64,000 bases of DNA from Candidatus Xenobia bacterium. GTDB lineage: Bacteria > Vulcanimicrobiota > Xenobia > Xenobiales > QWHO01. Location of the stretch: the NCBI GenBank assembly GCA_045863235.1, contig BTUM01000005.1, forward strand, positions 129,154 through 193,153, given 5' to 3'. Position numbers and translations under genes: made by a program. The notes below the pieces were generated by a model. It was not told where the DNA came from, made no database searches, and worked only from the letters and a program-made list of their open reading frames with translations. This document shows, one piece after another, positions 1-64,000 of this stretch (the stretch's first letter is position 1; each line of letters begins with the position of its first letter).

Positions 1-2
1 CC

Positions 3-1385
3 GCCACGTTCGGGCAGGGGCTCTTTCTGGTGGGAGGTTCGGGGGGTGTGATCCTGACCTCGCCCGACGGCGTCACCTGGACCCAGGCCGTGAGCGGTAC
101 GGGCAACATCCTCTGGGGAGCCACCTTCGCGCGTGGTCTGTTTGTGGTCAGCGGTCAGTTTGGGACCCTGTTGACCAGTCCGGACGGTCGGGCCTGGACC
201 GCTCGGCCCTCGGGGGTGAACAGCTTCCTGTGGCAGGTGATCGAAGGGCCGCCAGGGTTCGTGGCCGTGGGCGATCAGGGGGCCATCACCTTCTCACCGG
301 ATGGGATCAACTGGACGGCTCAGGCCTCACCAACGGGCGAGGTGCTGCGAGGCGTGACCTTCGGCCGGGGGGGATTCGTGGCCGCCGGCAGCCAGGGGAC
401 CTTGCTCGGGTCCGATGACGGTCGAGCCTTTCGCCTGCTGGACTCCCCGGTGGCCGACGTCCTCCGGGGCGTGACCTTTGCCGATGGCACCACCTATGTA
501 GCCGTCGGAGACGAGGGTACCATCTTGCTGTCTTATGATGGCCGGGACTTCTTCATCGACCAGACGGCCGACCCCGAGGAACTCTGGGCCACCACCTTCG
601 CCAACGGCATCTTCCTGGCCGGCGGGGGAGAGGGGAGGCTGCTCGTCTCGAGCGACGGCCAGAGCTGGCGCCGGATCGAGTCGGGCACGGCCGAGAACCT
701 CTATGCGGCTGCCTTCGGAAACGGGCGTTTCGTAATGGTCGGCTCGCGGGGAGCCATTCTGACCTCGACCGATGCCCTCACCTGGACGGCCGTGCCCTCT
801 CCGACGGACCAGAATCTCTACGGCCTGGCCTTTCTGAACGGCCTGTTCCTGGCCGGCGGCCTGGAAGGTACCCTTCTGACCAGCCCCGATGGCCTGACCT
901 GGACTTCGGTGGCGGTTCCCTCGGTCCACGCCCTGCACGGCTTTGCCTTCGGGAACGGGGTATTCGTGGAGGGCGGAGCGGGCAGCCTGTTGACCTCGCC
1001 CGATGCGGTGACCTGGACCGTCAATGCCGTGGGGATCGGGCACTTTCAGACCGCGGCCGCCTTCGGCAACGGGGTCTTCGCGGTGCCGGGCCACGTGGGC
1101 CGGGTGCTGGTCAGCGCCGATGGAGTCAACTGGAGCCTGGTGCTGGCCCCCACCCAGGCCAACCTGAACGCGGCCCTCTTTGCCGGGGGCCAGTTCCTTT
1201 TGGGCGCCCAGGGCGCGGTGCTGACCTCGAGCGATGCCAGTAGCTGGGCTCTCCACGCTGTGCCGACCGACCAGAACGTGCGCGGGCTGGCTTTCGGCAA
1301 CGGTCGTTACGTGGCCGTGGGGGGAGGGGAGGCTCTGCTCTTCTCGGTGGACGGGGTCCGCTGGGAGGCCGGGATCATCGAGTGA
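3..1385 (+). CDS. Beta-propeller repeat protein (Asp-box/BNR-like SxDGxxW repeats), 5' end outside the window
   Basis: About 11 repeats of roughly 40 aa (FGNGxFVAVGxxGxILTSxDGxTW); frame open to the left edge. Confidence 0.85.
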   Translation, partial: ATFGQGLFLVGGSGGVILTSPDGVTWTQAVSGTGNILWGATFARGLFVVSGQFGTLLTSPDGRAWTARPSGVNSFLWQVIEGPPGFVAVGDQGAITFSPDGINWTAQASPTGEVLRGVTFGRGGFVAAGSQGTLLGSDDGRAFRLLDSPVADVLRGVTFADGTTYVAVGDEGTILLSYDGRDFFIDQTADPEELWATTFANGIFLAGGGEGRLLVSSDGQSWRRIESGTAENLYAAAFGNGRFVMVGSRGAILTSTDALTWTAVPSPTDQNLYGLAFLNGLFLAGGLEGTLLTSPDGLTWTSVAVPSVHALHGFAFGNGVFVEGGAGSLLTSPDAVTWTVNAVGIGHFQTAAAFGNGVFAVPGHVGRVLVSADGVNWSLVLAPTQANLNAALFAGGQFLLGAQGAVLTSSDASSWALHAVPTDQNVRGLAFGNGRYVAVGGGEALLFSVDGVRWEAGIIE

Positions 1386-1386
1386 C

Positions 1387-1418
1387 CGGGCGAGAGGGCC
1401 CTTCGGCCCTCTCGCCCG
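1387..1418. terminator. GC-rich hairpin between the convergent propeller gene and the tRNA array
   Basis: Perfect 14-bp stem CGGGCGAGAGGGCC / GGCCCTCTCGCCCG with CTTC loop; no clear U tract. Confidence 0.6.
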
Positions 1419-1424
1419 TGGAAG

Positions 1425-1509
1425 TGGTATCCGGAGCCGGACTTGAACCGGCACGCCGCGAGGGCGCCAGCTTCTCGAGCTGACGTGTCTTCCATTCCAC
1501 CATCCGGAC
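1425..1509 (-). tRNA. tRNA-Leu(GAG), atypical anticodon loop (C33, A37)
   Basis: 85 nt; acceptor GTCCGGA/TCCGGAT, A73, encoded CCA; anticodon stem TCAGC/GCTGG, loop TCGAGAA; long variable arm; T loop TTCAAGT. Confidence 0.88.
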
Positions 1510-1526
1510 AAGAGCGGTCGACAGAT

Positions 1527-1603
1527 TGGCGACCCTGGCGAGACTTGAACTCGCTACCCCCGGCTTCGTAGACCGGTGCTCTGATCCATTGAGCTACAGG
1601 GTC
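1527..1603 (-). tRNA. tRNA-Arg(ACG)
   Basis: 77 nt; acceptor GACCCTG/CAGGGTC, G73, CCA; anticodon arm CCGGT-CTACGAA-GCCGG. Confidence 0.95.
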
Positions 1604-1609
1604 ATTGAC

Positions 1610-1685
1610 TGGCAGACGCGGATGGCCTCGAACCACCGACCTTTGCGTTCAGAGCGCAACGTTCTTCCTGCTGAACTACGCGTCT
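1610..1685 (-). tRNA. tRNA-Gln(CUG), atypical A1-U72 pair
   Basis: 76 nt; acceptor AGACGCG/CGCGTCT, G73, CCA; anticodon arm TTGCG-CTCTGAA-CGCAA. Confidence 0.9.
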
Positions 1686-1720
1686 ATATATTCCTATTTA
1701 TTGTTGAATAGGAATAAAAA

Positions 1721-1797
1721 TGGTAGGCTCGGAGAGATTCGAACTCTCAAGCACCTGCTTCTGAAACAGGTCTGTCTTCCAATTGCAGCACGAGCCC
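1721..1797 (-). tRNA. tRNA-Leu(CAG) with short variable loop and A37
   Basis: 77 nt; acceptor GGGCTCG/CGAGCCT, A73, CCA; anticodon arm CCTGT-TTCAGAA-GCAGG; 5-nt variable loop TGCTT; Leu-type D arm with A15:U48. Confidence 0.88.
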
Positions 1798-1843
1798 GGG
1801 TGGAGTTCCTGGCTGACTCTCTAAGGAACGCGATTCAGGGCTG

Positions 1844-1877
1844 AAAAGTAGAAACCACCGGAGTGAGCTCGCGGTGG
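1844..1877 (-). terminator. Intrinsic terminator (attenuator) between the leader peptide and the tRNA array
   Basis: Minus strand CCACCG-C-GAG-CTCA-CTC-CGGTGG followed by TTTCTACTTTT. Confidence 0.8.
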
Positions 1878-1907
1878 GTGGGGGAGAGGCCGGTCCTGGA
1901 AGCTGGA

Positions 1908-1979
1908 CTAGGCGCTCGTGCCACCCCCGCGGCGGCGAAGCAGAAGGCCCTGGCGTTGACGAAGCTGCGGTCGTAGCAT
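1908..1979 (-). CDS. Putative attenuator leader peptide MLRPQLRQRQGLLLRRRGGGTSA (23 aa)
   Basis: AGGAGG at 1993-1988, 8 nt before ATG; codons ATG CTA CGA CCG CAG CTT CGT CAA CGC CAG GGC CTT CTG CTT CGC CGC CGC GGG GGT GGC ACG AGC GCC TAG; too short for the ORF track. Confidence 0.8.
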   Translation of the reverse strand: MLRPQLRQRQGLLLRRRGGGTSA

Positions 1980-2030
1980 GATGATGGCCTCCTGTCTTTG
2001 TGTGGTCGCTCGGTTGGAGCTGACCCGGTC

Positions 2031-2060
2031 ATTATAGGCGAGTCAGGGCGGTGGCGTCAA
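2031..2060 (-). promoter_or_regulatory. Sigma70-type promoter of the leader/tRNA operon
   Basis: TTGACG (2060-2055), 18 nt, TATAAT (2036-2031); AT-rich UP-like tract at about 2064-2090. Confidence 0.85.
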
Positions 2061-2135
2061 CCCTTAAATAGGAAAAATTAGAAATTTTGACAGCAAGCTA
2101 TGGTAGATTTCCGAAGAATCTGTCTTCCAGTATTG

Positions 2136-2456
2136 TCAGTTCCAACGGGTGGCAGCCGCCCAGAAGCCGACGATCAGGAAAGCTTCGGCCATACCGGCCA
2201 CCAGATTGAGCAGCAGGGCCACGACGGCGGTCGGCCTGGATGATTCGCGAATGAGAGCAAGGATGGCCAGCACCATGCCCGCCAGGTGCACCACCGGCCC
2301 GGCCAGGAAGGCCAGCAGCAGTCCGGCGCCCATGGGGTCGCCAAGGGCCCTGGTCGGACTCGGCAGCTCGACCACCAGCATCGTCCACAGGGCCAGCAGG
2401 GCTGGATATCCCAGGCCCAGCAAGAGGGCCATACGGCCGAGCTTTGGCGCTTTCAT
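2136..2456 (-). CDS. Small membrane protein (about 3 TM helices)
   Basis: Hydrophobic ORF; ATG at 2456 chosen, TTG at 2501 possible. Confidence 0.65.
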   Translation of the reverse strand: MKAPKLGRMALLLGLGYPALLALWTMLVVELPSPTRALGDPMGAGLLLAFLAGPVVHLAGMVLAILALIRESSRPTAVVALLLNLVAGMAEAFLIVGFWAAATRWN

Positions 2457-2705
2457 GGAGGTGGTTTTCAGAGCTGGAGGGCTTTCCCCTTTCTTGCTCA
2501 ATGAATTTTATTCAATGTCACGACGGGCGCTCAGAACCATTGCGACGGTTTGGTTGAGGGTACCGTCTGCTCAGGGCGGTCAGCCCGGAAAGGTCCACCG
2601 TTCTGCAGGGCGTTACCGTTCCCACCGGGGGGGGGCAGGCTTTTTGTGTTGGCGATCCGGGCTTGTGCTGAAGGGCCCCGAGGGTTGGGCCTTGAAGGCC
2701 GAACG

Positions 2706-4043
2706 GTGACCCTCGCCTCTCCACCGCTGGCTGGTTTCCATGTGATGACCAAGCCAACCGGGCCCATCTGCAACCTCGACTGCAAGTACTGCTTCTATCT
2801 CGAGAAAGAGCGCCTCTACCCGCCCGGGACCGACTGGCGCATGGCCCCCGAGACGCTCGAGTCCTTCATCAAGCAGCACATCGAGGCCCATTCCGTGCCC
2901 GAGGTGATCTTCGCCTGGCAGGGCGGCGAGCCCACGCTACTGGGCGTGGACTACTTTCGCCTGGCGGTCGAGTTGCAGAAGAAATACGCCGGGGGCAAGC
3001 GCATCCAGAACGCGTTTCAGACCAACGGGGTGCTGCTCGACGACGAGTGGTGCGGCTTTTTCAAAGAGAACGGCTTCCTGGTGGGCATCTCGATCGACGG
3101 GCCGGAGGCTCTGCACGACCACTATCGGGTGGATCGGGGCGGCAAACCCAGCTTCAAGCGTGTCATGCGCGGGCTGGAGGCCCTCACGCGCAACCAGGTC
3201 GACTTCAACACCCTGACCGTGGTCAACCGGGCCAACCAGGACCATCCGCTCGAGGTTTATCGCTTCCTCAAAGAGATAGGCAGCCTGGTGATGCAGTTCA
3301 TCCCCCTGGTCGAGCGGCTGACCGATCAGCCCGACCCGCTGGTCATGGTTTCCCCCGAGCACAAGGGGGAGGCCCACGTGGCCGACTGGTCGGTCCAGGC
3401 CGAGCCCTACGGGCGTTTTCTGTGCGCCATCTTCGATGAATGGGTGCGTCAGGACGTGGGCAAGCACTTCGTGCAGCTGTTTGACATCACGCTCGAGTCG
3501 TTCATGGGCATGCCCCAGAGCCTGTGCTGGTTCCGGGAGACCTGCGGGGCGGCCCTGGCCCTGGAGCATAACGGCGATCTTTACTCCTGCGACCATTTCG
3601 TCTATCCCGAGAACCGGTTGGGAAACATCATGCAAGAGCCGCTGGTGGCCCTGATCCACTCGGCCCAACAACACAAGTTCGGCCAGGACAAGAAGGACAC
3701 TCTGCCCCGCTACTGCCGCGAGTGTGACGTACGCTTCGCCTGCAACGGCGAGTGCCCCAAGCACCGCTTTCATCGCACTCCGGACGGCGAGGAGGGCCTC
3801 AACTACCTGTGTGCCGGCTACATGCGCTTCTTTCGGCATGTCGAGCCCTACATGCGCTTTATGGCCGCAATGCTGAAACGACGCCAGCCTCCGGCCCACG
3901 TGATGCGCTTTGCTCCCGAGCTGGAGGCGGCCTTTGCCCGGACCGGGCCGGACCAGCCCTGCCCCTGCCGCGCCGGGCGGCCCTATGAGCTTTGTTGCGG
4001 GAGAACCCGCCTTGAGAACATGAAAGGGAGAAAGGACAGATAA
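2706..4043 (+). CDS. Anaerobic sulfatase maturase (radical SAM/SPASM) with C-terminal SEC-C motif
   Basis: CNLDCKYC, WQGGEP, YSCDHFV, CRECDVRFACNGECPK, CPCRAGRPYELCCG; adjacent to a sulfatase. Confidence 0.95.
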   Translation: MTLASPPLAGFHVMTKPTGPICNLDCKYCFYLEKERLYPPGTDWRMAPETLESFIKQHIEAHSVPEVIFAWQGGEPTLLGVDYFRLAVELQKKYAGGKRIQNAFQTNGVLLDDEWCGFFKENGFLVGISIDGPEALHDHYRVDRGGKPSFKRVMRGLEALTRNQVDFNTLTVVNRANQDHPLEVYRFLKEIGSLVMQFIPLVERLTDQPDPLVMVSPEHKGEAHVADWSVQAEPYGRFLCAIFDEWVRQDVGKHFVQLFDITLESFMGMPQSLCWFRETCGAALALEHNGDLYSCDHFVYPENRLGNIMQEPLVALIHSAQQHKFGQDKKDTLPRYCRECDVRFACNGECPKHRFHRTPDGEEGLNYLCAGYMRFFRHVEPYMRFMAAMLKRRQPPAHVMRFAPELEAAFARTGPDQPCPCRAGRPYELCCGRTRLENMKGRKDR

Positions 4044-4045
4044 CC

Positions 4046-6043
4046 ATGGACGGCAACATCACCAGGCGCGACCTTCTGGGTGCGGGACTCGCGACTCTGG
4101 CCGGAGCGGCTCTGGGCCCGGCCATCCTGACGGCGGGCTGCACGACCGGAGCCGGCGACCCCGGGCCTGCCACCGGCGGCGTTCCCGAAGAGGCCACCCG
4201 GCGACGACCCAATATCCTGCTGGTATTGTGCGACGAGTTCCGATTTCCGGGTCAGTATCCGGCGGGCACGGGCGAGGCTCCGGGCCTGCGAGAGATCTTC
4301 GGCTTCGCGCCCACGCTCTCGCCTGACAATCCCTTCACCGCCCTCTTTCCTGGTATGACCAGGCTGCGCCAGAACGCTGTCGTGCTGCGAACTCACTACA
4401 TCGCTTCGGCAGCCTGCGTGCCCAGTCGGGCCACCATGCTGACCGGACAGTACCCCACCGTGCACGGAGTCACCAGCACCACCGGCTTTTTCAAGAGCGG
4501 CGACGACCCGGGCTTCGTGTTCCTGGACCCGGACGGCATCCCTACCGCCGGGGACTGGTTTCAGGCGGCCGGCTACGAGACGTACTACTTCGGCAAGTGG
4601 CACGTTTCCGAGACCTGCGACGACCTGGGTCCATGGGGCTTCCCCTTCGCTGCCTGGGATGGCCCTGAGCCGCACGGCTCGGATCCGGCCAACCTGGGAG
4701 TCTATCGCGATCCGGAGTTTGCCAGCAACACCATCAGCTTCCTTAACTCCAAGGCCGGGCAGCAGCCTGGAGAGGCGCCCTGGTTCGCGGTGACCTCCTA
4801 TCTCGCGCCTCACGACGTCTCGGGTTGGCCGCTGCAGTGGTTCCTCCCCGGGGACGTCGGGGTCCAGCCCTTCCCCGGTCCGCTCGTGATCCCGCCCATA
4901 CCTGGGGCGGGGGCCATCAGCAATGCCGCCACCTCGACCAGCCAGAACAGCGATTGTCCACCGCCCATCTCGGGCCCGGTCCCTCTCAACCCGGGTGGCT
5001 ACCCGCCCGGTGCCTTCACGACGCCGCCCACCTTTGCCGAGGACCTGAGCACCAAGCCCCAGTGCCAGCTCGACATGTCCTTCAAGATCGGGCTCTGTCA
5101 GAAGTCCATCCTGCCGGCTCCGCTGCGGCCCCTGGCCCCAAATCCGTTCCAGCTGCAGGGAGCCGACTACCAGGCCTGGGCCACGGCCTACGGCGAGTGG
5201 TGGTACTACCTTCACTACCTCTTCGACACCCAGCTCACGCGGGTGCTTCAGACCCTGGATGCGACCGGGCTGCGCGAGAACACCATCGTCATCTTCACCT
5301 GCGACCACGGCGATTACGCCGGGGCCCACGGCGGTCAGGTCCAGAAGTGGCACTCGGCCTATGAGGAGGCCACTCACGTGCCGATGGTGGTGTCTTCTCC
5401 GCTGATCAACCCCACCGATACGATCCGCGAGTTCACCATGCCCACCAGCCACATCGACCTGTTGCCCACCCTATTGGGGCTGGCCGGCTTCAATCAGGCC
5501 CAGCAGTCCGAGCTGAAGGGGCGCATCACCGGCCAGGGCGTCGTGCCCGACCTGGTGGGCACGGACCTGAGCGGCTACCTGGCCGAGCCTGGCACCACCA
5601 CGCCCATTCCCGGGCACGATGGGAATCCGCGGCCCGGAGTTTTGTTCATCACCGAGGACGAGATCAGCCAGATGACCTCGATCGACCCCAACAACTCTGG
5701 CTTCCCGGCCTTCGAGACTTTCCTCCGGCTGGTCGAGGAGGCCCGCCTCGGGCCGGCTCCCCAGCTCGCCCCCGGGCCGATCCGTCAGCCCAATCTGGTG
5801 CGCACCCTGACCGATGGGGTGTGGAAATACTCGCGCTACTACGATCCCAACGGGGTGGAAGCGGACCAGCACGAGTTTTACAATCTGGCCTCCGACCCCA
5901 TCGAGGCGGTTAACCTGGTCGACTTCCGCACCAACCAGATCCGTCCGGGGGTGGCCGTGCCGGGCTTGACACAGGCAGAGCTGACCGCCCGGCTCAACTT
6001 GATGGTGCAGCAGTTGGCCCAGCAAGAGGCGTTGTTACTCTAA
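4046..6043 (+). CDS. Cys-type sulfatase, Tat-exported lipoprotein
   Basis: TRRDLL Tat motif, lipobox TAGC, CVPSRATMLTG signature, GKWH, DHG. Confidence 0.92.
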   Translation: MDGNITRRDLLGAGLATLAGAALGPAILTAGCTTGAGDPGPATGGVPEEATRRRPNILLVLCDEFRFPGQYPAGTGEAPGLREIFGFAPTLSPDNPFTALFPGMTRLRQNAVVLRTHYIASAACVPSRATMLTGQYPTVHGVTSTTGFFKSGDDPGFVFLDPDGIPTAGDWFQAAGYETYYFGKWHVSETCDDLGPWGFPFAAWDGPEPHGSDPANLGVYRDPEFASNTISFLNSKAGQQPGEAPWFAVTSYLAPHDVSGWPLQWFLPGDVGVQPFPGPLVIPPIPGAGAISNAATSTSQNSDCPPPISGPVPLNPGGYPPGAFTTPPTFAEDLSTKPQCQLDMSFKIGLCQKSILPAPLRPLAPNPFQLQGADYQAWATAYGEWWYYLHYLFDTQLTRVLQTLDATGLRENTIVIFTCDHGDYAGAHGGQVQKWHSAYEEATHVPMVVSSPLINPTDTIREFTMPTSHIDLLPTLLGLAGFNQAQQSELKGRITGQGVVPDLVGTDLSGYLAEPGTTTPIPGHDGNPRPGVLFITEDEISQMTSIDPNNSGFPAFETFLRLVEEARLGPAPQLAPGPIRQPNLVRTLTDGVWKYSRYYDPNGVEADQHEFYNLASDPIEAVNLVDFRTNQIRPGVAVPGLTQAELTARLNLMVQQLAQQEALLL

Positions 6044-6109
6044 GATTCATCGCCCTGACCGGTTGGGCCAAGAGCGCGCGCCCTGCACTGTGCAGGGCGC
6101 GCAGCCGTT

Positions 6110-6823
6110 TCAGGGGGCCTCGAAGCAGATCTCGTCCCAGCCCGGGGGCATGGAAGCGCCATCCAGTCGGGCCCCCCCGAGCAACGCATCGGCCAGGTTG
6201 GCCCCGATCAGGTCGGCGCCCTCCAGGTTGGCCCCCCGCAGGTTGGCGCCGCGCAGGTTGGCGCTGCGCAGGTCTGAACGCGAGAAGTCGGCTCGTGACA
6301 GCTGCGACCAGCTGAGATCGACGTCTTTGAGGCTGGCCTGCACGAAGACGGCCTCGGTGGCCACCGCTCGCAAGAGCGAGGCTCCCGTCAGGTTGGCATC
6401 GGTCAGGTCCGCGAGGTCGAGCAACCCGTTGACCCAGGCGCACTTGGACAGGTCGGCGCCGGTCAGGTTGGAGGCCCGCATGTTGGTCCAGATCATGCGG
6501 GCTTCGTGCAGCCTGGCTCCCGGGAGGTCACAGCGGCTCAGGTTGGCATCCTCCAGGTTGGCCTCCTCGAGATCGGCCCCCGAGAGGTCGGTGTTGGGAA
6601 TGATGGCCCCGTAGAGATTGGCCTGAGCCAGAAAGGCGCCCTTGAGCACAGGGAGGGGCTCGCCCAGCATCTTGATCAACCCGTTGAGCTGGGGGCCGAA
6701 GCCGGCCTGGAGCAGGGAGACGACTCCCGGTGCGTCCCAGTTCAGGCCCTGGGGAAAGAGGTGAGCGAAGCGGCGAGCGAGCAGCGGATCGAGCAGCTCG
6801 AAGGTCACGGAAGTCAGCAGCAT
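6110..6823 (-). CDS. Pentapeptide repeat protein
   Basis: Many A(D/N)LxG pentapeptides. Confidence 0.9.
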   Translation of the reverse strand: MLLTSVTFELLDPLLARRFAHLFPQGLNWDAPGVVSLLQAGFGPQLNGLIKMLGEPLPVLKGAFLAQANLYGAIIPNTDLSGADLEEANLEDANLSRCDLPGARLHEARMIWTNMRASNLTGADLSKCAWVNGLLDLADLTDANLTGASLLRAVATEAVFVQASLKDVDLSWSQLSRADFSRSDLRSANLRGANLRGANLEGADLIGANLADALLGGARLDGASMPPGWDEICFEAP

Positions 6824-6907
6824 GCTGGGCGGTTCCCGCCGGTTGGAAGAGGTCCTGCCGGGAGGTCGGGCGAACCCTGGCCTCCCCGGGGGAGATTGGT
6901 GGATCGC

Positions 6908-9900
6908 ATGAAGCCTCGTATTTTTGCGCTGTTTTTCCTCTTTGTTCTGATGGTTGGCTGTTCGGGCTCGGACGCCCCCGCCAGCACCCCGGCTGGGAAC
7001 ACCCTCATTCAGCCGGTCGGCGACTTCGTGTTGCGCGAGGACCTGCAGGTTCTTCCGGCCGATGGCTCGGTGGTGGTGCAGACGATCACCGACGAGCAGG
7101 TGGTGCTGACCGGCACCGTGCCCACCATCACTCCTGGCGGCGCACTGATGATGAACTCCGGTCAGCAGCAGTTCATCCGACGGGTGGTCTCGGTCAGCGA
7201 GCAGCCCGATGGGAGCGTGGTGGTGGTGACCACCCCGGGCAGCCTGCTCGACGTCTTCGTGTCGGCCGACATCGAGCAGACCGAGATTTTAGGCGCCGAG
7301 GCCCTGCGAGGGATCCAGCCGGTCATGGAGGGGGTCACCATCGGCGAGCCGGTCGCCAACCGGGTGGAGGGCGGCTTCTCGCTGCCCATCAAGTTCGAGA
7401 ACGCCCCCCTCACCGACCGCAACGGCAACGTGCTCGCCCGCGCCAACGGCGACATCAGCGTGACCTTTGGCTTTGAGACGGCGCTGCAGTTCAATGCCAG
7501 CAAGTTCCTCAATCCTCCCACCACCATCGAGCACCTCAAGCTGGCGCCGTTCGTGCAGGCCAGGGGCAATCTCCAGGTGGAAGGCCTGGCGGCCGGAGAC
7601 TTCGAGCAAGAGTACGTGGTGGCCAGTTTCCCCGGCGGCATCCCTCTGGCTGGCTTCGGCCCGGTCAGCATCACCGCCAACCTGGATCTGCTGGCCTACG
7701 CCAACGGCAGCATCAACGTCAGCGGCACCACCGGCTTCAATGCCGACATCTTCGCCACGTTCGGCATCCAGGCGTTCGACGGCAATTTTGGCGTTTTCAA
7801 CCCCGCTCCCGAAGCCACTTTCAACGTGACTCCTCCGGACGTGCAGGGCACGGCCCAGTTCTCGCTCTCGCTGGCTCGCCCCAAAGTCAGCATCAGCGTG
7901 CTCGGCCTGGGTGACGCCCATGTCAAGGCCGACGTAGTGCGAGCCGGGCTGCAAGCCTCCTTTACGAACACCCCCGAGCCGGGCTACAGCATCGGGGCCG
8001 TGGGGGAATTCGAAGTGCTGGCCGGCGCCACCATCAAGATCGGGCCCTTCGGCATTCCTCCCTTCCAGATCCCCGACCGCACGATCTTCAACCAGACCCT
8101 GCCTGTGGCCACCTTCCGTTACGCCGTGGGAGATCCGATCTTCTTGCCGCGCGCGGGGGCGGGCAGCAACCCGTTTGTGGCAACCTTCCTGATCCCCACG
8201 GCGCCCCAACTCCGGCCCGGCGAGTATGGCTTCGTGCTTGCCCAGGGCCTCAAGTTCCTCGGACCCCTGCCTCTGGTGATTCCTCAGGATGTCAACTGGA
8301 GCAGCAGCAACGGCAACGTCATCGAGGTCTTGTCGAGCAGCGGCATTTTTACCCTGGTGCGGGCCCGGCAGGCAGGCACCGCCCGCATCACCTCCACCGC
8401 CACCGGCTCGCCGGGGGGGGCGCTGGACCTGACGGTACTGAATGCCCCCCTGAGCTCACTGCGCATCGAGCCTCCCGGGGCTGACATCACCAACCGCGCC
8501 TCGTTGCAGGCCCGGGCCATCGGCACCTACGCCGACGGCACCCAGGTGGACGTGACGGATTTCGTGGAATGGGCTTCCAGCAACAGCGGTCTGGCCATCG
8601 TGACGCCGCGTGGCGAGGTCCAGGCCAGATCGGACGCGACTTCGAATCGAGGCGGCCTGCTGCAGTCGGCGGCCACCGGCCAGATCACGCTCTCGGCCCG
8701 TTTCCGAGGCCAGCGGGCCACCGCCGACATCGGCATCAACACCCCGCGCATCACCCAGCTCTTCTTGCTGCGGGGCCCCGCGCCCAACTTCAGCCTGACC
8801 CTGCCGGCCGAGATCTTCCCCGGCGATGGGGTCCAGATGGAAGCGGTGGCCTTCTTCGCCGATGGAACCCGACGGGTGATCACCAGCGAGGTGCAGTGGA
8901 GCTCGGATGATGAGTTCGTGGCCGAGGTGACCCCTGCCGGGCTGATCAACGCCATCTCCTCGGGCAACACGCGCATCCGAGCCCGCCTCAACGATCTCGA
9001 GCGCCAGTTCTTTCTGCGCGTAGACGAGGGCATCGTGGACTCGCTGGAGGTCACTCCCAGCGAGGTCACGCTGGCGCCCGGTCAGCGCGTGCCGCTCAAC
9101 GTCTTTGCTAACTTCGCCGGCGGGGGTCGCAGCGACGTGACCGCCCTGGCCCGCGTGCGCAGCATCATCGGCGAGGTGGCCGGTTACGACCAGGCCAGTC
9201 ACGAGCTGATCGCCAGGAATACCGGCATTTCGCTCTTCTATGTCACCTACGGGGGGAGCGGGGCCCTGATGGCAGTGCTGGTGCTGCCCAACCAGGCCAG
9301 CCACCTCTTCGTGGCCAACACCCTGGTTCCGGGCATCGCGGTCACCACCGTGGGAGCCGACGGCGGGTTGACGGCCGTGACCGGGTCTCCGTTCGCCCTG
9401 CCCATCCGCCCGTTCGAGTTGTTGCGCCTGGGCGACTTCGTGGTCGCCTCGCTGAGCAGCAACGCCCCCAACCAGCTTTCGGTCAACCGCTACGACCCCG
9501 ACAGCGGGGCTCTGAGCCCAGCGGGCTCGGTCCCCCTGACCGGAAATTTCTTCCAGCCGCTTCCGATGGACCAGCTCGATGCCAACACGATGGTGGTGGT
9601 GGAGGGCTTCCAGAACCTGATCCGGCTGCTCGTGATGGATCTCGCTACCGGGGCGCTGGTCGAGCATGACCAGGAGGTGGTGGTAGGCACCGGTCCGGTG
9701 GACGTGGCCGTGAGCCCCGGCTCGGGCGCCAACCCGACCCTGGTCTTCGTCGCCAACCAGAACTCCAACGATGTCACGGTTTACCTGGCTGACCTCAATA
9801 CAGGCCAGCTCACGCTGGTGCCCGGGTCACCCTTCCCCAACCCCGTGGCGGGCGATCAGATCGGGGCCGTCGAGGTGGTGCAGGACAATCTCTACGTGAC

Positions 9901-10315
9901 CAACCGGGTCAGCAACACCATCACGCGCTACACCATCAACCTGACCACCGGGGTGCTCACCCCCGGGACGCCCTTTGCCTGTGGCGGCGTGCTGCCCGGG
10001 CGGATGACCCGGCTGGAGACCCCGGCGGCACTCTTTTTATACTGCGCCAACTCGGGCAGCTCCAACGTGACCGGCTTTCAGGTCAACCCGACCAACGGGG
10101 CGCTCACCCCGCTGGCCGGCTTCCCGGTGGCGGCCGGGGGCAACAACCCGCACCAGTTCACCCAGGTCTCGTTGCCCGACGGAACGGTGGTGCTCTACCT
10201 GACCACCTCCAACCAGGTCTCGGGCTTTGAGGTGGACACGACCAGCGGGGCCCTCACTCCGCTGGCGGGCAGCCCCTTCGGCGGATTCTCCAGCCCGGAC
10301 GGCATCGCCGACTGA
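6908..10315 (+). CDS. Large surface lipoprotein with Ig-like (Big_2) repeats and C-terminal lactonase-like beta-propeller
   Basis: MKPRIFALFFLFVLMVGC signal/lipobox; repeated VxWSSS Ig motifs; TGALTPLAGSPF blades. Confidence 0.85.
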   Translation: MKPRIFALFFLFVLMVGCSGSDAPASTPAGNTLIQPVGDFVLREDLQVLPADGSVVVQTITDEQVVLTGTVPTITPGGALMMNSGQQQFIRRVVSVSEQPDGSVVVVTTPGSLLDVFVSADIEQTEILGAEALRGIQPVMEGVTIGEPVANRVEGGFSLPIKFENAPLTDRNGNVLARANGDISVTFGFETALQFNASKFLNPPTTIEHLKLAPFVQARGNLQVEGLAAGDFEQEYVVASFPGGIPLAGFGPVSITANLDLLAYANGSINVSGTTGFNADIFATFGIQAFDGNFGVFNPAPEATFNVTPPDVQGTAQFSLSLARPKVSISVLGLGDAHVKADVVRAGLQASFTNTPEPGYSIGAVGEFEVLAGATIKIGPFGIPPFQIPDRTIFNQTLPVATFRYAVGDPIFLPRAGAGSNPFVATFLIPTAPQLRPGEYGFVLAQGLKFLGPLPLVIPQDVNWSSSNGNVIEVLSSSGIFTLVRARQAGTARITSTATGSPGGALDLTVLNAPLSSLRIEPPGADITNRASLQARAIGTYADGTQVDVTDFVEWASSNSGLAIVTPRGEVQARSDATSNRGGLLQSAATGQITLSARFRGQRATADIGINTPRITQLFLLRGPAPNFSLTLPAEIFPGDGVQMEAVAFFADGTRRVITSEVQWSSDDEFVAEVTPAGLINAISSGNTRIRARLNDLERQFFLRVDEGIVDSLEVTPSEVTLAPGQRVPLNVFANFAGGGRSDVTALARVRSIIGEVAGYDQASHELIARNTGISLFYVTYGGSGALMAVLVLPNQASHLFVANTLVPGIAVTTVGADGGLTAVTGSPFALPIRPFELLRLGDFVVASLSSNAPNQLSVNRYDPDSGALSPAGSVPLTGNFFQPLPMDQLDANTMVVVEGFQNLIRLLVMDLATGALVEHDQEVVVGTGPVDVAVSPGSGANPTLVFVANQNSNDVTVYLADLNTGQLTLVPGSPFPNPVAGDQIGAVEVVQDNLYVTNRVSNTITRYTINLTTGVLTPGTPFACGGVLPGRMTRLETPAALFLYCANSGSSNVTGFQVNPTNGALTPLAGFPVAAGGNNPHQFTQVSLPDGTVVLYLTTSNQVSGFEVDTTSGALTPLAGSPFGGFSSPDGIAD

Positions 10316-10473
10316 CCCGGGCCGAGCACCTGGCTGGCCTGGCCCGGGCCCTCGGGGGCGCGCCACCGCGCTGGTGGAGCGACCTTGAGGGTCCCAGTCC
10401 GGACTGGGATGCTCTGGCAGGTCGACTCCTGGCACGGTGGCGTTCGCGGGCGCTTGCAGCCTCGCGCTCTCGG

Positions 10474-12294
10474 ATGCGCTCTCCTCTTTATGCCGAGCGA
10501 AAAACTCTGCCTTTTGGAGGGGAAGCCCTCTACACCTATGAGCGCAGCCTCTGGCCCGTGCCGCTGGAAAACTGCCAGCCACCCCCGCCTGGCTGGGAGG
10601 GCGAAGCTCTGCTGTGTCGCAGCCTCCAGGCGGCTTACGCGACCCTCTTCGTCAGTTTGTGCGACCTTCTTGAGGAGCTGCTGCAGGTTCGCTGCTGGAA
10701 GGCTCCCGCCAGCCTCGGAGCGCTGCTCGACTGCCTGGCTCCCGGTCGCTGGTCGAGCGCCTTCCGGCCGGCCACTCTGCACAGCAGCATGGCTTCGCGG
10801 CGGGCCAATGTCTTCGTGCTGGACGCACTCGACTGGGAACGCGGAGAGGTTCGTCCCACCGGCGTGCTGGTGCTCGACTTGAGCAGGCGGCCGGACTTTC
10901 CGCTGCTCGACCTGCTCGACGATTGTGAATGCTGGCTGGTGGCCACTGTGCAACGCTGGCGGGCGCCCGAGCTCTCGAGCCCGGCCCTGCTCAGCCTGTA
11001 TGCGCGCCAGTGGCAGGGCGAGGGACTCTCGACCCTGGGGGCGGCCAGCGAGCTGGCGCGGCGGGTGCGCTCGGTGGTGGGCGCCAGCCCCACCCTTACG
11101 CAGCTCTGGGAGTGGAGCCTGCCCGACCGGGATCTGACCGCCTACCGCGAACGCGCCCCGGCACCCCGACGCCCTGCCCGCGGTTGGCCCCCGCAGCCCA
11201 CCTTGGGCCAGAGCGAGAGCGCCTGGTTGGGCGAGCTGAGGAAGTGGCGTCGGAGCACTCTGGCCCTGGCCGACCGCTCCCGGCCGGTGGAGCTGCGGGC
11301 ACTGGAGCAGCGCTTGCAGGCCTACGAGGAGGTCCCCATCGAGCCGCTGCTCTTCTCCAGCGCCATGGCGGCGCTGGCCGCCCTGGCCGTACTGATGCCT
11401 CGTCTCAGCTCCCAGGCGGCCTACTTCGAGACCGCTTTCCTCTTGAAGGTGCTGAGGGTCAGCGGGCAGGACGTGCAGTGGCTCGAGTCGGTGCGCTACG
11501 ACTGGGAGCTCACTCCCTGGAGCCTGGAACTCCCCTTCCAGAGCCCGGTGCTGGTGGTGGACACCACGCTGACGGGCAATCGTTTTCGCCTGAGCAACCT
11601 GTGGGAGCGCCATCGGCCCCAGCTGGCGGTGCGCGTCTTCTCTGCCCTGAAGCTGGACCAGCGCGGCCAGGAGCTGGAGAATGTGGGAGCGGTGCTTTTG
11701 TCGGGCTCTCCCGGGGTGGTGGCTCCGGTGGCCCAGGCCCTCAGGGCGCTGCGCACGGCCTGCGGCACCGAGCCGGATTGCGCCCGACTATCTCCCGACT
11801 GGGTGCTCGACCCCAACGACCCCCATGCCGAGGCGGTCCTGGAGAGCAATGCCTGGCTGGCCGCCCGCCTGCAGCCCGGCGGGCTGCTCCGGCGGGTGGC
11901 GCACCCCTCTTTGACCAGCTCGCTCCCCTGGGCCTGCGCGCCGTTCGTGGTGCTGCACCTGGTGGATGACAGCCATCCCTGGATCACGGCCGCGATCGAG
12001 CGTGAAGCCCGCGCTCTTCCCTTTCGCCGGGGCGCCAGCTTCGGCTTCGTGGACCACCGCCACGAGTCCATCATCCCCGTGTTGCGCGAGCAGCGCCCGT
12101 TATTCAAGGTGGCCATGGGCAGCTCACCCGGGCCTTCTCGTCAGGCTGTGCTGGAGATCTTGCAGCGAGTGCTCTCCCATTGTTCCGTCGGTGCGCTGCG
12201 GCGGGCCTACCCGGGTCTGCGACCGGCTCAAGTGGCCCGGGACTGGTCCGCCCCCAGCCCGCGGATGCTGCGTTTTCTTGCAGATTTGCTCTAG
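10474..12294 (+). CDS. Divergent Cys/Met-metabolism PLP-dependent enzyme-like protein with long N-terminal extension
   Basis: FSSAMAAL, AYFET, VVDTT, SALKLDQ, GASFG occur in the same order as MetB motifs TSSGMAAL, CYGGT, AADNT, STTKYLN, AESLG; start uncertain. Confidence 0.55.
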   Translation: MRSPLYAERKTLPFGGEALYTYERSLWPVPLENCQPPPPGWEGEALLCRSLQAAYATLFVSLCDLLEELLQVRCWKAPASLGALLDCLAPGRWSSAFRPATLHSSMASRRANVFVLDALDWERGEVRPTGVLVLDLSRRPDFPLLDLLDDCECWLVATVQRWRAPELSSPALLSLYARQWQGEGLSTLGAASELARRVRSVVGASPTLTQLWEWSLPDRDLTAYRERAPAPRRPARGWPPQPTLGQSESAWLGELRKWRRSTLALADRSRPVELRALEQRLQAYEEVPIEPLLFSSAMAALAALAVLMPRLSSQAAYFETAFLLKVLRVSGQDVQWLESVRYDWELTPWSLELPFQSPVLVVDTTLTGNRFRLSNLWERHRPQLAVRVFSALKLDQRGQELENVGAVLLSGSPGVVAPVAQALRALRTACGTEPDCARLSPDWVLDPNDPHAEAVLESNAWLAARLQPGGLLRRVAHPSLTSSLPWACAPFVVLHLVDDSHPWITAAIEREARALPFRRGASFGFVDHRHESIIPVLREQRPLFKVAMGSSPGPSRQAVLEILQRVLSHCSVGALRRAYPGLRPAQVARDWSAPSPRMLRFLADLL

Positions 12295-12529
12295 GGTCTC
12301 ATTTGCACCCGGGGCGCGATGAAAACTCCGCGGTTCTTCCCTGAGGCGGAGAGTTCTAATGTCAACAGACCCCGGCTCAGGCCTGTCCATGCTCGAGCAA
12401 CCGTAGCTCGCTTTCCTCGCGCTTATCGCGGCCGCCCCGCACATTCGCTCACGGGCGTCGTTGATGGCCGGGGTGTAAGGGAAGGCGCATCCCTTCTGAT
12501 GGAGCGAGCCGAGTGCACGACCTGCGACG

Positions 12530-13669
12530 TCAGTCGGGCAGATGCACGTGCATGTGAGGGCCGGTTTTTTGTGGGCTGTCGTAGAGGTATTCGTTATAGG
12601 GCTGCATCCCGGATTCCCAGGATAGTCGCTCCACGATTTTGGATTCTCTCAGGCTCAGCGGCAGAACCACGAAGTCCACTGCCAGGCCACGCCCGTGCCG
12701 ATCGGCCGGGTTGCGGTTGGCCATCGTCGAGGTGATCACCACCTGGCGTTCAGGAAACGTCTCCTTCAGGCGCCTTTCCAGACGCTGAAAGGCAAGGGCT
12801 GTATCCGCGCGCATGCTGAAGCCGCGATGACGCACGATGGTGCTCGGGAGTTGTCTTGCCAGCGCGGGATCGTCCTGACTTGTGTCCACCCGCACCACGA
12901 CGCGCTCGGGAAAGCCCACTCTTAGATCGGAGACAGACAGGCCGGCTGAGCGGGCCAGATGGGCGCGCTGATGCTCGGGCATCGCGGAAGCCTGATCGGC
13001 CGTCACCAGCCCGCCGGTATCCTTCCAGCGGCCGCCAGAGAAGAGCTGACCGGCCACCGGTCGGTGGCCGAAGGACCGGGCGCCGTCAATCTCCACCCCA
13101 AGACTGCGCTGAGTGTCCAGGGGCTCTCCTGGGAAGGATCCGGGCACGGCCGGGTAGATCAGGGCTTGCTCGGGACGACCGCTGGCCACCCCCTCGGGCT
13201 GAGCGCCGGCGCGCTGCAGGAAGTGCTTCTGTTGGGCCGGGGGCATGGCGGCGTACTGATCGGCCGTTACGTAAGTCTGGGTATCCGCCCAGTTCCCGGA
13301 ACGGTCAAAGTAGACTCCGTTCCTGGCGGTGTGGCCGAAGGTGCGCCAGCGAGTGGCCGGCACATGGCCCGGGCTGAGCCCGTCATCGGCCACCTCCGAG
13401 GTCCCTCGTAGGGCCAGCGCGGGCCGAGGATCCATCGCTTGCGCCGCCAGGGTGATCTGGATCGGCTCCAGGGGCTCCCGCGGCTGGCTGGGGAGAAGGC
13501 TAAGACTGCCGGCAACTAACGCCCCGATGGCCACAGCTTGCTTCCAGCCCGAGGCGGAACTGGGTAGCGAGCTCGACCAGACCATCTGATCGGGGCTCTG
13601 GGCAGCTATCGGCCGCGCCGGTTGGGAGAGGGCGCTCCAGGCGTTGACCTGTTTCGGGCAAACGATCAC
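12530..13669 (-). CDS. Protein with duplicated ~85-aa domain and C-terminal LAS/M15-like Zn peptidase domain
   Basis: RHGRGLAVD (HxxxxxxD) and HMHVH; two RxFGH...WxDT...VTADQxxAMP repeats; N-terminal hydrophobic helix. Confidence 0.65.
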   Translation of the reverse strand: MIVCPKQVNAWSALSQPARPIAAQSPDQMVWSSSLPSSASGWKQAVAIGALVAGSLSLLPSQPREPLEPIQITLAAQAMDPRPALALRGTSEVADDGLSPGHVPATRWRTFGHTARNGVYFDRSGNWADTQTYVTADQYAAMPPAQQKHFLQRAGAQPEGVASGRPEQALIYPAVPGSFPGEPLDTQRSLGVEIDGARSFGHRPVAGQLFSGGRWKDTGGLVTADQASAMPEHQRAHLARSAGLSVSDLRVGFPERVVVRVDTSQDDPALARQLPSTIVRHRGFSMRADTALAFQRLERRLKETFPERQVVITSTMANRNPADRHGRGLAVDFVVLPLSLRESKIVERLSWESGMQPYNEYLYDSPQKTGPHMHVHLPD

Positions 13670-13675
13670 AGCCTC

Positions 13676-13708
13676 ATCCTATTCGAGAGGTCTGAAAAGT
13701 CCCTGACG
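13676..13708 (-). promoter_or_regulatory. 11-bp-period direct-repeat box (class A) plus -10 element
   Basis: CGTCAG-N5-TTTCAG-N10-TAGGAT, 6 nt before GTG. Confidence 0.55.
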
Positions 13709-13884
13709 GCCAGGCTCACTCCTGGCCTTGAGGAGGGGGAGGCCCGCCCAGGCCAGCACGCGCTCGAGGGTCGAGCCGAGAAAGGCATCCCCGAGGCTGT
13801 CGTGGCCGTTGCTGTTACCGGCGCTCAATTCTTACACCCTCCTTCCGCAGGGCCGACCCCGCCCGACGTCCAACAGTCTGGGCC

Positions 13885-14226
13885 ATGGATTCCCTGGCAC
13901 GAATCGTGCGAGAGCTCATCGAACGAGCCCGCGCCGGCCCGCTCTCGGACGAGCGCCAGATGGTGGCCAACATGGTCTACATCCGCGAGCAACTCGAGGC
14001 CATGCACCAGCGCCACGGCGAGCCCCGCGATCAGCCTGAGGAAGAGGAGCTGCGCAATGACCTGCGCGAGACCGTGGACCAACTCTACCGGGGGCTCGAA
14101 GACCTCGAACAGGGGATATTGGACCGGAACGACGAGCTGCTCGAGATCGCCCGAACCACTCTGCTCGCCGCTCTGAAAGCGCTGGCGGGGCTGGAGCAAC
14201 GGGCCGACAACCTGGCTGCCGAGTAG
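13885..14226 (+). CDS. Hypothetical helical protein (113 aa)
   Basis: Codon usage typical of the window; acidic amphipathic helices. Confidence 0.7.
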   Translation: MDSLARIVRELIERARAGPLSDERQMVANMVYIREQLEAMHQRHGEPRDQPEEEELRNDLRETVDQLYRGLEDLEQGILDRNDELLEIARTTLLAALKALAGLEQRADNLAAE

Positions 14227-14229
14227 CTG

Positions 14230-14258
14230 TTTACGAATCGGCAATCTGGCGGTATACT
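14230..14258 (+). promoter_or_regulatory. Sigma70-type promoter
   Basis: TTTACG-17-TATACT. Confidence 0.6.
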
Positions 14259-14291
14259 ATGGGGAAATACTCCCCGAGGAGGCCTCTCGCC

Positions 14292-14684
14292 TTGGCAGTC
14301 ATCGGCGGCTCTCCCTTTCAGCAGAACCCTCTGGGTTTCAACACCGGTCTTTCCACGCCCGGAGTCGGCCCGGCCGGCAGCCTGGCCTTCACGGCCCCGA
14401 TGGGCCCCGGTGGGCTCAACTACGGCGGCCAGGTCATGTCCGAAGTCGACCTGCTGGTGGCGTTGATGAAGTTGCTGCAGCAAGGACAGAGTTGTCCCTC
14501 CGGTCAGTGCGCCGCGCCTGCCTCCACCAGCCCCGGCTTGCAGTCGGCCGCTGGCAAGGGTGGCGGGGCCCTGGCCAAGGCCGCTGGCAAAGGCGGCGGA
14601 GGAGCCCGGCCTCAGGCGCCCGCCCTCGCAGCCGCTGCGGGTAAGGGTGCCCCGGCCCTCAAGCAGGCCACCGGCAAGGCCTGA
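14292..14684 (+). CDS. Low-complexity Gly/Ala/Pro-rich protein with AAGKG repeats
   Basis: GAGGAGG RBS before TTG 14292; downstream of the promoter. Confidence 0.65.
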   Translation: MAVIGGSPFQQNPLGFNTGLSTPGVGPAGSLAFTAPMGPGGLNYGGQVMSEVDLLVALMKLLQQGQSCPSGQCAAPASTSPGLQSAAGKGGGALAKAAGKGGGGARPQAPALAAAAGKGAPALKQATGKA

Positions 14685-14801
14685 GCACGATTCAGCCGCC
14701 GGTAACCGTTTCCGGCTGATTGTGCTGGAAGCCCGTCGCGAGTCGCGGTGCGTACTCCCGCAGGCCCTCCGAGTGCTGACGCCGAACCTCCCGCAACCCC
14801 G

Positions 14802-16730
14802 ATGACAGACTCGGAGCTCTATCGCGCCCTCTTGCTCCCCCGCCGCATCGAGGAGCGAATGCTTCTCTTGCTGCGTCAGGGCACCCTGAGCAAGTGGTTC
14901 TCCGGCATCGGTCAGGAGGCCGTGGCGGTGGGCGTGGCCACGGCCCTCGAGTCTGACGACGCCATCTTGCCCATGCACCGCAACCTGGGTGTCTTCACCG
15001 CGCGAGGGCTGGATCTGGCCGAGCTGTTCCGCCAGCTCCTCGGACGTGAGAGCACCCTCACCCACGGTCGCGACCGCAGCTTTCATTTTGGCTCTCCCTC
15101 CCACCACATCATCGGGATGATCAGTCATCTGGCGGCCATGCTTCCGGTGGCCTGCGGGCTGGGGCTGGCCTATCGCCTGCGAGGCGAGCAGCGAGTCGTG
15201 GCCGCCTTCACCGGCGATGGTGCGGCCAGCCAGGGCGACGTGCACGAGTCCCTGAACCTGGCTGCGGTCTGGAAGCTGCCCGTGATCTTCTGCCTGGAGA
15301 ACAACCAGTACGCCCTCTCCACCCCCTTCGAGCAGCAGTGCAGCGTGGCCGACCTGGCCGGTCGGGCGGCCGGCTACGGCATCCCGGGCGTGGTTTGCGA
15401 CGGAAACGACGTCAGGGCGGTTCGGACCGCCGTACAGGAGGCCGCCGGGCGGGCTCGTGCCGGAGAGGGTCCGACCCTGATCGAGTTCAAGACCTTCCGG
15501 GTCCGCGGGCATGAGGAAGCCTCCGGCACGGCCTACGTCCCCCCGGAGTTGATCGAGGAGTGGAAGGGCAGGGACCCTGTCGTTCGCCTGGCGGACCAGG
15601 TTCCCCCAGAGGAGCGTGAGCGGCTTTCAGACGAGCTCGATGGGCTGGTGCAACGAGCCCTGGAGGAGGCCCTGGCCACCCCCCGGCCCGCCTCGACTCC
15701 TGATCGCGAGCTGGCCGACGTCTACGTGTCGCCGGGCCTTCTCGAGCCCGACCGGCTCTCCGCCTCGACGCGCGAGCTGCGCTACGTGGATGCCCTGCGC
15801 GAAGGGATGCGCCTGGCCCTGGCAAGCCAGCCCCGCTGCCTGATCATGGGCCAGGACGTGGGCCATTATGGCGGAGTCTTCAAGGCCACCGAGGGACTGT
15901 TAGAGGAATTCGGACCCGAGAGGGTGCGCAACACGCCCTTGATCGAGTCGGGAGCGGTGGGCGCGGCTCTGGGCCTGGCCCTGGAGGGCTTCCGGCCCAT
16001 CGTGGAGATGCAGTTTGGCGATTTCATCAGCTGCGCCTTCAACCAGATCGTGAACAACCTGGCCAAGACCCGCTATCGCTGGGGGCCGGGCGTGGGCGTG
16101 GTGGTGCGAGCCCCGGTGGGCGGCGGAACAGGAGCAGGGCCCTTCCACTCGCAGAACGTGGAGGCCTATTTCGCCAACGTGGCTGGTCTCAAGATCGTGG
16201 CTCCCTCCACCCCTCACGACGCCAAGGGGCTGCTCCTCTCGGCCGTGGCCGATGGCAATCCGGTTCTGTTCCTGGAGCACAAGCTGCTCTATCGCTCGCT
16301 GAAAGGACCGGTGCCCGAGGGGATCTACGGTGTTCCCATCGGCTCGGCCCGGGTGGTTCGCCCGGGCAGCGCCGCCACGGTGGTCACCTACGGCATCGGC
16401 GTGCACTGGGCTCTGGAGGCGGTCGAGGAGCTGGGGGCCGAGGTGGAGATCGTCGACCTGCGCACGCTGCTGCCCTGGGACCGGGAGACAGTGCTGGGCT
16501 CGGTGCGCAAGACCGGTCGCTGCCTGGTTCTGCACGAGGCTCCCCTGACCGGGGGCTTCGGAGGGGAGCTGGCCGCCAGTATCGGCCAGCACGCCTTCGA
16601 GTGGCTGGATGCGCCGGTGATGCGTCTGGGCTCTCTGGACACGCCCGTACCCTTCGCCCGCGAGTTGGAGGAGGTCTTCTCGGCCCGTCGCGGCCTGCTC
16701 GATGCACTGCGGGACCTGCTGGCATACTGA
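14802..16730 (+). CDS. 2-oxoacid dehydrogenase E1, fused alpha/beta (branched-chain type likely)
   Basis: GQEA, GDGA...NN ThDP motif, GQDVGHYGGVFK, EMQFGDF, GPFHSQ. Confidence 0.95.
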   Translation: MTDSELYRALLLPRRIEERMLLLLRQGTLSKWFSGIGQEAVAVGVATALESDDAILPMHRNLGVFTARGLDLAELFRQLLGRESTLTHGRDRSFHFGSPSHHIIGMISHLAAMLPVACGLGLAYRLRGEQRVVAAFTGDGAASQGDVHESLNLAAVWKLPVIFCLENNQYALSTPFEQQCSVADLAGRAAGYGIPGVVCDGNDVRAVRTAVQEAAGRARAGEGPTLIEFKTFRVRGHEEASGTAYVPPELIEEWKGRDPVVRLADQVPPEERERLSDELDGLVQRALEEALATPRPASTPDRELADVYVSPGLLEPDRLSASTRELRYVDALREGMRLALASQPRCLIMGQDVGHYGGVFKATEGLLEEFGPERVRNTPLIESGAVGAALGLALEGFRPIVEMQFGDFISCAFNQIVNNLAKTRYRWGPGVGVVVRAPVGGGTGAGPFHSQNVEAYFANVAGLKIVAPSTPHDAKGLLLSAVADGNPVLFLEHKLLYRSLKGPVPEGIYGVPIGSARVVRPGSAATVVTYGIGVHWALEAVEELGAEVEIVDLRTLLPWDRETVLGSVRKTGRCLVLHEAPLTGGFGGELAASIGQHAFEWLDAPVMRLGSLDTPVPFARELEEVFSARRGLLDALRDLLAY

Positions 16731-16759
16731 TACCCCGGTCTGCCTGCCCAACGACACTG

Positions 16760-16879
16760 TGCCTCGGGGGCTGCGGCCACAACCACCGGGCGACGCCCCT
16801 CCTGCTCGTGGCCCTGGGGGCGGTGGAGGGGGAGCCTGACAACGAGGACATCCCCAGCCACGACGGCCCGCTCAGGCAC
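16760..16879 (-). pseudogene. Truncated PemK/MazF toxin (first ~40 codons)
   Basis: GDVLVVRLP...PQGHEQEGRRPVVV motif, then the frame runs antisense into the E1 gene; start overlaps the upstream gene stop. Confidence 0.7.
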
Positions 16880-17165
16880 TGATGACCAGGCCCGTTCCGG
16901 GCCGATAGTGCACGGGCTTCAGGTTGGGCTCACCGGACGGGCCCCAGTCGAAGAGCGGCAATGGGTCTGATGGACCCGCATCCAACCACTCTCTTGACTC
17001 GATGTCCTGGCCCTCGAGCGCTCGAAGTACGTCGCTTTCTTGAATTCGCCAGCGATTTCCAACCTTGATTCCCGGAAGTCGGCCCTGCTGCAGCCAACCG
17101 ATCACGGTCCTGCGGGAGAGCCGAAGGCGTGTTGCGGCCTCCTCCGGTGTTAACAGCGAGGGCAC
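16872..17165 (-). CDS. Excisionase-type HTH protein with acidic C-terminal tail, putative antitoxin
   Basis: LLTPEEAATRLRLSRRTVIGWLQQGRLPGIKVGNRWRI; AGGAG RBS; coupled to the PemK fragment. Confidence 0.8.
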   Translation of the reverse strand: MPSLLTPEEAATRLRLSRRTVIGWLQQGRLPGIKVGNRWRIQESDVLRALEGQDIESREWLDAGPSDPLPLFDWGPSGEPNLKPVHYRPGTGLVISA

Positions 17166-17345
17166 GACGAAACTTCTCCTCTGAGTGGCTTTAGAGTACA
17201 AGTTGCTAACACAACCTGACATTTCCTGCCATGCTCGCCTGCTCGAAACCGTCCAGCGATTGGGCAAACTACGCATTGTTCGAGGAGCCTGAATGTCTGA
17301 GCTTCCCGTTGTGGCACTGGGGTCCAGAGTGTTTGGGAGAAGTGC

Positions 17346-17378
17346 TTTCAGGCCTCTTTCCGGGTCAGTCGGTAGACT
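17346..17378 (+). promoter_or_regulatory. 11-bp-period direct-repeat box (class A) plus -10 element
   Basis: TTTCAG-N5-TTTCCG-N10-TAGACT, 6 nt before GTG. Confidence 0.55.
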
Positions 17379-17384
17379 GCTGGC

Positions 17385-18434
17385 GTGAACGCCCTTTCCG
17401 CGATCCACCACCCGGGCCTTCGCTGGACCGCCAGGCCAGTGGCGGCCAGCGTTGCCCCGGACCGTCTGACCACGGGGACAGTCACCCGCGAGGCCTCGCG
17501 GCGCGATCTGCTGGCAGTGGTGGCGCAGAGTGGGAAGCCTTACTACGATGAGGCCAGCGACCTGACAGCCCGGGCGAGCTACTATGCCAGCATCGACGCC
17601 AACCTGGCTCCGGCCGCCCTCTTTGACGAGCTCCACCAGCTGGTCAGCAGCACCCACACCAACTGGCTCGACTACGACGCAGCCAGACACCTTTACCCCT
17701 GGGTCGACCTGCGCCCCTCGCTTCGCCTGCAGAGCATTTACTCGGCTCAGAGCGTGGCCACCGACGATCCGGTGCGCCGCCCCACCGATTCCCCGAAACT
17801 CTTCAAGCGAAGCCGCAGCGGGATGAAGCGCCTGGAAGCCAGGATGTCTCGGCGCGAGGAGGTGTTCCGCCAGGCAGAGGATTGGATCAAAGCCCTCTCC
17901 AGCGCGCCCACCGACGCGGCCACGCTGGCCAGCCGGATCGCCCTGGTGGAGGCGGCCAACTACTTCAACTGCGAGCACGCCGTCCCTCAGGTGCTGTTCG
18001 ACCGCCAGGAGCCGATGCGGGGCGACCTGCACCACCTGTTCACCGCTGAGCGGGACATCAATGCCGTGCGCAGCAATCGCCCTCTGGCCGACTTCCCCGA
18101 GTATGAGGGAAAGCCCATCCAGGGCGCCGAGCCCGAGGGTTACGCGCCTGCCGAGCAACCCGGGTTCGAGCCTGCCGGGGGCAAGGGGCCGATGGCGCGG
18201 GCGGTGCTCTACTTCATGGTTCGCTATCCGTGGGTGCTCAAAGGGGCGGGCGAGCTCGGCTACGACCATGCCGAGCTGGAAATCTTGCGCCGCTGGAGCC
18301 GGGAAGACCCACCCGGGCTCTATGAGAAGCATCGCAACGCCGAGACTCAGGCCCAGCAGGGCAACCGCAATCCCTTCGTGGACCACCCCGAGTGGGTTGA
18401 TCGGGTCGACTTCTCGCTCGCTCTGGTGGACTGA
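17385..18434 (+). CDS. Endonuclease I family (EndA/NucM-like) nuclease
   Basis: NCEHAVPQ, DLHHLF, INAVRSN, QGNRNPFVDHPEWV. Confidence 0.9.
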   Translation: MNALSAIHHPGLRWTARPVAASVAPDRLTTGTVTREASRRDLLAVVAQSGKPYYDEASDLTARASYYASIDANLAPAALFDELHQLVSSTHTNWLDYDAARHLYPWVDLRPSLRLQSIYSAQSVATDDPVRRPTDSPKLFKRSRSGMKRLEARMSRREEVFRQAEDWIKALSSAPTDAATLASRIALVEAANYFNCEHAVPQVLFDRQEPMRGDLHHLFTAERDINAVRSNRPLADFPEYEGKPIQGAEPEGYAPAEQPGFEPAGGKGPMARAVLYFMVRYPWVLKGAGELGYDHAELEILRRWSREDPPGLYEKHRNAETQAQQGNRNPFVDHPEWVDRVDFSLALVD

Positions 18435-18476
18435 GCCTGCAGGCCGGAGTCGGCGCGGTTGCGAAGGCCCGCGCTC

Positions 18477-19748
18477 GTGAGCCCCTTGCGTCTGGCTGGA
18501 CTCAGCCTTTACTGGTTCGGCACTCAGGCCCACTGGACGGCCATCATGATCACCCTCCTGCCCCTCCAGGCCGAGCGCATCGGGGGCAGTGAATTCAAAG
18601 GCCAGACGCTGGGTCAGATCATGGCCGCCGGCGCCTTCGTCTCCATGGCCGTCTGCCCGCTCTTCGGCGCCTGGTCGGATCGGGTGCGCACCCGCTGGGG
18701 ACGGCGCCTCCCGTTCGTGGTCGGAGGCACGCTGCTCAACGTGCTCTTCTTGCTGGCCATGGCCGTTTTGCCCGACCATCCGGAAATGCTCACTCCTTAC
18801 GTGCTGGTCTTCATGGGCATCCAGCTGACCAACAACCTGGCCACCGCGCCCTACTCGGCCCTGATCCCCGACGTGGTGCCGCCCGAGCAGCGCGGTGCCG
18901 CCAGCGGCTGGATGGGCCTGATGATGATGCTGGGCAACTTCGTGGGAGGCCTGACCGGCCTGCTGCTGCCTCTGCTCGGCGGGGTGAGCGGCGCTTACGT
19001 GGCCATCGCCGTGCTTCTCACGCTGAGCATGCTGGGTACCGTCCTGACGGTGAAAGAGCCTGCGCCCCCGGAGTTGCCGCCCTTCGCGCTGGGCGCCTTC
19101 CTCAAGGACCTGACGGCCCCGTTCCAATCGCGCGACTTCAGCTGGGTCTTCTGGACCCGGTTTCTGGTCATGCTGGGCACTTATACCGTGCAGTCCTTCT
19201 TGCAGTATTTCATGACCGACGTGGTGGGCCAACCGTTCGTGCTGTTCGGCTCCACCGTGGCCCGAGACGGCGCGTCGGCCACCTCGTTCTTCGTGCTGGC
19301 TCTGCTGCTGGGGGCCATCCTCAGCTCGCTGGCGGCGGGCAATCTCTCCGACCGCTTCGGGCGCAAGGTGGTGGTCTACATGAGCGGAGCCATCCAGGCG
19401 GCCTTCGTGCTGGGAATGCTGTTCATGCAGGACTTTCAGCTGGCGGTGCTGCTGGGGGTCGTCTTCGGACTCGGCTACGGAGCCTACCAGGCCGTGGACT
19501 GGGCCCTGGCCAGCGACGTATTGCCCAGCCACGACGACCACGCCAAGGACATGGGCGTGTGGCACATCGCCCTCACGCTGCCGCAGGTTCTGGCCATCCC
19601 CATCGGGGGGGTGGTGCTCGATCACGGCCAGGCCTGGGGCAAGCTGCACGGACACGTCAACGTCGGCTACAGCGCTCTCTTCGCCATGGCCTTCGTTTAC
19701 TTCGTGCTGGGCACGGTGCTGGTCAGCAAGGTGCGGGGGGTGCGCTGA
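18477..19748 (+). CDS. MFS transporter
   Basis: About 12 TM helices; GAWSDRVRTRWGRR and GNLSDRFGRK motif A. Confidence 0.92.
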   Translation: MSPLRLAGLSLYWFGTQAHWTAIMITLLPLQAERIGGSEFKGQTLGQIMAAGAFVSMAVCPLFGAWSDRVRTRWGRRLPFVVGGTLLNVLFLLAMAVLPDHPEMLTPYVLVFMGIQLTNNLATAPYSALIPDVVPPEQRGAASGWMGLMMMLGNFVGGLTGLLLPLLGGVSGAYVAIAVLLTLSMLGTVLTVKEPAPPELPPFALGAFLKDLTAPFQSRDFSWVFWTRFLVMLGTYTVQSFLQYFMTDVVGQPFVLFGSTVARDGASATSFFVLALLLGAILSSLAAGNLSDRFGRKVVVYMSGAIQAAFVLGMLFMQDFQLAVLLGVVFGLGYGAYQAVDWALASDVLPSHDDHAKDMGVWHIALTLPQVLAIPIGGVVLDHGQAWGKLHGHVNVGYSALFAMAFVYFVLGTVLVSKVRGVR

Positions 19749-19796
19749 AAGGAGAGTGGCCCTGGCCCCGGGCAGCTCGTTTCGGGTCGAGGATTG

Positions 19797-21206
19797 TCAG
19801 GTGATCACGTTCTTGATGCCCAGCGAGCGCAGCACCTCTAAGTCCTTGCAGCCTGCAAGGTCACGGGCGGCAGCCGTCTCGGCCGGGGTCAGGTCGACCG
19901 GGGTGGGCCAGTCGGGGTCACTCCAACGGGCCTGACCCGCGCCGTCCGAGCGGGCCCACACCTCGCAGGTCAGCTGCGGCTTCCAGCCGGCCTCGGGCTT
20001 CCAGGCCGGGTCGTGGAAGCGGCGCAGGCCTTCGAGCCACGGCTCCACCGGAGCCACGCGGCCCCGGTTGGGCCAGGGGATCGGGTGGTAAGCGCTCCAG
20101 CCGGGCTGGCCGTCCAGGCGATAGATGAACACGTTGCCCACGCCGATCTTGTCGATGCCCTGGCGCTCGTAGGAGTTCATCCAGCGGTCGAACTCCTCCA
20201 CATGCTCTTTCCAGTCGCCCTTCACCTCCATGTTGGTCTGGATGAAGAACTCGCGGGTCATCTCGGTGAAGTTGAGCAAGGCCACCCCGTAGCCCTTGCC
20301 TCCCCCCAGCCAGCGCTGCAAGCGAGCCAGATAGGTCTCGTGGCGCAAGATGGGATAGACCACGATCATGCTCAAGAGGCCGCCGTTGTTGAGGAACTTG
20401 GGCAGGTTGGTGACCAGTTGCTCGGTCAAAGTCTCGCCCGACTCGCCCCCGGTGCGATAGATCTGCATCTTCTCGTCCGGGGTGGGATGGAAGGGTGGAT
20501 TGGCGGTGATCAGGTCGAAGCTGTCCCCGGCCACCGAGTCATACAGGCTGCCCTCGCGGATCTCGGCCCGGTCGTCCACCTGGTTCATGGCCAGGTTGAT
20601 GCGGGCAAAGTCGATGGCTCGCTTGTTGATGTCGGTGCCGATGACGTGCTGACCGTGGCGGGCTCCATTGATGACGTGGACGCCGCTGCCGGTGCACAGA
20701 TCCAGCACCCGTCCCACCTGGTGGCTGCGGGGGGTGACCCGGGCCAGCAGGTAGCTGTCCTTGCCGAGCTCGTAGACGTGGCTGGGCAGGCGGATGGGGC
20801 TCATCAGCCTGTCGGTGAAGACGTAGGCCCCCTCGCACGGATAAAGATCCACCTGGGCGAAGATCTCGCCCTGGCGCTCTTCGAGCAGCTTGCGACGAAG
20901 GAGCAGCGCGGTCTCCTCGACGCCCAGGGCGCGCTCCACCTTCTTGCGCTCGAGGCCCAGGTTGAGCAACCAGAGCACGATCATGTCGTGCCGGGGCGTG
21001 TCTGCCCTCTGGCAGCGCCAAAGGTACCCGGGGATCTCGGGCCAGCTCAGAAGGCAGACGTCGGTCACCTTGACGGCCTCGCGAATGCCCTCTTCGTCGT
21101 AGCCGATCGCTTGCATACGCTCGGGCAGGAAGCTCAGCTCCTGGCGGTCTTTGGGGGAGGGCCGCATGAACACGACCCGGCTCTTCATCAGGTCTCCAGC
21201 TTGCAT
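19797..21206 (-). CDS. Class I SAM-dependent methyltransferase (NPPF type)
   Basis: VLDLCTGSG and ANPPF motifs. Confidence 0.88.
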   Translation of the reverse strand: MQAGDLMKSRVVFMRPSPKDRQELSFLPERMQAIGYDEEGIREAVKVTDVCLLSWPEIPGYLWRCQRADTPRHDMIVLWLLNLGLERKKVERALGVEETALLLRRKLLEERQGEIFAQVDLYPCEGAYVFTDRLMSPIRLPSHVYELGKDSYLLARVTPRSHQVGRVLDLCTGSGVHVINGARHGQHVIGTDINKRAIDFARINLAMNQVDDRAEIREGSLYDSVAGDSFDLITANPPFHPTPDEKMQIYRTGGESGETLTEQLVTNLPKFLNNGGLLSMIVVYPILRHETYLARLQRWLGGGKGYGVALLNFTEMTREFFIQTNMEVKGDWKEHVEEFDRWMNSYERQGIDKIGVGNVFIYRLDGQPGWSAYHPIPWPNRGRVAPVEPWLEGLRRFHDPAWKPEAGWKPQLTCEVWARSDGAGQARWSDPDWPTPVDLTPAETAAARDLAGCKDLEVLRSLGIKNVIT

Positions 21207-21262
21207 GCTCGGGCTGTTCGCCCCTCCCAGGGAGAGGCCCTGGCGGGGGAGAACCCCGGACT

Positions 21263-22024
21263 ATGAATCGAGCCACCCGCAAACGAGTCCAGCGCCTGCT
21301 CGAGGAGGCCGAGCGCGAGCTCGAGCGTTCTCCCGGGGAAGACCTGGCCTCAGTGGCCAGCCGGGTCGACCTGCGTCAGTATGCCCTGACCCTGGCCCTG
21401 CTTTCGGCCGGCGAGCCCGGCCCGGAGATGGCCCGGGCGCTGGCCCGCGAGCTGCGCGAGGCTACCGTGCAGGCCCATCAGGACGGCCTGGAGCTGGTTA
21501 CCCCGGAGGGACGCGCCCGCGTGGCCTGCAAGGCCGAGTGCACCTGGTGTTGCCGCGAGCCGCTTCAGGTCAGCCCGCTGGACGCTCTGGGGGTGGCCGA
21601 CCACCTGCTCGCCCAGCGCGAACGCTGGATGTTGCGCCTGGCCACCTACGAGCTGCCCGACCGGCGCTCGGCTCAGCTCAAGAAGATCACCACGCCCTGC
21701 CCTTTTCTGGGTGACAACAAGCTGTGCCAGGTCTACGAAGCCCGGCCGGTGGTCTGCCGCGCCTTCCACTCCACCGACGTGAGCGTCTGCCGCCTCCGCG
21801 TCGAGCGAGCGGACGGCAACCGCACCGTGCCCATGCACCTGGAGTGGTACGGCTTCACCGGCCTGCCCCTGGAGGGCGCTCACCGGGCCCTGGACGAGGC
21901 CGCGGTGGACCGCCGCCCGGTCGTGCTCGGCCCGGCCGTGGCCTTGCTTTTGAACGACTTTGCCGGGGTCACCAGCCGCTGGCTGGCCGGCGAGCCGGTC
22001 TGGGGGGACGTGGCCGTTCTCTAA
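21263..22024 (+). CDS. YkgJ-family cysteine cluster protein
   Basis: CKAECTWCC ... CPFL ... CQVYEARPVVCRAF. Confidence 0.88.
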   Translation: MNRATRKRVQRLLEEAERELERSPGEDLASVASRVDLRQYALTLALLSAGEPGPEMARALARELREATVQAHQDGLELVTPEGRARVACKAECTWCCREPLQVSPLDALGVADHLLAQRERWMLRLATYELPDRRSAQLKKITTPCPFLGDNKLCQVYEARPVVCRAFHSTDVSVCRLRVERADGNRTVPMHLEWYGFTGLPLEGAHRALDEAAVDRRPVVLGPAVALLLNDFAGVTSRWLAGEPVWGDVAVL

Positions 22025-22055
22025 CGTTTCAATGGCTCATCGTGCCTTCCAGAAC

Positions 22056-22100
22056 GTTTGCCTCCCGTTCACACCCGTGGGCCCGCATCCAGGCTACACT
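22056..22100 (+). promoter_or_regulatory. 11-bp-period direct-repeat box (class B) plus -10 element
   Basis: GTTTGC-N5-GTTCAC-N22-TACACT, 7 nt before ATG 22108. Confidence 0.5.
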
Positions 22101-22107
22101 CGTCCCG

Positions 22108-22956
22108 ATGCAGCTGTCAGGCCTGGGAGACCGCTGGGAAGCTTCCATCCGCGCCACCCACAACCGCGGCATGGAGACCTTCGTGCCGCCCACTCGGGGC
22201 CAGGGGATGCAGCTCGAGCAGCTCGTGCGCGAGCTACGGGACGTGGCGGAGGGCCACGGCGACCTGGAGGCGGCCCGCGAGGACGCCGCAGCTCTGGACT
22301 TGCAACTGGTCGAGCTCGATCGACACTTGTTGCTGCAAGACCAGAGTCCGCGTGGCTGGGGCACGGCCCTCTTCCGCCGAGGGGAGAGCAGGGGTCTGGT
22401 GGTGGAGGTGCCCCATCCGGGCTCGGACTACCGCACCCCTGAGCTGGGGCTGCGCTTCTTCGAGGAGAGCGGCGCGGACGTGTACCTGCTTTCCGGCGCC
22501 AACCGTTACAATCGCGCTGACCCCTCGCTCGAGCAGCCCAATCGCCGCCTCTCCGACGCCGCCCACTCGGCCGCAACCTTCTTCCATGCAGCCCACTGCG
22601 GACTCGTGGAGCCCCGGGACCGAGTGTTGCAGGTGCACGGATTCGGCTCGCAGGAGGGCGATCCCACCGTGGTGATCTCGGACGGTCAAGACGACGGCCA
22701 CGATCCCCCGGCCCTGATAGCTCTGGCCGCCAGGCTCGAGCAGGCCGAGGTGCCCAACCTCATCGCTGACTTCGAAAGCCCGCTGGGCAAGCGGTTGGGT
22801 GGCAAGACCAACCTGCAGGCCCAGAACCGCAACACGACCTTCTTGCACATGGAGGTCAGCGAAGCCGCTCGGCGCGAGCTGGATCCAAAGCTGGTTCGGG
22901 CGGTGGCCGAGTGGGCGGGGGAGGAATCTTCCTCCTGCTCGGCCAACCAGGGCTGA
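22108..22956 (+). CDS. Putative Zn-dependent hydrolase (N-formylglutamate amidohydrolase-like fold)
   Basis: VEVPHPGSD, LQVHGF, FLHMEVS motifs. Confidence 0.55.
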   Translation: MQLSGLGDRWEASIRATHNRGMETFVPPTRGQGMQLEQLVRELRDVAEGHGDLEAAREDAAALDLQLVELDRHLLLQDQSPRGWGTALFRRGESRGLVVEVPHPGSDYRTPELGLRFFEESGADVYLLSGANRYNRADPSLEQPNRRLSDAAHSAATFFHAAHCGLVEPRDRVLQVHGFGSQEGDPTVVISDGQDDGHDPPALIALAARLEQAEVPNLIADFESPLGKRLGGKTNLQAQNRNTTFLHMEVSEAARRELDPKLVRAVAEWAGEESSSCSANQG

Positions 22957-22982
22957 CTTTTCCCATTCAGAGGAGTCAAGCC

Positions 22983-23753
22983 ATGCGCAATCTTTCCCGA
23001 CTTTTTCTCGTCCTGCTGGTCGCCACGTTGTTCGCGGCCGGCTGCGGCGGTGACTCGACCACGACCGACACGCCCAACCTGGATCAGGTCGGAGACATCG
23101 GGCTCCAGTTCAGCACCAACGGCTCGTCGGTCCAGGCCCGCTTCTCCCAGGCCACCAGCTACCGCGTCGCCATCTTGATCCCCGGCACCCTCACCCAGCT
23201 GGTGCCTACGCTTCCTTTCCAGCGGATCGACGGGCCTATCCAGACGGTGCTGGTCCAGGACATTCCCGCGGGCACCGTGGAGCTGGTGCTCGAGGCGCTC
23301 GACGCGGGGGGCAACATCGTGGGCCAGGCCCGGGCCAGCAACGTGGTGGTGAATGCCGGTCAAACCACCCTGGTGGACAGCTCCATGCTGCAGGGCTTCG
23401 GCGTTTCGCAAGGGATCGACTTCACCGGTGAGGATACCAGTGACACTCCCACTCTGACGGTCGAGGTCTCGGCCGGCACGACTCCCACCTATACCTTTAC
23501 CGGCAGCCCGGTGCGCGACGTTTCGGTGGTGCGGGTCAACGATCCCAACAATCCGCAGGACGTGACCCCGGTCTGGGTGGCCACCTCGGTGGATGTGGAC
23601 GCCATCAACTCTCCCGTGGTGCACGGGCCGCTGCCCGCCGGAGCCACCGTGCTGGCGGTCAACGCCGAGCCGGTCCTGACCGCGGGCCAGCTCTATCGCG
23701 TCAGCGTGGTCAAGCTCAACGGCGAGTTCGGCTTCGCCGAGTTCACCCCCTGA
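22983..23753 (+). CDS. Lipoprotein of unknown function
   Basis: GAGGAG RBS; MRNLSRLFLVLLVATLFAAGC lipobox. Confidence 0.85.
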   Translation: MRNLSRLFLVLLVATLFAAGCGGDSTTTDTPNLDQVGDIGLQFSTNGSSVQARFSQATSYRVAILIPGTLTQLVPTLPFQRIDGPIQTVLVQDIPAGTVELVLEALDAGGNIVGQARASNVVVNAGQTTLVDSSMLQGFGVSQGIDFTGEDTSDTPTLTVEVSAGTTPTYTFTGSPVRDVSVVRVNDPNNPQDVTPVWVATSVDVDAINSPVVHGPLPAGATVLAVNAEPVLTAGQLYRVSVVKLNGEFGFAEFTP

Positions 23754-23775
23754 GCTGAGGAGGCGCTCCTGGCAG

Positions 23776-23807
23776 AAAGCTCCCGGTCGGACGACCGGGG
23801 GCTTTTT
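23776..23807. terminator. Intrinsic terminator, probably bidirectional
   Basis: AAAGCTCCCGGTCG-GA-CGACCGGGGGCTTTTT between convergent genes. Confidence 0.85.
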
Positions 23808-23833
23808 CCGATCGCTGAGATTCGGGGCTTGGC

Positions 23834-25642
23834 TCAGTCCAGCTTGCGCCCGGCCCAGGCGCCCGCGCGTGCCAGGGCCAGCGAGCCCACGGTCATACCC
23901 GCAAAGCGCCCCAGGAAGGCCCCGGTGACGGCTCCGGCCGGTCCCAGCACCAGGCCGCCCAGGGCGGCCCCGGCCAGTTTGCCGGCGTAGCCTCCCAGCA
24001 CGGTACCGGCGGCTCCGCCCAGCACTCCGCCGCCGATCACTTTGGCCAGGAAGAGCTTGTCGGCGCCCGTCAGGTCGTAGCTCGAAGCGGTGCGCTTCTT
24101 GCCCAGTTGCAGGACCGACCAGCCGCCCAGGCCCAGGGCCGCGCCCCCGGCCGAGCCCCAGAACGAGCCCGCCATGGCACCCCCCACGCCTCCCAGCGCG
24201 CCTCCGATGGTGGCGCCCAGGAACATGCCGGCGGTGGTGCCGCCGATGACCGCCAGCACGCCGCCCAGGTGACTCGTCGGGGGCTCGCCACCCGAGGCTG
24301 ACACCCGGCTCATGTCCACGCCCGAGGCGGCCAGCTCGGAGCCGATGGCGCTGCAGACCATGCCTACAGGCCCGGCCGCGGTGGCCAGCACGCCGCTGCC
24401 AATGCGGTCGGCTTGCTCGACCTTGAGCTTGCCGTCGGCCACCAGGCCGGCCAGCACGGCGTGGGTGGCTCCCACTGCCAGGGCTCCCGGGGCTCCGCCC
24501 GGAGCCAGCAAGAGCAGGCCGCTGGCCAGGTTCATCTTGCCGTGGAACTTCTGCTGAGGGTCGCCTTGGATCAGCCCCGCCTCCAGCCGGCGGGCGCCGC
24601 GGTGGATCTGGGCGGGAGCGATCAGCGCGCCGGCCAGCTCCAGGGCGTTGCGAAGGTAGGGAGCCGCCTCCAGCGCCTGGCCCACGCTCTTGCCCGCTTT
24701 ACGAACGCCCGGGCGCTCGGTCCACTCGTCGGCCAGGCCGCGCTGCGAGAGCTCGTCCATCACCCGGAACTTCTCCGGGGTGACCCTGGCCAGCTCGGCC
24801 CGGGAGGTGGGGCCCATGTGGTAGTGGGCGTGGGTCTCGGCGAAGTCCTCCATGCGGTTGGTCTGGGAGTAGTCGGTGATGAAGGGCCCCTTGCCGAAGG
24901 GCCCCAGCAGGCTGTGGGCGCCGAGCGGGCCGAAGCCGCGGACGAAGTCGCGCGAGTGGCCCACCTCGTGGCTGATCAGCTCGTGGTGGAAGTCGTGGCC
25001 CCAGGTCATGGCATCGCGATCGAGCAGCAGACGGGTCTGCGAGAAGGTGGGGTGGGCGATGCCGATGGCTCCGGTGCGCTCCAGTCCGGGTACCATCTGG
25101 ATCGTGGAGGCGCTGGTCACCGAGCTCATGGGCAGGCGGTCGAGCGAGTTCATGATCAGCTCTCGCTCGGCCCCGGTGGCGCCCACCAGGGAGGGGTAGG
25201 CGAACTTAGGGACGGCTCGCAGAGCTGCTCCCAGGCCCAGGGCGCCATCCACCAGGCCGCTGGAGGGAGCGGCGGTGCGCCTGGAAGACAGGTGCTTCTC
25301 GAGGTAATAGGCTCCCAGGCAGGTGGCCCCGCCTACCAGAGCGCTGCCGCCGGTGAGAACGTAGACGTTGGCGGTGGAGATGGCCAGGGGGGCGAAGATG
25401 GCCGCGCCGATGGCCATGCCCACGAGCTGTCCGGCGTAGGCCGCCGAGCCCACCCGCAGGTTGACCAGCGACTTGGCCTGTAGGTCTTGCAGCCAGGAGC
25501 CGATGCGCTCCGAGCGGTCGGGCGCACTTTGTTCTTCGGGGATGGTGCTCTCGGCAGCAGCTGGAGCTGTCGGCGCGGTAGGCGCCGGGGCGGGCTGCGG
25601 GCGCTGGGGAGCGCTCGCCAGGCGAACGGTCTGGATCTGCAT
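23834..25642 (-). CDS. Zn metalloprotease (lethal-factor/Pro-Pro endopeptidase-like) flanked by glycine-zipper membrane helices
   Basis: HEVGH ... TDYSQTNRMEDFAE ... PEKF; GxxxG-rich hydrophobic segments at both ends. Confidence 0.75.
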   Translation of the reverse strand: MQIQTVRLASAPQRPQPAPAPTAPTAPAAAESTIPEEQSAPDRSERIGSWLQDLQAKSLVNLRVGSAAYAGQLVGMAIGAAIFAPLAISTANVYVLTGGSALVGGATCLGAYYLEKHLSSRRTAAPSSGLVDGALGLGAALRAVPKFAYPSLVGATGAERELIMNSLDRLPMSSVTSASTIQMVPGLERTGAIGIAHPTFSQTRLLLDRDAMTWGHDFHHELISHEVGHSRDFVRGFGPLGAHSLLGPFGKGPFITDYSQTNRMEDFAETHAHYHMGPTSRAELARVTPEKFRVMDELSQRGLADEWTERPGVRKAGKSVGQALEAAPYLRNALELAGALIAPAQIHRGARRLEAGLIQGDPQQKFHGKMNLASGLLLLAPGGAPGALAVGATHAVLAGLVADGKLKVEQADRIGSGVLATAAGPVGMVCSAIGSELAASGVDMSRVSASGGEPPTSHLGGVLAVIGGTTAGMFLGATIGGALGGVGGAMAGSFWGSAGGAALGLGGWSVLQLGKKRTASSYDLTGADKLFLAKVIGGGVLGGAAGTVLGGYAGKLAGAALGGLVLGPAGAVTGAFLGRFAGMTVGSLALARAGAWAGRKLD

Positions 25643-25767
25643 GGCTGAAGGTAATGTAGGGGAACTGCCCCTCGGGGACGTTGACAAGTTGTTACAGGGG
25701 CGCCCGCGCCCTGTTGTTTACACGAATTCGCTTGGCCGGACGAGAGGGCCTGATTTATCCTGAGAGC

Positions 25768-27063
25768 GTGAGAATTCCAGCGACGACAGGAGCGATCGAC
25801 GGGTTTTCGGCCCAGCTGCACGAGACCTGTCGCTCGCTCGGCCTCGACCCCCGCGAGGTGGCCGAGCGTGAGCATCTTGACGTGATCATCTCCCTGCCCG
25901 ACCAGGCGGCCTGCGACCGGCTCGAGCGTCGCTGCGCCGACGAGCTCGGTCTTGCGGTGCGCGACCGGCTGCCCGTGCTGCAGGGCTTCAGCACCCGGGT
26001 CGATCATGAGGATCTGGAGTTCCTGCGCGACGAGCTGCCCGCCGGCGCCGTGGTGGCCCTGGATCGCCCCCTGACCTTCCTGCCCATGATCGACGACTCG
26101 GACGTGCTGCCCCTCGACCCGCCCCTCGAAACCGCCTTCCAGCCGGTCCTGCCGGGCATCGAGAAGGTTCACCAGGCGGGATTCACCGGTCAGGGGGTCA
26201 CGGTAGCGGTCATCGACTCGGGCCTTTATCCTCACCCCGACTTCAAGGAGCGCATCAAGGACTGGGTGGACCTCACCACCGATCGAAAACCCACCCCGGT
26301 CGACCCGGTGGGCCACGGCACCAACGTGGGCGGCATTCTGGCCGGCAATGGCAAGCTCAGCGGCGGCAAGCTGAAGGGAGCCGCTCCCGGGGCCAATCTG
26401 GTGGGGGTGCGCATCAGCACCGTGCGCGAGGCCATCGCCGGCCTGCAGTGGGTGATCGACAACAAGGACCGTCTGGGCATCCGGGTGGTCAACCTGTCGC
26501 TGGGCGACGAGGCGCGCGTGCCGTTCAAGCAAGACCTGTGGGCCCAGGCCACCAGGAAGGCTATCGAGGCCGGCCTTATAGTGGTGGTGGCGGCCGGCAA
26601 CGAAGGTCCGGGGGCGGGCAGCATCAGCACTCCGGGAACCTTGCCCGAGGCCATCACGGTCGGGGCTTACGACAACCATAAGACCCCCGACCTGGCCGAC
26701 GACAGCATCGCCCGCGACTCCAGCCGGGGCCCCACGGCCCACGACCAGGTGGCCAAACCCGACCTGGTCGCCCCGGGCGTGCAGGTCTACGGCGCCCTCA
26801 GCCCGGGCTCGCGCAAGGACAACCCCGAGCGCCCCCGCATCGGGCGCGACTACTATGCCGAATCGGGCACCTCCCAGGCCACTCCTCAGGTCGCCGGCCT
26901 GGTGGCCTGTCTGCTGCAGGCCAATCCGGGCCTGGACCACCACTCCCTCAAGGCGCTCCTGAAGCAGGCCGCCGTGCGCTCGGTGCCGGGCGGCGAGAAC
27001 GACCAGGGCGCGGGGCTGGTGCAGGCCGATCAGGCCCTCGAGCTGGCCCTGCAGGCGCGCTGA
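25768..27063 (+). CDS. S8 serine protease (AprX-like, no signal peptide)
   Basis: VIDSG, HGTNVGG, AAGN, SGTSQATP. Confidence 0.93.
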   Translation: MRIPATTGAIDGFSAQLHETCRSLGLDPREVAEREHLDVIISLPDQAACDRLERRCADELGLAVRDRLPVLQGFSTRVDHEDLEFLRDELPAGAVVALDRPLTFLPMIDDSDVLPLDPPLETAFQPVLPGIEKVHQAGFTGQGVTVAVIDSGLYPHPDFKERIKDWVDLTTDRKPTPVDPVGHGTNVGGILAGNGKLSGGKLKGAAPGANLVGVRISTVREAIAGLQWVIDNKDRLGIRVVNLSLGDEARVPFKQDLWAQATRKAIEAGLIVVVAAGNEGPGAGSISTPGTLPEAITVGAYDNHKTPDLADDSIARDSSRGPTAHDQVAKPDLVAPGVQVYGALSPGSRKDNPERPRIGRDYYAESGTSQATPQVAGLVACLLQANPGLDHHSLKALLKQAAVRSVPGGENDQGAGLVQADQALELALQAR

Positions 27064-27202
27064 GCTTTCTGCAGGCCGGTCAGCCTTCTCTGTGGAACTT
27101 TCCCCTGGGCATGTCTTGCCTTGCCGGACGATTCTGCATATACTACCCCAAGTTCAATGGGGGAGTCTCGCCCCTTCGACCGGACGGACATTTGGAAAAT
27201 TT

Positions 27203-27235
27203 GTTAAGCGATCTTTCAGAGGACGGTGCTACCAT
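27203..27235 (+). promoter_or_regulatory. 11-bp-period direct-repeat box (class A) plus extended -10 element
   Basis: GTTAAG-N5-TTTCAG-N10-TACCAT with TG at the extended -10 position. Confidence 0.55.
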
Positions 27236-27289
27236 TCAGCAAGCTGCGATAGGCGTGCAGCCCAGGAACTTGATAGAGGAGCCCAAGTC

Positions 27290-29995
27290 ATGACGAACAA
27301 CGTGAACCTCGGCCAGATCTCGGTGGCAGCGTCGGGAGGTGGGGCTCCTCCACGACCCCCGGCTGAGCAGACGCCGCCGGAGATGAAGGATCAGGTCCTG
27401 CTCGGTCAGGACCCCAATCCCCCTTACAAGCAGAAGCTGGTGGTCACGATGAACGTCGACCCGTCGCTCTTGCAGCCCGATGCCTCCGGCAATCCTCCCA
27501 TCGCCAATCTCGAGCCCGTCTTCGTGGCCAAGGCTGACGTTCCCAAGCACGATCCCAAGCACGTCCCTACCGAGGTCAACGGCCAGTTCCCTCCTCCGGG
27601 CGGGGGCGACATCCTGGTGGTGCCGGTTCCTCCCCACCAGCCCAACGCCAAGTTCATCGCCGTTCCCATCGAGGTCCCCAACGAGTTGCTCGAGCCCACC
27701 GGCAAGACCCTGCCGGACGGCACCCCGGCCCGGGGCGTGGATGACTTCGACGCCCGGCTCGTGCCCCACGACGCGGTGGTCAAGAAGCCCTCCGACTACC
27801 ACAACGACCTGAAAGAGGCCTACGACGGCGGCAAGAACGATTACCTGCCGCAAGGCTATACCCGCGTGGTGGCCAACTCAAAAGGTGGCCAGATCCTGGA
27901 GATGACCGGCGGGATGGTCTCCAAGATCGGCACCGTGGGCAGCGGTTTTGGCAACATGGTTCTGGCTGGCTGGAACAGCTGGATGAGCCTGGCCACGGCC
28001 GGAACCCTGGCCGGCATCGGCGGCGCCATCGGCGTGCTGGGCGCGCTGGACCAGATGAAGAAGATCTCCAACGAGAAGGGCCGCCTGGAGTATCTCAAGC
28101 AGAACTACGACGCCGGCGAGGCCCGCCAGTCCCTGCTCAACGATGCGCCCGAGGCGGGGGCTCGCTACATCGAGGCCCTCAAGGGCAAGTACGAGGCCGA
28201 GCACGTCCTGCTCCAGCCCAAGAGCGAGCTCAAGCAGTACGACGACATCGTGGCCCAGGGCGAGAAGAAGAAGGAAAAGGGCAAGCTCAAAGAGGGCGAG
28301 ATCGCTCAGCTCGAGGCGCTCAAGAAAGAGCGCGAGGGCGTGGAAGCCAAGGTCAAGGCTCTGGAGGCCAAGGTGGCCGAGGCTGCCAAGACGGTGGAAG
28401 CGGCTCGGGGCCAGCTGCCGCCTGACAAAGCCGAGAAGTTCGACAAGGCTGTGGCTGCCCTGGCTCCCAATCTCCAGCATTATGAAGCCAATCGGGGCGA
28501 CCAGATGAGCCTGCCTCAGGCTTTGAGCAAGGCGCTCGAGGCCGAGGGCGTGGGTGCGATTCCGATGCAGACCATGCGCGGCATCCAGAATGTGCCCCTG
28601 GAAGAGCAGATCAAGGCTCAGGACACCCAGCTCAAGGTGCAGGGCGTCTCGGCCATCGCCAGCGGACTGGGCATGGCTTGCGGCATCATGGCCACCGTGG
28701 GCATTGGTTGCCCGCCGCTTCTGGCCGCGGCTGCCGTGCTGCTGCCGCTGACCGGCATCGCTCTGATGGTGGGCAAGCCGCTCGCGATGCTGGGCAAGAT
28801 GCTCTGGAACAAGTGGTTCAACAAGGACCAGACCCCCACTCCCGAGCGGGCCGTGCTGGGCGAGAAGGCCAAACCCGAGGGGCCCAAAGAGCAGGCAGCC
28901 TGGGACAAGTCCATGGGCATCCGGGCCGGCATGATCAAGGCTGACCCGAGCAACGCCGAAGGCTATTTCAAAGCGCTCCACAACCTCGAGCAGACGCGCA
29001 TGGCTGCGATGACCGCTCCCAACCCCGAAGCCGCGGGCAAAGCTCAGGCTGAGAACCAGAAAGCGGCTCTCGAGTTGAAGCAGTTCCAGGACGCGCTGGA
29101 CAAGTCGGCTCCGGGTCAGGTGGCCGCCTTCAAGCAGTCGCTGGCCGACCTCAACGATTGCTGGGCCGAGCGCCGCGCCGACGAGGCGCTGCAGCAGCAA
29201 GGCTACAAGGACATCCTGTCAGCCGGCGTGGTGACGCGCTCGGCTTCCAACCTGGGCCTGACCTCGGCTCAGACCGAGCGGGTGCTGACCAACCTGATGC
29301 TGGCCGAGTTCGGTCACCAGGAGGCGGTCGCCACCGTCCAGTCGTGGCAGGGTGGGACCGCGTCTCAGACGCCCGAGGCGCGCATGGCGGCGGTGCTGAT
29401 TCAGACCTCCAAGGCTCTGGAGCAGAGCGCCGACCCCAACAAGGTCGTGCAGGTGGCGACGAATGCTCCACAGCAGCCTCCCGCCGCGCCGACCGCTCCG
29501 GTTGCCCCGGCTCCCGCCCCGGAAGGGCAGCAGCAGGCAGCTCCAGTCGATCCGGCCCAGGCCCGGGCCCAACTCGAGCAGCAGATGGTCGGACTCGTGA
29601 CGGCTGCGATCCAGGGCAACGTGCAGGCCGACCAGCAGCTGACCGCGCTGCAGCAGCAGGCCACGGCTGGTGACGCCGGCGCTCAGGAAGCCTTCCAGAT
29701 CGCCCAGGCCGTCATCGGCGAAATCGCCTCCAACGCCAAGAGCGTGGTCGATTCGGCCTCGCCCGAGCTGCTCAGCAAGAGCAAGGCCGTGTCCGACGGA
29801 CTCGCCAAGGGAGACCAGGCGGCCCAGCAGACCTTGCAGGGCCTGATGGCTGCCGCTCAGGCCAACAACGAGGGATCGCCCGCGGCTCAGCAGCAGCTGC
29901 AGGTGATCGACGCGCTCTACCTGTGCCAGCGACTGAACATCCCCGTGGGGGCGGCCGAGCCGGCCGCGGCCCAGCAACAGGCTCCGCAGGGCTGA
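27290..29995 (+). CDS. 901-aa protein with coiled coil and hydrophobic hairpins (translocator/pore-former-like architecture)
   Basis: GAGGAG RBS; Pro-rich N terminus, Gly-rich hydrophobic segment, K/E coiled coil, two-helix hydrophobic hairpin, Q/A-rich C terminus. Confidence 0.8.
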   Translation: MTNNVNLGQISVAASGGGAPPRPPAEQTPPEMKDQVLLGQDPNPPYKQKLVVTMNVDPSLLQPDASGNPPIANLEPVFVAKADVPKHDPKHVPTEVNGQFPPPGGGDILVVPVPPHQPNAKFIAVPIEVPNELLEPTGKTLPDGTPARGVDDFDARLVPHDAVVKKPSDYHNDLKEAYDGGKNDYLPQGYTRVVANSKGGQILEMTGGMVSKIGTVGSGFGNMVLAGWNSWMSLATAGTLAGIGGAIGVLGALDQMKKISNEKGRLEYLKQNYDAGEARQSLLNDAPEAGARYIEALKGKYEAEHVLLQPKSELKQYDDIVAQGEKKKEKGKLKEGEIAQLEALKKEREGVEAKVKALEAKVAEAAKTVEAARGQLPPDKAEKFDKAVAALAPNLQHYEANRGDQMSLPQALSKALEAEGVGAIPMQTMRGIQNVPLEEQIKAQDTQLKVQGVSAIASGLGMACGIMATVGIGCPPLLAAAAVLLPLTGIALMVGKPLAMLGKMLWNKWFNKDQTPTPERAVLGEKAKPEGPKEQAAWDKSMGIRAGMIKADPSNAEGYFKALHNLEQTRMAAMTAPNPEAAGKAQAENQKAALELKQFQDALDKSAPGQVAAFKQSLADLNDCWAERRADEALQQQGYKDILSAGVVTRSASNLGLTSAQTERVLTNLMLAEFGHQEAVATVQSWQGGTASQTPEARMAAVLIQTSKALEQSADPNKVVQVATNAPQQPPAAPTAPVAPAPAPEGQQQAAPVDPAQARAQLEQQMVGLVTAAIQGNVQADQQLTALQQQATAGDAGAQEAFQIAQAVIGEIASNAKSVVDSASPELLSKSKAVSDGLAKGDQAAQQTLQGLMAAAQANNEGSPAAQQQLQVIDALYLCQRLNIPVGAAEPAAAQQQAPQG

Positions 29996-30012
29996 AGCCG
30001 GGCGGGTTGATC

Positions 30013-30046
30013 CAGAAAGGGCCCCTCGGGGCCCTTTCTGCATTTT
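30013..30046 (+). terminator. Intrinsic terminator
   Basis: CAGAAAGGGCCCC-TC-GGGGCCCTTTCTG then CATTTTT. Confidence 0.85.
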
Positions 30047-30170
30047 TGCGTGAGCGTTTCTGGGCAAGCTTACCGTTCCGCCGGCGTTACCGGTCCCACC
30101 GGGCGGTAACGCTGGGAGACCGGTAAAACCCGGGTGGGCAGCCCACCGGGCGGGCGGGACGGGCCTGAAG

Positions 30171-30524
30171 TCAGTCGAGCGCCTCGAGCCGCTCGGGGTC
30201 GAGGCTCAGTTCTTCCGTGACCTGGCCGGCCGCGGTCAGCACCGCTCGCTGCTCGTCGAAGCTAAAGACGAAGCGCAACTCCTGGCTGGTGCGTCCGAGC
30301 AGCACGAAGCGGGCCTGGATGTCGGAGGGCTTGAGGGCGTTCCAGCCGTTGCCGAGAACCTGCTGGGGCTCGCACGAGAGGGGCCGACCCATCAGGAAGT
30401 GGCGCGCCAGGGCCAGAAATCGCGGATCCTCCAGCGAGAGCAAAGCTCGATTGGCGTGCTCGCTCCAGAGCCGCGCGGCTGTCTCCTGAGTGAATCGGGT
30501 GCTGAGGAATACCGAAGCTGCCAT
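30171..30524 (-). CDS. Hypothetical protein (117 aa)
   Basis: GGAGGG RBS; class A promoter upstream. Confidence 0.65.
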   Translation of the reverse strand: MAASVFLSTRFTQETAARLWSEHANRALLSLEDPRFLALARHFLMGRPLSCEPQQVLGNGWNALKPSDIQARFVLLGRTSQELRFVFSFDEQRAVLTAAGQVTEELSLDPERLEALD

Positions 30525-30571
30525 CCAACCCCTCCAGCCGCATCATGTCTTGATTGCGGCACTTGTTAGGA

Positions 30572-30604
30572 AACCTAAACATCTGTCCTGAAAAAATCCT
30601 TAAG
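30572..30604 (-). promoter_or_regulatory. 11-bp-period direct-repeat box (class A) plus -10 element
   Basis: CTTAAG-N5-TTTCAG-N10-TAGGTT. Confidence 0.5.
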
Positions 30605-30620
30605 AGTTTCTTCCACAGAT

Positions 30621-30664
30621 GTTCACAGGCAGTTCACCCCTCGGACCCCCCGGGCCGCTAGGAT
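30621..30664 (+). promoter_or_regulatory. 11-bp-period direct-repeat box (class B) plus -10 element
   Basis: GTTCAC-N5-GTTCAC-N21-TAGGAT. Confidence 0.55.
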
Positions 30665-30701
30665 AAGCCCCGGGACCGTATTCCACCGAGGAGCCAATTC
30701 C

Positions 30702-32936
30702 GTGACCATCCGGGATGTCGCAAGTCTGGGTCCGAGCCTGGGCAGGCCGCGTTCGGCAAGCGTTGCCGAGGGCGGAGCCCTGCCCCAAGATCGCGCCGAT
30801 CTTGGCGGGCCGGCGCCCACGGAATTGGGGGGGAAACCAAGCTATACCACCCGCCTGCAGGCCATGCTGGTGGCCACCGAGTCCGAGTCCATGTCGCTTG
30901 CGCCCAAGCTGGCCGAGCATCTGGAGGGCGAGGTTCTGGTCAAGATGAAGCCCGGCCAGAGCGTGGGCTCGATCGAGGATTTCTGTGCCGAATATGGGGC
31001 CCGCGTGCTGGAGCGGATCGAAGTGCCCCCATCCATGATGCAGACCTTCGGCGGCGAGCTGGTACGCATCGCCATGCCCGAGGGGATCAACACCGCCCAG
31101 GGTATCGCCGTTTTGAGCAAAGACGTGCGGGTCAGTTACGCTTGCGCCAATGATGTCCTCAAGCACCTGGACGAAGGCGGACAGCTCATTCCCAACGACC
31201 TCGACCCGAAGCTGTGGGGCCTGCACAACACCGGCCAGGAGAATGGCACGCCCAACGCCGACATCAATGCGCCCGAAGCCTGGAACATCACCACCGGCAA
31301 GCGCGAGGGCGGCCCGCTCATCGCGGTGGTGGACACCGGTATCAACTATGGACACAATGACCTGCGCGCCAACGTGTGGGTCAACCCGGGCGAGATTCCC
31401 GGAGACGGCATCGACAATGACGGCAACGGGGTCATCGACGACGTGCATGGCTACAACGCCATCAACGGCACGGGCGATCCCAACGACGACCACTCCCACG
31501 GCTCGCACTGCATGGGCACCGTGGCCGCCGAGGGCAACAACGGCCTGGGGGTGGTGGGCGTCAACTGGCAGGCCCGGGTGATGGGAGCCAAGTTCCTTTC
31601 GGCCCAGGGCTCGGGCAGCACCGCCGACGCCATCAAAGCCATCCTCTACGCCACCCGCATGGGAGCCCGCATCACCTCCAACTCGTGGGGTGGCGGAGCT
31701 TACAACCAGGCCCTTTACGACGCCCTCAAGGCCTCCCCGGCCCTGCACATCTTCGCGGCCGGCAATAGCTCCAACGACAACGACAAGCGGGCGAGCTACC
31801 CTTCCAGCTACAACCTGGACAACATCGTGGCCGTGGCCGCCACCGACAAGAACGACCGGATGGCCGGCTTCAGCAACTGGGGACGCACCAGCGTCGACCT
31901 GGGAGCTCCCGGCGTCAATATCTACTCCACCGTGCTCGGACAGGACTACAAGCTGTTCAGCGGCACCTCCATGGCCACTCCCCACGTGGCCGGGGTGGCC
32001 GGACTGATCGCTACCGCCTTTCCTGAGGCCAGCAACGCCGAGATCAAGGCCCGCCTGATGAACGGGGCCGACAAGGTGCCCGCTCTGAACGGCAAGTGCG
32101 TCACCGGGGGTCGTCTGAACGCCTTCAGCTCGCTCGACAACGATACCGTGGCCCCCGCCGCCCCCGAGGACCTGCGGCCTGCCCAGGTGGGCGCCAAGGC
32201 CGTCACCCTGACCTGGACCGCGACCGGCGACGATGGCCTGGAGAAGCGTGCCTCGGGCTACCTGCTCAAAGTCTCCGAGCAGCCCATCACCGACGAGGCC
32301 AGCTTCCTGGCCGCCCGCACCGTGCCCACCGGGGTTCCCGGCGAGCCTGGCACGGCCGAGCGCATCACCGTGGGGTTGATCCCCTCCTCCAGCGAGCGCA
32401 CGCTCTACTATGGCCTCAAGGTCATCGACAACGTGGGGAACACTTCTCCCCTGCGCATCGGACAGACTCCCGTGCCGGCGGCCCGGGTGGCCTTCGAGGA
32501 TCGCATGGAGGGCGATGCCTCGGCCTGGACTCCGACCGGACTGTGGGGCCGGGTCGAGTGGGAGGGCAACGGTCAGGTCTGGACCGACAGCCCGGATGTT
32601 CCCTACCAGAACGACTCCAACACGACGCTCACCTCCCGGTCCATCTCGCTGGCTGGCATTCAGGGCGCCACGTTGCTCTTCGACGCCCGCTACGAGATCG
32701 AGTCAGGTTTCGATTTCCTCAACGTCGAGGTTTCCGAGAACGGACGCGACTGGACCACCCTCGGGCGACTGACCGGCTCGCGCGAGTGGGGCACCCAGCA
32801 GATGGATCTGTCCAACTACGACGGAAAGGACGTCCGGATTCGCTTCCGGATGCAGGCCGACGGCTCCATCAACGCCGACGGCTTCTACCTCGACAACGTC
32901 GTCGTGGCGGGCGATCCCAAGCCACCGCAGGGATAG
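30702..32936 (+). CDS. S8 subtilase with FN3-like and C-terminal jelly-roll domains (paralogue 1)
   Basis: VVDTG, HGSH, AAGN, SGTSMATP; GIDNDGNGVIDD Ca loop; GAGGAG RBS. Confidence 0.95.
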   Translation: MTIRDVASLGPSLGRPRSASVAEGGALPQDRADLGGPAPTELGGKPSYTTRLQAMLVATESESMSLAPKLAEHLEGEVLVKMKPGQSVGSIEDFCAEYGARVLERIEVPPSMMQTFGGELVRIAMPEGINTAQGIAVLSKDVRVSYACANDVLKHLDEGGQLIPNDLDPKLWGLHNTGQENGTPNADINAPEAWNITTGKREGGPLIAVVDTGINYGHNDLRANVWVNPGEIPGDGIDNDGNGVIDDVHGYNAINGTGDPNDDHSHGSHCMGTVAAEGNNGLGVVGVNWQARVMGAKFLSAQGSGSTADAIKAILYATRMGARITSNSWGGGAYNQALYDALKASPALHIFAAGNSSNDNDKRASYPSSYNLDNIVAVAATDKNDRMAGFSNWGRTSVDLGAPGVNIYSTVLGQDYKLFSGTSMATPHVAGVAGLIATAFPEASNAEIKARLMNGADKVPALNGKCVTGGRLNAFSSLDNDTVAPAAPEDLRPAQVGAKAVTLTWTATGDDGLEKRASGYLLKVSEQPITDEASFLAARTVPTGVPGEPGTAERITVGLIPSSSERTLYYGLKVIDNVGNTSPLRIGQTPVPAARVAFEDRMEGDASAWTPTGLWGRVEWEGNGQVWTDSPDVPYQNDSNTTLTSRSISLAGIQGATLLFDARYEIESGFDFLNVEVSENGRDWTTLGRLTGSREWGTQQMDLSNYDGKDVRIRFRMQADGSINADGFYLDNVVVAGDPKPPQG

Positions 32937-32962
32937 GCATGTTCGTGTCGAAATGACACGAT

Positions 32963-33829
32963 ATGAAGGTTTTCTATTCCGACAGGCAGAGTGTCTCTGA
33001 GAACGCGTCCTTCAGTCCTTCTGCCGGCAAGCCCCGGAGGTTGGTGGAGCAGTGGCTTCGTCGTTATCCGATCGAGCTCATCGAGCCGGTGCCGGTGACG
33101 GTCGAGGAGTTGTCTTCGGCCCACGACCCGGAGTACGTGCGCGAGGTGCTGGCCTGTCGGCGTCACAACGGCTTCAGCAACACCTCCCGCGAGATCGCCG
33201 ATTCGCTGCCCTACACCACCGGCTCGCTGGTCTCGGCCGTGCGCCACGTCGTCGAGAACGGGGGGGCGGCCTGCTCGCCCACGAGCGGCTTTCACCACGC
33301 CTGCTATGGGAGCGGCGGAGGTTTTTGCACCTTCAACGGGTTGATGGTGGCGGCCATGCTCGTGCGCGAGAAGGTCAAGCGGGTGGGGATTCTCGATTGC
33401 GACTTTCATTACGGGAACGGGACCGACGACATCATCGCTCGCAAGCGACTTGACTTCGTGGCTCACCACACGACCGGCAAGAGCGATCACGATCCCGAGC
33501 AGTTCTTGCGCGAGCTTCCTGCCATCCTCCGGAACATGAAGGCCGATGTGCTGATCTACCAGGCCGGAGCCGACGCCCACCGCGACGATCCTCTGGGAGG
33601 CTGGATGAGCTCCGAGCAGATGCGACGGCGCGATCGCATCGTGTTCGAGCACTGCAAGGCCAACAAGGTACCGGTGGCCTGGAACCTGGCCGGGGGCTAT
33701 CAGGAAGCCTTCCAGAACGTGCTCGACCTGCACCACGCCACCATGGAGGAGTGCCTGGCCGTCTTCGAGCCCGCGCGCAGGCCCGAGAATCCGCCCGGCG
33801 CGGGAATGCTGGAAGGCATCTGGCCCTGA
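32963..33829 (+). CDS. Histone deacetylase family amidohydrolase
   Basis: GFHHA, GFCTFN, DCDFHYGNGT, QAGADAHRDDPLG, AGGY. Confidence 0.92.
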   Translation: MKVFYSDRQSVSENASFSPSAGKPRRLVEQWLRRYPIELIEPVPVTVEELSSAHDPEYVREVLACRRHNGFSNTSREIADSLPYTTGSLVSAVRHVVENGGAACSPTSGFHHACYGSGGGFCTFNGLMVAAMLVREKVKRVGILDCDFHYGNGTDDIIARKRLDFVAHHTTGKSDHDPEQFLRELPAILRNMKADVLIYQAGADAHRDDPLGGWMSSEQMRRRDRIVFEHCKANKVPVAWNLAGGYQEAFQNVLDLHHATMEECLAVFEPARRPENPPGAGMLEGIWP

Positions 33830-33838
33830 CGGTTACCG

Positions 33839-33882
33839 GTTAACATTTCGGTCACAGCCTGCTCGGTCGCCATGCATACACT
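33839..33882 (+). promoter_or_regulatory. 11-bp-period direct-repeat box (class B) plus -10 element
   Basis: GTTAAC-N5-GGTCAC-N21-TACACT. Confidence 0.5.
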
Positions 33883-33913
33883 GGCCCCAACATAGACAGG
33901 GGACATCACTACC

Positions 33914-36157
33914 ATGCGCGTTGACCAGATCCAGCCTCAAATGGCCTTCCAGCCTCAGCGAGCCGCCCAGTCCGCCGCGCCCGAGCAGGGCCCGGCCGAC
34001 AGCGTGCAGCTCTCCAGCGGCTTTGACCTTCAGTCGGTGCTGGAGGCGAGCCGCGCCGAAGCGGCCTCGCTCGAGCCCAAGCTGCAAGACTACGTGCCCG
34101 GAGAGGTGCTGGTCAAGCTCAAAGCGGGAACCTCGCTGCAGGCCATCTCCGGCTTTGCAGCCGATTACGGGGCCAAGGTCATCCACAAGTTCAACGTGCC
34201 GGCCGTCATGGCCAAAGAGTTCAACGGTGAGCTGGTGCAATTGACTCTCCCCGAGGGGATGTCGACCGCCGAGGCGGTGGCCGCCATGGGTCGCGACGCT
34301 CGGGTCAGCTATGCCGAGCCCAATTTCAAGGTGCAGGCCTTTGGCAATCCGGGCGTGCAGATTCCCGACGACCTGGTCGAAGAGCAGTGGGGCCTGCGCA
34401 ACACCGGCCAGAACGGCGGCATCGCGGGCGTCGACATCAAGGCCGCCGACGCCTGGAACATCAGCACCGGCATCAAGGAGAACGGCCCCGTCATCGCCGT
34501 GATCGACACCGGGGTGAACTACAACCACTCCGACCTGGTCAACAACATGTGGGTCAACCCGGGCGAGGTACCCGGCGACGGCATCGACAACGACGGCAAC
34601 GGGATCGTGGATGACGTCCACGGGGGCAACTTCATCACCAACACGGGCGATCCGCTCGACGACCACAACCACGGCAGCCACTGCGCCGGGGTCATCGGGG
34701 CCGAGGCCGGCAACGGCGGCATGGTCGGGATCAACTGGAACGCCCAGATCATGGGCTTGAAGTTCCTGGGCGAGGGCGGCGGAGGGACCACCGCCGACGC
34801 CGTCAAGGCCGTGCTCTACGCCTCCGAGAAGGGGGCTCGCATCGTCAACAACTCCTGGGGCGGAGGCCAGTTCAGCCAGGCCTGCCTGGATGCCATGGCC
34901 GCCTCGCCCTCGCTGCACATCTGCGCGGCCGGCAACGACGGCTATGACAACGACACCCGCCCCTCCTACCCGGCCAACTTCAAGCTCGACAACATCATCG
35001 CCGTAGCGGCTCACAACAACAAGGACGAGCTGGCCGGGTTCTCCAACCGGGGCAACAAGTCGGTCCACCTGGCCGCCCCCGGGGTCAACATCCACAGCAC
35101 CCTCAAGGACGGCAGCTACGGGCTGATGAGCGGCACCTCCATGGCCACTCCTCACGTGACCGGCGTGGCCGGCCTGATCGCCAGCGCCTATCCCGAGGCC
35201 GACAACGATGCCATCAAGTCGCGCATCCTGAGCGGGGTCGATCAGATGCCCGAGCGCTGGGCCAAACGCCTGATGACCGGCGGCCGCCTCAATGCCATGA
35301 AGGCTCTGGAAGATGACAAGGTGGCCCCGGGCACCCCCGGCAACCTGCAAGCAAGCGCCACCGCCAATGCGGTCACGCTCAGCTGGACCGCCACCGGCGA
35401 CGACGGCACCCAGGGCAAGGCCACGAGGTACGAGCTTCGTTACGCCCGCTCGCCCATCGCGGCCCACGCCGACAACCCCAAGCCCGGGGAGATCAGCTTC
35501 GACGAGGCCACCGCCGTGCGCATCGACGCCCCCAAGGACGCCGGCGCCAACGAGTCGGTCACCCTGGAGATGACCCCCTCGGGCCGCGAGCGCAAGCTCT
35601 ACTTCGCCCTGCGCGTGGTGGACAACGTGGGCAACCGCTCCGAGACGGCCGTTCAGGAAGTGCGCGTGCCCGCCTCCAAGGTGGCCTTCGAGGACACCGT
35701 GGACGCGAGCTCTCCCTTCACCCCTTCGGGCCCCTGGGCCCGCATCGAGGTGCCCGGCCGGGGCGAGGTCTGGACCGACAGCCCCGGCACCGAATATGGC
35801 CCCAAGCGCGACGACGCCATCACCTCTGGCTCCATCTCGCTCAAGGACTGGGCCAACCCGGTGCTGCACTTCGAGGCCAAGATGGATACCGAGAAGGGCT
35901 ATGATGGCTGCGAGGTGGAGGTCTACGGCAAGAAGTTCTGGGGCGGCCGCAAATGGCGCTCGCTGGAGACGCTGGAGGGCATCCAGGACTGGAAGAACTT
36001 CCAGCTCGACCTCTCGGACTACCAGGGCCAGGAGATCCAGCTGCGCTTCCGCTTCCACTCTGATGACTCGCGCCACCGCGACGGGGTGTGGCTCGACAAT
36101 ATCGTGATCACCGGCAACAAGACCGAGGGAGAGGCGCCCAAGTCGGGCTGTTTCTGA
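33914..36157 (+). CDS. S8 subtilase with FN3-like and jelly-roll domains (paralogue 2)
   Basis: VIDTG, HGSH, AAGN, SGTSMATP; colinear with 30702..32936. Confidence 0.95.
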   Translation: MRVDQIQPQMAFQPQRAAQSAAPEQGPADSVQLSSGFDLQSVLEASRAEAASLEPKLQDYVPGEVLVKLKAGTSLQAISGFAADYGAKVIHKFNVPAVMAKEFNGELVQLTLPEGMSTAEAVAAMGRDARVSYAEPNFKVQAFGNPGVQIPDDLVEEQWGLRNTGQNGGIAGVDIKAADAWNISTGIKENGPVIAVIDTGVNYNHSDLVNNMWVNPGEVPGDGIDNDGNGIVDDVHGGNFITNTGDPLDDHNHGSHCAGVIGAEAGNGGMVGINWNAQIMGLKFLGEGGGGTTADAVKAVLYASEKGARIVNNSWGGGQFSQACLDAMAASPSLHICAAGNDGYDNDTRPSYPANFKLDNIIAVAAHNNKDELAGFSNRGNKSVHLAAPGVNIHSTLKDGSYGLMSGTSMATPHVTGVAGLIASAYPEADNDAIKSRILSGVDQMPERWAKRLMTGGRLNAMKALEDDKVAPGTPGNLQASATANAVTLSWTATGDDGTQGKATRYELRYARSPIAAHADNPKPGEISFDEATAVRIDAPKDAGANESVTLEMTPSGRERKLYFALRVVDNVGNRSETAVQEVRVPASKVAFEDTVDASSPFTPSGPWARIEVPGRGEVWTDSPGTEYGPKRDDAITSGSISLKDWANPVLHFEAKMDTEKGYDGCEVEVYGKKFWGGRKWRSLETLEGIQDWKNFQLDLSDYQGQEIQLRFRFHSDDSRHRDGVWLDNIVITGNKTEGEAPKSGCF

Positions 36158-36202
36158 TAGCTGAAGGGTAGGGTCTGCTTCGCGGTTCTCGAACGGCCCA
36201 CG

Positions 36203-38770
36203 ATGCGAACGCTCGTCTGGGTTTTCCTGTTGGGGGCTACACTCTTGCTTGGCTGCGGAGAACAGGGCGGCCAGGCTGGGGGCGGCCAGGTCGTTGCTCC
36301 CCAGCCGACCACGGCCGACCTGAAGGTGATCCTCGATCTCGCTGGAGCCAGTGCAGTCCCACCCCAGGTCGGCTTCCCCGAGAGCGCCGCGAGCTTCGTG
36401 CTCGAGGTGGAGGACCCGGTGGCGGGAGGAGTGCTGGCCGGACCGGTGACCCTCGAGCGTCAGGCGGGCCAGGCTCGCCTGGAGCAGTTCTTCCCCGATC
36501 TGCCCGTCGGTCCGCTGCGGTTGCTGGTGACCACCCTGGACCCCCGGGGAGCCCGGCTGGGCCTGTCGGACCAGATCTTCAACCTGGCCGCGCCGGAGAG
36601 CCAGGCCACCATCTCCTCTTTGTTCATGCCCGGACCTACCCGGGAGATCGGGCTGATCAGCATCGGCCAGCAGGGGGTCAATGGCCCCAGCCGTCAGCCG
36701 GCCATCAGCAGCGACGGGCGTTTCGTGGCCTTCAGCTCCTCGGCCACCAACCTCCTCTCCACGCTCAGCACTGGCACCCCCGTCAACCGCATCTACGTGC
36801 GCGACCGCCTGACCGGCGTGGTCCGGCTCGGATCGCTGGTAAGCCCGACTTCCCAGATCGGCGGTATTACGGACGGCACCTCGAACACGCTGCTCTTTTC
36901 CGAGACCAGCCCTCTGAACGGCTCCACTGCGGACGGAACCTCCAACACTCTGCTCTTCACCGAGGTCACCGGGGGGGACCAGAAACCCGACCTGTCCGGG
37001 GACGGGCGCTTCGTGGTCTACGAGCGTCAGGTCGACCTTCGCAGCGGCACCGAGATCCACATGCGCGATACCCGGGGGCGCCTGGCCAACAAGCTTACTC
37101 CTGCGACCATCGTGGTTGGAACGCAAACACTGACCATCGCCTCCGGATCCGATCCCCGCATCTCCGAGGACGGTCGCTTCGTGGTCTACACCGCGCGAAT
37201 CACGGGCCAGCGCGACCAGATCGTTCTCTATGATCGCTTCAGCAACACCACGGTCCTGGCCACCGGCACGCTGTCGGCCGTGACTTGCAGCCGTCCGGTG
37301 ATGACGCCCGACGCAGGGCAGATCTTCTTCTTCTCGGGTCAATTCTCCAGCGGTTTCGAGTTGCTGGTCCACAACCGCGCTGCCGCCACGACCACCCGCA
37401 TCGGCCCCCTGTCCACCGAGAATGTCCCCTGCGCGGTCTCGCGAGACGGCAACCTGGTCGCGGTCAACTCCAGCCGGCGCCTGCTCTTGATCGACCGCAC
37501 CCAGGGCACCACCACCGAACTCCCGCGTCCGGATGCCCTGGCCATCGAGGGAGCCCCCTCCCTGTCTGCGGACGGCCGATTCGTGACCTTCTGCTCGAGC
37601 CGGCCCGACCTGGTGTCCAACGACCTGAACGCTCGCAGGGATGCGTTCGTGCTCGACCGGTCCAACGGGGTCATCAGCCGCCTCAACGTGTCCAACGACG
37701 GCACGGCGGTAGAAGGCGGGGTGGAGCTCTCCGGACCGCCCGTCATCGCCCGCGACGGCTCGCGCATCGCCTTCGCCAGCGACGACACCCTGCTCGTCCC
37801 CAACGACAACAACAATGCCACCGACATCTTCAGCGCCGTCAACCCGACGACCGGTCGTCTCTACCTGGCCCAGCCCTCCTCCATCATGCGCTTCGACAAC
37901 CTGGTGACGGCCCGGGAGACTCTGACGCCGGCCGCCACCATCACCAGCCCGTCGCTCGGACCGGCGACTGCCGATCTCTTCCTGGATACCCTCAATGACC
38001 GGTTGTATGTGGCTACGGGTCCCGGCGCGGTGGTGGATCGGGTGCTGGTTTTCGATCAGGCCAGCACGCTGAACGGCTCGGTGACCCCTGCCCTGGAGGT
38101 GGCTCTGCCGGTCCAGGGCCGCGGGCTTTTCCTGGATGCAGGCCGAGATACGGTCTTTCTGGGCAATACCATCCGTCGCAACATCTCGAGCACTCTCACG
38201 CTGAGTGGAAGCTCCGACGTGACCACGCTCCCCATCACCCCGACGGCGCTGCACGTGGATACCCGACGGGCCGAGCTTTATGCGGCCAGTTTTCCCGGGC
38301 AGGTGGAGGTCTTTGCAGTCCAGGAGACCCCGGTTCGGGTTCGATTCCTGGACACGCTGGCCAACAGCATCGTGCGGGGCCTGGCGCTGGACATCTCTCC
38401 GGCTGGCATTTTGGGAGTTAACCGGGCCAACCTGATGGTGCAGGCCGACGGGAACCGGGCGGCGGGAACGGTGCCTCCCAACCAGCTGAACCGCCTGGCG
38501 CGCTTCTCCGGCAATGGCAGCGACCCCAACCAGGCTTTTGCTCTGGTCAACCTGCTGGCCGGCACCCGGACCCGCTTCGGAACCCCGCCCGCGACGATCG
38601 CACGCGGCACGGGCCCGCTGCAGCTCGATGTCTTCACCGGCACGGCCTATTCGGCCGATTTTGCCCGGGTGCTGGTCTTTCCGGTCTCCGCCAATGGAGA
38701 CGTGCTTCCCAGCCGGATCCTGCGTCCGGGATTCGGCCCTCGCGGGATGGCCATCGACCGAACCCGGTAG
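36203..38770 (+). CDS. Lipoprotein with TolB/PD40-like beta-propellers
   Basis: Lipobox LLGC; repeated PxISxDGRFV motifs; DNNNATDIF. Confidence 0.88.
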   Translation: MRTLVWVFLLGATLLLGCGEQGGQAGGGQVVAPQPTTADLKVILDLAGASAVPPQVGFPESAASFVLEVEDPVAGGVLAGPVTLERQAGQARLEQFFPDLPVGPLRLLVTTLDPRGARLGLSDQIFNLAAPESQATISSLFMPGPTREIGLISIGQQGVNGPSRQPAISSDGRFVAFSSSATNLLSTLSTGTPVNRIYVRDRLTGVVRLGSLVSPTSQIGGITDGTSNTLLFSETSPLNGSTADGTSNTLLFTEVTGGDQKPDLSGDGRFVVYERQVDLRSGTEIHMRDTRGRLANKLTPATIVVGTQTLTIASGSDPRISEDGRFVVYTARITGQRDQIVLYDRFSNTTVLATGTLSAVTCSRPVMTPDAGQIFFFSGQFSSGFELLVHNRAAATTTRIGPLSTENVPCAVSRDGNLVAVNSSRRLLLIDRTQGTTTELPRPDALAIEGAPSLSADGRFVTFCSSRPDLVSNDLNARRDAFVLDRSNGVISRLNVSNDGTAVEGGVELSGPPVIARDGSRIAFASDDTLLVPNDNNNATDIFSAVNPTTGRLYLAQPSSIMRFDNLVTARETLTPAATITSPSLGPATADLFLDTLNDRLYVATGPGAVVDRVLVFDQASTLNGSVTPALEVALPVQGRGLFLDAGRDTVFLGNTIRRNISSTLTLSGSSDVTTLPITPTALHVDTRRAELYAASFPGQVEVFAVQETPVRVRFLDTLANSIVRGLALDISPAGILGVNRANLMVQADGNRAAGTVPPNQLNRLARFSGNGSDPNQAFALVNLLAGTRTRFGTPPATIARGTGPLQLDVFTGTAYSADFARVLVFPVSANGDVLPSRILRPGFGPRGMAIDRTR

Positions 38771-38845
38771 CCCTGAAAAGCGCAAAGCCTTTTGGTCTTG
38801 GACTCTAACAGCGGCGGATGGGTGCGAGACCAATAGGCGAGCACA

Positions 38846-40948
38846 TTAGAATGGCTTCTTAACTAGCAGCTCCACATTGCGATCATTGGGATTGCCGATC
38901 TGGAACCCCAGCCCGCCCGGCTCGTTCTTGGTGGCCGGTTGGTCGAGGATCTGCGGGTCGTTGGCCGAGAGCTCACGGCTGATGGAGGCCAGGCTGAGAG
39001 GGTCGCCCGGGGCGCCGGTCTCGGGCGGGGCGGCCGTGTCCACCAGGGTCGCGAAGATCGAGAGGGTGCCGTCCTGGTTGTCCACCAGCTCGACGATGCG
39101 GGCCTGCTGGGGGAAGTCGATCAGCGAGGGGCTGTTGACCTCCCAGAAGCCGCCCGTGCGGGCGGTCGGGTCCGGGTGGGGGAAGATACGGCAGTAGTGG
39201 GTGTGGCCGTTCAGCCAGGCCACAACGTTGGGATAGCGATGCAAGACCTGCTCGAACTGGCCGCCCAGCATGCGGATCTGGCCAGGGTTTTCGGGGTCGG
39301 GCAGCGCGTTGTCCATGGTCTCGATGCTGTGGTGGCTGAACAAGATGACCAGCTTGTCCTGGTTGCCTGTCTGGATCAGATTGCCGTTGGCGTCGTAGTA
39401 GCGACTGGAAACCTGCTGGATCTGCTGCTCCATCCAGGCCACCTGCTGCACGTCGATGGAGCCGTTGTTCTCGCCTCCCGGGTTGGTGGTATCCAGCGTC
39501 AGCCCGAGAATGCCGGGGGCCGGCTCGAAGGCGTAGTACATGTTGCCCGTCTGCAGGTTCTGAGCCGTGAACCCGTGCCCGACCGGTCCCGGTACGGCCG
39601 GCGTGTCCAGATGCGCCTGGATGAACTCGGTCCTCTGCAGGAGGTGTCGGGTAGGATCGGCGGTCACCTGCCGCGAGGGCGTGCTGGCCGCGGTCCAGTG
39701 ACCGATGAAGGCGGGCCAGTCGTGGACCGAGTTGATGCCCAGCGGATCGAGGAACTCGGCCAGGAACAGGTCCACGCCGGAGCCTGTCTTGATTTTCTCG
39801 AGCAGTTGGAAGACTTGCGGCAGAGCCAGAATCTTGGTGGTGCTGGTGGCGATCTGGTTGAGCGCCATCTGCGGATTGAGATTGACCTTCTCGGGAAAGT
39901 TCCCCTGCAGGAGGTGGTCGTGGTTGCCGTATGCGCTGTAATAGGGAGTCTTCAACCCTTCAGCCTGGAAGGTCTGCACCGCGGCGGCCAGCAGGCCGGG
40001 GTAGTTGGGAAAGCCATAAGTCTGCTTGTACTGGTCCTGGGGGCCAGGCTCGGGGTGCCAGTATTCGGCCAGGAAGGGCTGGCTGTTGTCCTGGACCCCC
40101 TCGTAGAGATCCGGGTTTCCGGTCGATGGGGTGATCTGGCCCCCGTCGAGCAGGGTCAGGAAGCGCTCGAGCTCGGACTGGTGGCGGTTGTCGCCGTTGT
40201 CCCCGGTGAAGACGGCACAGTCGTACGGCCGACCGGTGGTCGGTCCGGCTCCGATGGAGTTGATCTGGCGGATCATCGCCTCGGTCACGAAGACCGTCAG
40301 CATCTCCTGGGGCCGCCAGGCAGCCTGGAACTCGGTCTTGGGCAAAAACGCGCCCACCAGGTTGCGCAGGAACTCGATGCGCAGGGGGCTCTCCTCGTCG
40401 ATGATGTGGACGTCGGAGAAGTGAGGCATGCAGAGCAGGGAAACCCGCCGAGTCTCGCGATCGGGCTGAGCGGTGGCGCCAAGATCGGTGCGCACGACCT
40501 GGGTCCAGGCGGGGCCATAGGTGAGGGTCTTGTACTGCCCCGTGCCGGTGGTGACGATGCTCCGATCGAGCGTGGTCGTGCCGACGAGGAGCAGGATCTC
40601 GGGATCGTCGATGCGGGTCACCTGATCGGGCTGTAGGCTGACGTCCTGCTCGTGCGTGCCCACCACCTGATCGCCGTCGAGGTACTCGATCCGGATTCGG
40701 TTGACGATGGTGGGCACGAGGACCCGGACCTGAGTGGCCTTGGGAAGGACGACCGGTCCGAAGACCGACTGGCCGACCTGAAATCCGGTGATGCGGAAGT
40801 CGCTCACCCGGTTGATGACGCCTCGGAACAGTGTGTGGTTGAGCTCGATGGTCGAGGTGGGCCCCCCGATGGCGGCGGGAACATCGTTTGAGCCGCCGCA
40901 GGCGGTGAAGATCAGGGTCAAAAGCAAGAGGAGAGCGAGGCGCTTCAA
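38846..40948 (-). CDS. Lipoprotein metallophosphoesterase (TIGR03767-like)
   Basis: AAGGAG RBS before TTG 40948; lipobox FTAC; SDVH, TGDNGD, GNHD, SHH, NGHTH. Confidence 0.9.
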   Translation of the reverse strand: MKRLALLLLLTLIFTACGGSNDVPAAIGGPTSTIELNHTLFRGVINRVSDFRITGFQVGQSVFGPVVLPKATQVRVLVPTIVNRIRIEYLDGDQVVGTHEQDVSLQPDQVTRIDDPEILLLVGTTTLDRSIVTTGTGQYKTLTYGPAWTQVVRTDLGATAQPDRETRRVSLLCMPHFSDVHIIDEESPLRIEFLRNLVGAFLPKTEFQAAWRPQEMLTVFVTEAMIRQINSIGAGPTTGRPYDCAVFTGDNGDNRHQSELERFLTLLDGGQITPSTGNPDLYEGVQDNSQPFLAEYWHPEPGPQDQYKQTYGFPNYPGLLAAAVQTFQAEGLKTPYYSAYGNHDHLLQGNFPEKVNLNPQMALNQIATSTTKILALPQVFQLLEKIKTGSGVDLFLAEFLDPLGINSVHDWPAFIGHWTAASTPSRQVTADPTRHLLQRTEFIQAHLDTPAVPGPVGHGFTAQNLQTGNMYYAFEPAPGILGLTLDTTNPGGENNGSIDVQQVAWMEQQIQQVSSRYYDANGNLIQTGNQDKLVILFSHHSIETMDNALPDPENPGQIRMLGGQFEQVLHRYPNVVAWLNGHTHYCRIFPHPDPTARTGGFWEVNSPSLIDFPQQARIVELVDNQDGTLSIFATLVDTAAPPETGAPGDPLSLASISRELSANDPQILDQPATKNEPGGLGFQIGNPNDRNVELLVKKPF

Positions 40949-40989
40949 GAGAGAATCTCCTTCCGAGAGTGGGCATGCTTTCAGCGGGG

Positions 40990-41145
40990 ACAGCAAGGGC
41001 TGACGAGTTTGGAATGCGGCGCGACGAGTCCTTCTTTCCCGAGATGCGGACTGGTAGGTTCCAGGTTCCCCGGTCCAGCACCAACACCCGGGTAAGACTC
41101 GTCGGTTCGCAGCTCTCCAGACCGCACCTGGACCCATCCTACTGC
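40990..41145. other. Long imperfect rod-like inverted repeat in an intergenic region (candidate structured RNA)
   Basis: Core CGACGAGTC (41022-41030) / GACTCGTCG (41096-41104) with nested pairing inside and outside. Confidence 0.4.
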
Positions 41146-41281
41146 GGACAGACAGGGCCTGGGAGACAAGGGACGTGGGATTGACGACCTCCGTCATCTG
41201 CTGACTGACCAGGGGTTGACTTGATCCGATCGCTTGACACGGGTGCGAAATTCGGCCACAAAGGTCTTGCGAGCACAATCG

Positions 41282-41671
41282 ATGAGCTTTCGGCGAAGAA
41301 CCTGCTCGGGGGGAACCTGGCAGTGGCTGACCCTGCTCTTGTGGCTCGTTTTGTGCTCTCCGGGCCTGGCCGAGGACGACTTCTGTGGCCGACCCATCTG
41401 TTGCTCAGGTTGCGCCCAGGGCTGCTGTACGGGCGGGGTCTGTGGCGGGGCTGGAACCACTGGTTGCCCGGACAACGCGGGCGTCAGCGGACGCTGCCAG
41501 CCTCTTGTGACCGAGCTTCCCGTCAGTTCCACCACCCGGCCGCCTGAGCTGGCCATCGCCCTCCCTTCGATGGCCCTGGCGCGTCAGCCCGATCCAGCTT
41601 TGTCGCTTCCCTTCGAGGCTCAATGGCCGCTCCGGCTGCTCGAGCCACCACCGGTCCCACCTCCACGCTAG
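41282..41671 (+). CDS. Small exported Cys-rich protein with Pro-rich C terminus (CruR/CutF/DUF2946-like leader candidate)
   Basis: Signal peptide; CGRPICCSGCAQGCCTGGVC; ends EPPPVPPPR; 48 nt upstream of a Met-rich barrel gene. Confidence 0.6.
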   Translation: MSFRRRTCSGGTWQWLTLLLWLVLCSPGLAEDDFCGRPICCSGCAQGCCTGGVCGGAGTTGCPDNAGVSGRCQPLVTELPVSSTTRPPELAIALPSMALARQPDPALSLPFEAQWPLRLLEPPPVPPPR

Positions 41672-41719
41672 AGCGACTCCGGCGCCCGCTCTCAGCACAA
41701 ATTATGAGGAGGAGATCCA

Positions 41720-42814
41720 ATGAACCCCAGAACCAGGGGGCAAGCCTGGCTTGTCCTGTTGCTCCTTTGTTGTCTCTCGCTCCCGGCGCCGGCCGGCGAA
41801 TGCGATTGCTCCGCCTGCCCCACCGAGGAGAATCCCACCACCGGGACCTGGACCCTGACCATCGGCTACGACCACATGGACATGGGGACCCTGCTGCAAG
41901 GCTCCACCCGGGTCAGCCCCACTCAGGCAGCCCTGGACGGACTGGCGGCCAACGGCTCGCCCATGTTCGTGGTGCCCACCTCCATGCTCATGGAGCGCTT
42001 TGTCCTGCGGGCGCGCTACGCCCTGGACGAGCGCCAGAGCATCGGTCTGTCCCTGCCCCAGGTGCTCAACCAGATGGACATGCTGATGGTGATGGCCCCG
42101 ATGCCCGCGGTCGGTCCGGGAATGGGCATGCCCGGAATGGGAATGCCCATGCCGGCCGCGGGTCCTACCTTCCGCTCGATGACGATGGACCCGATCAACC
42201 AACTGGGCGACATCGTGCTGCATTACTCCTACGACGTGATCGATGAGTCCGACGCTCGCCTGACGCTGGGAGTGGGCTTGAAGACCCCCACGGGCGATTC
42301 TCAGGTGCGCGACCCCAACGGGCGCTTGATTCACGCCATGATGCAGCCGGGCAGCGGGTCGTGGGACGCGGTGCTGACCGCCAGTGGACGCGTGGAGCTC
42401 GACGAGACCTGGGCCATCGAGCCCGCTCTGAGCTACCAGCTCACCAGTCGCAATGAGCTCGGCTACCGTTTCGGTAACCGATTCGGCTACGATCTGGGAC
42501 TGCGCTGCCGGGTGCTCGAGCCCCTCACGCTGAGGCTCGACCTCAACGGTGTGGTGACGGGTCGTGACAGCACCGACGGCACGCTCGACCCGGGGACCGG
42601 CACGGTCGCCTACCAGCGACCCGCCACTTCGCTCATCGACAACGTGCAGAACACCGGGCTCAGCACGCTCTACCTCTCGCCTGGTCTCACCTGGCGGATC
42701 GTGGACGAGGTCGGGGTGACGGTGCAGCACCGGATCCCCATCGCCCGCTCGGTCAACGGCACCCAGCTGGTGACCGACGGCTGGACCCAGATCCAGCTGA
42801 GCGGCAGCTTCTGA
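41720..42814 (+). CDS. Outer-membrane beta-barrel transporter-like protein with Met-rich loop
   Basis: GAGGAGGAG RBS; signal peptide; ECDCSAC; MDMLMVMAPMP..GMGMPGMGMPMP; LGD, GLKTPTG, QPGSGSWD; C-terminal Phe. Confidence 0.8.
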   Translation: MNPRTRGQAWLVLLLLCCLSLPAPAGECDCSACPTEENPTTGTWTLTIGYDHMDMGTLLQGSTRVSPTQAALDGLAANGSPMFVVPTSMLMERFVLRARYALDERQSIGLSLPQVLNQMDMLMVMAPMPAVGPGMGMPGMGMPMPAAGPTFRSMTMDPINQLGDIVLHYSYDVIDESDARLTLGVGLKTPTGDSQVRDPNGRLIHAMMQPGSGSWDAVLTASGRVELDETWAIEPALSYQLTSRNELGYRFGNRFGYDLGLRCRVLEPLTLRLDLNGVVTGRDSTDGTLDPGTGTVAYQRPATSLIDNVQNTGLSTLYLSPGLTWRIVDEVGVTVQHRIPIARSVNGTQLVTDGWTQIQLSGSF

Positions 42815-42820
42815 GGCGCC

Positions 42821-43861
42821 TCAGGCTGCCGCAGCCAGCCGCCAGCCGATGGGATCCTCCGGGTCCACGCCCTCAACGAAGGGGCGGTGACGCTCGAGGT
42901 GGGTGAGCTGGTAGACCAGACCCAGCCAGTTGTTGAAAACGGCCTTGCCGGTATCGCCCCAGGTGTTGTCCAGCAAGTCTTCCAGCTCGGCTTCGGGAAA
43001 GGTCTCCAGCTCACCCCGTCGGTAGCGCTCCGCCAGGGCCTCGGCCCCCGGGGGGAAGTAACCTTCCGGAAAGGGAGGCGGATGCGCCAGCTCGCCCGCC
43101 AGGTAGCGCAGCACCTCGCGCTTGTATTCCTTGAGCAGGCTGTTGAGGTCATACTCGGGATGGCCCTGCGAGTAGACGACGCGCAGACCGTCCGGGCTGA
43201 CGGCCAGGTGCACCTCGTCGTGGTCGTCCAGGATTAGCGGCGTCACCCCGCACTGGCGCAGCCGCTCGGCGCTGACCGTGTTCCAGCGAGAGTGGGGCAC
43301 GTCGAAGCGCGTGTTGATGTCGTGCAGCAAGGGGTGCTGCAGGCGTGCCTTGCGGTGGCGATAGACGCCCCAGCGCTTGGCAGGCAGCGGTTGGCGACGG
43401 ATGCCGTAGAGGTGCTCGAGCACCGCGTGGCTGGCCAGGCACGAGCACCACACCGAGGTCACCCGGCGCGTGGCCCAGGCCAGCACCTCCATCAACGGTT
43501 CCCAGAAAGGCTCCTGGCGGAGGTCGGGCCGGGTGACGTTGGCCCCGGTCACGATCAGGGCGTCCAGGCCTTCGCTCTTGAGTTGCTCGAAGCTTCGATA
43601 GTGGCGGGCGATGTACTGCTCCGCCTCGGGGCTCCGGGGGAGGCCCGGCAGGCTGAAGGGGTGCACGTAGAACTGGGCGATCTGGTTGCAGTTTCCCACC
43701 AGCTTCAGGAACTGCCGCTCGGTGACCTGGAGGGCAGCGTCCGGCATCATGTTCAGGAAGCCGATGTGGAGCTCTCGGATGTCCTGGCGGGTGGCCTGCT
43801 CCAGCGACAGAGCCCCGGGAAGATTGAGGCTGGGCAGCTCGAGGTGGCGGACCAGCGGCAT
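42821..43861 (-). CDS. metA: Homoserine O-succinyl/acetyltransferase
   Basis: LNMMPD, TERQF, IVTGA, SCLA, PHSRWN, QGHPEYD. Confidence 0.95.
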   Translation of the reverse strand: MPLVRHLELPSLNLPGALSLEQATRQDIRELHIGFLNMMPDAALQVTERQFLKLVGNCNQIAQFYVHPFSLPGLPRSPEAEQYIARHYRSFEQLKSEGLDALIVTGANVTRPDLRQEPFWEPLMEVLAWATRRVTSVWCSCLASHAVLEHLYGIRRQPLPAKRWGVYRHRKARLQHPLLHDINTRFDVPHSRWNTVSAERLRQCGVTPLILDDHDEVHLAVSPDGLRVVYSQGHPEYDLNSLLKEYKREVLRYLAGELAHPPPFPEGYFPPGAEALAERYRRGELETFPEAELEDLLDNTWGDTGKAVFNNWLGLVYQLTHLERHRPFVEGVDPEDPIGWRLAAAA

Positions 43862-43862
43862 C

Positions 43863-45041
43863 TCAGGCCACCTTTAGCCCGGCGGGCAGGGTGGCCGTGA
43901 GGGCAGCCTCGAGGTCAGCCTCGAGGTCCTCGGGGCACTCCAGGCCCACCGACAATCGCAAGAGCTGGCTGGAGATGCCCGCCGCCAGACGGGCGGCCTC
44001 GTCCATGGAGGCGTGGGTCATGCTGGCGGGATGGGCGATCAGGCTTTCCACCCCTCCCAGCGACTCGGCCAGGCTGAAGAAGCGCAGATTTTCGAGCAGG
44101 ATGCGAAGCTCCGGCTCGCCGCCGGCCAACTCGAAGCTGATCATGGCCCCGAACCCGCTCTGCTGCTGGCAGGCCAGGGCGTGGCCCGGGTGGTCGGCCA
44201 GGCCCGGGTAGTAGACTTTCTCCACGGCAGGGTGCTGCTGCAAGAACCGGGCCAGCTCTCTGGCGCTCGTCTCTTGCTGGCGGATCCGCACCGGCAGGGT
44301 GCGCAGCCCGCGCAGGGTCTGGTAGCTGTCGAAGGGGGAGCCTGTGTTGCCGATGCAGTTGGCCCACCAGGCGAAGTCCTGGTGCAACTCAGCCGTGCGC
44401 GAGACCAGGGCGCCTCCCACCACGTCGCTGTGGCCATTGAGGTATTTGGTGGTGGAGTGGACCACCACGTCGGCGCCGAGCTCGAGCGGGCGCTGCAGCA
44501 CCGGTGAGAGGAATGTGTTGTCGGCCGCAAAGAGCGTGCCGTGGGCCCGACAGAGCCGGGCCACCGCTCGCAGGTCGGTGAGGCGCAGCAGCGGGTTGCT
44601 GGGGGTCTCGACCAGGATCAGGCGGGGAGCCTCCTCGGCGAAGGCCGCCTCCAGGGCGGCCGGGTCGGTCTGGTTGACCAGCTTGAGGCGGAAGTAGCCT
44701 CGCTCGGCTTTGTTGCGCAGCAGCCTGTGAGTGCCTCCATAGCAGTCGTGGGGGGCGAGCAAGAGGTCGCCGGGCCGCAGCGCGTAGGTGAGAAGATCCA
44801 GGGCGGCCATGCCGGAGGAGGTGAGCACCGCTGCGTAGCCGCCCTCGAGCTTGCTGATGGCTTCGGCGGTGACGTCGCGGGTGGGGTTGCCGCTGCGGGT
44901 GTAATCATACTGGCGTTTGCCCTGATAGCCGTCGAAGGTGTAGTTGCTGGAAAGATACAGCGGGGGCATGACGGCTCCGTGGGCGCGATCCTGACCGACT
45001 CCGGTGCGGGCGGCGATGGTGCTACAGTTGGGTTCCGGCAT
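43863..45041 (-). CDS. metB: Cystathionine gamma-synthase
   Basis: YDYTRSGNPTRD, ETPSNP, HSTTKYLNGHSD, AESLGGVESL; downstream of an S-box. Confidence 0.95.
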   Translation of the reverse strand: MPEPNCSTIAARTGVGQDRAHGAVMPPLYLSSNYTFDGYQGKRQYDYTRSGNPTRDVTAEAISKLEGGYAAVLTSSGMAALDLLTYALRPGDLLLAPHDCYGGTHRLLRNKAERGYFRLKLVNQTDPAALEAAFAEEAPRLILVETPSNPLLRLTDLRAVARLCRAHGTLFAADNTFLSPVLQRPLELGADVVVHSTTKYLNGHSDVVGGALVSRTAELHQDFAWWANCIGNTGSPFDSYQTLRGLRTLPVRIRQQETSARELARFLQQHPAVEKVYYPGLADHPGHALACQQQSGFGAMISFELAGGEPELRILLENLRFFSLAESLGGVESLIAHPASMTHASMDEAARLAAGISSQLLRLSVGLECPEDLEADLEAALTATLPAGLKVA

Positions 45042-45159
45042 AACGAGCTCTCCTTTTGTCTGGTCTGGAGAACCATCGCGACCAGCCGGGCGGTTGCGCT
45101 TCCAAGAGAGGTCGCGTTGCGACCTGAATTGCGCTGAGCGCCTTCTTCGCGCTCATCGC

Positions 45160-45267
45160 CTCATCTCTCGGCGAAACTCGCCGCAGGACTTGGCACCTTA
45201 ATCCGCTTTGGGCGGAACAGGTTGCCCCAGCTTCACAGGGCCTGAACCCTCGACTGGTCTTGATGAT
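45160..45267 (-). ncRNA. SAM-I (S-box) riboswitch
   Basis: TCATC-AAGA-CCAG-TCGAGGG...GGCCC-TGTGAA-GCTGG-GGCAACC...GGTGCC...GATGA upstream of metB-metA. Confidence 0.93.
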
Positions 45268-45278
45268 TGGTTCTTCCC

Positions 45279-45307
45279 AGAGTAGGGGAGAAGGGGGCTT
45301 TTGTCAA
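45279..45307 (-). promoter_or_regulatory. Sigma70 promoter of the met operon
   Basis: TTGACA-17-TACTCT just upstream of the riboswitch. Confidence 0.85.
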
Positions 45308-45628
45308 TACCAGCGCCCGCGGTCGCATCACGAACGGGAGGGATACCTTGACCGACATGAACTTTACGAGCGATACTATCGTACCTTCGTTTGTTGTATG
45401 CGCTGAAGGAGTGGCGTAAACATTGGGTTCCCGCGGGAATGAAACGGGGTGACCAACACCGTTGAGACCCAAATCGGCCGGGTCCGGCGATTTGGTCCCC
45501 GTGTGGTCCCCAACCATCGGCCTGCCAGCCGAAGCTGCCCGAGAAGTCTACAACAGAGTGAAGCCGACCTGCTCTCTTTCTGCCAGTAGCTCGGAGGAGC
45601 ACTGGCTTCATCTCTTGAAAATTGCCCT

Positions 45629-45910
45629 GTGGCCAGCCCTGAAGAGGTTCGACATCCCTACGTCACGTCTCGTCCCGATGTGTGCGGCGGTAGCCCGGTC
45701 ATTGTGGATACAAGATTCCCGGTGCGATCGGTGGTCAACTACGTCCTCAAACAGGGTCTTTCTCCGGAGGAGTTGGTGTTGGAGTTTCCTCACCTGACCC
45801 TCGCTAAAGTCTACGATGCGCTTTCCTACTACTACGACTACCAAGCTGAGGTCGACGCAGAGATCGAGGAGTGCACCGAGGCGCATTTGAAGCCGAAAAA
45901 GATCGCTTAG
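45629..45910 (+). CDS. DUF433 family antitoxin
   Basis: PDVCGGSPVIVDTRFPV ... EFPHLTLAKVYDALSYY. Confidence 0.9.
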   Translation: MASPEEVRHPYVTSRPDVCGGSPVIVDTRFPVRSVVNYVLKQGLSPEELVLEFPHLTLAKVYDALSYYYDYQAEVDAEIEECTEAHLKPKKIA

Positions 45911-46264
45911 ATGGCCTCGCCTCGCATCCTCTGTGACGAGGATGTCCGAATCTTGCTCGCAGAGGTCCTTCGGCAGAGAGGTTACGACGCGGTCCACGTG
46001 TCCGAGCAGAATCGGTCAGGCAAGACTGACATCGAGCAACTGGAATTCGCAGTGGAAGAACGCCGTGCATTCCTGACTCACAATGTTGGAGACTTTGTCG
46101 TGTTGCATCGAAGGTTTGGGGAAGAGGGTCGAAGCCATTTTGGAATCATCGTCTCCGACCAACTACCCTTTGGTGAGTTGCTTCGCCGAACTCTGCGTTT
46201 CGTGAGTCGATTCACGGCCGACGAACTGAACAATCGGCTCATCTGGCTGCATGACTTCAAGTAA
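45911..46264 (+). CDS. DUF5615 PIN-like toxin
   Basis: LCDEDV, GYDAVHV, GKTDIEQL, LTHNVGDF, HFGII; abuts the DUF433 gene. Confidence 0.9.
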   Translation: MASPRILCDEDVRILLAEVLRQRGYDAVHVSEQNRSGKTDIEQLEFAVEERRAFLTHNVGDFVVLHRRFGEEGRSHFGIIVSDQLPFGELLRRTLRFVSRFTADELNNRLIWLHDFK

Positions 46265-46686
46265 GGTGAGAATGAGGGTGACAGGAGTCGGCGATCCCGA
46301 GCAACGAGCGCGAGCAGGCCCTAGGCCAGTTCAAGGATGAAGCTCGGTGCCAAGTTCATGTTGGCTGCGTCTTTGCCCTGGCAATGCTGGTCGTGTCCTG
46401 CGCCAGCATGGTGATGTACGCTGTAAACACGCAGATGCCAACCGATGAGTCACCTTCGCCGGCGTGCGCCAAGCAAGTGGAGGAGCCGAGCAAGCATCCT
46501 GAAGAGGCAAAGCCGTGACGTGAAGCCTCGCGAGCTCGTTTGCCGCTTCGAGGAGGGTGATCACTGGGAGGTCTGGCGGGAGTTCCAGAAAGGCGCGGGT
46601 GGGTGGCCTGTATTTCGCGCTCGCACGGCGGGGGCGACGAGGACGCCAATCTGGCGGGGGTCTGCGAGGTGCATCACCAGGGGCAC

Positions 46687-46916
46687 TTGCACGGGGGCAC
46701 GATGAAGGCCCGACGCGAGCGAAGCGGGAGCATCCTGTGGCAGGTCGGGATTCGGAACGGTCAGCCTTACCGGGTATTCCGCGACGACGTGAGGCTCGGG
46801 CGCCGTCGGTCTGGTTGCACGGGGACACGATGAAGGCCCGGCGCGAGCAAGGCGGGACCATCCTGTGGCAGGTCGGGATTCGGAATGGTCAGGCTTATCG
46901 GGTGTTCCGCGACGAC
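46687..46916 (+). repeat. Two diverged 102-bp direct repeats (46687-46788, 46815-46916), probable decayed repeat-protein gene
   Basis: Period 128 nt; both encode LHGxTMKARRExxGxILWQVGIRNGQxYRVFRDD in different frames. Confidence 0.8.
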
Positions 46917-47177
46917 AGGTGGAGTTCGAGACGACTGACTTCCTCGGGGCTCCTGAGGAGCCGTGAGGGCTTCGAGAAGCAGGGCTAGCTCGAAGGTGCT
47001 CGGTCCAGGTCCCCAGGCCGCGGCGAGCCCGGGTCGAACATGCCCTCAGCCGAGTCCTCAAACAACCATCAGGCCGCGGCCCGCAGGCTTTCATTCAGGT
47101 TGGAAGGGTTCTGGTCGTTGAGGCAGTAGGCGTGCTCCCACGATGCCGCCCGCCTCGTCCCTCGGGCCTGACTTCCG

Positions 47178-47759
47178 TCATGATCCCGCGGCCCTGGGGA
47201 GCACCACGCTTCCCACCAGCACGCTGTCCCCACGCTCGTCCACGGCTCCTCCCACGGGCGCCTCGATCAGGGTCAGGGGCTGGCGAAGCGACTCGTAGGC
47301 CTCTCGGGCCGCGGTCAGGCTCTCTTGCTGGGCCTGACGCTCGGCTTGCAGCTTCTGGCTTGACAGGCGCTCCAGGTGCAGGGAGACGGTGGCATCCACG
47401 CTCTTCAGACTTACGTCCGCGAACTTCATCGAGGAGTGGACGCCGACCATCAGGGCGCCCAGACCGAGAGCCGCCACCACGCCTCCGGCCAGTCCGACCG
47501 GAATCGCCTGGAAGGCCATGCCACCCATCAGGACGGCTGCCCCGCCGATCAGCGTGTAGCAACCCACTCTGGGCAGCTCGTTGGCTCGCCACTTCAAGCG
47601 CTCGCGCTGAGCCTCCGTTTCCTCGGCCCTGCGCTCGAGCCGGTCACACTTCTCCTGGCTGGCCTGGTAGAGTTGCTCCAGCCCCCGGAGTTTTTCTTCC
47701 TGCTGCTCGACCTGCTGGCGCGCGGCCACGAGCTGAGGCGGATCGCTGCGGAGGATCAT
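47178..47759 (-). CDS. Coiled-coil protein with two TM helices and conserved C-terminal tail
   Basis: ATGA overlap with the upstream gene; ends VDERGDSVLVGSVVLPRAAGS. Confidence 0.8.
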   Translation of the reverse strand: MILRSDPPQLVAARQQVEQQEEKLRGLEQLYQASQEKCDRLERRAEETEAQRERLKWRANELPRVGCYTLIGGAAVLMGGMAFQAIPVGLAGGVVAALGLGALMVGVHSSMKFADVSLKSVDATVSLHLERLSSQKLQAERQAQQESLTAAREAYESLRQPLTLIEAPVGGAVDERGDSVLVGSVVLPRAAGS

Positions 47760-48979
47760 TCGCGCCCCTTCTTGTTGCGAACCACCACACCCCCGATGAC
47801 CAGGTTGCCCTGGTCGTTTTGTCCCACCGCCTGGGGCGGGGTGGGGGGCTGGCCACCGCGCTCGAGCACGAAGACCTGGCTGAGGCGCTGGCGGGCCCCG
47901 GCTGAATCCTCCTGGGCAAAGCGCGTGATGGCCTGGCGCACGTAGTCGATCTTACGGTCGTTGGCGGTGGCTCCCGGTGACCCGGCCGGGCCGGACGAGA
48001 TCTCGCCGAACAGCTCGGCTCGCTCCTCCAGGGTTTCCCGCTCCACCATCACCGCCATCAGGGGCAGGGCCTCGGCGGCTTGATCGACTCCGTGGCGGCG
48101 GGCCAGGTCGACCAGAGCGTCGGCCACCCGCAGGCGGTCCTGGGGCTCGAAATTGCAGGCGATCGCGCCGTAAAGATGGGCCGATTGCCGCAGGTCGGTC
48201 ACCTGGCTGAGCTGAGCCAGGCATCGCATCCGCTCCTCGGGGTCGGGGCCGCTGTAGGCCGCCTCCCAGAAGTCGGCCCGCTGCTGAGCGTTCAGGCCCG
48301 CGGGCAGCAGCGGGTCGAGGGTGCGAGCCAGGGCATAGCGCTCGACGAGCTGGTCGGGCTGCTCCACCACAGCCGGGTTGAAGGGGATGCGCGGGCCGTC
48401 CGCCGAGCTTACCCAGATCACCTTGTCCTGCTGCTCGACCACCCGGCAGTAGGCTCGAAAAGCGTCGTGATCGGTGTCGGTGAAGACGGTGCGGCTGTCT
48501 GAGCCCGAGCTATGGAAAGCAAAGTCCTGCTCAGAGAGCTGTTTCAGGCCATCGGCCAGGGCCGGGCGGGCCAGTCCGAAGTCCTGTCCGCTGGCGTGGA
48601 AGTAGCACAGCGCGCTTACCGTCTCGGCCGAACGGATGTCGATCGGCTTTCGCTGTCCCGGCGGACGCACCGCCAGGCGCCCGTGGCGCTCGCCGGTGGC
48701 CACGAAGCGATAGAGGGCCAGCCGGTCCTTGGGGGCGCCGTCCATGGCGCCGCGCATCTCGAGCACGGTGAACTTGTGGTCGGCCAGGTCCTTGACGGCC
48801 AGGGCCAGCCGGTCCTCGGTCTGGCCCAGGTGCACGGCCTCGAGCTGCGCCAGCTCGGCCTCCTCCACCTGGATGGGCACCGTGTCGCGCCCGCTGCGCA
48901 CGCTGAAGGTCTCTCCCTCGCGGTTGAGGCGCACGCCGCTCTGGCGCAGGCGATCGAGTCGGGCAGAATCCACCAGCAT
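47756..48979 (-). CDS. Hypothetical protein (407 aa) with conserved C-terminal tail
   Basis: Typical codon usage; ends VGQNDQGNLVIGGVVVRNKKGRE. Confidence 0.8.
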   Translation of the reverse strand: MLVDSARLDRLRQSGVRLNREGETFSVRSGRDTVPIQVEEAELAQLEAVHLGQTEDRLALAVKDLADHKFTVLEMRGAMDGAPKDRLALYRFVATGERHGRLAVRPPGQRKPIDIRSAETVSALCYFHASGQDFGLARPALADGLKQLSEQDFAFHSSGSDSRTVFTDTDHDAFRAYCRVVEQQDKVIWVSSADGPRIPFNPAVVEQPDQLVERYALARTLDPLLPAGLNAQQRADFWEAAYSGPDPEERMRCLAQLSQVTDLRQSAHLYGAIACNFEPQDRLRVADALVDLARRHGVDQAAEALPLMAVMVERETLEERAELFGEISSGPAGSPGATANDRKIDYVRQAITRFAQEDSAGARQRLSQVFVLERGGQPPTPPQAVGQNDQGNLVIGGVVVRNKKGRE

Positions 48980-48986
48980 GCCGGCA

Positions 48987-49064
48987 AGGGTAGCACGGCG
49001 CTCTGAAAATGATCTGAAAGTTCATCCACAGTTTACCAACAGCCCCCCCTGTTCACGTTATCGT
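48987..49064. promoter_or_regulatory. Back-to-back class A (minus) and class B (plus) direct-repeat promoters
   Basis: Minus: TTTCAG-N5-TTTCAG-N10-TACCCT (49019-48987); plus: GTTCAT-N5-GTTTAC-N22-TATCGT (49020-49064). Confidence 0.6.
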
Positions 49065-49110
49065 GACGTTGTTGTTCTCGGGGGAGCAGCTCAGAAAACG
49101 AGGAGGACCC

Positions 49111-51348
49111 ATGATCCGCGACCTGCAGAATTTCGCCCTCAACACCAACCAGGCTGTCACCCGCCCGAGCTGCTCGTGCGGATCGTGCGCAAAGTGCGCC
49201 CCGAAGGCCGCCGATCCGAAGGAGACGGTGGAGCTCGGCTCCTCCTCCCCCAAGTCGGCTCCTCAACTGAGCTTACAGTCTCGCATCGCCTCGGTGTCGG
49301 CCGAGGCCGCCCACCTCGAGCAGAAGCTCAACGAGCACGTCGAGGGCGAGGTGATCGTCAAGCTCAAGCCGGGCAGCCAGGGCCTGGATGACTTCGCGGC
49401 CGAGTTCGGTGGTCAGACCCTGCACAAGTTCGACATCCCCAAGGACATCTACCAGAGCTTCGGCGGCGACCTGCTGCACATCAAGCTGCCGGCCGGCATG
49501 AGCACGGCCGCGGGCATCGCCCTGATGAGCAAGGACGAGCGGGTGGCCTACGCCACCACCAACGACGTCCTCAAGGCCCTGGGCGACCCGGTCGGCCCCA
49601 ACGACCTCGACCCCAAGCTGTGGGGCCTGCACAACACCGGCCAGAACGGCGGCACCGCCGACGCCGACATCGACGCCCCCGAGGCCTGGGCCACCAGCAT
49701 CGGCTCGCGCTCGGGCCCGGTCATCGCGGTGATCGACACGGGCGTGGACTACAACCACCCCGACCTTCGCGCCAACATCTGGACCAACCCCAACGAGATC
49801 CCTGGTGACGGTATCGACAACGACAACAACGGCGTGGTGGACGACGTGCACGGTTACAACGCCATCAATGGCTCGGGCAACCCGATGGACGACCACTATC
49901 ACGGCACCCACTGCGCCGGCACCATCGGTGCCGAGGGCAACAACGGCCAGGGCGTGGTGGGCGTGCAGTGGGAAGCGCAGATCATGCCGGTCAAGTTCCT
50001 CTCGGGTTCGGGCAGCGGCACCCTGGCCGACGCCGTCAAGGCCATCCTTTACGCCGGGCGCAACGGAGCCCGCATTACCTCCAACTCGTGGGGCGGCGGC
50101 GGCTACAACCAGGCGCTCTATGACGCCCTGAAGAGCTCGCCCAGCCTGCACATCTTCGCGGCCGGCAACGAGTCCAACAACAACGACCGTCGTCCCGCCT
50201 ACCCGGCCAGCTACGACCTGCCCAACATCGTCAGCGTGGGCGCCTCGGACAAGAACAACCGCCAGGCTTCCTTCTCGAACTACGGCGCCAAGACGGTCGA
50301 CCTGCACGCCCCGGGCGTGGACATCTACTCCACCGTCACCAATGGCGGCTACCGCAACCTGTCGGGCACGTCGATGGCCTGCCCCCACGTCTCGGGCGTG
50401 GCCGGCCTGATCGCCACCGCCTATCCCGACGCCACCAACGACCAGATCAAGGCTCGCCTGATGAACGGCGCCGTCAAGGTGCCCGCCTTCGAGGGCAAGT
50501 CGGTTACCGGCGGCCTCTTGAACGCGCCTAACTCGCTCGACAACGACAGCCGTCCCCCGGCCGCGCCCAACGACTTCCGCGTCAGCGGCTCCACGGCCAA
50601 CTCGGTCACCTTGAACTGGACGGCCACCGGCGACGACGGCTGGTGCGGACAGGCCTCGGGCTACGAGGTGCGCCTCGCGGACAAGCCCATCGTGGACGGC
50701 GAGGCGGCCGAGAACCAGGTGAGCTTCGACGAGGCGGCCTCGGTTCCGACCGGCTCTCCTTCGGCCACCGGCACCATCGAAGGCGCCACCATCAGCGTGC
50801 CGCTCTCGGATACCGACAAGACCTACCACGTGGCTCTCAAGGTGACCGATAACGTGGGCAACCGCTCGGAGATCCGCACCGCCGAAGTGCGCGTTCCGGC
50901 CGCCACGGTGGCCTTCAAGGACGACTTCGAGGGCGAAGAGGCCAACTTCACCCCCGAGGGCCAGTGGGGCCGGGTCGAGATCGAGGGCCGGGGCAAGGTC
51001 TGGACCGACACCCCCAACGGAAACTACGACAACAGCCAGAACACCTCGCTGACCTCGCGGGCCATCGACCTGGGGAACCTGTCGGGCAGCACCCTGGTGT
51101 TCGACTCCAAGATCGACTCCGAGCAGAACTACGACAAGGCCAACATCGAGGTCAGCACCGACGGTCAGACCTGGAACAAGCTGGCCGAGCTGACCGGGCA
51201 GCAGGACTGGACCAAGCAGCAGGTCGACCTGTCGGCCTACGACGGCCAGAGCGTGCAGGTGCGCTTCCGCTTCCAGTCCGATAGCTCCCAGGTGGGCGAC
51301 GGGTTCTACCTCGACAACGTGATGATCGCCGGCTCGCCGCGCCAGTAG
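49111..51348 (+). CDS. S8 subtilase with FN3-like and jelly-roll domains (paralogue 3)
   Basis: GAGGAGG RBS; VIDTG, HGTH, AAGN, SGTSMACP. Confidence 0.95.
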   Translation: MIRDLQNFALNTNQAVTRPSCSCGSCAKCAPKAADPKETVELGSSSPKSAPQLSLQSRIASVSAEAAHLEQKLNEHVEGEVIVKLKPGSQGLDDFAAEFGGQTLHKFDIPKDIYQSFGGDLLHIKLPAGMSTAAGIALMSKDERVAYATTNDVLKALGDPVGPNDLDPKLWGLHNTGQNGGTADADIDAPEAWATSIGSRSGPVIAVIDTGVDYNHPDLRANIWTNPNEIPGDGIDNDNNGVVDDVHGYNAINGSGNPMDDHYHGTHCAGTIGAEGNNGQGVVGVQWEAQIMPVKFLSGSGSGTLADAVKAILYAGRNGARITSNSWGGGGYNQALYDALKSSPSLHIFAAGNESNNNDRRPAYPASYDLPNIVSVGASDKNNRQASFSNYGAKTVDLHAPGVDIYSTVTNGGYRNLSGTSMACPHVSGVAGLIATAYPDATNDQIKARLMNGAVKVPAFEGKSVTGGLLNAPNSLDNDSRPPAAPNDFRVSGSTANSVTLNWTATGDDGWCGQASGYEVRLADKPIVDGEAAENQVSFDEAASVPTGSPSATGTIEGATISVPLSDTDKTYHVALKVTDNVGNRSEIRTAEVRVPAATVAFKDDFEGEEANFTPEGQWGRVEIEGRGKVWTDTPNGNYDNSQNTSLTSRAIDLGNLSGSTLVFDSKIDSEQNYDKANIEVSTDGQTWNKLAELTGQQDWTKQQVDLSAYDGQSVQVRFRFQSDSSQVGDGFYLDNVMIAGSPRQ

Positions 51349-51363
51349 AAGCTGGTCGGACTC

Positions 51364-51398
51364 AAAAGAGCACCGCTCGCGAGGGCGGTGCTCTTTTT
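51364..51398 (+). terminator. Intrinsic terminator
   Basis: AAAAGAGCACCGCTC-GCGA-GGGCGGTGCTCTTTTT. Confidence 0.9.
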
Positions 51399-51480
51399 CA
51401 CGCTGCGCCGGCCTGAAGGCCAGAAAGGGCTGGAGCCCGAAACTACTACGAGGACGAGCATGGGACAGAGGGGGTGCCTG

Positions 51481-54400
51481 GTGGCCATCGAGGACTTGAA
51501 CGCAGTCGCCCGCGCCGCTCAAGAGTCCGGCCAGTTGCGCCGGCCACCCCGGCCTGTCGAAGAGCAGGCTCCCCCTCCCGCGGCTCCGGCCGGGCCAAAG
51601 GCCCAAGAAGAGCTGGAGCTGAGCGGACCCTCTCGCCAGATTCAGGCCCGCGAGGAGCTCGAGCAATCGCTCGAGGGGGTGGTTTCCAGCTCCCCCGCGC
51701 CTGCAGAGCCGCCCCGGCGTCTCGAAGCCATGAAGGCCCGCCAGCAGCTCGAGGGGGGCTTGCAGGACATTGTCGGCCAGGAGACACCGGCGGCCGAAGC
51801 TGAGGTCGGCCAGGCATCCGAAGCTCAGCTGCCGCCGAGAGCGGCGCCCGAGAAGGGCCAGGGTACGCTTCCTCCCACCCTCTGGAACGAGCACGCCGTC
51901 AACACCGTCAACCAGAAGGGCCTCGAGCAAGGCTCTATTTCGCAAGAGCAGATCGATCGCAATACGAAGCTGGCCGAAGAGCACGGGGCCCGTGGGGGAG
52001 GGCTGGACCTGGCCAGCCTGGCCCGCGAGGTGGGTGTGGAGCCGGCGCGACTTGACCCCAACCAACTCGAGGCAGCTCGGCGCTACGTCGAGGACGGCGA
52101 TCCGGCCCAGCAGTCCGAGCGCCTGCGCAAGGCGCTGAACAACCTCAACGTGCTCGATCAGGGCGGACTTCCGAAGATGAGCCGCCAGGAGACCAACGAC
52201 CTGATGTGGGGAGTGGCCCGGGTTCCGGGCCACGCCACTCAGAAGCTGGACGAGCAGGGACTGAGCCAGACCTTCCAGGAGGTGGCCGCGGCCGTGGCCT
52301 CGCCCGGTCAGCACAAGCTCAAGGTCGGCCAGCACACCCTGGAGATGAAGGTCGACCAGAGCGGCCAGGTGACCGAGTCGGAGACGAAGGCGCCCAGCGC
52401 GCTGAGCAAGATCGGCGGCTTCCTCAAGACGGCCATCCCGGTGGCGGCCACCGTGGCCGCCTTCATCCCGGGCGTAGGCACGGCCGTGGCCGCCGGCCTG
52501 CGCATCGCCTCCTCGGCCATTTCAGGCATCAGCGCCATCAAGGACAAGAACTTCCTGGGCGCGCTGGGAGCCGTGGCCGGGGGCGTGGGGGCAGGCTTCA
52601 GCCTGGGCAGCTCGGCTGCCGCCGCCCGGGTGGCCAGCGTGGCCGATTCCGTGGGTGCCGGCTCGCGCGGGGTCCAGAGCATCAAGCAGGGCGGCGTGCT
52701 CGGCGTGGTCGGGGGCGTGGCCGGTGTGGCCGGGGCGGCCGCGGGTCTTTCGGGGCTCGACGACGCCGGTAAGGTCCAGGACATCTCCGGCAAGGTGTCC
52801 ACCACGGCCAATCGAGTGGAGACAGCTCAGCGCTTCCGCACCGCCAGCGGAGCGGTGGAGCAGGCCGAGCAGCAGCTGACCGCGGCCCGCGCAACGGGCG
52901 ACGCGGCCGCCATCGCGCGGGCCGAGAAGCAGCTCGACGAGGCCCGCCGCCTCAAGCAGACGGCCCTGCTGGCCGGGCTGGGGACGGCGGCCGAGGTGGG
53001 AGCGGCCCACACCTCCGGGGGCGCCTCCAACGCTCTGGGCTATGCCTCGCGGGGGCTCGACCTGACGGCTGACCTGAAGAACAAGGATTACCTGGGAGCG
53101 GCTGCCTCGGCCACCGGCATCGCAGCCCGGGCTTCCGGCTCGCAGAGCCTGCAGGACGCCTCCCGGGTGGCCGACCAGAGCAACAACTTCCGCCTGGCCA
53201 GCCAGGCCGAAAGCCGGGCCCGGCAGGCCCTGCAGGACGCCGAGCGCAACCTGCAGCTGGCCCGCAACTCGGGCGACCCCGAGGCCGTGCGCCAGGCCGA
53301 GCAGGCGCTCTCCTCGGCTCGCGAGCAGCGCGATTTTGCGCAGAGTAACAGCTACTTTGCCGGTGACCAGATGGCCCGCACGGGTCAGGCCATCGGCCAG
53401 CGGATCGAGACCGATCGCCGATTCCAGGCCAACCTCAAGGAGCTGCAACCCTCTCTGGATCAGGCTCGCCAGGCCTCTGACCAGCTTGAGGCAGCCGCCC
53501 GCAATCCCCGGGCCACGGGCGGGTTCCAGGACCTGGCGGCGCAAGCTCGCGCCGGCCTGCAGTCGGCCGAGGGCGAGCTGGCCGATGCCCTCGCGAGCGG
53601 CGACAAGAGCCGCATCGCCGAGGCTCGGGGGCGTTTTGAGGCCGCCAGCAGCCTGGCCTCGGAGCGAGCCCGACTGATCGAGGCAGCGGTGGCGCCGGCG
53701 GCTCTGCCCACTGCTGGTCTGGCGACAAGCTTGACGTTGCCCCCCGGCCAGCCCCCGGTCCAGGTCCAGGGCTCGCCAGCCCCTTCCGGCAACCGGGCCC
53801 AGCTTCCCAGGGCCGGGGTCAGGCCGCCCCTGGCGGCCCCCCAGCCGACCTCCGAGCCGTCCGAGCCGGGCCGGGTCTCGCCCTCCTGGGTGTTCGACGA
53901 GTCGCGCTACGAGATCCCGGCCAGCGGCAAGTACGTCCTGGGGCCTGACGGTCGGCCTTACGACGAGTCCGGCCAGCCCATTGCAGTGCGCCCCGTGGCG
54001 CCGGGCGACTATCGCGAGGCCGGGATGCGCTTGCTCGAGCACGAGCTCAGCTCCAACCTGCCCAACACCACCGATCGGCGTCGCCCTCAGGACGTGCTGG
54101 CCCTGGTCATGGCCGCCCGCGGGGGCGACAACGGAGGTCCGGTGGATCAAACGGCGCGCGAGACCATCCGCCAGATCGTGGGCCGCGAGCTCACGGCCCA
54201 GGAGTATGGCGATCTCGATCACTATATCGACGGCTGGACTCACGTCGAGGCAACTCCCGCCGGCGGGGCGCTCAACAGCTTGCAGCGAGGGGCCAGCGCG
54301 GTCACGGGCTCGGCAGGCTACGTCTACTGGACCGCCCTCAAGGGTTACTCCCAACTGCGGGGCGGAAGCAGCGTCGCGGGAGCCTACCAGAACAGCGAGA

Positions 54401-54561
54401 ACACCTCCCGGGCCAACTGGCGGAACTACAACTCCTACAACGTGGGAGCCATCGACGCCTTGAAGACGGGCTACCCCTGGGACGCTCCCGAGAAGGGCAT
54501 CAGCTACTGGGATGCGGTCAAGGCGTCCTGGGGCCTGTTCTGGGGCTCAGGAAGCAAGTAG
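51481..54561 (+). CDS. Large effector/polymorphic-toxin-like protein
   Basis: Pro-rich N terminus, Gly/Ala hydrophobic region (AFIPGVGTAVAAG), coiled coil, Pro linker, aromatic-rich C-terminal domain; start GTG 51481 or ATG 51460. Confidence 0.75.
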   Translation: MAIEDLNAVARAAQESGQLRRPPRPVEEQAPPPAAPAGPKAQEELELSGPSRQIQAREELEQSLEGVVSSSPAPAEPPRRLEAMKARQQLEGGLQDIVGQETPAAEAEVGQASEAQLPPRAAPEKGQGTLPPTLWNEHAVNTVNQKGLEQGSISQEQIDRNTKLAEEHGARGGGLDLASLAREVGVEPARLDPNQLEAARRYVEDGDPAQQSERLRKALNNLNVLDQGGLPKMSRQETNDLMWGVARVPGHATQKLDEQGLSQTFQEVAAAVASPGQHKLKVGQHTLEMKVDQSGQVTESETKAPSALSKIGGFLKTAIPVAATVAAFIPGVGTAVAAGLRIASSAISGISAIKDKNFLGALGAVAGGVGAGFSLGSSAAAARVASVADSVGAGSRGVQSIKQGGVLGVVGGVAGVAGAAAGLSGLDDAGKVQDISGKVSTTANRVETAQRFRTASGAVEQAEQQLTAARATGDAAAIARAEKQLDEARRLKQTALLAGLGTAAEVGAAHTSGGASNALGYASRGLDLTADLKNKDYLGAAASATGIAARASGSQSLQDASRVADQSNNFRLASQAESRARQALQDAERNLQLARNSGDPEAVRQAEQALSSAREQRDFAQSNSYFAGDQMARTGQAIGQRIETDRRFQANLKELQPSLDQARQASDQLEAAARNPRATGGFQDLAAQARAGLQSAEGELADALASGDKSRIAEARGRFEAASSLASERARLIEAAVAPAALPTAGLATSLTLPPGQPPVQVQGSPAPSGNRAQLPRAGVRPPLAAPQPTSEPSEPGRVSPSWVFDESRYEIPASGKYVLGPDGRPYDESGQPIAVRPVAPGDYREAGMRLLEHELSSNLPNTTDRRRPQDVLALVMAARGGDNGGPVDQTARETIRQIVGRELTAQEYGDLDHYIDGWTHVEATPAGGALNSLQRGASAVTGSAGYVYWTALKGYSQLRGGSSVAGAYQNSENTSRANWRNYNSYNVGAIDALKTGYPWDAPEKGISYWDAVKASWGLFWGSGSK

Positions 54562-54567
54562 CCTCTC

Positions 54568-55332
54568 GTGCGCGCCTCATTCGCGGGAGTGACCCTGGAG
54601 CTGCCCGCCTTCTTCCAGGCGGGCTCCGAGGCCCTGGCCGTGCTCGAGCCGCAGCTCACCCTGAACGTCAAGACGCTCCCCGATGCGGCCTCGGCCGACG
54701 AGATCGCCGATGCCTACGCTCGCTTTCTGGAGCAGTCTATTCCTGGTCTGGAGGAGTTGTCGCGCGAGCCGACCGAGCTGGGAGTGCTGCGCGAGCACAC
54801 TTTCCGCCAGGATGAGTCCCAGGTCTACCAGCGCCAACTCTACCTGGTGCCCGTGCCGCCCAGGGCTTACGTGGTCACCTGCACGGTCGTGGACGCAGAG
54901 CTCGACTCCGCCCGCGAGCGGGCCGGCAGGGTTCTGGCTCGAGTCGCCAGGCCAGGGATGGATAGCCTGGGCCTGGGCGCGGTGGAGGTCGACCTGCCTG
55001 ACTGCAGTCAGGTGATGTTCCTGCCCGCCGCCCTGCCCGAGATGCTGCGGCCGATGCTGTTGATGGCCTGGGACACGTCCGGGGACAGCCCGGAGGCGCA
55101 GGCCCGGACCACCCTGGCGCAGGCGACCGAGCTGGTGATTCTGGAGCAGGGAATGGTGGGCTCGCTCTACCGCCGGGAGATGCTGCTGCAGCAGGACGGC
55201 AACGATCTCTTTGCCGCCCACCTGCACCTGCGCCGCGGACAGCGCTCGGTGCTGCTGGCTCTGACGGGGGAGGCCCGCACCGCCTCGCTGCTCGCGGCGG
55301 CGGCGCGGGAGCTGGCCAGCCAGCTGTCCTAG
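54568..55332 (+). CDS. DcrB/PsbP-like (DUF1795-like) tandem-domain protein
   Basis: LREHTF...VYQRQLYL...AYVVTCT pattern, repeated in degenerate form; 6 nt after the large gene. Confidence 0.55.
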   Translation: MRASFAGVTLELPAFFQAGSEALAVLEPQLTLNVKTLPDAASADEIADAYARFLEQSIPGLEELSREPTELGVLREHTFRQDESQVYQRQLYLVPVPPRAYVVTCTVVDAELDSARERAGRVLARVARPGMDSLGLGAVEVDLPDCSQVMFLPAALPEMLRPMLLMAWDTSGDSPEAQARTTLAQATELVILEQGMVGSLYRREMLLQQDGNDLFAAHLHLRRGQRSVLLALTGEARTASLLAAAARELASQLS

Positions 55333-55505
55333 TTGCCAGCGAATTGGCTCTGTGTCGGAATCGCTGCTGCAAGAGGTTGAGAGGGCCCTGCGGCTGACGT
55401 CTGACCTGGATTGAGGCCGGTGTCCCACGTGCCGGAGGTCTGCCAGTCGAGGCCGAATTTTCATTTGGCGAGGGAAGGCAAGTCCCTGGGCTGAATTGGA
55501 TTTCG

Positions 55506-56159
55506 ATGGAGCCGAAACTCGAGAGCCTGACGGATGCCCAGAGGCGACTCTGGCCAGAGTTGTCAGCCACTCCCTACCATTTCACTCTGTACGGAGGTAT
55601 CGCCATCGCACTTCGTTTTGGACACCGTTTTTCGGCTGATTTTGACCTGCTCTCTCAGCAGGCATTCGATCCTGAGTCTTTGTATCGCCAGATTCCCTAC
55701 CTGAAAGAGGCAAGTGTGCTTCAGATGGGGGCAAACACGCTCACCTGCTCGGTAGAGCGCGGGGAGGCCGTGAAGATTTCCTTCTTCGGTGTACCTGACA
55801 TCCGGGTTGTGGAGCCACCTGAGGCGGCTGTTGGCCCCAACCTCAAGGTCGCCTCGGTTCTCGATCTGGCCGGAACGGAGGCGTCAGTTATTCAGAAGCG
55901 AGCTGCGGCGCGAGACTACCTGGATTTGGACGTCTTGATGACCCGAGGACGGGTCGACCTGTTGACCGCCCTGGCTGCCGGTCGACTGGTTTATGGACCA
56001 ATGTTCAACGCCCAGATTACATTGAAGGCCCTGTCCTACTATGGTGACGGCGATCTGTCGGGAGTTCCTGCTGAGGTCAAGGCGCGACTGACGGAGGCGG
56101 CGCGCACTGTGGACCTGAAGCGCTTATCCTCACGGCTGCAAGAATTGGGTGGCACCTGA
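55506..56159 (+). CDS. AbiEii/AbiGii-like nucleotidyltransferase
   Basis: LYGGIAIALRFGHRFSADFD, KRAAARDYLD. Confidence 0.88.
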   Translation: MEPKLESLTDAQRRLWPELSATPYHFTLYGGIAIALRFGHRFSADFDLLSQQAFDPESLYRQIPYLKEASVLQMGANTLTCSVERGEAVKISFFGVPDIRVVEPPEAAVGPNLKVASVLDLAGTEASVIQKRAAARDYLDLDVLMTRGRVDLLTALAAGRLVYGPMFNAQITLKALSYYGDGDLSGVPAEVKARLTEAARTVDLKRLSSRLQELGGT

Positions 56160-56449
56160 TGACCATCGAGAAGTCGCCAGAGATGCTCGCCATTGCGCGC
56201 CGCGTGGTGTGGTTCGCCACTCCCGAAGAAGCGCTTGAGCAGCCCGCTCTATTCCTGGCCCACGTGATGACCTACGGCCTTGTTGAGGATGTGCTGATTG
56301 TGCAGCAAGCGGTGGGGATGGATGCCTTTCGGAGCGTCCTGGACGCGCCGCCGCCGGGCGTATTCGACCCGCGCTCCTGGTCTTATTGGAACCTCATGTG
56401 CGACCGCTGGCCAGCGCCACCACTGCCGGAGAGACAGTTTCCCGACTGA
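56159..56449 (+). CDS. Small partner protein of the nucleotidyltransferase (DUF6922-like)
   Basis: TGATG coupling; RRVVWF, FLAHVMTYG, FDPRSWSYW. Confidence 0.8.
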   Translation: MTIEKSPEMLAIARRVVWFATPEEALEQPALFLAHVMTYGLVEDVLIVQQAVGMDAFRSVLDAPPPGVFDPRSWSYWNLMCDRWPAPPLPERQFPD

Positions 56450-56575
56450 GCCAGGGTGAGCGGGAAGGTCGCCCAATGGTCTTGCCCATTGGCAGGGATC
56501 TGACGACGTCGCCGGAGCTACGTTCCAGCGCTTTGTCGAGCTTTCGTCGCCCAGGGGTCTGGCCAGGCAGGTGTC

Positions 56576-56983
56576 CTAATAGGGCATGTTCCAGTCGGCC
56601 AGCCCCACATGCAGCACCGGTGCAGGCCAGTCGGGCCGGCCCTTCACGGTGGCCAGGGAGATCTCCACGGTATGCCCGTCCTTGCGGGCCCTCAGCTCGG
56701 AGTGGATCTCGGCCCAAACCTGGCCGTCGCGCACCATCTGGCGGGGCTTGTTGTCGGTGACAGCCCACCCCTCCGCCTTCAAGCGATCGCGAACGGCCGC
56801 GTAGGCCTGTTTGGGATCCCCCACTACGGCGTAGGACACATTGTGGGTCGTGCCCAGTTGAACCGGCTTGAGGCCCCGGATCTGGTTGATCCAGGCCAGT
56901 TCGGCGGGCAGGGTGGCGGCCCCGCACAGGGCGGCCAGGGCCAGGACGAGGATGCCGATCAGCTTCTTATGGACAAAGTTCAT
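56576..56983 (-). CDS. Secreted hypothetical protein
   Basis: AGGAG RBS; signal peptide MNFVHKKLIGILVLALAALCGA. Confidence 0.75.
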   Translation of the reverse strand: MNFVHKKLIGILVLALAALCGAATLPAELAWINQIRGLKPVQLGTTHNVSYAVVGDPKQAYAAVRDRLKAEGWAVTDNKPRQMVRDGQVWAEIHSELRARKDGHTVEISLATVKGRPDWPAPVLHVGLADWNMPY

Positions 56984-57283
56984 ATCGAGTGTCTCCTGAA
57001 TGAGGATGGCTTGGCGGTCTACGCCGACAAATGTCCTGGTGTTGTTCTCCACTACAACATGTCGGCTACCTGGACGACCCGGTCAGGAGAGCACAATGGC
57101 GCCACACAGGCCTCGGCCTCAGACACGGTCACTTCCGCATAACCGGCGTGCACGACGATGCTCATGACAGGAGGATTCCCTTCATTGCACGCAAGTTCCT
57201 TGAGGGTCTCGCCCTTTGCGTCCCCGGTGGTCTGTTAACAGCCCTTCCCTTTTTCCGCCGGCCGGGGTGAGTAAACTTTCAAC

Positions 57284-57955
57284 GTGCGCATCTCAAGCCT
57301 TGCCCTCTCGTTCATGCTGTTTGCCAGCCCCGTGCGAGCTGGCTCCGAGCCCCCCGCCGGGCCGGTCGACCGGGTCACCCTGGGCCAGAGCCCCGAGCCT
57401 GTGCCCGAGTTACTGCCCGTGCCCGACAGCCGTCAGAGCACGAGTTACTCCTGCGGGGCTGCCGCCCTGCGCTCCGTGCTGGGCTACTACGGCATCCAGG
57501 TGGACGAGGAGGAGCTGATGGCGAAACTGGCCACCAGCCCTCAGGAGGGCACCCGTCCCGAGGCGATCCTGCGCGTGGCCCGCGAGTACGGCCTGGAGGC
57601 CGAGTTGCGCCAGGGGGTCACCCTGGACGAGCTCGAGCGCGAGGTGCAGGCCGGCCGGCCCACCATCGTGGACGCCCAGGCCTGGCGCGAGGGCGAGGAG
57701 CTGAAGCTGCCCTGGACCGAGGTCTGGGAGTCGGGCCACTACATGGTGGCCATAGGCATGGACAAGGAGAACGTCTACTTCGAGGATCCATCGCTGGAGT
57801 GGAGCATGGGCAAGATCCCCCGCCAGGAGCTGATGGACCGCTGGCACGATTACGAGAACGGCCCCAACGGCGAGCGCCAGGTGTACCGCCAGGCGGCCAT
57901 CTTCTTCCGGGGCAAGCAGCCCTCGCCCCCACCGGTGATCATTCCGATCGACTGA
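57284..57955 (+). CDS. Stand-alone C39-family cysteine peptidase
   Basis: QSTSYSCGAAAL, GHYMV, EDP. Confidence 0.88.
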   Translation: MRISSLALSFMLFASPVRAGSEPPAGPVDRVTLGQSPEPVPELLPVPDSRQSTSYSCGAAALRSVLGYYGIQVDEEELMAKLATSPQEGTRPEAILRVAREYGLEAELRQGVTLDELEREVQAGRPTIVDAQAWREGEELKLPWTEVWESGHYMVAIGMDKENVYFEDPSLEWSMGKIPRQELMDRWHDYENGPNGERQVYRQAAIFFRGKQPSPPPVIIPID

Positions 57956-58023
57956 GCTGGGCTGGCGGGTCGGCCGGGCGTGCCACCGACCCGGCGTCCG
58001 TCGCACCGACCCTTTCCCAAGGA

Positions 58024-58305
58024 TCAGGCCGAGCGCAGGGCCTGCACCTGGGCCAGGAAGAGGTCGCTCTGGCAGCGCAGCAGCATCATCCTTTGCTCCA
58101 GCTGGCGCTGGCCCATCTCCAGCTCGAGCTCGTGACGCCGTCGCTCGCGCTCAAGGCGCGCGCTCTGCACCCGCCCCAGCAGCTCCTGTCGGGCCAGGCA
58201 GGCTTCCAGGTTGCGCTGGCGGCGCTGCAGTTTCCGCTCCTCCAGCAGGCCTTCGATCTCTTCCAGCTCCAGGCGCAGCCTGGCTTGCTCGAGTTGGTTG
58301 TCCAT
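58024..58305 (-). CDS. Small coiled-coil protein
   Basis: GGAGGAG RBS before ATG 58305; E/R/L/Q-rich. Confidence 0.6.
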   Translation of the reverse strand: MDNQLEQARLRLELEEIEGLLEERKLQRRQRNLEACLARQELLGRVQSARLERERRRHELELEMGQRQLEQRMMLLRCQSDLFLAQVQALRSA

Positions 58306-58368
58306 CGCTTGCTCCTCCCTTTCCACTTCAGGATACGGGGAGCAAACCAATCCGTTCAGTGATCGGGA

Positions 58369-59160
58369 TCAACTTTTCTCGAAGGCAAATTGCAGCAGCG
58401 TGCCACGTGGGTCGATAGGGGCGTCGGTGCCGCCCCAGGTGGTGCTGGTCACCAGGATGGCCACCTTCCAGCCCACTCCCGAGAAGCTGACTCCCACCGC
58501 GGATGAGCCTCCGGCCAGGTCGCTCTCGAGCTTCCAGCCGCGGATGGGCATTTCCTTAAGATACTCCCGCGCTGTGGACTCGGGGTCGACCCCGCGGATG
58601 CGCTTGCGGCAGCGGACCACGTAGCGGATCTTGCCGTCGGGAAGCGACTTCTGGGCCACCGGTTCCCCCATGGTAAAGCCGCCGATTACGGGGATTTTTG
58701 GGATCATCGGCACGGGCAGGTCGGGCCGATCCACCTCGAAGCGGGGAGCATCCTCGACCTGGTTCTTGTCGACCACCTCGATCGCGTCGATCCACCAGCG
58801 ACCCTGGCCTGTGCTCAGGGTGGCGCGCATCTGGTACTGGCCGTAGCGCAGTTTGTCCTTGCCCAGGGCGTCCACCGAGCCGATGCGATACTTCAGCACC
58901 GCCTTGCGCCCGTCGTTGGAGACCAGCTCGGGAGGCTGGTAGAAGCCCACGCTCTCGCAGGTCTGCCAGTCCTTGCGGAAGGCCTCCAGCGACTTTGCCT
59001 TGCGGGCGGCCGGGCTCTTGAGCTGGTAGGCGGCCTTGAGGTCGCGGTCGTTGAGGTGGACGTAGTACTCGTTGATGACGGCAGCAGGCTCGTTGGCCTG
59101 TTGGGCCTGGCAGGCCAGGCCCAACAGGATGAAGACGCAGAGAAAGAGAGGAAAACGCAT
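58369..59160 (-). CDS. Exported protein/lipoprotein with NTF2-like N-terminal domain
   Basis: MRFPLFLCVFILLGLAC; VINEYYVHLNDRDLKAAYQL. Confidence 0.75.
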   Translation of the reverse strand: MRFPLFLCVFILLGLACQAQQANEPAAVINEYYVHLNDRDLKAAYQLKSPAARKAKSLEAFRKDWQTCESVGFYQPPELVSNDGRKAVLKYRIGSVDALGKDKLRYGQYQMRATLSTGQGRWWIDAIEVVDKNQVEDAPRFEVDRPDLPVPMIPKIPVIGGFTMGEPVAQKSLPDGKIRYVVRCRKRIRGVDPESTAREYLKEMPIRGWKLESDLAGGSSAVGVSFSGVGWKVAILVTSTTWGGTDAPIDPRGTLLQFAFEKS

Positions 59161-59197
59161 TCTCACGCGTTCTGTGCCCCCGCGGGGACGACCTGCA

Positions 59198-60871
59198 TCA
59201 GGCCACCGGTTGACCGAGCCGCCCTCGCTCCTCTTCCACGATGGAGTCCTCGAGCTTCTTGAAGAGCGGAGCAACCTCGCCCAGCGAGTGGCCTTCCTTC
59301 AAATCGGGCGGGGCCCAGGGCCCGGCCCAGGGATCGCCCTCGAGGCCGAGCACGGCGTGAAGGCGGGCCGAGCTGTTGGGCAGGAAGGGAGTCAGCAGCA
59401 CCCGCAGGGCCGCGATGAGGCGCAGCGAGGTGGCCACCGCCGTGGCCGCCCGGTCGCGGTCGACCTTGATCGTCTTCCAGGGCTCCTGTCCGTCGAGATA
59501 GCGGTTGCCTTCGCGCACGGTTTCGAAGATGCGCTGCAGGGCGGCCTTGAAGCGACACTGCTCGAGCAGCTCGGCGGCAGCCGGGAAGGTGTCGGCCGCG
59601 GCCTTCAAGATGGCCTCGTCCTCGGCGTTGGGCGTGGCCGGAGGAACCTTGCCCTCGAAGTTCTTGCGGGTGAAGGTGGTCACGCGCTGAGCCAGGTTGC
59701 CCCAGGCGGCCACCAGCTCGTCGTTGTTCTTGCGCAGGAACTCGTGCCAGAGAAAGTCCGAGTCGTTGGACTCGGGAGCGTTGACAGTCAGATAGTAGCG
59801 CAGCGGGTCGGGATCGTAGCGGTCCAGGAAGTCGTTGGCCCAGACCGCCCAGTTGCGCGAGGTCGAGAACGGCTGGTGCTCCAGGTTCAAGAACTCGTTG
59901 GCAGGCACGTTGTGGGGCAGGTTCAAGCCCTCCTCCAGCCCGATCAACACGGCCGGCCAGCGGATGGAGTGGAACGGGATGTTGTCCTTGCCCACGAAGT
60001 AGTAAGTCTCGGCGGCTGGATCAAGCCACCAGCGCTTCCAGGCCTCGGGCTCTCCCTTGCTCCGGGCCCACTCGATGGAGGCCGAGAAGTAGCCGATCAC
60101 GGCCTCGAACCAGACGTAGATGGCCTTGTCCTGGAACCCTTCGATGGGCACCGGGATGCCCCAGGCCAGGTCGCGGGTGACGGCCGAGTCCACCAGCCCT
60201 TCCTGCAGGTAGCGGCGGGTGAAGTTGATCACGTTGGGCCGCCACCAGCCCTTGCCGGCCACGTACTGCTCGAGCTTCTCGGTGAAAGCCGACCACTTGA
60301 AGAAGAGATGGGTGGTCTCACGCGGCACGGGAGTGGCTCCCGAGCGTTTGGAGCGAGGCTCCTTGAGCTCCATCGCGTCCAGGGTGCGCCCGCAGCTGTC
60401 GCACTGATCGCCTCGAGCCTGGGTGAAGCCGCAGTGCGGGCAGGTGCCCTCCACGAAGCGGTCGGGCAAGAAGCTCTCCACCTCGGGGTCGTAGAGCATG
60501 GTCTGGGTGGCCGGGTAAAGGTAGCCTTTGGCGTGCAGTTTGCGGAAGATGTCCTGGACGACCTCGCGGTGGTTGTCGGTGGTCGTGCGCGTGAACAGAT
60601 CCCATTGCATCCCCAGTCGCTGGAAAGTGTCCTGGAAGCTCTGGTCATAGCGGTCGGCCACCTCGGCCGGGCTGCACTTCTCGGCCTCGGCCCGCACAGT
60701 CACGGGAGTGCCGTGCTGGTCTGAGCCGGAAACCATGAGCACGTCGTTGCCGGCCATGCGGTGATAGCGGGCGAAGATGTCGGCTGGCAGGTAGCAGCCG
60801 GCCAGGTGGCCGAGGTGCAGCGGGCCGTTGGCGTAGGGCCAGGCTACGCCCACCAGGATGCGCTTGGACAT
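59198..60871 (-). CDS. metG: Methionine--tRNA ligase (no C-terminal tRNA-binding domain)
   Basis: PYANGPLHLGH, GSDQHG, CPHC..CDSC, YVWFEA, GKDNIPFH, PFSTS. Confidence 0.97.
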   Translation of the reverse strand: MSKRILVGVAWPYANGPLHLGHLAGCYLPADIFARYHRMAGNDVLMVSGSDQHGTPVTVRAEAEKCSPAEVADRYDQSFQDTFQRLGMQWDLFTRTTTDNHREVVQDIFRKLHAKGYLYPATQTMLYDPEVESFLPDRFVEGTCPHCGFTQARGDQCDSCGRTLDAMELKEPRSKRSGATPVPRETTHLFFKWSAFTEKLEQYVAGKGWWRPNVINFTRRYLQEGLVDSAVTRDLAWGIPVPIEGFQDKAIYVWFEAVIGYFSASIEWARSKGEPEAWKRWWLDPAAETYYFVGKDNIPFHSIRWPAVLIGLEEGLNLPHNVPANEFLNLEHQPFSTSRNWAVWANDFLDRYDPDPLRYYLTVNAPESNDSDFLWHEFLRKNNDELVAAWGNLAQRVTTFTRKNFEGKVPPATPNAEDEAILKAAADTFPAAAELLEQCRFKAALQRIFETVREGNRYLDGQEPWKTIKVDRDRAATAVATSLRLIAALRVLLTPFLPNSSARLHAVLGLEGDPWAGPWAPPDLKEGHSLGEVAPLFKKLEDSIVEEERGRLGQPVA

Positions 60872-61043
60872 CGAAGTCTCCTTGACAGCGAGATTGTCCG
60901 CGCTGTTCGGGGACCCGGGCGCTCGATCCTAGCGAGAAGTGATCCGCCGTGTCCCCGTGGTCTCATCGAGAACCCGAACCAACTTGAGAGCAACGCAAGT
61001 CTCCTGGCAGTTCAAGGCCTTTCTGGCCGCCAACAACTTCATC

Positions 61044-61112
61044 TTGATCGTGGAGTTCTTGTCCCGCACGACCGAAGCCAAAGACCGTGGTAAGAACTTC
61101 TTGATCTATCGG
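61044..61112 (+). pseudogene. Uma2/DUF820 endonuclease fragment
   Basis: LIVEFLSRTTEAKDRGKNFLIY resembles the LxVEVLSxST..DRGxK..Y motif; flanks are not recognisable. Confidence 0.45.
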
Positions 61113-61139
61113 GTGGTTCTCAAAGTGCCCCTCGACACA

Positions 61140-62504
61140 TTACCGGTACCTCGAGCGATAGCGAATCTGCCCGAAGTAAGGCGCGTGATGATCCGGGCTG
61201 ACCACGAAGTCGGCCGCGAAGCGCTTGAGCTTGCCGCCAGGCTCGAAGGCGATCTCGTTTATGAGGAACTTGCCCCGGTAGTGGCTCGCCCCCCGTCCCA
61301 GGCCGCTGATGTCCACGCCGGGTGCATCCGGGTCATCTGAGCTGGCTGATTCGTACAGCCCTGGCTCCAGCGCCGAGCGCCGGGGGCCCGAGAAGGTCAG
61401 CTTCCAGAATGGGCCGGTCCTCAGGGTCACGCTGAGGGTGAGGAGCGACGGGCTCCCGGTGGCGGTAAAGGTGGCCGATTTGTCGGTGTAAACGTGCTCG
61501 TTGCCCAGGGCGATGGGGTTGTCGGGGCGGGCACCAAGCAAGGTGAGCCGGTCCTGGGGCTGACCACCGGTCCGGGGTGGAGGAAAGACAAAGCTCTCCA
61601 CGTCCACGATCTCCTCGCGCGAGATCGTGAAGCGGTCTTGCTCTTGGTACTCGGCCAGCAGTTTTTCGTATTCGGGTCGCTGCTTGAGATCGACCGCGGA
61701 CTGCATCAATCGCGCGGCCTCGGTCCACTCGCGGCGGTGGGCGGCCGCTTGAGCCTCGATGGCCAGGGCTCGGGCCCGCTCGGACGGATAGGGTCCCAGG
61801 CGGACAAAGGCCTGGCCGGCCTTTCGGGCCGAGATGCCCGCCTGGTCCCATTGACCCTGGCGGGCCTGGGTGGAGGCCAGCGTGAGCTGGCGCCGAGCCA
61901 ATATCAGAGAGGCATCTTTGCTCTGAGCCTCGACCTGCGCCCGCAGCTCTTTCAAGCGAGCGCCCGATTCGGGAAGCTTTTCGAGCTCTTTCATGGCCAG
62001 CTGGCCCTGGTCGGTGGCCAGATAGCTTTCGGCCAGGAGCTCCCTGGCGGTCGTGTTGGCAGGCTCGATCTCGACTACCAGGCGAGCTCGCAAGATGGTC
62101 TCCGGATGGTTCCGCGATTGAGCCGCCTGGGCGGCCCGCTCGAGCTGCTCGGCGATCAGCCCCTGGCGCGCGGGGGGCGCCAGATCTTGCAGGCGCAGAC
62201 GGGCGCCGCGATAGTCGCCGATGCGAACCGAGGTTTCCAGGAGGATGGCCTGGGCCTCGGGCTGCAAATCTTTGCTCAGGCCGTTCTGCAGCGCTGTCTG
62301 GGCCAGGCTACCGGCCTGGCGCCACTCGTTGCGGGCGGCTGCCTGACGCGCCTGGCTCAGCATCTCGGCCGGGTCGATCTGACTGGGCAGGCTGGCCGGG
62401 GTCATGGCGGGCGGCGTCCGCGAGGGAACAGGCGTGGCCACCACGGCCGGTTGGCCACATCCGCAAACCAGGCACACCAGGCCGGAAACCAGCAGGCGAC
62501 GCAT
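61140..62504 (-). CDS. TPR-containing lipoprotein with C-terminal beta domain
   Basis: Lipobox VCGC; TPR-like helices (IEPANTTARELLAESY). Confidence 0.8.
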   Translation of the reverse strand: MRRLLVSGLVCLVCGCGQPAVVATPVPSRTPPAMTPASLPSQIDPAEMLSQARQAAARNEWRQAGSLAQTALQNGLSKDLQPEAQAILLETSVRIGDYRGARLRLQDLAPPARQGLIAEQLERAAQAAQSRNHPETILRARLVVEIEPANTTARELLAESYLATDQGQLAMKELEKLPESGARLKELRAQVEAQSKDASLILARRQLTLASTQARQGQWDQAGISARKAGQAFVRLGPYPSERARALAIEAQAAAHRREWTEAARLMQSAVDLKQRPEYEKLLAEYQEQDRFTISREEIVDVESFVFPPPRTGGQPQDRLTLLGARPDNPIALGNEHVYTDKSATFTATGSPSLLTLSVTLRTGPFWKLTFSGPRRSALEPGLYESASSDDPDAPGVDISGLGRGASHYRGKFLINEIAFEPGGKLKRFAADFVVSPDHHAPYFGQIRYRSRYR

Positions 62505-62532
62505 CTTGAGCCAGAATTCGGCGATGCCCCGC

Positions 62533-63636
62533 TCAGACCCCCCGGTCGACGCGATTTCGCTGGCGGTCGGAGTAGCGCTCCAACCCCAGGTCGACCAGAC
62601 GGTCGAGCAGCTGGCCGTAGGAAAGGCCGCTCTTTTCCCACATGCGAGCGTACATGGACACGGGGGTGAACCCGGGCATCGTGTTGACCTCGTTGAGGTA
62701 AATGGCTCCTGTCTCGTCGAGGAAGAAGTCGACCCGGGAGAGTCCGTTCAGATCGAGGGCCCGGTAGGCCTCGATGGCCAGCTTCTGAATCTGGGCCGTC
62801 TGCTCGGGGGTGAGCGGAGCGGGGATCAGGGTTTCCTGCCCGCTGGTATTGAGATACTTGGCTTTGTAGTCATAGAACTCGTGTCCGTGGGCGATCTCGC
62901 CGGGTAACGAAGCCTCGGGACGGTCGTTGCCGAGCACGCTGATCTCGATCTCGCGAGGCTTCCTGGCGGCTTCCTCGACCACCAGCTTGCGGTCATACTC
63001 GGCCGCGTGGTCGAGGGCCTGCTCGAGCTCTTCGCGCGTGGTGGCCCGGTTGATTCCGACGCTGGAGCCCAGGTTGGCCGGCTTGACGAAGCAGGGAAGA
63101 CCTGGTTTGACCAGCAGGCTCTCCACCGTCTGCTGGCGGCGCACCTCCAGGTCGGCCCGGGTGACCACCTGCCAGGCCAGTTGGGGCAGCCCGTGGGCGG
63201 CCCAGATGGCCTTCATGAGCGCTTTGTCCATGCCTACCGCCGAGCCGGCCACACCCGCCCCGACGTAGGGAATGCCGGCCATCTCGAAGAGCCCCTGGAT
63301 GGTGCCGTCCTCGCCGTAGGTGCCGTGCAGGACGGGGAAGATGACGTCCAGGCGGGGCAGACCCGATTCGGCCGCGCCGCCTTTCAGGCTCATCAGGGCC
63401 TGCTCGCCGCCGGGCAGCACCGCGAGAGTGCTGCCGTTGCCGTGCACGACCCCGGCCTCGAGGGCCGCCCGAGCGCCCGCCGGGGGCAGCCACTTGCCCT
63501 CACGGGTGATGGCCAGGGGCACCACCTCGTAACGCTCGGGGTCGAGCCCGTTGATGACCGAGCGCGCCGAAAGCACCGACACCTCATGCTCGCCCGAGCG
63601 ACCGCCAAAGACCACGCCGATTCGTATCTTGCTCAT
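62533..63636 (-). CDS. ddl: D-alanine--D-alanine ligase
   Basis: [48 protein letters not shown]. Confidence 0.97.
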
Positions 63637-63713
63637 AGAGCACAGGTTCGCTGCCGGCTTGAATTTCCTTCAGAACTGATGTTCGAGCCTGGAGCTTACT
63701 CGGCCCCCGGTCT

Positions 63714-64000
63714 TTCCGAGCCCGATCACGACGAACGTGCGTTCCGGGCTCCGGCCCGAGGACGGATCATGATCCGCTTCCGAGCCCGATCACGACGAAC
63801 GTGCGTTCCGGGCTCCGGCCCGAGGACGGATCATGATCCGCTTCCGAGCCCGATCACGACGAACGTGCGTTCCGGGCTCCGGCCCGAGGACGGATCATGA
63901 TCCGCTTCCGAGCCCGATCACGACGAACGTGCGTTCCGGGCTCCGGCCCGAGGACGGATCATGATCCGCTTCCGAGCCCGATCACGACGAACGTGCGTTC
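63714..64000. repeat. Perfect 64-bp tandem repeat, about 4.5 copies, running off the window
   Basis: Units start at 63714, 63778, 63842, 63906, 63970; no spacers. Confidence 0.95.

What the first reader, a model, noticed from the sequence alone, without database searches (positions are those of the whole stretch)
1425..2060. Leader-peptide attenuator controlling an array of tRNAs that decode the leader's own codons
Seen, minus strand, in order: promoter TTGACG-18-TATAAT; AGGAGG; a 23-codon ORF (1979-1908); a terminator (1877-1844); then tRNA-Leu(CAG), Gln(CUG), Arg(ACG), Leu(GAG). The leader has 5 Leu, 6 Arg, 3 Gln and 1 Pro codon in positions 2-17. Twelve of these 15 (CTT x3, CTG, CGA/CGT/CGC x6, CAG x2) are read by the four downstream tRNAs, assuming A34-to-inosine editing. 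The leader segment CGCGG-GGGTGG (1931-1921) can form 11 bp with CCACCC-A-CCGCG (1881-1870), which overlaps the 5' arm of the terminator, so the two helices exclude each other. Established: this is trp/his-type attenuation geometry. Inference: stalling on these codons frees the antiterminator and turns on replacement tRNAs, a feedback loop whose output is tRNA rather than a biosynthetic enzyme. I know of T-box- and repressor-controlled tRNA operons but not of this arrangement.
Basis: partly seen in the sequence, partly recalled or inferred. Interest (0 to 1): 0.93.

Follow-up and report, generated by a model that had tools for sequence, protein, structure and literature searches.

The report
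Leader-peptide attenuator gating spare tRNA genes
A tiny translated gene rich in leucine, arginine and glutamine codons, wired to a stop/go RNA switch, sits in front of four spare tRNA genes for those same amino acids, so the cell probably makes these tRNAs only when ribosomes stall for want of them.

Summary
All four anticodons have a second, canonical copy elsewhere in the genome, so the array is supernumerary. The leader ORF is 100% and 97% identical in two same-genus genomes, as conserved as the tRNAs and more than the flanks. A diverged relative (G004) swaps tRNA-Gln for tRNA-His, and its leader gains three His codons and keeps one Gln.

The first tRNA is a short-arm (class I) tRNA-Leu, a hallmark of horizontally spread tRNA arrays. 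By a fixed rule, 39 of 83 such array heads across phyla carry a short ORF plus terminator, against 2 of 41 tRNA heads in this genome and 9 of 600 random stretches. Leader composition tracks array content (0 of 20,000 permutations reach the observed score). In 20 of 28 families the terminator's 5' arm pairs with the last codons of the ORF (3.1 expected).

No in-vivo proof exists; RNA-library contigs give only a weak hint. The terminator is modest, and codon-level matching is no better than chance. Six literature searches found no description. This scan noted the same theme before on other DNA (77 notes).

The parts
2031..2060 (-). sigma-70-type promoter: TTGACG (2060-2055), 18-nt spacer, TATAAT (2036-2031)
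   Evidence: 11 of 12 matches; the only minus-strand site in 1-6000. Its identity to G001 is 90% and to G002 80%. No promoter-like site lies between the terminator and the tRNAs.
1988..1993 (-). Shine-Dalgarno AGGAGG, 8 nt upstream of the ATG
   Evidence: sequence; identical in G001 and G002. In the untranslated fold it pairs with codons 11-13.
1908..1979 (-). leader ORF of 23 codons plus TAG: MLRPQLRQRQGLLLRRRGGGTSA
   Evidence: G001 matches 72 of 72 nt and G002 70 of 72. The two G002 changes give P to L and G to R. 14 of 22 residues are L/Q/R.
1921..1931 (-). antiterminator 5' strand CGCGGGGGTGG, inside codons 17-20 of the leader
   Evidence: pairs with 1881-1870 when not covered by a ribosome.
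1870..1881 (-). antiterminator 3' strand CCACCCACCGCG, overlapping the terminator's 5' arm
1844..1877 (-). intrinsic-terminator-like hairpin (1877-1855, 9 bp with one bulge, CUCA loop, dG -12.8) and U-rich tract UUUCUACUUUU (1854-1844)
   Evidence: Forms in the fold only when the ORF plus 12 nt are masked. Its identity to G001 is 94% and to G002 82%. Not listed by the strict scan.
1721..1797 (-). tRNA-Leu(CAG), 77 nt, class I (5-nt variable loop), A37, encoded CCA
   Evidence: 99% identical in G001 and G002. The housekeeping Leu(CAG) is an 87-nt class II gene on C27.
1610..1685 (-). tRNA-Gln(CUG), A1-U72, A37
   Evidence: A second Gln(CUG) lies on C3.
1527..1603 (-). tRNA-Arg(ACG), A37
   Evidence: A second Arg(ACG) lies on C56.
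1425..1509 (-). tRNA-Leu(GAG), 85 nt, class II, A37
   Evidence: A second Leu(GAG) lies on C27.
1388..1417 (-). 13-bp G+C-rich hairpin just after the array, with no U tract; shared with the convergent gene that ends at 1385
   Evidence: sequence. Contigs of three RNA libraries stop at 1406, 1407 and about 1417.

Best explanation
This is a ribosome-mediated (leader-peptide) transcription attenuator whose output is a small array of supernumerary tRNAs.

Proposed mechanism: transcription starts at the 2060-2031 promoter and the 23-codon leader is translated. If the ribosome reads through the Leu/Arg/Gln-rich codons 2-14 and reaches the stop, it covers 1931-1921. The hairpin at 1877-1855 then forms and RNA polymerase stops before the tRNAs. 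If the ribosome stalls on those codons because the matching usable tRNA is short, 1931-1921 stays free and pairs with 1881-1870. That pairing consumes the terminator's 5' arm, and polymerase runs on into tRNA-Leu(CAG), Gln(CUG), Arg(ACG) and Leu(GAG).

Shown here: the sequence elements, their conservation, the alternative folds in silico, and the cross-phylum recurrence of the design with leader composition that follows array content.

Inferred: translation of the ORF, termination at the hairpin, and what kind of shortage is sensed. Extra tRNA does not cure amino-acid starvation. The likeliest trigger is therefore loss or damage of the housekeeping tRNAs, or general slowing of decoding.
For: **Anatomy.** All parts are present in the right order and spacing.

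**In-silico switch.** In G000 and G001, masking the ORF plus 12 nt gives the terminator hairpin. Masking nt 1-30 or 1-48 gives the 11-bp antiterminator and no terminator.

**Spare tRNAs.** Each of the four anticodons has a second, canonical gene elsewhere among the 62 tRNAs of the genome. Array and housekeeping copies share only 47-58 identical positions.

**Conservation.** The leader ORF is 100% (G001) and 97% (G002) identical. The neighbouring coding gene is 78-87% identical and the terminator-to-tRNA spacer 26-61%.

**Natural covariation.**
- G004's array is Leu(CAG), Arg(ACG), His(GUG), Leu(GAG) with no Gln. Its leader MKNALQLRLRRFVHLRHLRPEGEHSA has 3 His and 1 Gln.
- G035 in another family has MKTRCNQRLRLLTGGEPGR plus a terminator before two Leu tRNAs.

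**Generality.**
- Class I tRNA-Leu marks tRNA arrays in at least 120 loci of many phyla.
- By a fixed rule, 39 of 83 array heads have an ATG ORF ending 5-50 nt before a hairpin plus T-run. The controls give 2 of 41 tRNA heads in this genome and 9 of 600 random 280-nt stretches.
- Examples: MILHFIQPQQLRPQSEEGDNYA before Pro-Gln-His-Leu-Arg-Phe; MSNPQADLWPCDYQDQVQPGGGRA before Leu-Pro-Trp-Gln-Asp-Tyr-Cys-Asn; MNTAAFLSSSLSSLSPATAGEMPV before Ser-Leu-Leu.

**Statistics.**
- Pairing leaders with their own arrays beats all 20,000 permutations (n=20 families, z 5.0; n=28, z 5.4).
- It still does so when permuting only within G+C classes (z 4.45, 0 of 20,000).
- In 20 of 28 families the terminator's 5' arm pairs with a stretch 30 to 3 nt before the ORF end. 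Shuffles predict 3.1, and the maximum in 200,000 simulations was 14.

**Expression hint.** Contigs from two RNA libraries bridge leader, hairpin and tRNAs. One 621-nt contig spans only 2009 to about 1417.
Against: - **Terminator strength.** The terminator is modest (dG -12.8, interrupted U tract) and was missed by the strict scan.
- **Default state.** The untranslated RNA folds into the antiterminator, so the default is read-through. There is no trp-like 1:2 pause helix to synchronise ribosome and polymerase.
- **Weaker relatives.** In G002, G004 and G035 the minimum-energy fold keeps the terminator in every masked state, and the antiterminator is weak or absent.
- **Unproductive codons.** Arg codons 15-17 lie next to or inside the antiterminator strand, so stalls there would not help.
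- **Codon level.** The match to the array's anticodons is no better than chance given the amino acids. CTA, CAA and CCG are not read by the array.
- **Composition.** CNN-rich runs are common in this genome.
- **Leu-only arrays.** Their leaders are only moderately Leu-rich, with 3-6 Leu in 19-26 codons.
- **Heads without a hit.** 44 of 83 array heads gave no hit by the rule. The rule found no leader at three cyanobacterial array heads (L027, L035, L103). The cyanobacterial array of Anabaena is controlled through promoter repeats (PMC8421152, passages).
- **RNA evidence.** RNA contigs cannot show ends or strand, and DNA can be present in RNA libraries.
- **Independence.** Families in the statistics may share ancestry.
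Confidence: 0.77

Rival explanations
1. The element is a general translation-stress sensor. Any slowing of the ribosome on the leader, by antibiotics, ribosome damage or low elongation capacity, opens the attenuator, and the codon content is secondary. This would make it like antibiotic-inducible leader peptides.
For: The Anabaena tRNA array is induced by translation inhibitors (PMC8421152, abstract and passages). Large arrays have leaders that use nearly all amino acids. The codon-level match here is not above chance.
Against: Leader amino-acid content follows the particular tRNA set of each array. It shifts with it inside one genus, His for Gln in G004. A purely generic sensor would not need that.
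Confidence: 0.12
2. The ORF is fortuitous. The 230-nt leader is an ordinary precursor 5' leader, the hairpin is a structural or processing element, and the array is expressed constitutively from a strong promoter.
For: G+C-rich genomes hold many chance ORFs and CNN-rich runs. A 65-codon ORF overlaps in another frame. The terminator is weak. RNA-library contigs run through the hairpin.
Against: The ORF is conserved at 100% and 97%, like the tRNAs, while the flanks drift. The ORF-plus-terminator design is present at 39 of 83 array heads against 9 of 600 random stretches. The composition and pairing statistics also argue against chance.
Confidence: 0.06
3. A protein regulator is the main control. 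It would bind the conserved A+T-rich TTCCTATT-type motifs next to the -35 box and in the first tRNA spacer, as proposed for the promoter repeats of the Anabaena array. The leader would then be accessory.
For: TTTTCCTATTTAAGGG abuts the -35 box, and ATTCCTATT/AATAGGAAT forms a conserved inverted repeat at 1715-1690 in G000, G001 and G002. There is a precedent in PMC8421152.
Against: No regulator gene was identified next to the array. The motif was not followed up in G004 or G035. This reading does not explain the ORF, its composition or the alternative helices.
Confidence: 0.05

Closest known systems
Leader-peptide transcription attenuators of enterobacterial amino-acid operons (trpL, hisL, leuL, pheL, thrL, ilvL)
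   Same: Both have a promoter, a short translated ORF with clustered regulatory codons, mutually exclusive antiterminator and terminator helices, and a ribosome whose position decides between them. This part is recalled textbook knowledge. For pheL I saw only the abstract start of PMC3082878 in the listing.
   Different: The output here is tRNA genes and not biosynthetic enzymes, so the loop senses tRNA supply and answers with tRNA. The design uses two helices and defaults to ON without translation; no 1:2 pause helix was seen. No Rfam leader family matches.
Multivalent attenuators (ilvGMEDA leader with Ile/Leu/Val; thr leader with Thr/Ile)
   Same: One leader samples several amino acids at once (recalled).
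   Different: Here the sampled set equals the tRNA set encoded downstream, and it changes with that set between relatives.
pheST (pheM leader) attenuator of E. coli
   Same: It is a leader-peptide attenuator that controls a component of the translation apparatus (recalled; no paper seen).
   Different: Its output is a tRNA synthetase and not tRNAs.
T-box riboswitches
   Same: They couple tRNA status to read-through of a terminator upstream of translation-related genes (recalled).
   Different: A T-box binds uncharged tRNA directly and needs no ribosome or ORF. No T-box match was found at E up to 10 in 1-6000.
L-array (trn operon) of Anabaena sp. PCC 7120 (Santamaria-Gomez et al. 2021, PMC8421152)
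   Same: Both are supernumerary, horizontally spread tRNA arrays. The Anabaena array is silent normally and induced when translation is impaired, and 23 of its 26 tRNAs are aminoacylated in vivo (abstract and passages). Class I tRNA-Leu occurs in cyanobacterial arrays of the same kind (e.g. Nostoc, Calothrix).
   Different: Control in Anabaena is through direct repeats over the -10 box and start site, with a putative repressor. The words attenuat-, leader and terminator occur 0 times in that paper. The array here has 4 genes, not 26.
Type I tRNA-Leu(CAA) of Streptomyces coelicolor (Fan et al. 2019, PMC6614811)
   Same: It is a bacterial tRNA-Leu with a short variable loop that the single LeuRS leucylates (abstract). 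This makes charging of the 77-nt Leu(CAG) plausible.
   Different: It has a different anticodon and lineage, and it has no array or leader context.

Membership tests
Leader-peptide (ribosome-mediated) transcription attenuator | Promoter upstream of the leader, and no promoter between the terminator and the regulated genes | tested here: met
   the only minus-strand promoter-like site in 1-6000 is at 2060..2031.
Leader-peptide (ribosome-mediated) transcription attenuator | Short ORF with a start codon and ribosome-binding site | tested here: met
   AGGAGG, 8 nt, ATG, 23 codons, TAG. Conserved in G001 and G002.
Leader-peptide (ribosome-mediated) transcription attenuator | Regulatory codons cognate to the regulated product are clustered in the ORF | tested here: met
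   14 of 22 residues are L/Q/R against about 26% expected. 12 of 15 CNN codons are readable by the array, but that is not above chance given the amino acids.
Leader-peptide (ribosome-mediated) transcription attenuator | Intrinsic terminator between the ORF and the regulated genes | tested here: inconclusive
   The hairpin has dG -12.8 with a U-rich but interrupted tract. It was missed by the strict scan. Terminators are stronger in G002, G004 and the other families.
Leader-peptide (ribosome-mediated) transcription attenuator | An antiterminator mutually exclusive with the terminator, whose 5' strand is covered by a ribosome at the stop codon | tested here: met
   for G000 and G001. The same geometry holds in 20 of 28 families against 3.1 expected. 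It is weak in G002, G004 and G035.
Leader-peptide (ribosome-mediated) transcription attenuator | The ORF is translated, transcripts end at the hairpin, and read-through rises on stalling | not testable with these tools
   Only contigs of RNA libraries were available. They bridge the hairpin but cannot show ends or levels.
Horizontally spread supernumerary tRNA array (L-array type) | The tRNAs duplicate housekeeping isoacceptors | tested here: met
   a second gene exists for each of the four anticodons; 47-58 identical positions between the copies.
Horizontally spread supernumerary tRNA array (L-array type) | Patchy distribution among relatives | tested here: met
   the class I Leu(CAG) was found in 5 of 40 genomes of the order, G000 included (f1 3 of 4 others, f2 1 of 16, f3 0 of 19). 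Some of those genomes are incomplete.
Horizontally spread supernumerary tRNA array (L-array type) | A long array of tens of genes | tested here: not met
   Four genes here. I file it as a short relative that shares the class I tRNA-Leu hallmark, not as an L-array proper.
T-box riboswitch | Match to the T-box covariance model | tested here: not met
   no T-box hit at E up to 10 in 1-6000.

The most novel reading that the evidence does not exclude
The leader-gated array could be one member of a cross-phylum class of self-referential attenuators that sense failure of the cell's own tRNAs and answer with a differently built replacement set.

Here all four replacement tRNAs read CNN codons and carry A37. 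All 14 housekeeping tRNAs of this genome with G36 carry G37, the m1G37 (TrmD) site. One replacement is also an armless tRNA-Leu.

The circuit might therefore bypass loss of anticodon-loop modification, or attack by toxins or nucleases that recognise the housekeeping anticodon loop or the long arm. It would not merely top up tRNA levels.
Probability: 0.2. Interest if true: 0.95.

Novelty: new variant of a known kind. Interest (0 to 1): 0.88.

Why it matters
Attenuation by leader peptides is a textbook control of amino-acid synthesis. Finding the same switch in front of tRNA genes, with the leader written in the amino acids those tRNAs carry, would add a direct feedback on tRNA supply to bacterial physiology.

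It would also explain how silent, horizontally acquired tRNA arrays are turned on. It offers a readable 'label' (the leader) for what each array is meant to rescue. It gives a testable link to tRNA-targeting toxins, phage defence and modification stress.

Several carriers are cultured, including Variovorax, Flavobacterium, Aquimarina and Xanthocytophaga, so experiments are feasible.

Tried and rejected
- **Rfam scan.** The scan of 1-6000 at E up to 10 found only the four tRNAs above threshold, and no leader, T-box or other cis-regulatory family at the locus.
- **Codon-level matching.** I rejected it as evidence. Given the amino acids, it is what genome codon usage predicts.
- **CNN richness.** I rejected it as a strong statistic, because 397 such regions exist in the genome.
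- **Per-locus shuffles.** Shuffle tests of antiterminator energy were mostly not significant on their own. Only the shared position of the pairing was.
- **Metagenome scan.** The scan for close relatives of the class I Leu(CAG) gave 4 loci. Two are identical to the G001 type, and two belong to other arrays with long-arm Leu(CAG); one of these (L148) has a Leu-rich leader. There were therefore too few variants for helix covariation.
- **Hairpin family.** A search for sequence-similar hairpins in the genome found 309 hairpins, 12 with a T-rich tail. It told nothing about terminator function.
- **Recent transfer.** Class I Leu(CAG) genes of other phyla are at most 63 of 77 identical to this one, so there is no sign of recent cross-phylum transfer.
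- **Other RNA runs.** X13 and X18 covered only parts of the stretch.
- **Earlier scan notes.** Look-ups by place and by sequence returned nothing for this genome.
- **Alternative-frame ORF.** The 65-codon ORF at 2032-1835 starts inside the -10 box, so I set it aside.
Full report
**Observation**

On the minus strand the window holds, in order:
- a promoter TTGACG-18-TATAAT at 2060..2031. It matches 11 of 12 positions and is one of 2 promoter-like sites in 6 kb, where shuffles give 0.5.
- AGGAGG at 1993-1988, 8 nt before an ATG.
- a 23-codon ORF at 1979-1908, MLRPQLRQRQGLLLRRRGGGTSA.
- a hairpin at 1877-1855 followed by UUUCUACUUUU.
- tRNA-Leu(CAG) 1797-1721, tRNA-Gln(CUG) 1685-1610, tRNA-Arg(ACG) 1603-1527 and tRNA-Leu(GAG) 1509-1425.

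The counts of 5 Leu, 6 Arg, 3 Gln and 1 Pro in codons 2-17 are right. So is the 11-bp helix between 1931-1921 and 1881-1870, which is part of the minimum-energy fold (-78.6 kcal/mol, z -2.29). Rfam finds nothing but the tRNAs at the locus and no T-box.

The strict terminator scan did not list the hairpin. Folded alone it has 9 pairs with one bulge and dG -12.8.

**Are these spare tRNAs?**

The genome has 62 tRNA genes, and each of the four anticodons occurs a second time elsewhere:
- Leu(CAG), 87 nt, on C27
- Leu(GAG) on C27
- Arg(ACG) on C56
- Gln(CUG) on C3

Array and housekeeping copies share only 47-58 identical positions. The array's Leu(CAG) is 77 nt with a 5-nt variable loop, so it is a class I tRNA-Leu with a Leu-type D arm and A73. 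Such a tRNA is leucylated in Streptomyces coelicolor (PMC6614811, abstract).

**Close relatives**

Two same-genus genomes carry the whole locus, at 90% and 87% identity. Identity to G000 by segment:

| Segment | G001 | G002 |
|---|---|---|
| Leader ORF | 72 of 72 | 70 of 72 |
| tRNAs | 97-99% | 92-100% |
| Adjacent coding gene | 78% | 87% |
| Stop-to-terminator spacer | 83% | 48% |
| Terminator-to-tRNA spacer | 61% | 26% |

The two changes in G002 turn Pro into Leu and Gly into Arg.

A more distant same-genus genome, G004, has its own promoter and the leader MKNALQLRLRRFVHLRHLRPEGEHSA. A 10-bp terminator abuts a 91% identical class I Leu(CAG). Its array continues with Arg(ACG), His(GUG) and Leu(GAG) and has no tRNA-Gln. 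Its leader has three His and one Gln, where the window's has no His and three Gln.

G035, in another family, has MKTRCNQRLRLLTGGEPGR plus a terminator before two class I Leu tRNAs.

The class I Leu(CAG) was found in 5 of 40 genomes of the order, G000 included.

**The switch in silico**

For G000 and G001, masking the ORF plus 12 nt (ribosome at the stop) gives the terminator hairpin. Masking nt 1-30 or 1-48 (ribosome stalled with codon 6 or 12 in the A site) gives the antiterminator and no terminator.

For G002, G004 and G035 the minimum-energy fold keeps the terminator in all states. In G004 only a 6-bp helix (read by eye from the sequence) reaches into the terminator's first 4 nt. In G035 none was found.

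Without translation the antiterminator forms by default. Termination would therefore need an actively translating ribosome.

**Generality**

Nearly all lie inside tRNA arrays of cyanobacteria, Bacteroidota, Proteobacteria, Acidobacteriota, Planctomycetota, Chloroflexota and Firmicutes.

I applied a fixed rule that does not use composition: an ATG ORF of 10-48 codons that ends 5-50 nt before a hairpin of dG -9 or lower followed by a T-run, within 280 nt of the first tRNA. I examined 83 array heads with at least 200 nt of upstream sequence. These were 80 from the scan plus G000, G004 and G035.
- 39 heads met the rule.
- 21 were dropped before the rule because they had no ATG ORF of 12-45 codons. 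G004 was among them, because an in-frame upstream ATG makes its ORF 62 codons.
- 23 had an ORF but failed the rule.
- In the window's own genome the rule hits 2 of 41 tRNA cluster heads: this locus and a Pro(UGG) gene on C12.
- It hits 9 of 600 random 280-nt stretches.

Under a looser first rule that allowed -6 to 100 nt, most stop-to-hairpin gaps were already 18-30 nt. The later median of 26 is partly by construction.

**Leader against array**

Examples:

| Leader peptide | tRNAs that follow |
|---|---|
| MILHFIQPQQLRPQSEEGDNYA | Pro-Gln-His-Leu-Arg-Phe |
| MSNPQADLWPCDYQDQVQPGGGRA | Leu-Pro-Trp-Gln-Asp-Tyr-Cys-Asn |
| MNTAAFLSSSLSSLSPATAGEMPV | Ser-Leu-Leu |
| MQNFLSLSSSLSSLGSGVG | Leu-Leu-Leu-Ser-Ser |
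| MSMAFTTSLLLRLLTQAPRAAAA | five Leu tRNAs |

I took one representative per leader family and scored each leader's composition against the centred presence vector of each array.
- The true pairing beat all 20,000 permutations: n=20 complete arrays, z 5.0; n=28 with truncated arrays, z 5.4.
- Leucine adds nothing to this score, because every array has it by ascertainment.
- Permuting only within A+T-rich or G+C-rich strata gives z 4.45, again 0 of 20,000.
- Families were merged by eye after clustering and may still share ancestry.

**Geometry**

I folded each leader only up to the end of the terminator's 5' arm. In 20 of 28 families the arm pairs, by 5 nt or more, with a stretch lying wholly 30 to 3 nt before the ORF end. 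Dinucleotide shuffles predict 3.1, and none of 200,000 simulations exceeded 14. The window's helix sits at -24 to -18. This is the placement the attenuation model needs.

**Evidence that weakens the case**

- The '12 of 15 codons read by the array' match is what codon usage predicts once the amino acids are fixed: 91% of Leu, 64% of Arg and 83% of Gln codons.
- The leader does favour rare Leu codons: CTT three times (12% of Leu codons) and CTA once (2%).
- Windows with 15 of 16 CNN codons occur in 397 regions of the genome.
- The terminator is modest, and Arg codons 15-17 are too close to the antiterminator strand to be productive stall sites.
- The rule found no leader at three cyanobacterial array heads (L027, L035, L103). 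The Anabaena array is controlled through repeats over its promoter (PMC8421152, passages).

**Expression**

Eighteen public runs hold part of the stretch, six of them RNA libraries, all kept as contigs. In four RNA libraries laid on 1200-2400:
- one 621-nt contig (X16, 90-95% alike) covers only 2009 to about 1417;
- X4 has contigs 1983-1558 and 1587-1406;
- X13 has 1620-1407.

Two contigs bridge the hairpin, and three studies stop at 1406-1417. Contigs cannot show ends or strand, DNA can be present in such libraries, and no DNA run was laid. This is only a weak hint that leader and tRNAs lie on one RNA.

**What is sensed**

More tRNA does not cure amino-acid starvation, so I infer that the trigger is loss or damage of usable tRNA, or slow decoding in general. 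This fits the Anabaena array, which is induced when translation is impaired and whose tRNAs are charged (PMC8421152).

One lead: all four array tRNAs have A37, while all 14 housekeeping tRNAs with G36 have G37. Two odd ARAGORN calls of 93 and 95 nt are set aside. In arrays elsewhere, Pro(UGG) has A37 in 30 genes and G37 in 23. The Leu counts there are biased by my search pattern.

**Prior knowledge**

Six full-text searches found no account of leader-peptide attenuation of tRNA genes. 'tRNA arrays' together with 'leader peptide' returned 0 papers. Subscription journals are largely outside that library.

This scan's own notebook holds 77 earlier notes in at least 71 genomes on the same theme, mostly phage arrays, and none cites a publication. 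I did not test those notes except where my loci overlap in kind.

**Verdict**

The mechanism is of a known kind (ribosome-mediated attenuation) applied to a new output (supernumerary tRNAs), with a leader that mirrors that output.

Noticed in passing
window 1721-1797 (-): tRNA-Leu(CAG) is class I: 77 nt with a 5-nt variable loop, a Leu-type D arm, G1-U72 and A73. The same armless form marks tRNA arrays in at least 120 loci of many phyla. A type I tRNA-Leu is known to be leucylated in Streptomyces (PMC6614811, abstract).
   Followed up: partly
window 1425-1797 (-) against G000 C3, C12, C13, C27, C32, C56, C67, C70, C108: All four array tRNAs carry A37-A38. All 14 housekeeping tRNAs with G36 carry G37, the TrmD m1G37 site. 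G004's array His(GUG) keeps G37 (read).
   Followed up: partly
L004 1662-1728 (+): Inside G004's array sits a permuted tRNA-like stretch that matches the Y RNA-like family YrlA (37.6 bits, E 1.2e-5, below the gathering score of 69).
   Followed up: no
L004 1773-1874 (+): G004's tRNA-Arg(ACG) is 102 nt long, with about 26 extra bases in the variable region. Rfam calls it (51 bits), but ARAGORN does not.
   Followed up: no
window 1690-1715 (-) and 2061-2083 (-): An A+T-rich inverted repeat ATTCCTATT...AATAGGAAT lies in the spacer after the first tRNA and is conserved in G001 and G002. A similar TTTTCCTATTT abuts the -35 box. It could be a protein site or a processing hairpin.
   Followed up: no
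window 1942-1993 (-): In the untranslated fold the Shine-Dalgarno AGGAGGCC pairs with GGCCUUCU of codons 11-13. This could add a layer of control on leader translation.
   Followed up: no
G000 C12:70278-70776 (-): A tRNA-Pro(UGG), one of two in the genome, is preceded by a 42-codon ORF with 8 Pro and by a -35 kcal/mol hairpin that ends 9 nt before the tRNA. It is the only other tRNA head in this genome that meets the ORF-plus-terminator rule.
   Followed up: partly
L148 (metagenome contig), 572-1117 in the orientation: Five class II Leu tRNAs (AAG, CAG, CAG, UAG, GAG) follow a leader MSMAFTTSLLLRLLTQAPRAAAA and a strong terminator. The design is therefore not tied to the armless tRNA-Leu.
   Followed up: no
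window 1388-1417: A 13-bp G+C-rich hairpin without a U tract lies between the array and the convergent gene that ends at 1385. Contigs of three RNA libraries stop inside or just before it.
   Followed up: no

Follow-up and report, generated by a model that had tools for sequence, protein, structure and literature searches.

The window analysed here, a stretch of 64,000 nucleotides from contig BTUM01000005.1 of a Candidatus Xenobia bacterium, holds a unit of about 650 nt in which a promoter, a short leader reading frame and a terminator precede four tRNA genes. Its features are the following:

2031-2060, minus strand: sigma70-type promoter TTGACG-18-TATAAT, matching the consensus at 11 of 12 positions
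1988-1993, minus strand: Shine-Dalgarno sequence AGGAGG, 8 nt 5' of the leader ATG
1908-1979, minus strand: leader ORF of 23 codons, MLRPQLRQRQGLLLRRRGGGTSA, with 15/16 CNN codons
1921-1936, minus strand: predicted antiterminator strand (leader codons 15-20), pairing with 1871-1881
1844-1877, minus strand: intrinsic terminator predicted by folding, hairpin CCACCG..CGGTGG (1877-1855) and U-rich tail
1721-1797, minus strand: tRNA-Leu(CAG), 77 nt, short variable arm, G36-A37-A38, A73 (ARAGORN and Rfam)
1686-1720, minus strand: AT-rich spacer hairpin in the Leu-CAG/Gln interval, 11-12 bp in 4/4 homologues although its sequence varies
1610-1685, minus strand: tRNA-Gln(CTG), A37, A1-U72 (ARAGORN and Rfam)
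1527-1603, minus strand: tRNA-Arg(ACG), A37 (ARAGORN and Rfam)
1425-1509, minus strand: tRNA-Leu(GAG), long arm, unusual C33, A37-A38 (ARAGORN and Rfam)
1387-1418, no strand assigned: GC-rich hairpin separating the array from the convergent gene, lacking a U tract, of altered sequence in 4/4 homologues

The four genes, which serve three amino acids, are transcribed from the minus strand in the order Leu-CAG, Gln-CTG, Arg-ACG, Leu-GAG, and CCA is encoded in all of them. An earlier note on this DNA had described all four tRNAs as combining G36 with A37-A38, and the genes found with ARAGORN and Rfam have the same anticodon loops, TT-CAG-AA, CT-CTG-AA, CT-ACG-AA and TC-GAG-AA. Its caveat also holds, since the array consists of Leu, Gln, Arg and Leu only and tRNAs for Pro and His are missing. 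The promoter, the terminator/antiterminator and the short variable arm of Leu-CAG are parts of the unit which that description did not include. The hairpin at 1387-1418 is likely to be the 3' boundary of the unit. A search of window positions 1300-2800 against Rfam gave nothing above threshold but the four tRNAs, and neither a riboswitch nor a T-box was found there.

The array tRNAs are closer to the tRNAs of L-arrays and phages than to those of the host. Leu-CAG shares 69-71% identity with array tRNA-Leu of other bacteria and at most 61% with every other tRNA of its own genome. The source genome (G000) encodes both GlnRS and GatB; as GlnRS is available, charging of the array Gln need not depend on GatCAB. 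Just upstream of the -35 box (window 2061-2090) lies the word TTCCTATT, which resembles the AT-rich spacer hairpin at 1686-1720. Further upstream, at 2742-6043, a radical SAM/SPASM gene (anaerobic sulfatase maturase-like) is followed by a sulfatase gene; both are unconnected with the tRNA unit. A tRNA-Ser(GCT) called by ARAGORN at 55221-55310 of the window is probably false, the normal tRNA consensus being missing.

The leader begins ATG CTA CGA CCG CAG CTT CGT CAA CGC CAG GGC CTT CTG CTT CGC CGC CGC, and our recount agrees with the earlier one that 15 of the 16 codons after ATG start with C. Codons of the CNN type make up 0.312 of all codons in 2,123 long ORFs of the genome, which gives a binomial P of 3e-7 for the leader. 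Two of the genome's 54,470 ATG ORFs with a length of 16-60 codons have 15/16 CNN codons, and the leader is the only one of the two with a Shine-Dalgarno sequence. From the binomial probability and this genome-wide rarity we conclude that the CNN run did not arise by chance. CTT, CTA and CGA, previously noted as uncommon, indeed occur at 6.1, 0.9 and 7.2 per 1000 codons, and CAA (5.7) and CGT (6.4) are further rare codons of the leader. It contains a single Pro codon (CCG) and no CGG, and besides the codons of the array it has CTA, CCG and CAA, whose readers are G36-G37 tRNAs outside the array. Codons 2-12 form the sensing window predicted by the folding model described below; it contains neither Leu UUR nor Arg AGR codons. 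The layout is that of an attenuator, with a translatable leader that carries the regulatory codons, a promoter upstream and the controlled genes downstream.

The partner of the antiterminator strand (1871-1881) overlaps the 5' arm of the terminator. When the RNA was folded with a ribosome footprint of 12 nt, the terminator had a probability of at most 0.02 with the A site at codons 1-12 and of at least 0.99 at codons 13-24, so that the predicted switch point lies at codon 12/13 of the leader. According to these computations, terminator and antiterminator of the source genome are mutually exclusive and are set by the position of the ribosome. The leader/terminator duplex (-22.3 kcal/mol) is the strongest of 141 leader-plus-terminator candidates genome-wide; the MFE of the whole leader (z=-1.83) is uninformative. 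Of 21 loci folded at equilibrium, 3 showed a switch; G002 was not among them. As this method exaggerates strong terminators, a co-transcriptional test was used instead, in which pairing trivially falls to zero close to the stop and only the comparison with shuffles is informative. Antiterminator pairing reached 0.87 in the source genome compared to 0.31 in shuffles, none of 30 shuffles being as high; the values were 0.82 and 0.41 in G002 and 0.64 and 0.16 in G004. When 23 loci were tested in this way, 12 exceeded at least 29 of 30 shuffles and 11 did not. Hence the unit is most likely a leader-peptide attenuator that gates backup tRNAs, and on the strength of these models the attenuation switch very probably works as described.

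In wastewater and sludge studies, contigs of RNA libraries extend over the leader and all four tRNAs and end short of the promoter. They are found as single records in X4 (1425-2009) and X6 (1369-2009), and in pieces in X1 (1406-1983). Position 2009, at which contigs of two studies end, is just inside the promoter, which may be taken as a weak hint. Such contigs show neither strand nor level, and runs with small word shares were left out. They hint weakly at a single transcript and at some read-through under natural conditions; what they represent is the read-through product and not the short leader RNA, and leaky or general expression is also compatible with them.

The complete unit is present in G001 and G002 (88-90% identity) and on three metagenome contigs (L283-L285), where the same convergent gene adjoins. 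Diverged units with their own Leu/Arg(/His)-rich leaders are located at other places in G004 and G035. The -35 box is found in 4/4 homologues and TATAAT in 3/4, while the Shine-Dalgarno sequence is retained in G001, G002 and L283. The loop TC-GAG-AA is common to G001, G002, L283 and G035; within the phylum, the A37 Leu-SAG pattern occurs in 6 of 401 genomes. In four distinct homologues the leader carries the changes CCG>CTG, CAG>CGA and CAA>CTA, all of them non-synonymous and all retaining the first C; the Pro codon has become CTG in 2 of the 4. Related terminators are found in G004 and in two further units of the source genome. In the G004 array (L004:1590-1880), a tRNA 3' half is directly followed by the matching 5' half, either permuted or decayed, and an A37 Arg-ACG tRNA has a long insertion in the variable region.

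The same design is found at other tRNA arrays. A scan of genome contigs for short-arm A37 Leu tRNAs yielded at least 120 loci, 80 of them with flanks; being selected on this tRNA, it gives no frequency and is blind to Pro-only arrays. Arrays from Cyanobacteria, Bacteroidota, Acidobacteriota, Pseudomonadota and others are among the matches listed. A terminator was present in 39 of the 63 listed array loci with upstream DNA (four loci of the order studied here added), and at 23 of these 39 an ATG ORF stops 20-35 nt before the terminator, compared to 0-7 in other 16-nt bins. The leaders moreover match the arrays that they precede. With one locus taken per lineage (14 lineages), the non-Leu leader residues matched their own array 68 times, while permutations gave 39.5+-5.7 and 0 of 20,000 reached 68; the match amounts to 0.38 in frame, 0.16 and 0.15 in the other frames and 0.185 in shuffles. 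For instance, the leader MKTQLLFSLYLFLL precedes Phe and four Leu tRNAs (L188), the CNN-rich leader MILHFIQPQQLRPQ, which includes Pro, precedes Pro, Gln, His and Leu tRNAs of a Bacteroidia array, all with A37 (L227), and Variovorax arrays have leaders rich in Trp, Cys, Asp and Gln. In Flavobacterium (L229, L233, L235), arrays of Asn, Asp, His and Tyr tRNAs stand behind leaders with Asn, His and Tyr. These four tRNAs make up the queuosine set, the targets of colicin E5. In Obscuribacteraceae (L167, L181), four Leu tRNAs and a Tyr tRNA are combined with leaders ending in LRLYYLG and with another hairpin geometry. A37 Leu tRNAs were common in a viral scan of 116 loci; a filter for CNN-only leaders gave none that was convincing among these, of which 80 had flanks of 1000 nt and many arrays were incomplete.

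The source genome contains sister units. In one of them (L288; G000:C12:70090-70900, minus strand), a promoter, a leader (MKMSTCH...WEGEPLA) and a terminator of the same type are accompanied by a second conserved ORF of 63 codons with a Shine-Dalgarno sequence and by a strong hairpin; its tRNAs are a tRNA-Pro(TGG), which has C32 and G37, and an unusual tRNA-Tyr, whose anticodon in G003 is that of Cys. This unit is conserved in G001, G003 and G004. Another (L286; G000:C47:900-3430, plus strand) has a leader and a terminator of the same family, placed ahead of a tRNA-Leu(TAA)-like gene that is decayed and has G37, and of an operon encoding, among others, a protein of 529 aa that gave no Pfam or NCBIfam match. 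The third (L287; G000:C23:88200-89660, plus strand) consists of a short ORF and terminator, a DUF7873 gene and several tRNA-like remnants. In G015, a lone tRNA-Pro(TGG) with A37 follows two terminator-like hairpins next to a probable integrase (L310; G015:C182). Upstream of the two rtcB genes of the source genome no comparable leader was found.

G37 in the housekeeping tRNAs had been named in the earlier note as the observation that would support its proposal of a sensor and bypass for TrmD failure. Housekeeping Leu-CAG, Leu-GAG, Gln-CTG and Arg-ACG of the source genome all have G37, and trmD, the second point to be checked, is present and intact. Among the ARAGORN calls with G36 outside the array, 14 of 16 have G37. 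The remaining two, an Arg-GCG on C2 and a Gln-TTG on C130, look like false calls. A further tRNA-Gln(TTG)-like sequence (L289:196-267; G000:C67, minus strand) has a -10-like box upstream and an unpaired acceptor stem and lies near a contig-end repeat; it is probably a pseudogene. Other arrays share the A37 habit: after removal of the tRNAs that matched the search pattern, which biases the Leu rows toward G, A37 was found in 99 of 129 array tRNAs with G36 (Pro and His excluded) and in 51 of 71 from phages and viruses. Array Pro tRNAs are least often A37 among the G36 tRNAs (24/53; viral 7/24). Position 37 is also altered in array tRNAs that are not TrmD substrates, with a base other than A in 29 of 33 Asp-GTC, G in 14 of 25 Phe-GAA and G in 14 of 47 Leu-TAA. 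The Pro tRNA of the sister unit L288 has G37 in 4/4 genomes (G000, G001, G003 and G004), among 44 genomes of the class a single one has an A37 Pro, and the His tRNA of the G004 array has G37.

As an explanation of the whole, we tentatively favour an attenuator that gates backup tRNAs and is triggered by a nuclease acting on G36-G37 loops, to which we give slightly less than an even chance. It builds on the anatomy of the unit, its conservation, the G37/A37 contrast and the codon match, which are directly established here. In the normal state, the ribosome would reach the leader stop and cover the G-rich strand, so that the terminator forms and the array yields little RNA. On failure of the G36-G37 housekeeping tRNAs that read CUN, CGN and CAR codons, the ribosome would stall in codons 2-12, the antiterminator would form and the four A37 tRNAs, readers of about 20% of all codons, would be transcribed. 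The most likely lesion would be a G36-G37 loop that is cut or otherwise damaged by a VapC11-like anticodon nuclease, belonging either to the toxin-antitoxin systems of the cell itself or to a competitor, and A37 would take away the GG that this nuclease requires. Provided that the switch is real, we regard a nuclease as its trigger as an evenly balanced proposition.

According to the available text of PMC6459853, VapC11 requires GG ahead of its cut 3' of position 37 and cleaves Gln-CUG and Leu-CAG in vivo; in M. smegmatis, Leu-GAG is cut as well (PMC5175351, available text). These are the three array tRNAs of the VapC11 set, and all three have lost G36-G37. In vitro, an Arg tRNA, for which the probe indicates ACG, and Pro tRNAs are also reported as cut; that Pro has no A37 replacement in the array counts against the nuclease. 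Loop changes at nuclease sites are described for phage tRNAs in the available part of PMC10264068, and arrays that alter position 37 of tRNAs other than TrmD substrates speak for the nuclease too, while the fact that A37 is usual in G36 tRNAs of arrays and phages argues the other way, as it may simply be inherited. PIN-domain matches number 50 in the source genome, which equals the count reported for M. tuberculosis, and 31-49 in the remaining four genomes with the array. Against the nuclease, seven other genomes of the order with at least 30 PIN matches are without the A37-Leu pattern, although kinship and genome size confound any comparison of PIN counts with array presence. A VapC11 orthologue was not found when 9 of the 50 PIN proteins were compared with the PDB (four single sequences and one 5-sequence profile) and 19 with NCBIfam. 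VapC11 appeared once in the PDB search, weakly (E 7e-8), for the PIN group closest to fMet-cutting VapCs. The evasion of anticodon nucleases, which the earlier note had offered as an alternative, fits at least as well as its main proposal by virtue of the VapC11 targets.

That main proposal was a sensor and bypass for loss of m1G37. The same attenuator would respond to under-methylated G37 (low Mg2+, low SAM or inhibition of TrmD), and the A37 tRNAs would need no TrmD. Since TrmD needs G36-G37, it reads the same two bases as VapC11, and A37 alone cannot decide between the two. Four G36-A37 tRNAs facing G37 housekeeping copies in a genome with trmD agree with methylation loss, as do CTA, CCG and CAA in the leader, which would be expected of a sensor for a lesion of the whole G36-G37 class, and the L227 unit with its Pro-containing, CNN-rich leader. 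Recoded A37 Arg-CCG arose in trmD mutants, as the available text of PMC8643618 relates, so A37 tRNAs can bypass m1G37 loss, and the Salmonella mgtL leader sets a precedent with Pro, Leu CUC/CUU and CGG codons (PMC6335274, in part). However, loss of TrmD in E. coli stalls Pro CCN, Arg CGG and weakly CUA codons, but not CUC, CUG or CUU, and its main growth defect is poor Pro charging (accessible portion of bioRxiv 2021.05.27.446073). The array supplies readers of CUG, CUC and CUU, but Pro and Arg-CCG, the first to fail without m1G37, are missing from it, and the leader lacks CGG as well as a conserved Pro codon. In addition, of all G36 tRNAs in arrays it is Pro that has A37 most rarely, the sister-unit Pro keeps G37 in all four genomes though an A37 Pro exists in the class, the array His of G004 keeps G37, A37 is frequent among the tRNAs of arrays and phages, and array tRNAs that are not TrmD substrates are altered at position 37 as well. 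Arg-ACG and Gln are G37 here, unlike in E. coli, and E. coli stalling data may thus not carry over. Of the proposal, a CNN leader before A37 tRNAs, G37 housekeeping counterparts and the presence of trmD stand; TrmD as the specific trigger is weakened by the Pro and CGG evidence, and we consider it unlikely.

A module for general translation stress, a horizontally acquired L-array remnant that answers any early stall (antibiotics, oxidative or nutrient stress) and in which A37 is inherited and has no special role, also seems rather unlikely, if somewhat less so. The model flips on any stall in codons 1-12, related leaders of the source genome stand before protein genes, the array tRNAs are nearer to L-array and phage tRNAs, among which A37 is common, and both antibiotics that target the ribosome and several stresses induce the trn L-array of Anabaena (PMC8421152, available text). 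Yet a generic stall sensor would have no use for leaders matched to their arrays or for the retained first-position C, and all four array tRNAs are G36. It is improbable that attenuation does not operate and that the unit is transcribed constitutively or otherwise, with leader and hairpins serving RNA stability or processing. Such a reading could draw on the read-through RNA contigs in three studies, on a weak terminator (-13 kcal/mol, interrupted U tract) and on the few loci with an equilibrium switch; the fixed spacing between leader stop and terminator, the pairing above shuffles in 12 of 23 loci and the in-frame codon match argue against it. Starvation for Leu, Arg or Gln, sensed in the manner of the leu and ilv operons, would stall a leader rich in these residues and in rare codons through uncharged tRNA. 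But extra tRNA gives no relief from a shortage of amino acids, Leu UUR and Arg AGR codons could equally sense starvation and are absent from the sensing window, and A37 would be left unexplained, which makes this very improbable.

More broadly, it is possible, though we would stop short of calling it probable, that many bacteria carry modular 'tRNA damage sensors', in which a codon-matched attenuator controls loop-altered backup tRNAs and each module serves one lesion class. The unit described here would then be a host-encoded, self-inducing RNA antidote against G36-G37 loss (by a GG nuclease or by loss of m1G37), and its sisters in the same genome would serve Pro/Tyr and Leu-UAA. If this is true, the composition of leader and array could serve as a list of the threats directed at tRNAs. 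The unit itself suggests how, and to what end, tRNA arrays in cells other than cyanobacteria may be switched on, and this answer is open to test: the leader would gauge decoding by the tRNAs that are to be replaced. With an anticodon nuclease as trigger, the unit would be an inducible RNA antidote to own or rival toxins; with m1G37 loss as trigger, a natural TrmD bypass, relevant to TrmD as a drug target.

The type of mechanism is classic. Leader-peptide attenuators such as trpL and hisL control amino-acid operons. The transcription attenuators leuL and ilvL do so as well (bioRxiv 2021.05.27.446073, accessible portion). Like these, the unit has a promoter, a short leader rich in the sensed codons, a predicted antiterminator strand in the 3' part of the leader, an intrinsic terminator and predicted read-through upon stalling; unlike these, it controls tRNA genes and not enzymes, and its codons share a first base, read by G36 tRNAs, and not an amino acid. 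Its use for backup tRNAs appears to be undescribed: a literature search limited to main texts, largely without subscription journals, turned up no account of tRNA genes under leader-peptide attenuation. With the Salmonella mgtL leader (PMC6335274, in part) the unit shares CNN codons that are translated at a rate set by G36-G37 tRNAs, here TrmD substrates in a genome with trmD. However, mgtL has Pro, Leu and CGG codons and acts by Rho-dependent termination on a Mg2+ transporter, whereas the four homologues compared here have neither a conserved Pro nor CGG in the sensing window, and the unit has an intrinsic terminator and tRNAs as its output.

L-arrays, such as the Anabaena trn operon, consist, as does the present array, of divergent tRNAs that come in addition to a full housekeeping set, and the operon is under the repressor TrcR (PMC8421152 and PMC10272220, available text); the words 'leader' and 'attenuat' are absent from the main texts of both papers. 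The short-arm A37 Leu tRNAs are of the same kind, but the present array has four genes, all G36, and is neither long nor does it cover most amino acids. A host module restricted to G36 tRNAs that contrasts with G37 housekeeping tRNAs likewise appears to be undescribed. In its tRNA set it resembles most the targets of VapC11, to which three of the four array tRNAs belong (PMC5175351 and PMC6459853, as far as their available text goes). Nuclease-insensitive phage tRNAs show a comparable loop change at the G36-G37 site (PMC10264068, in part), whereas the array is encoded by the host, sits at a single chromosomal position in three genomes of one genus and is coupled to a sensor.
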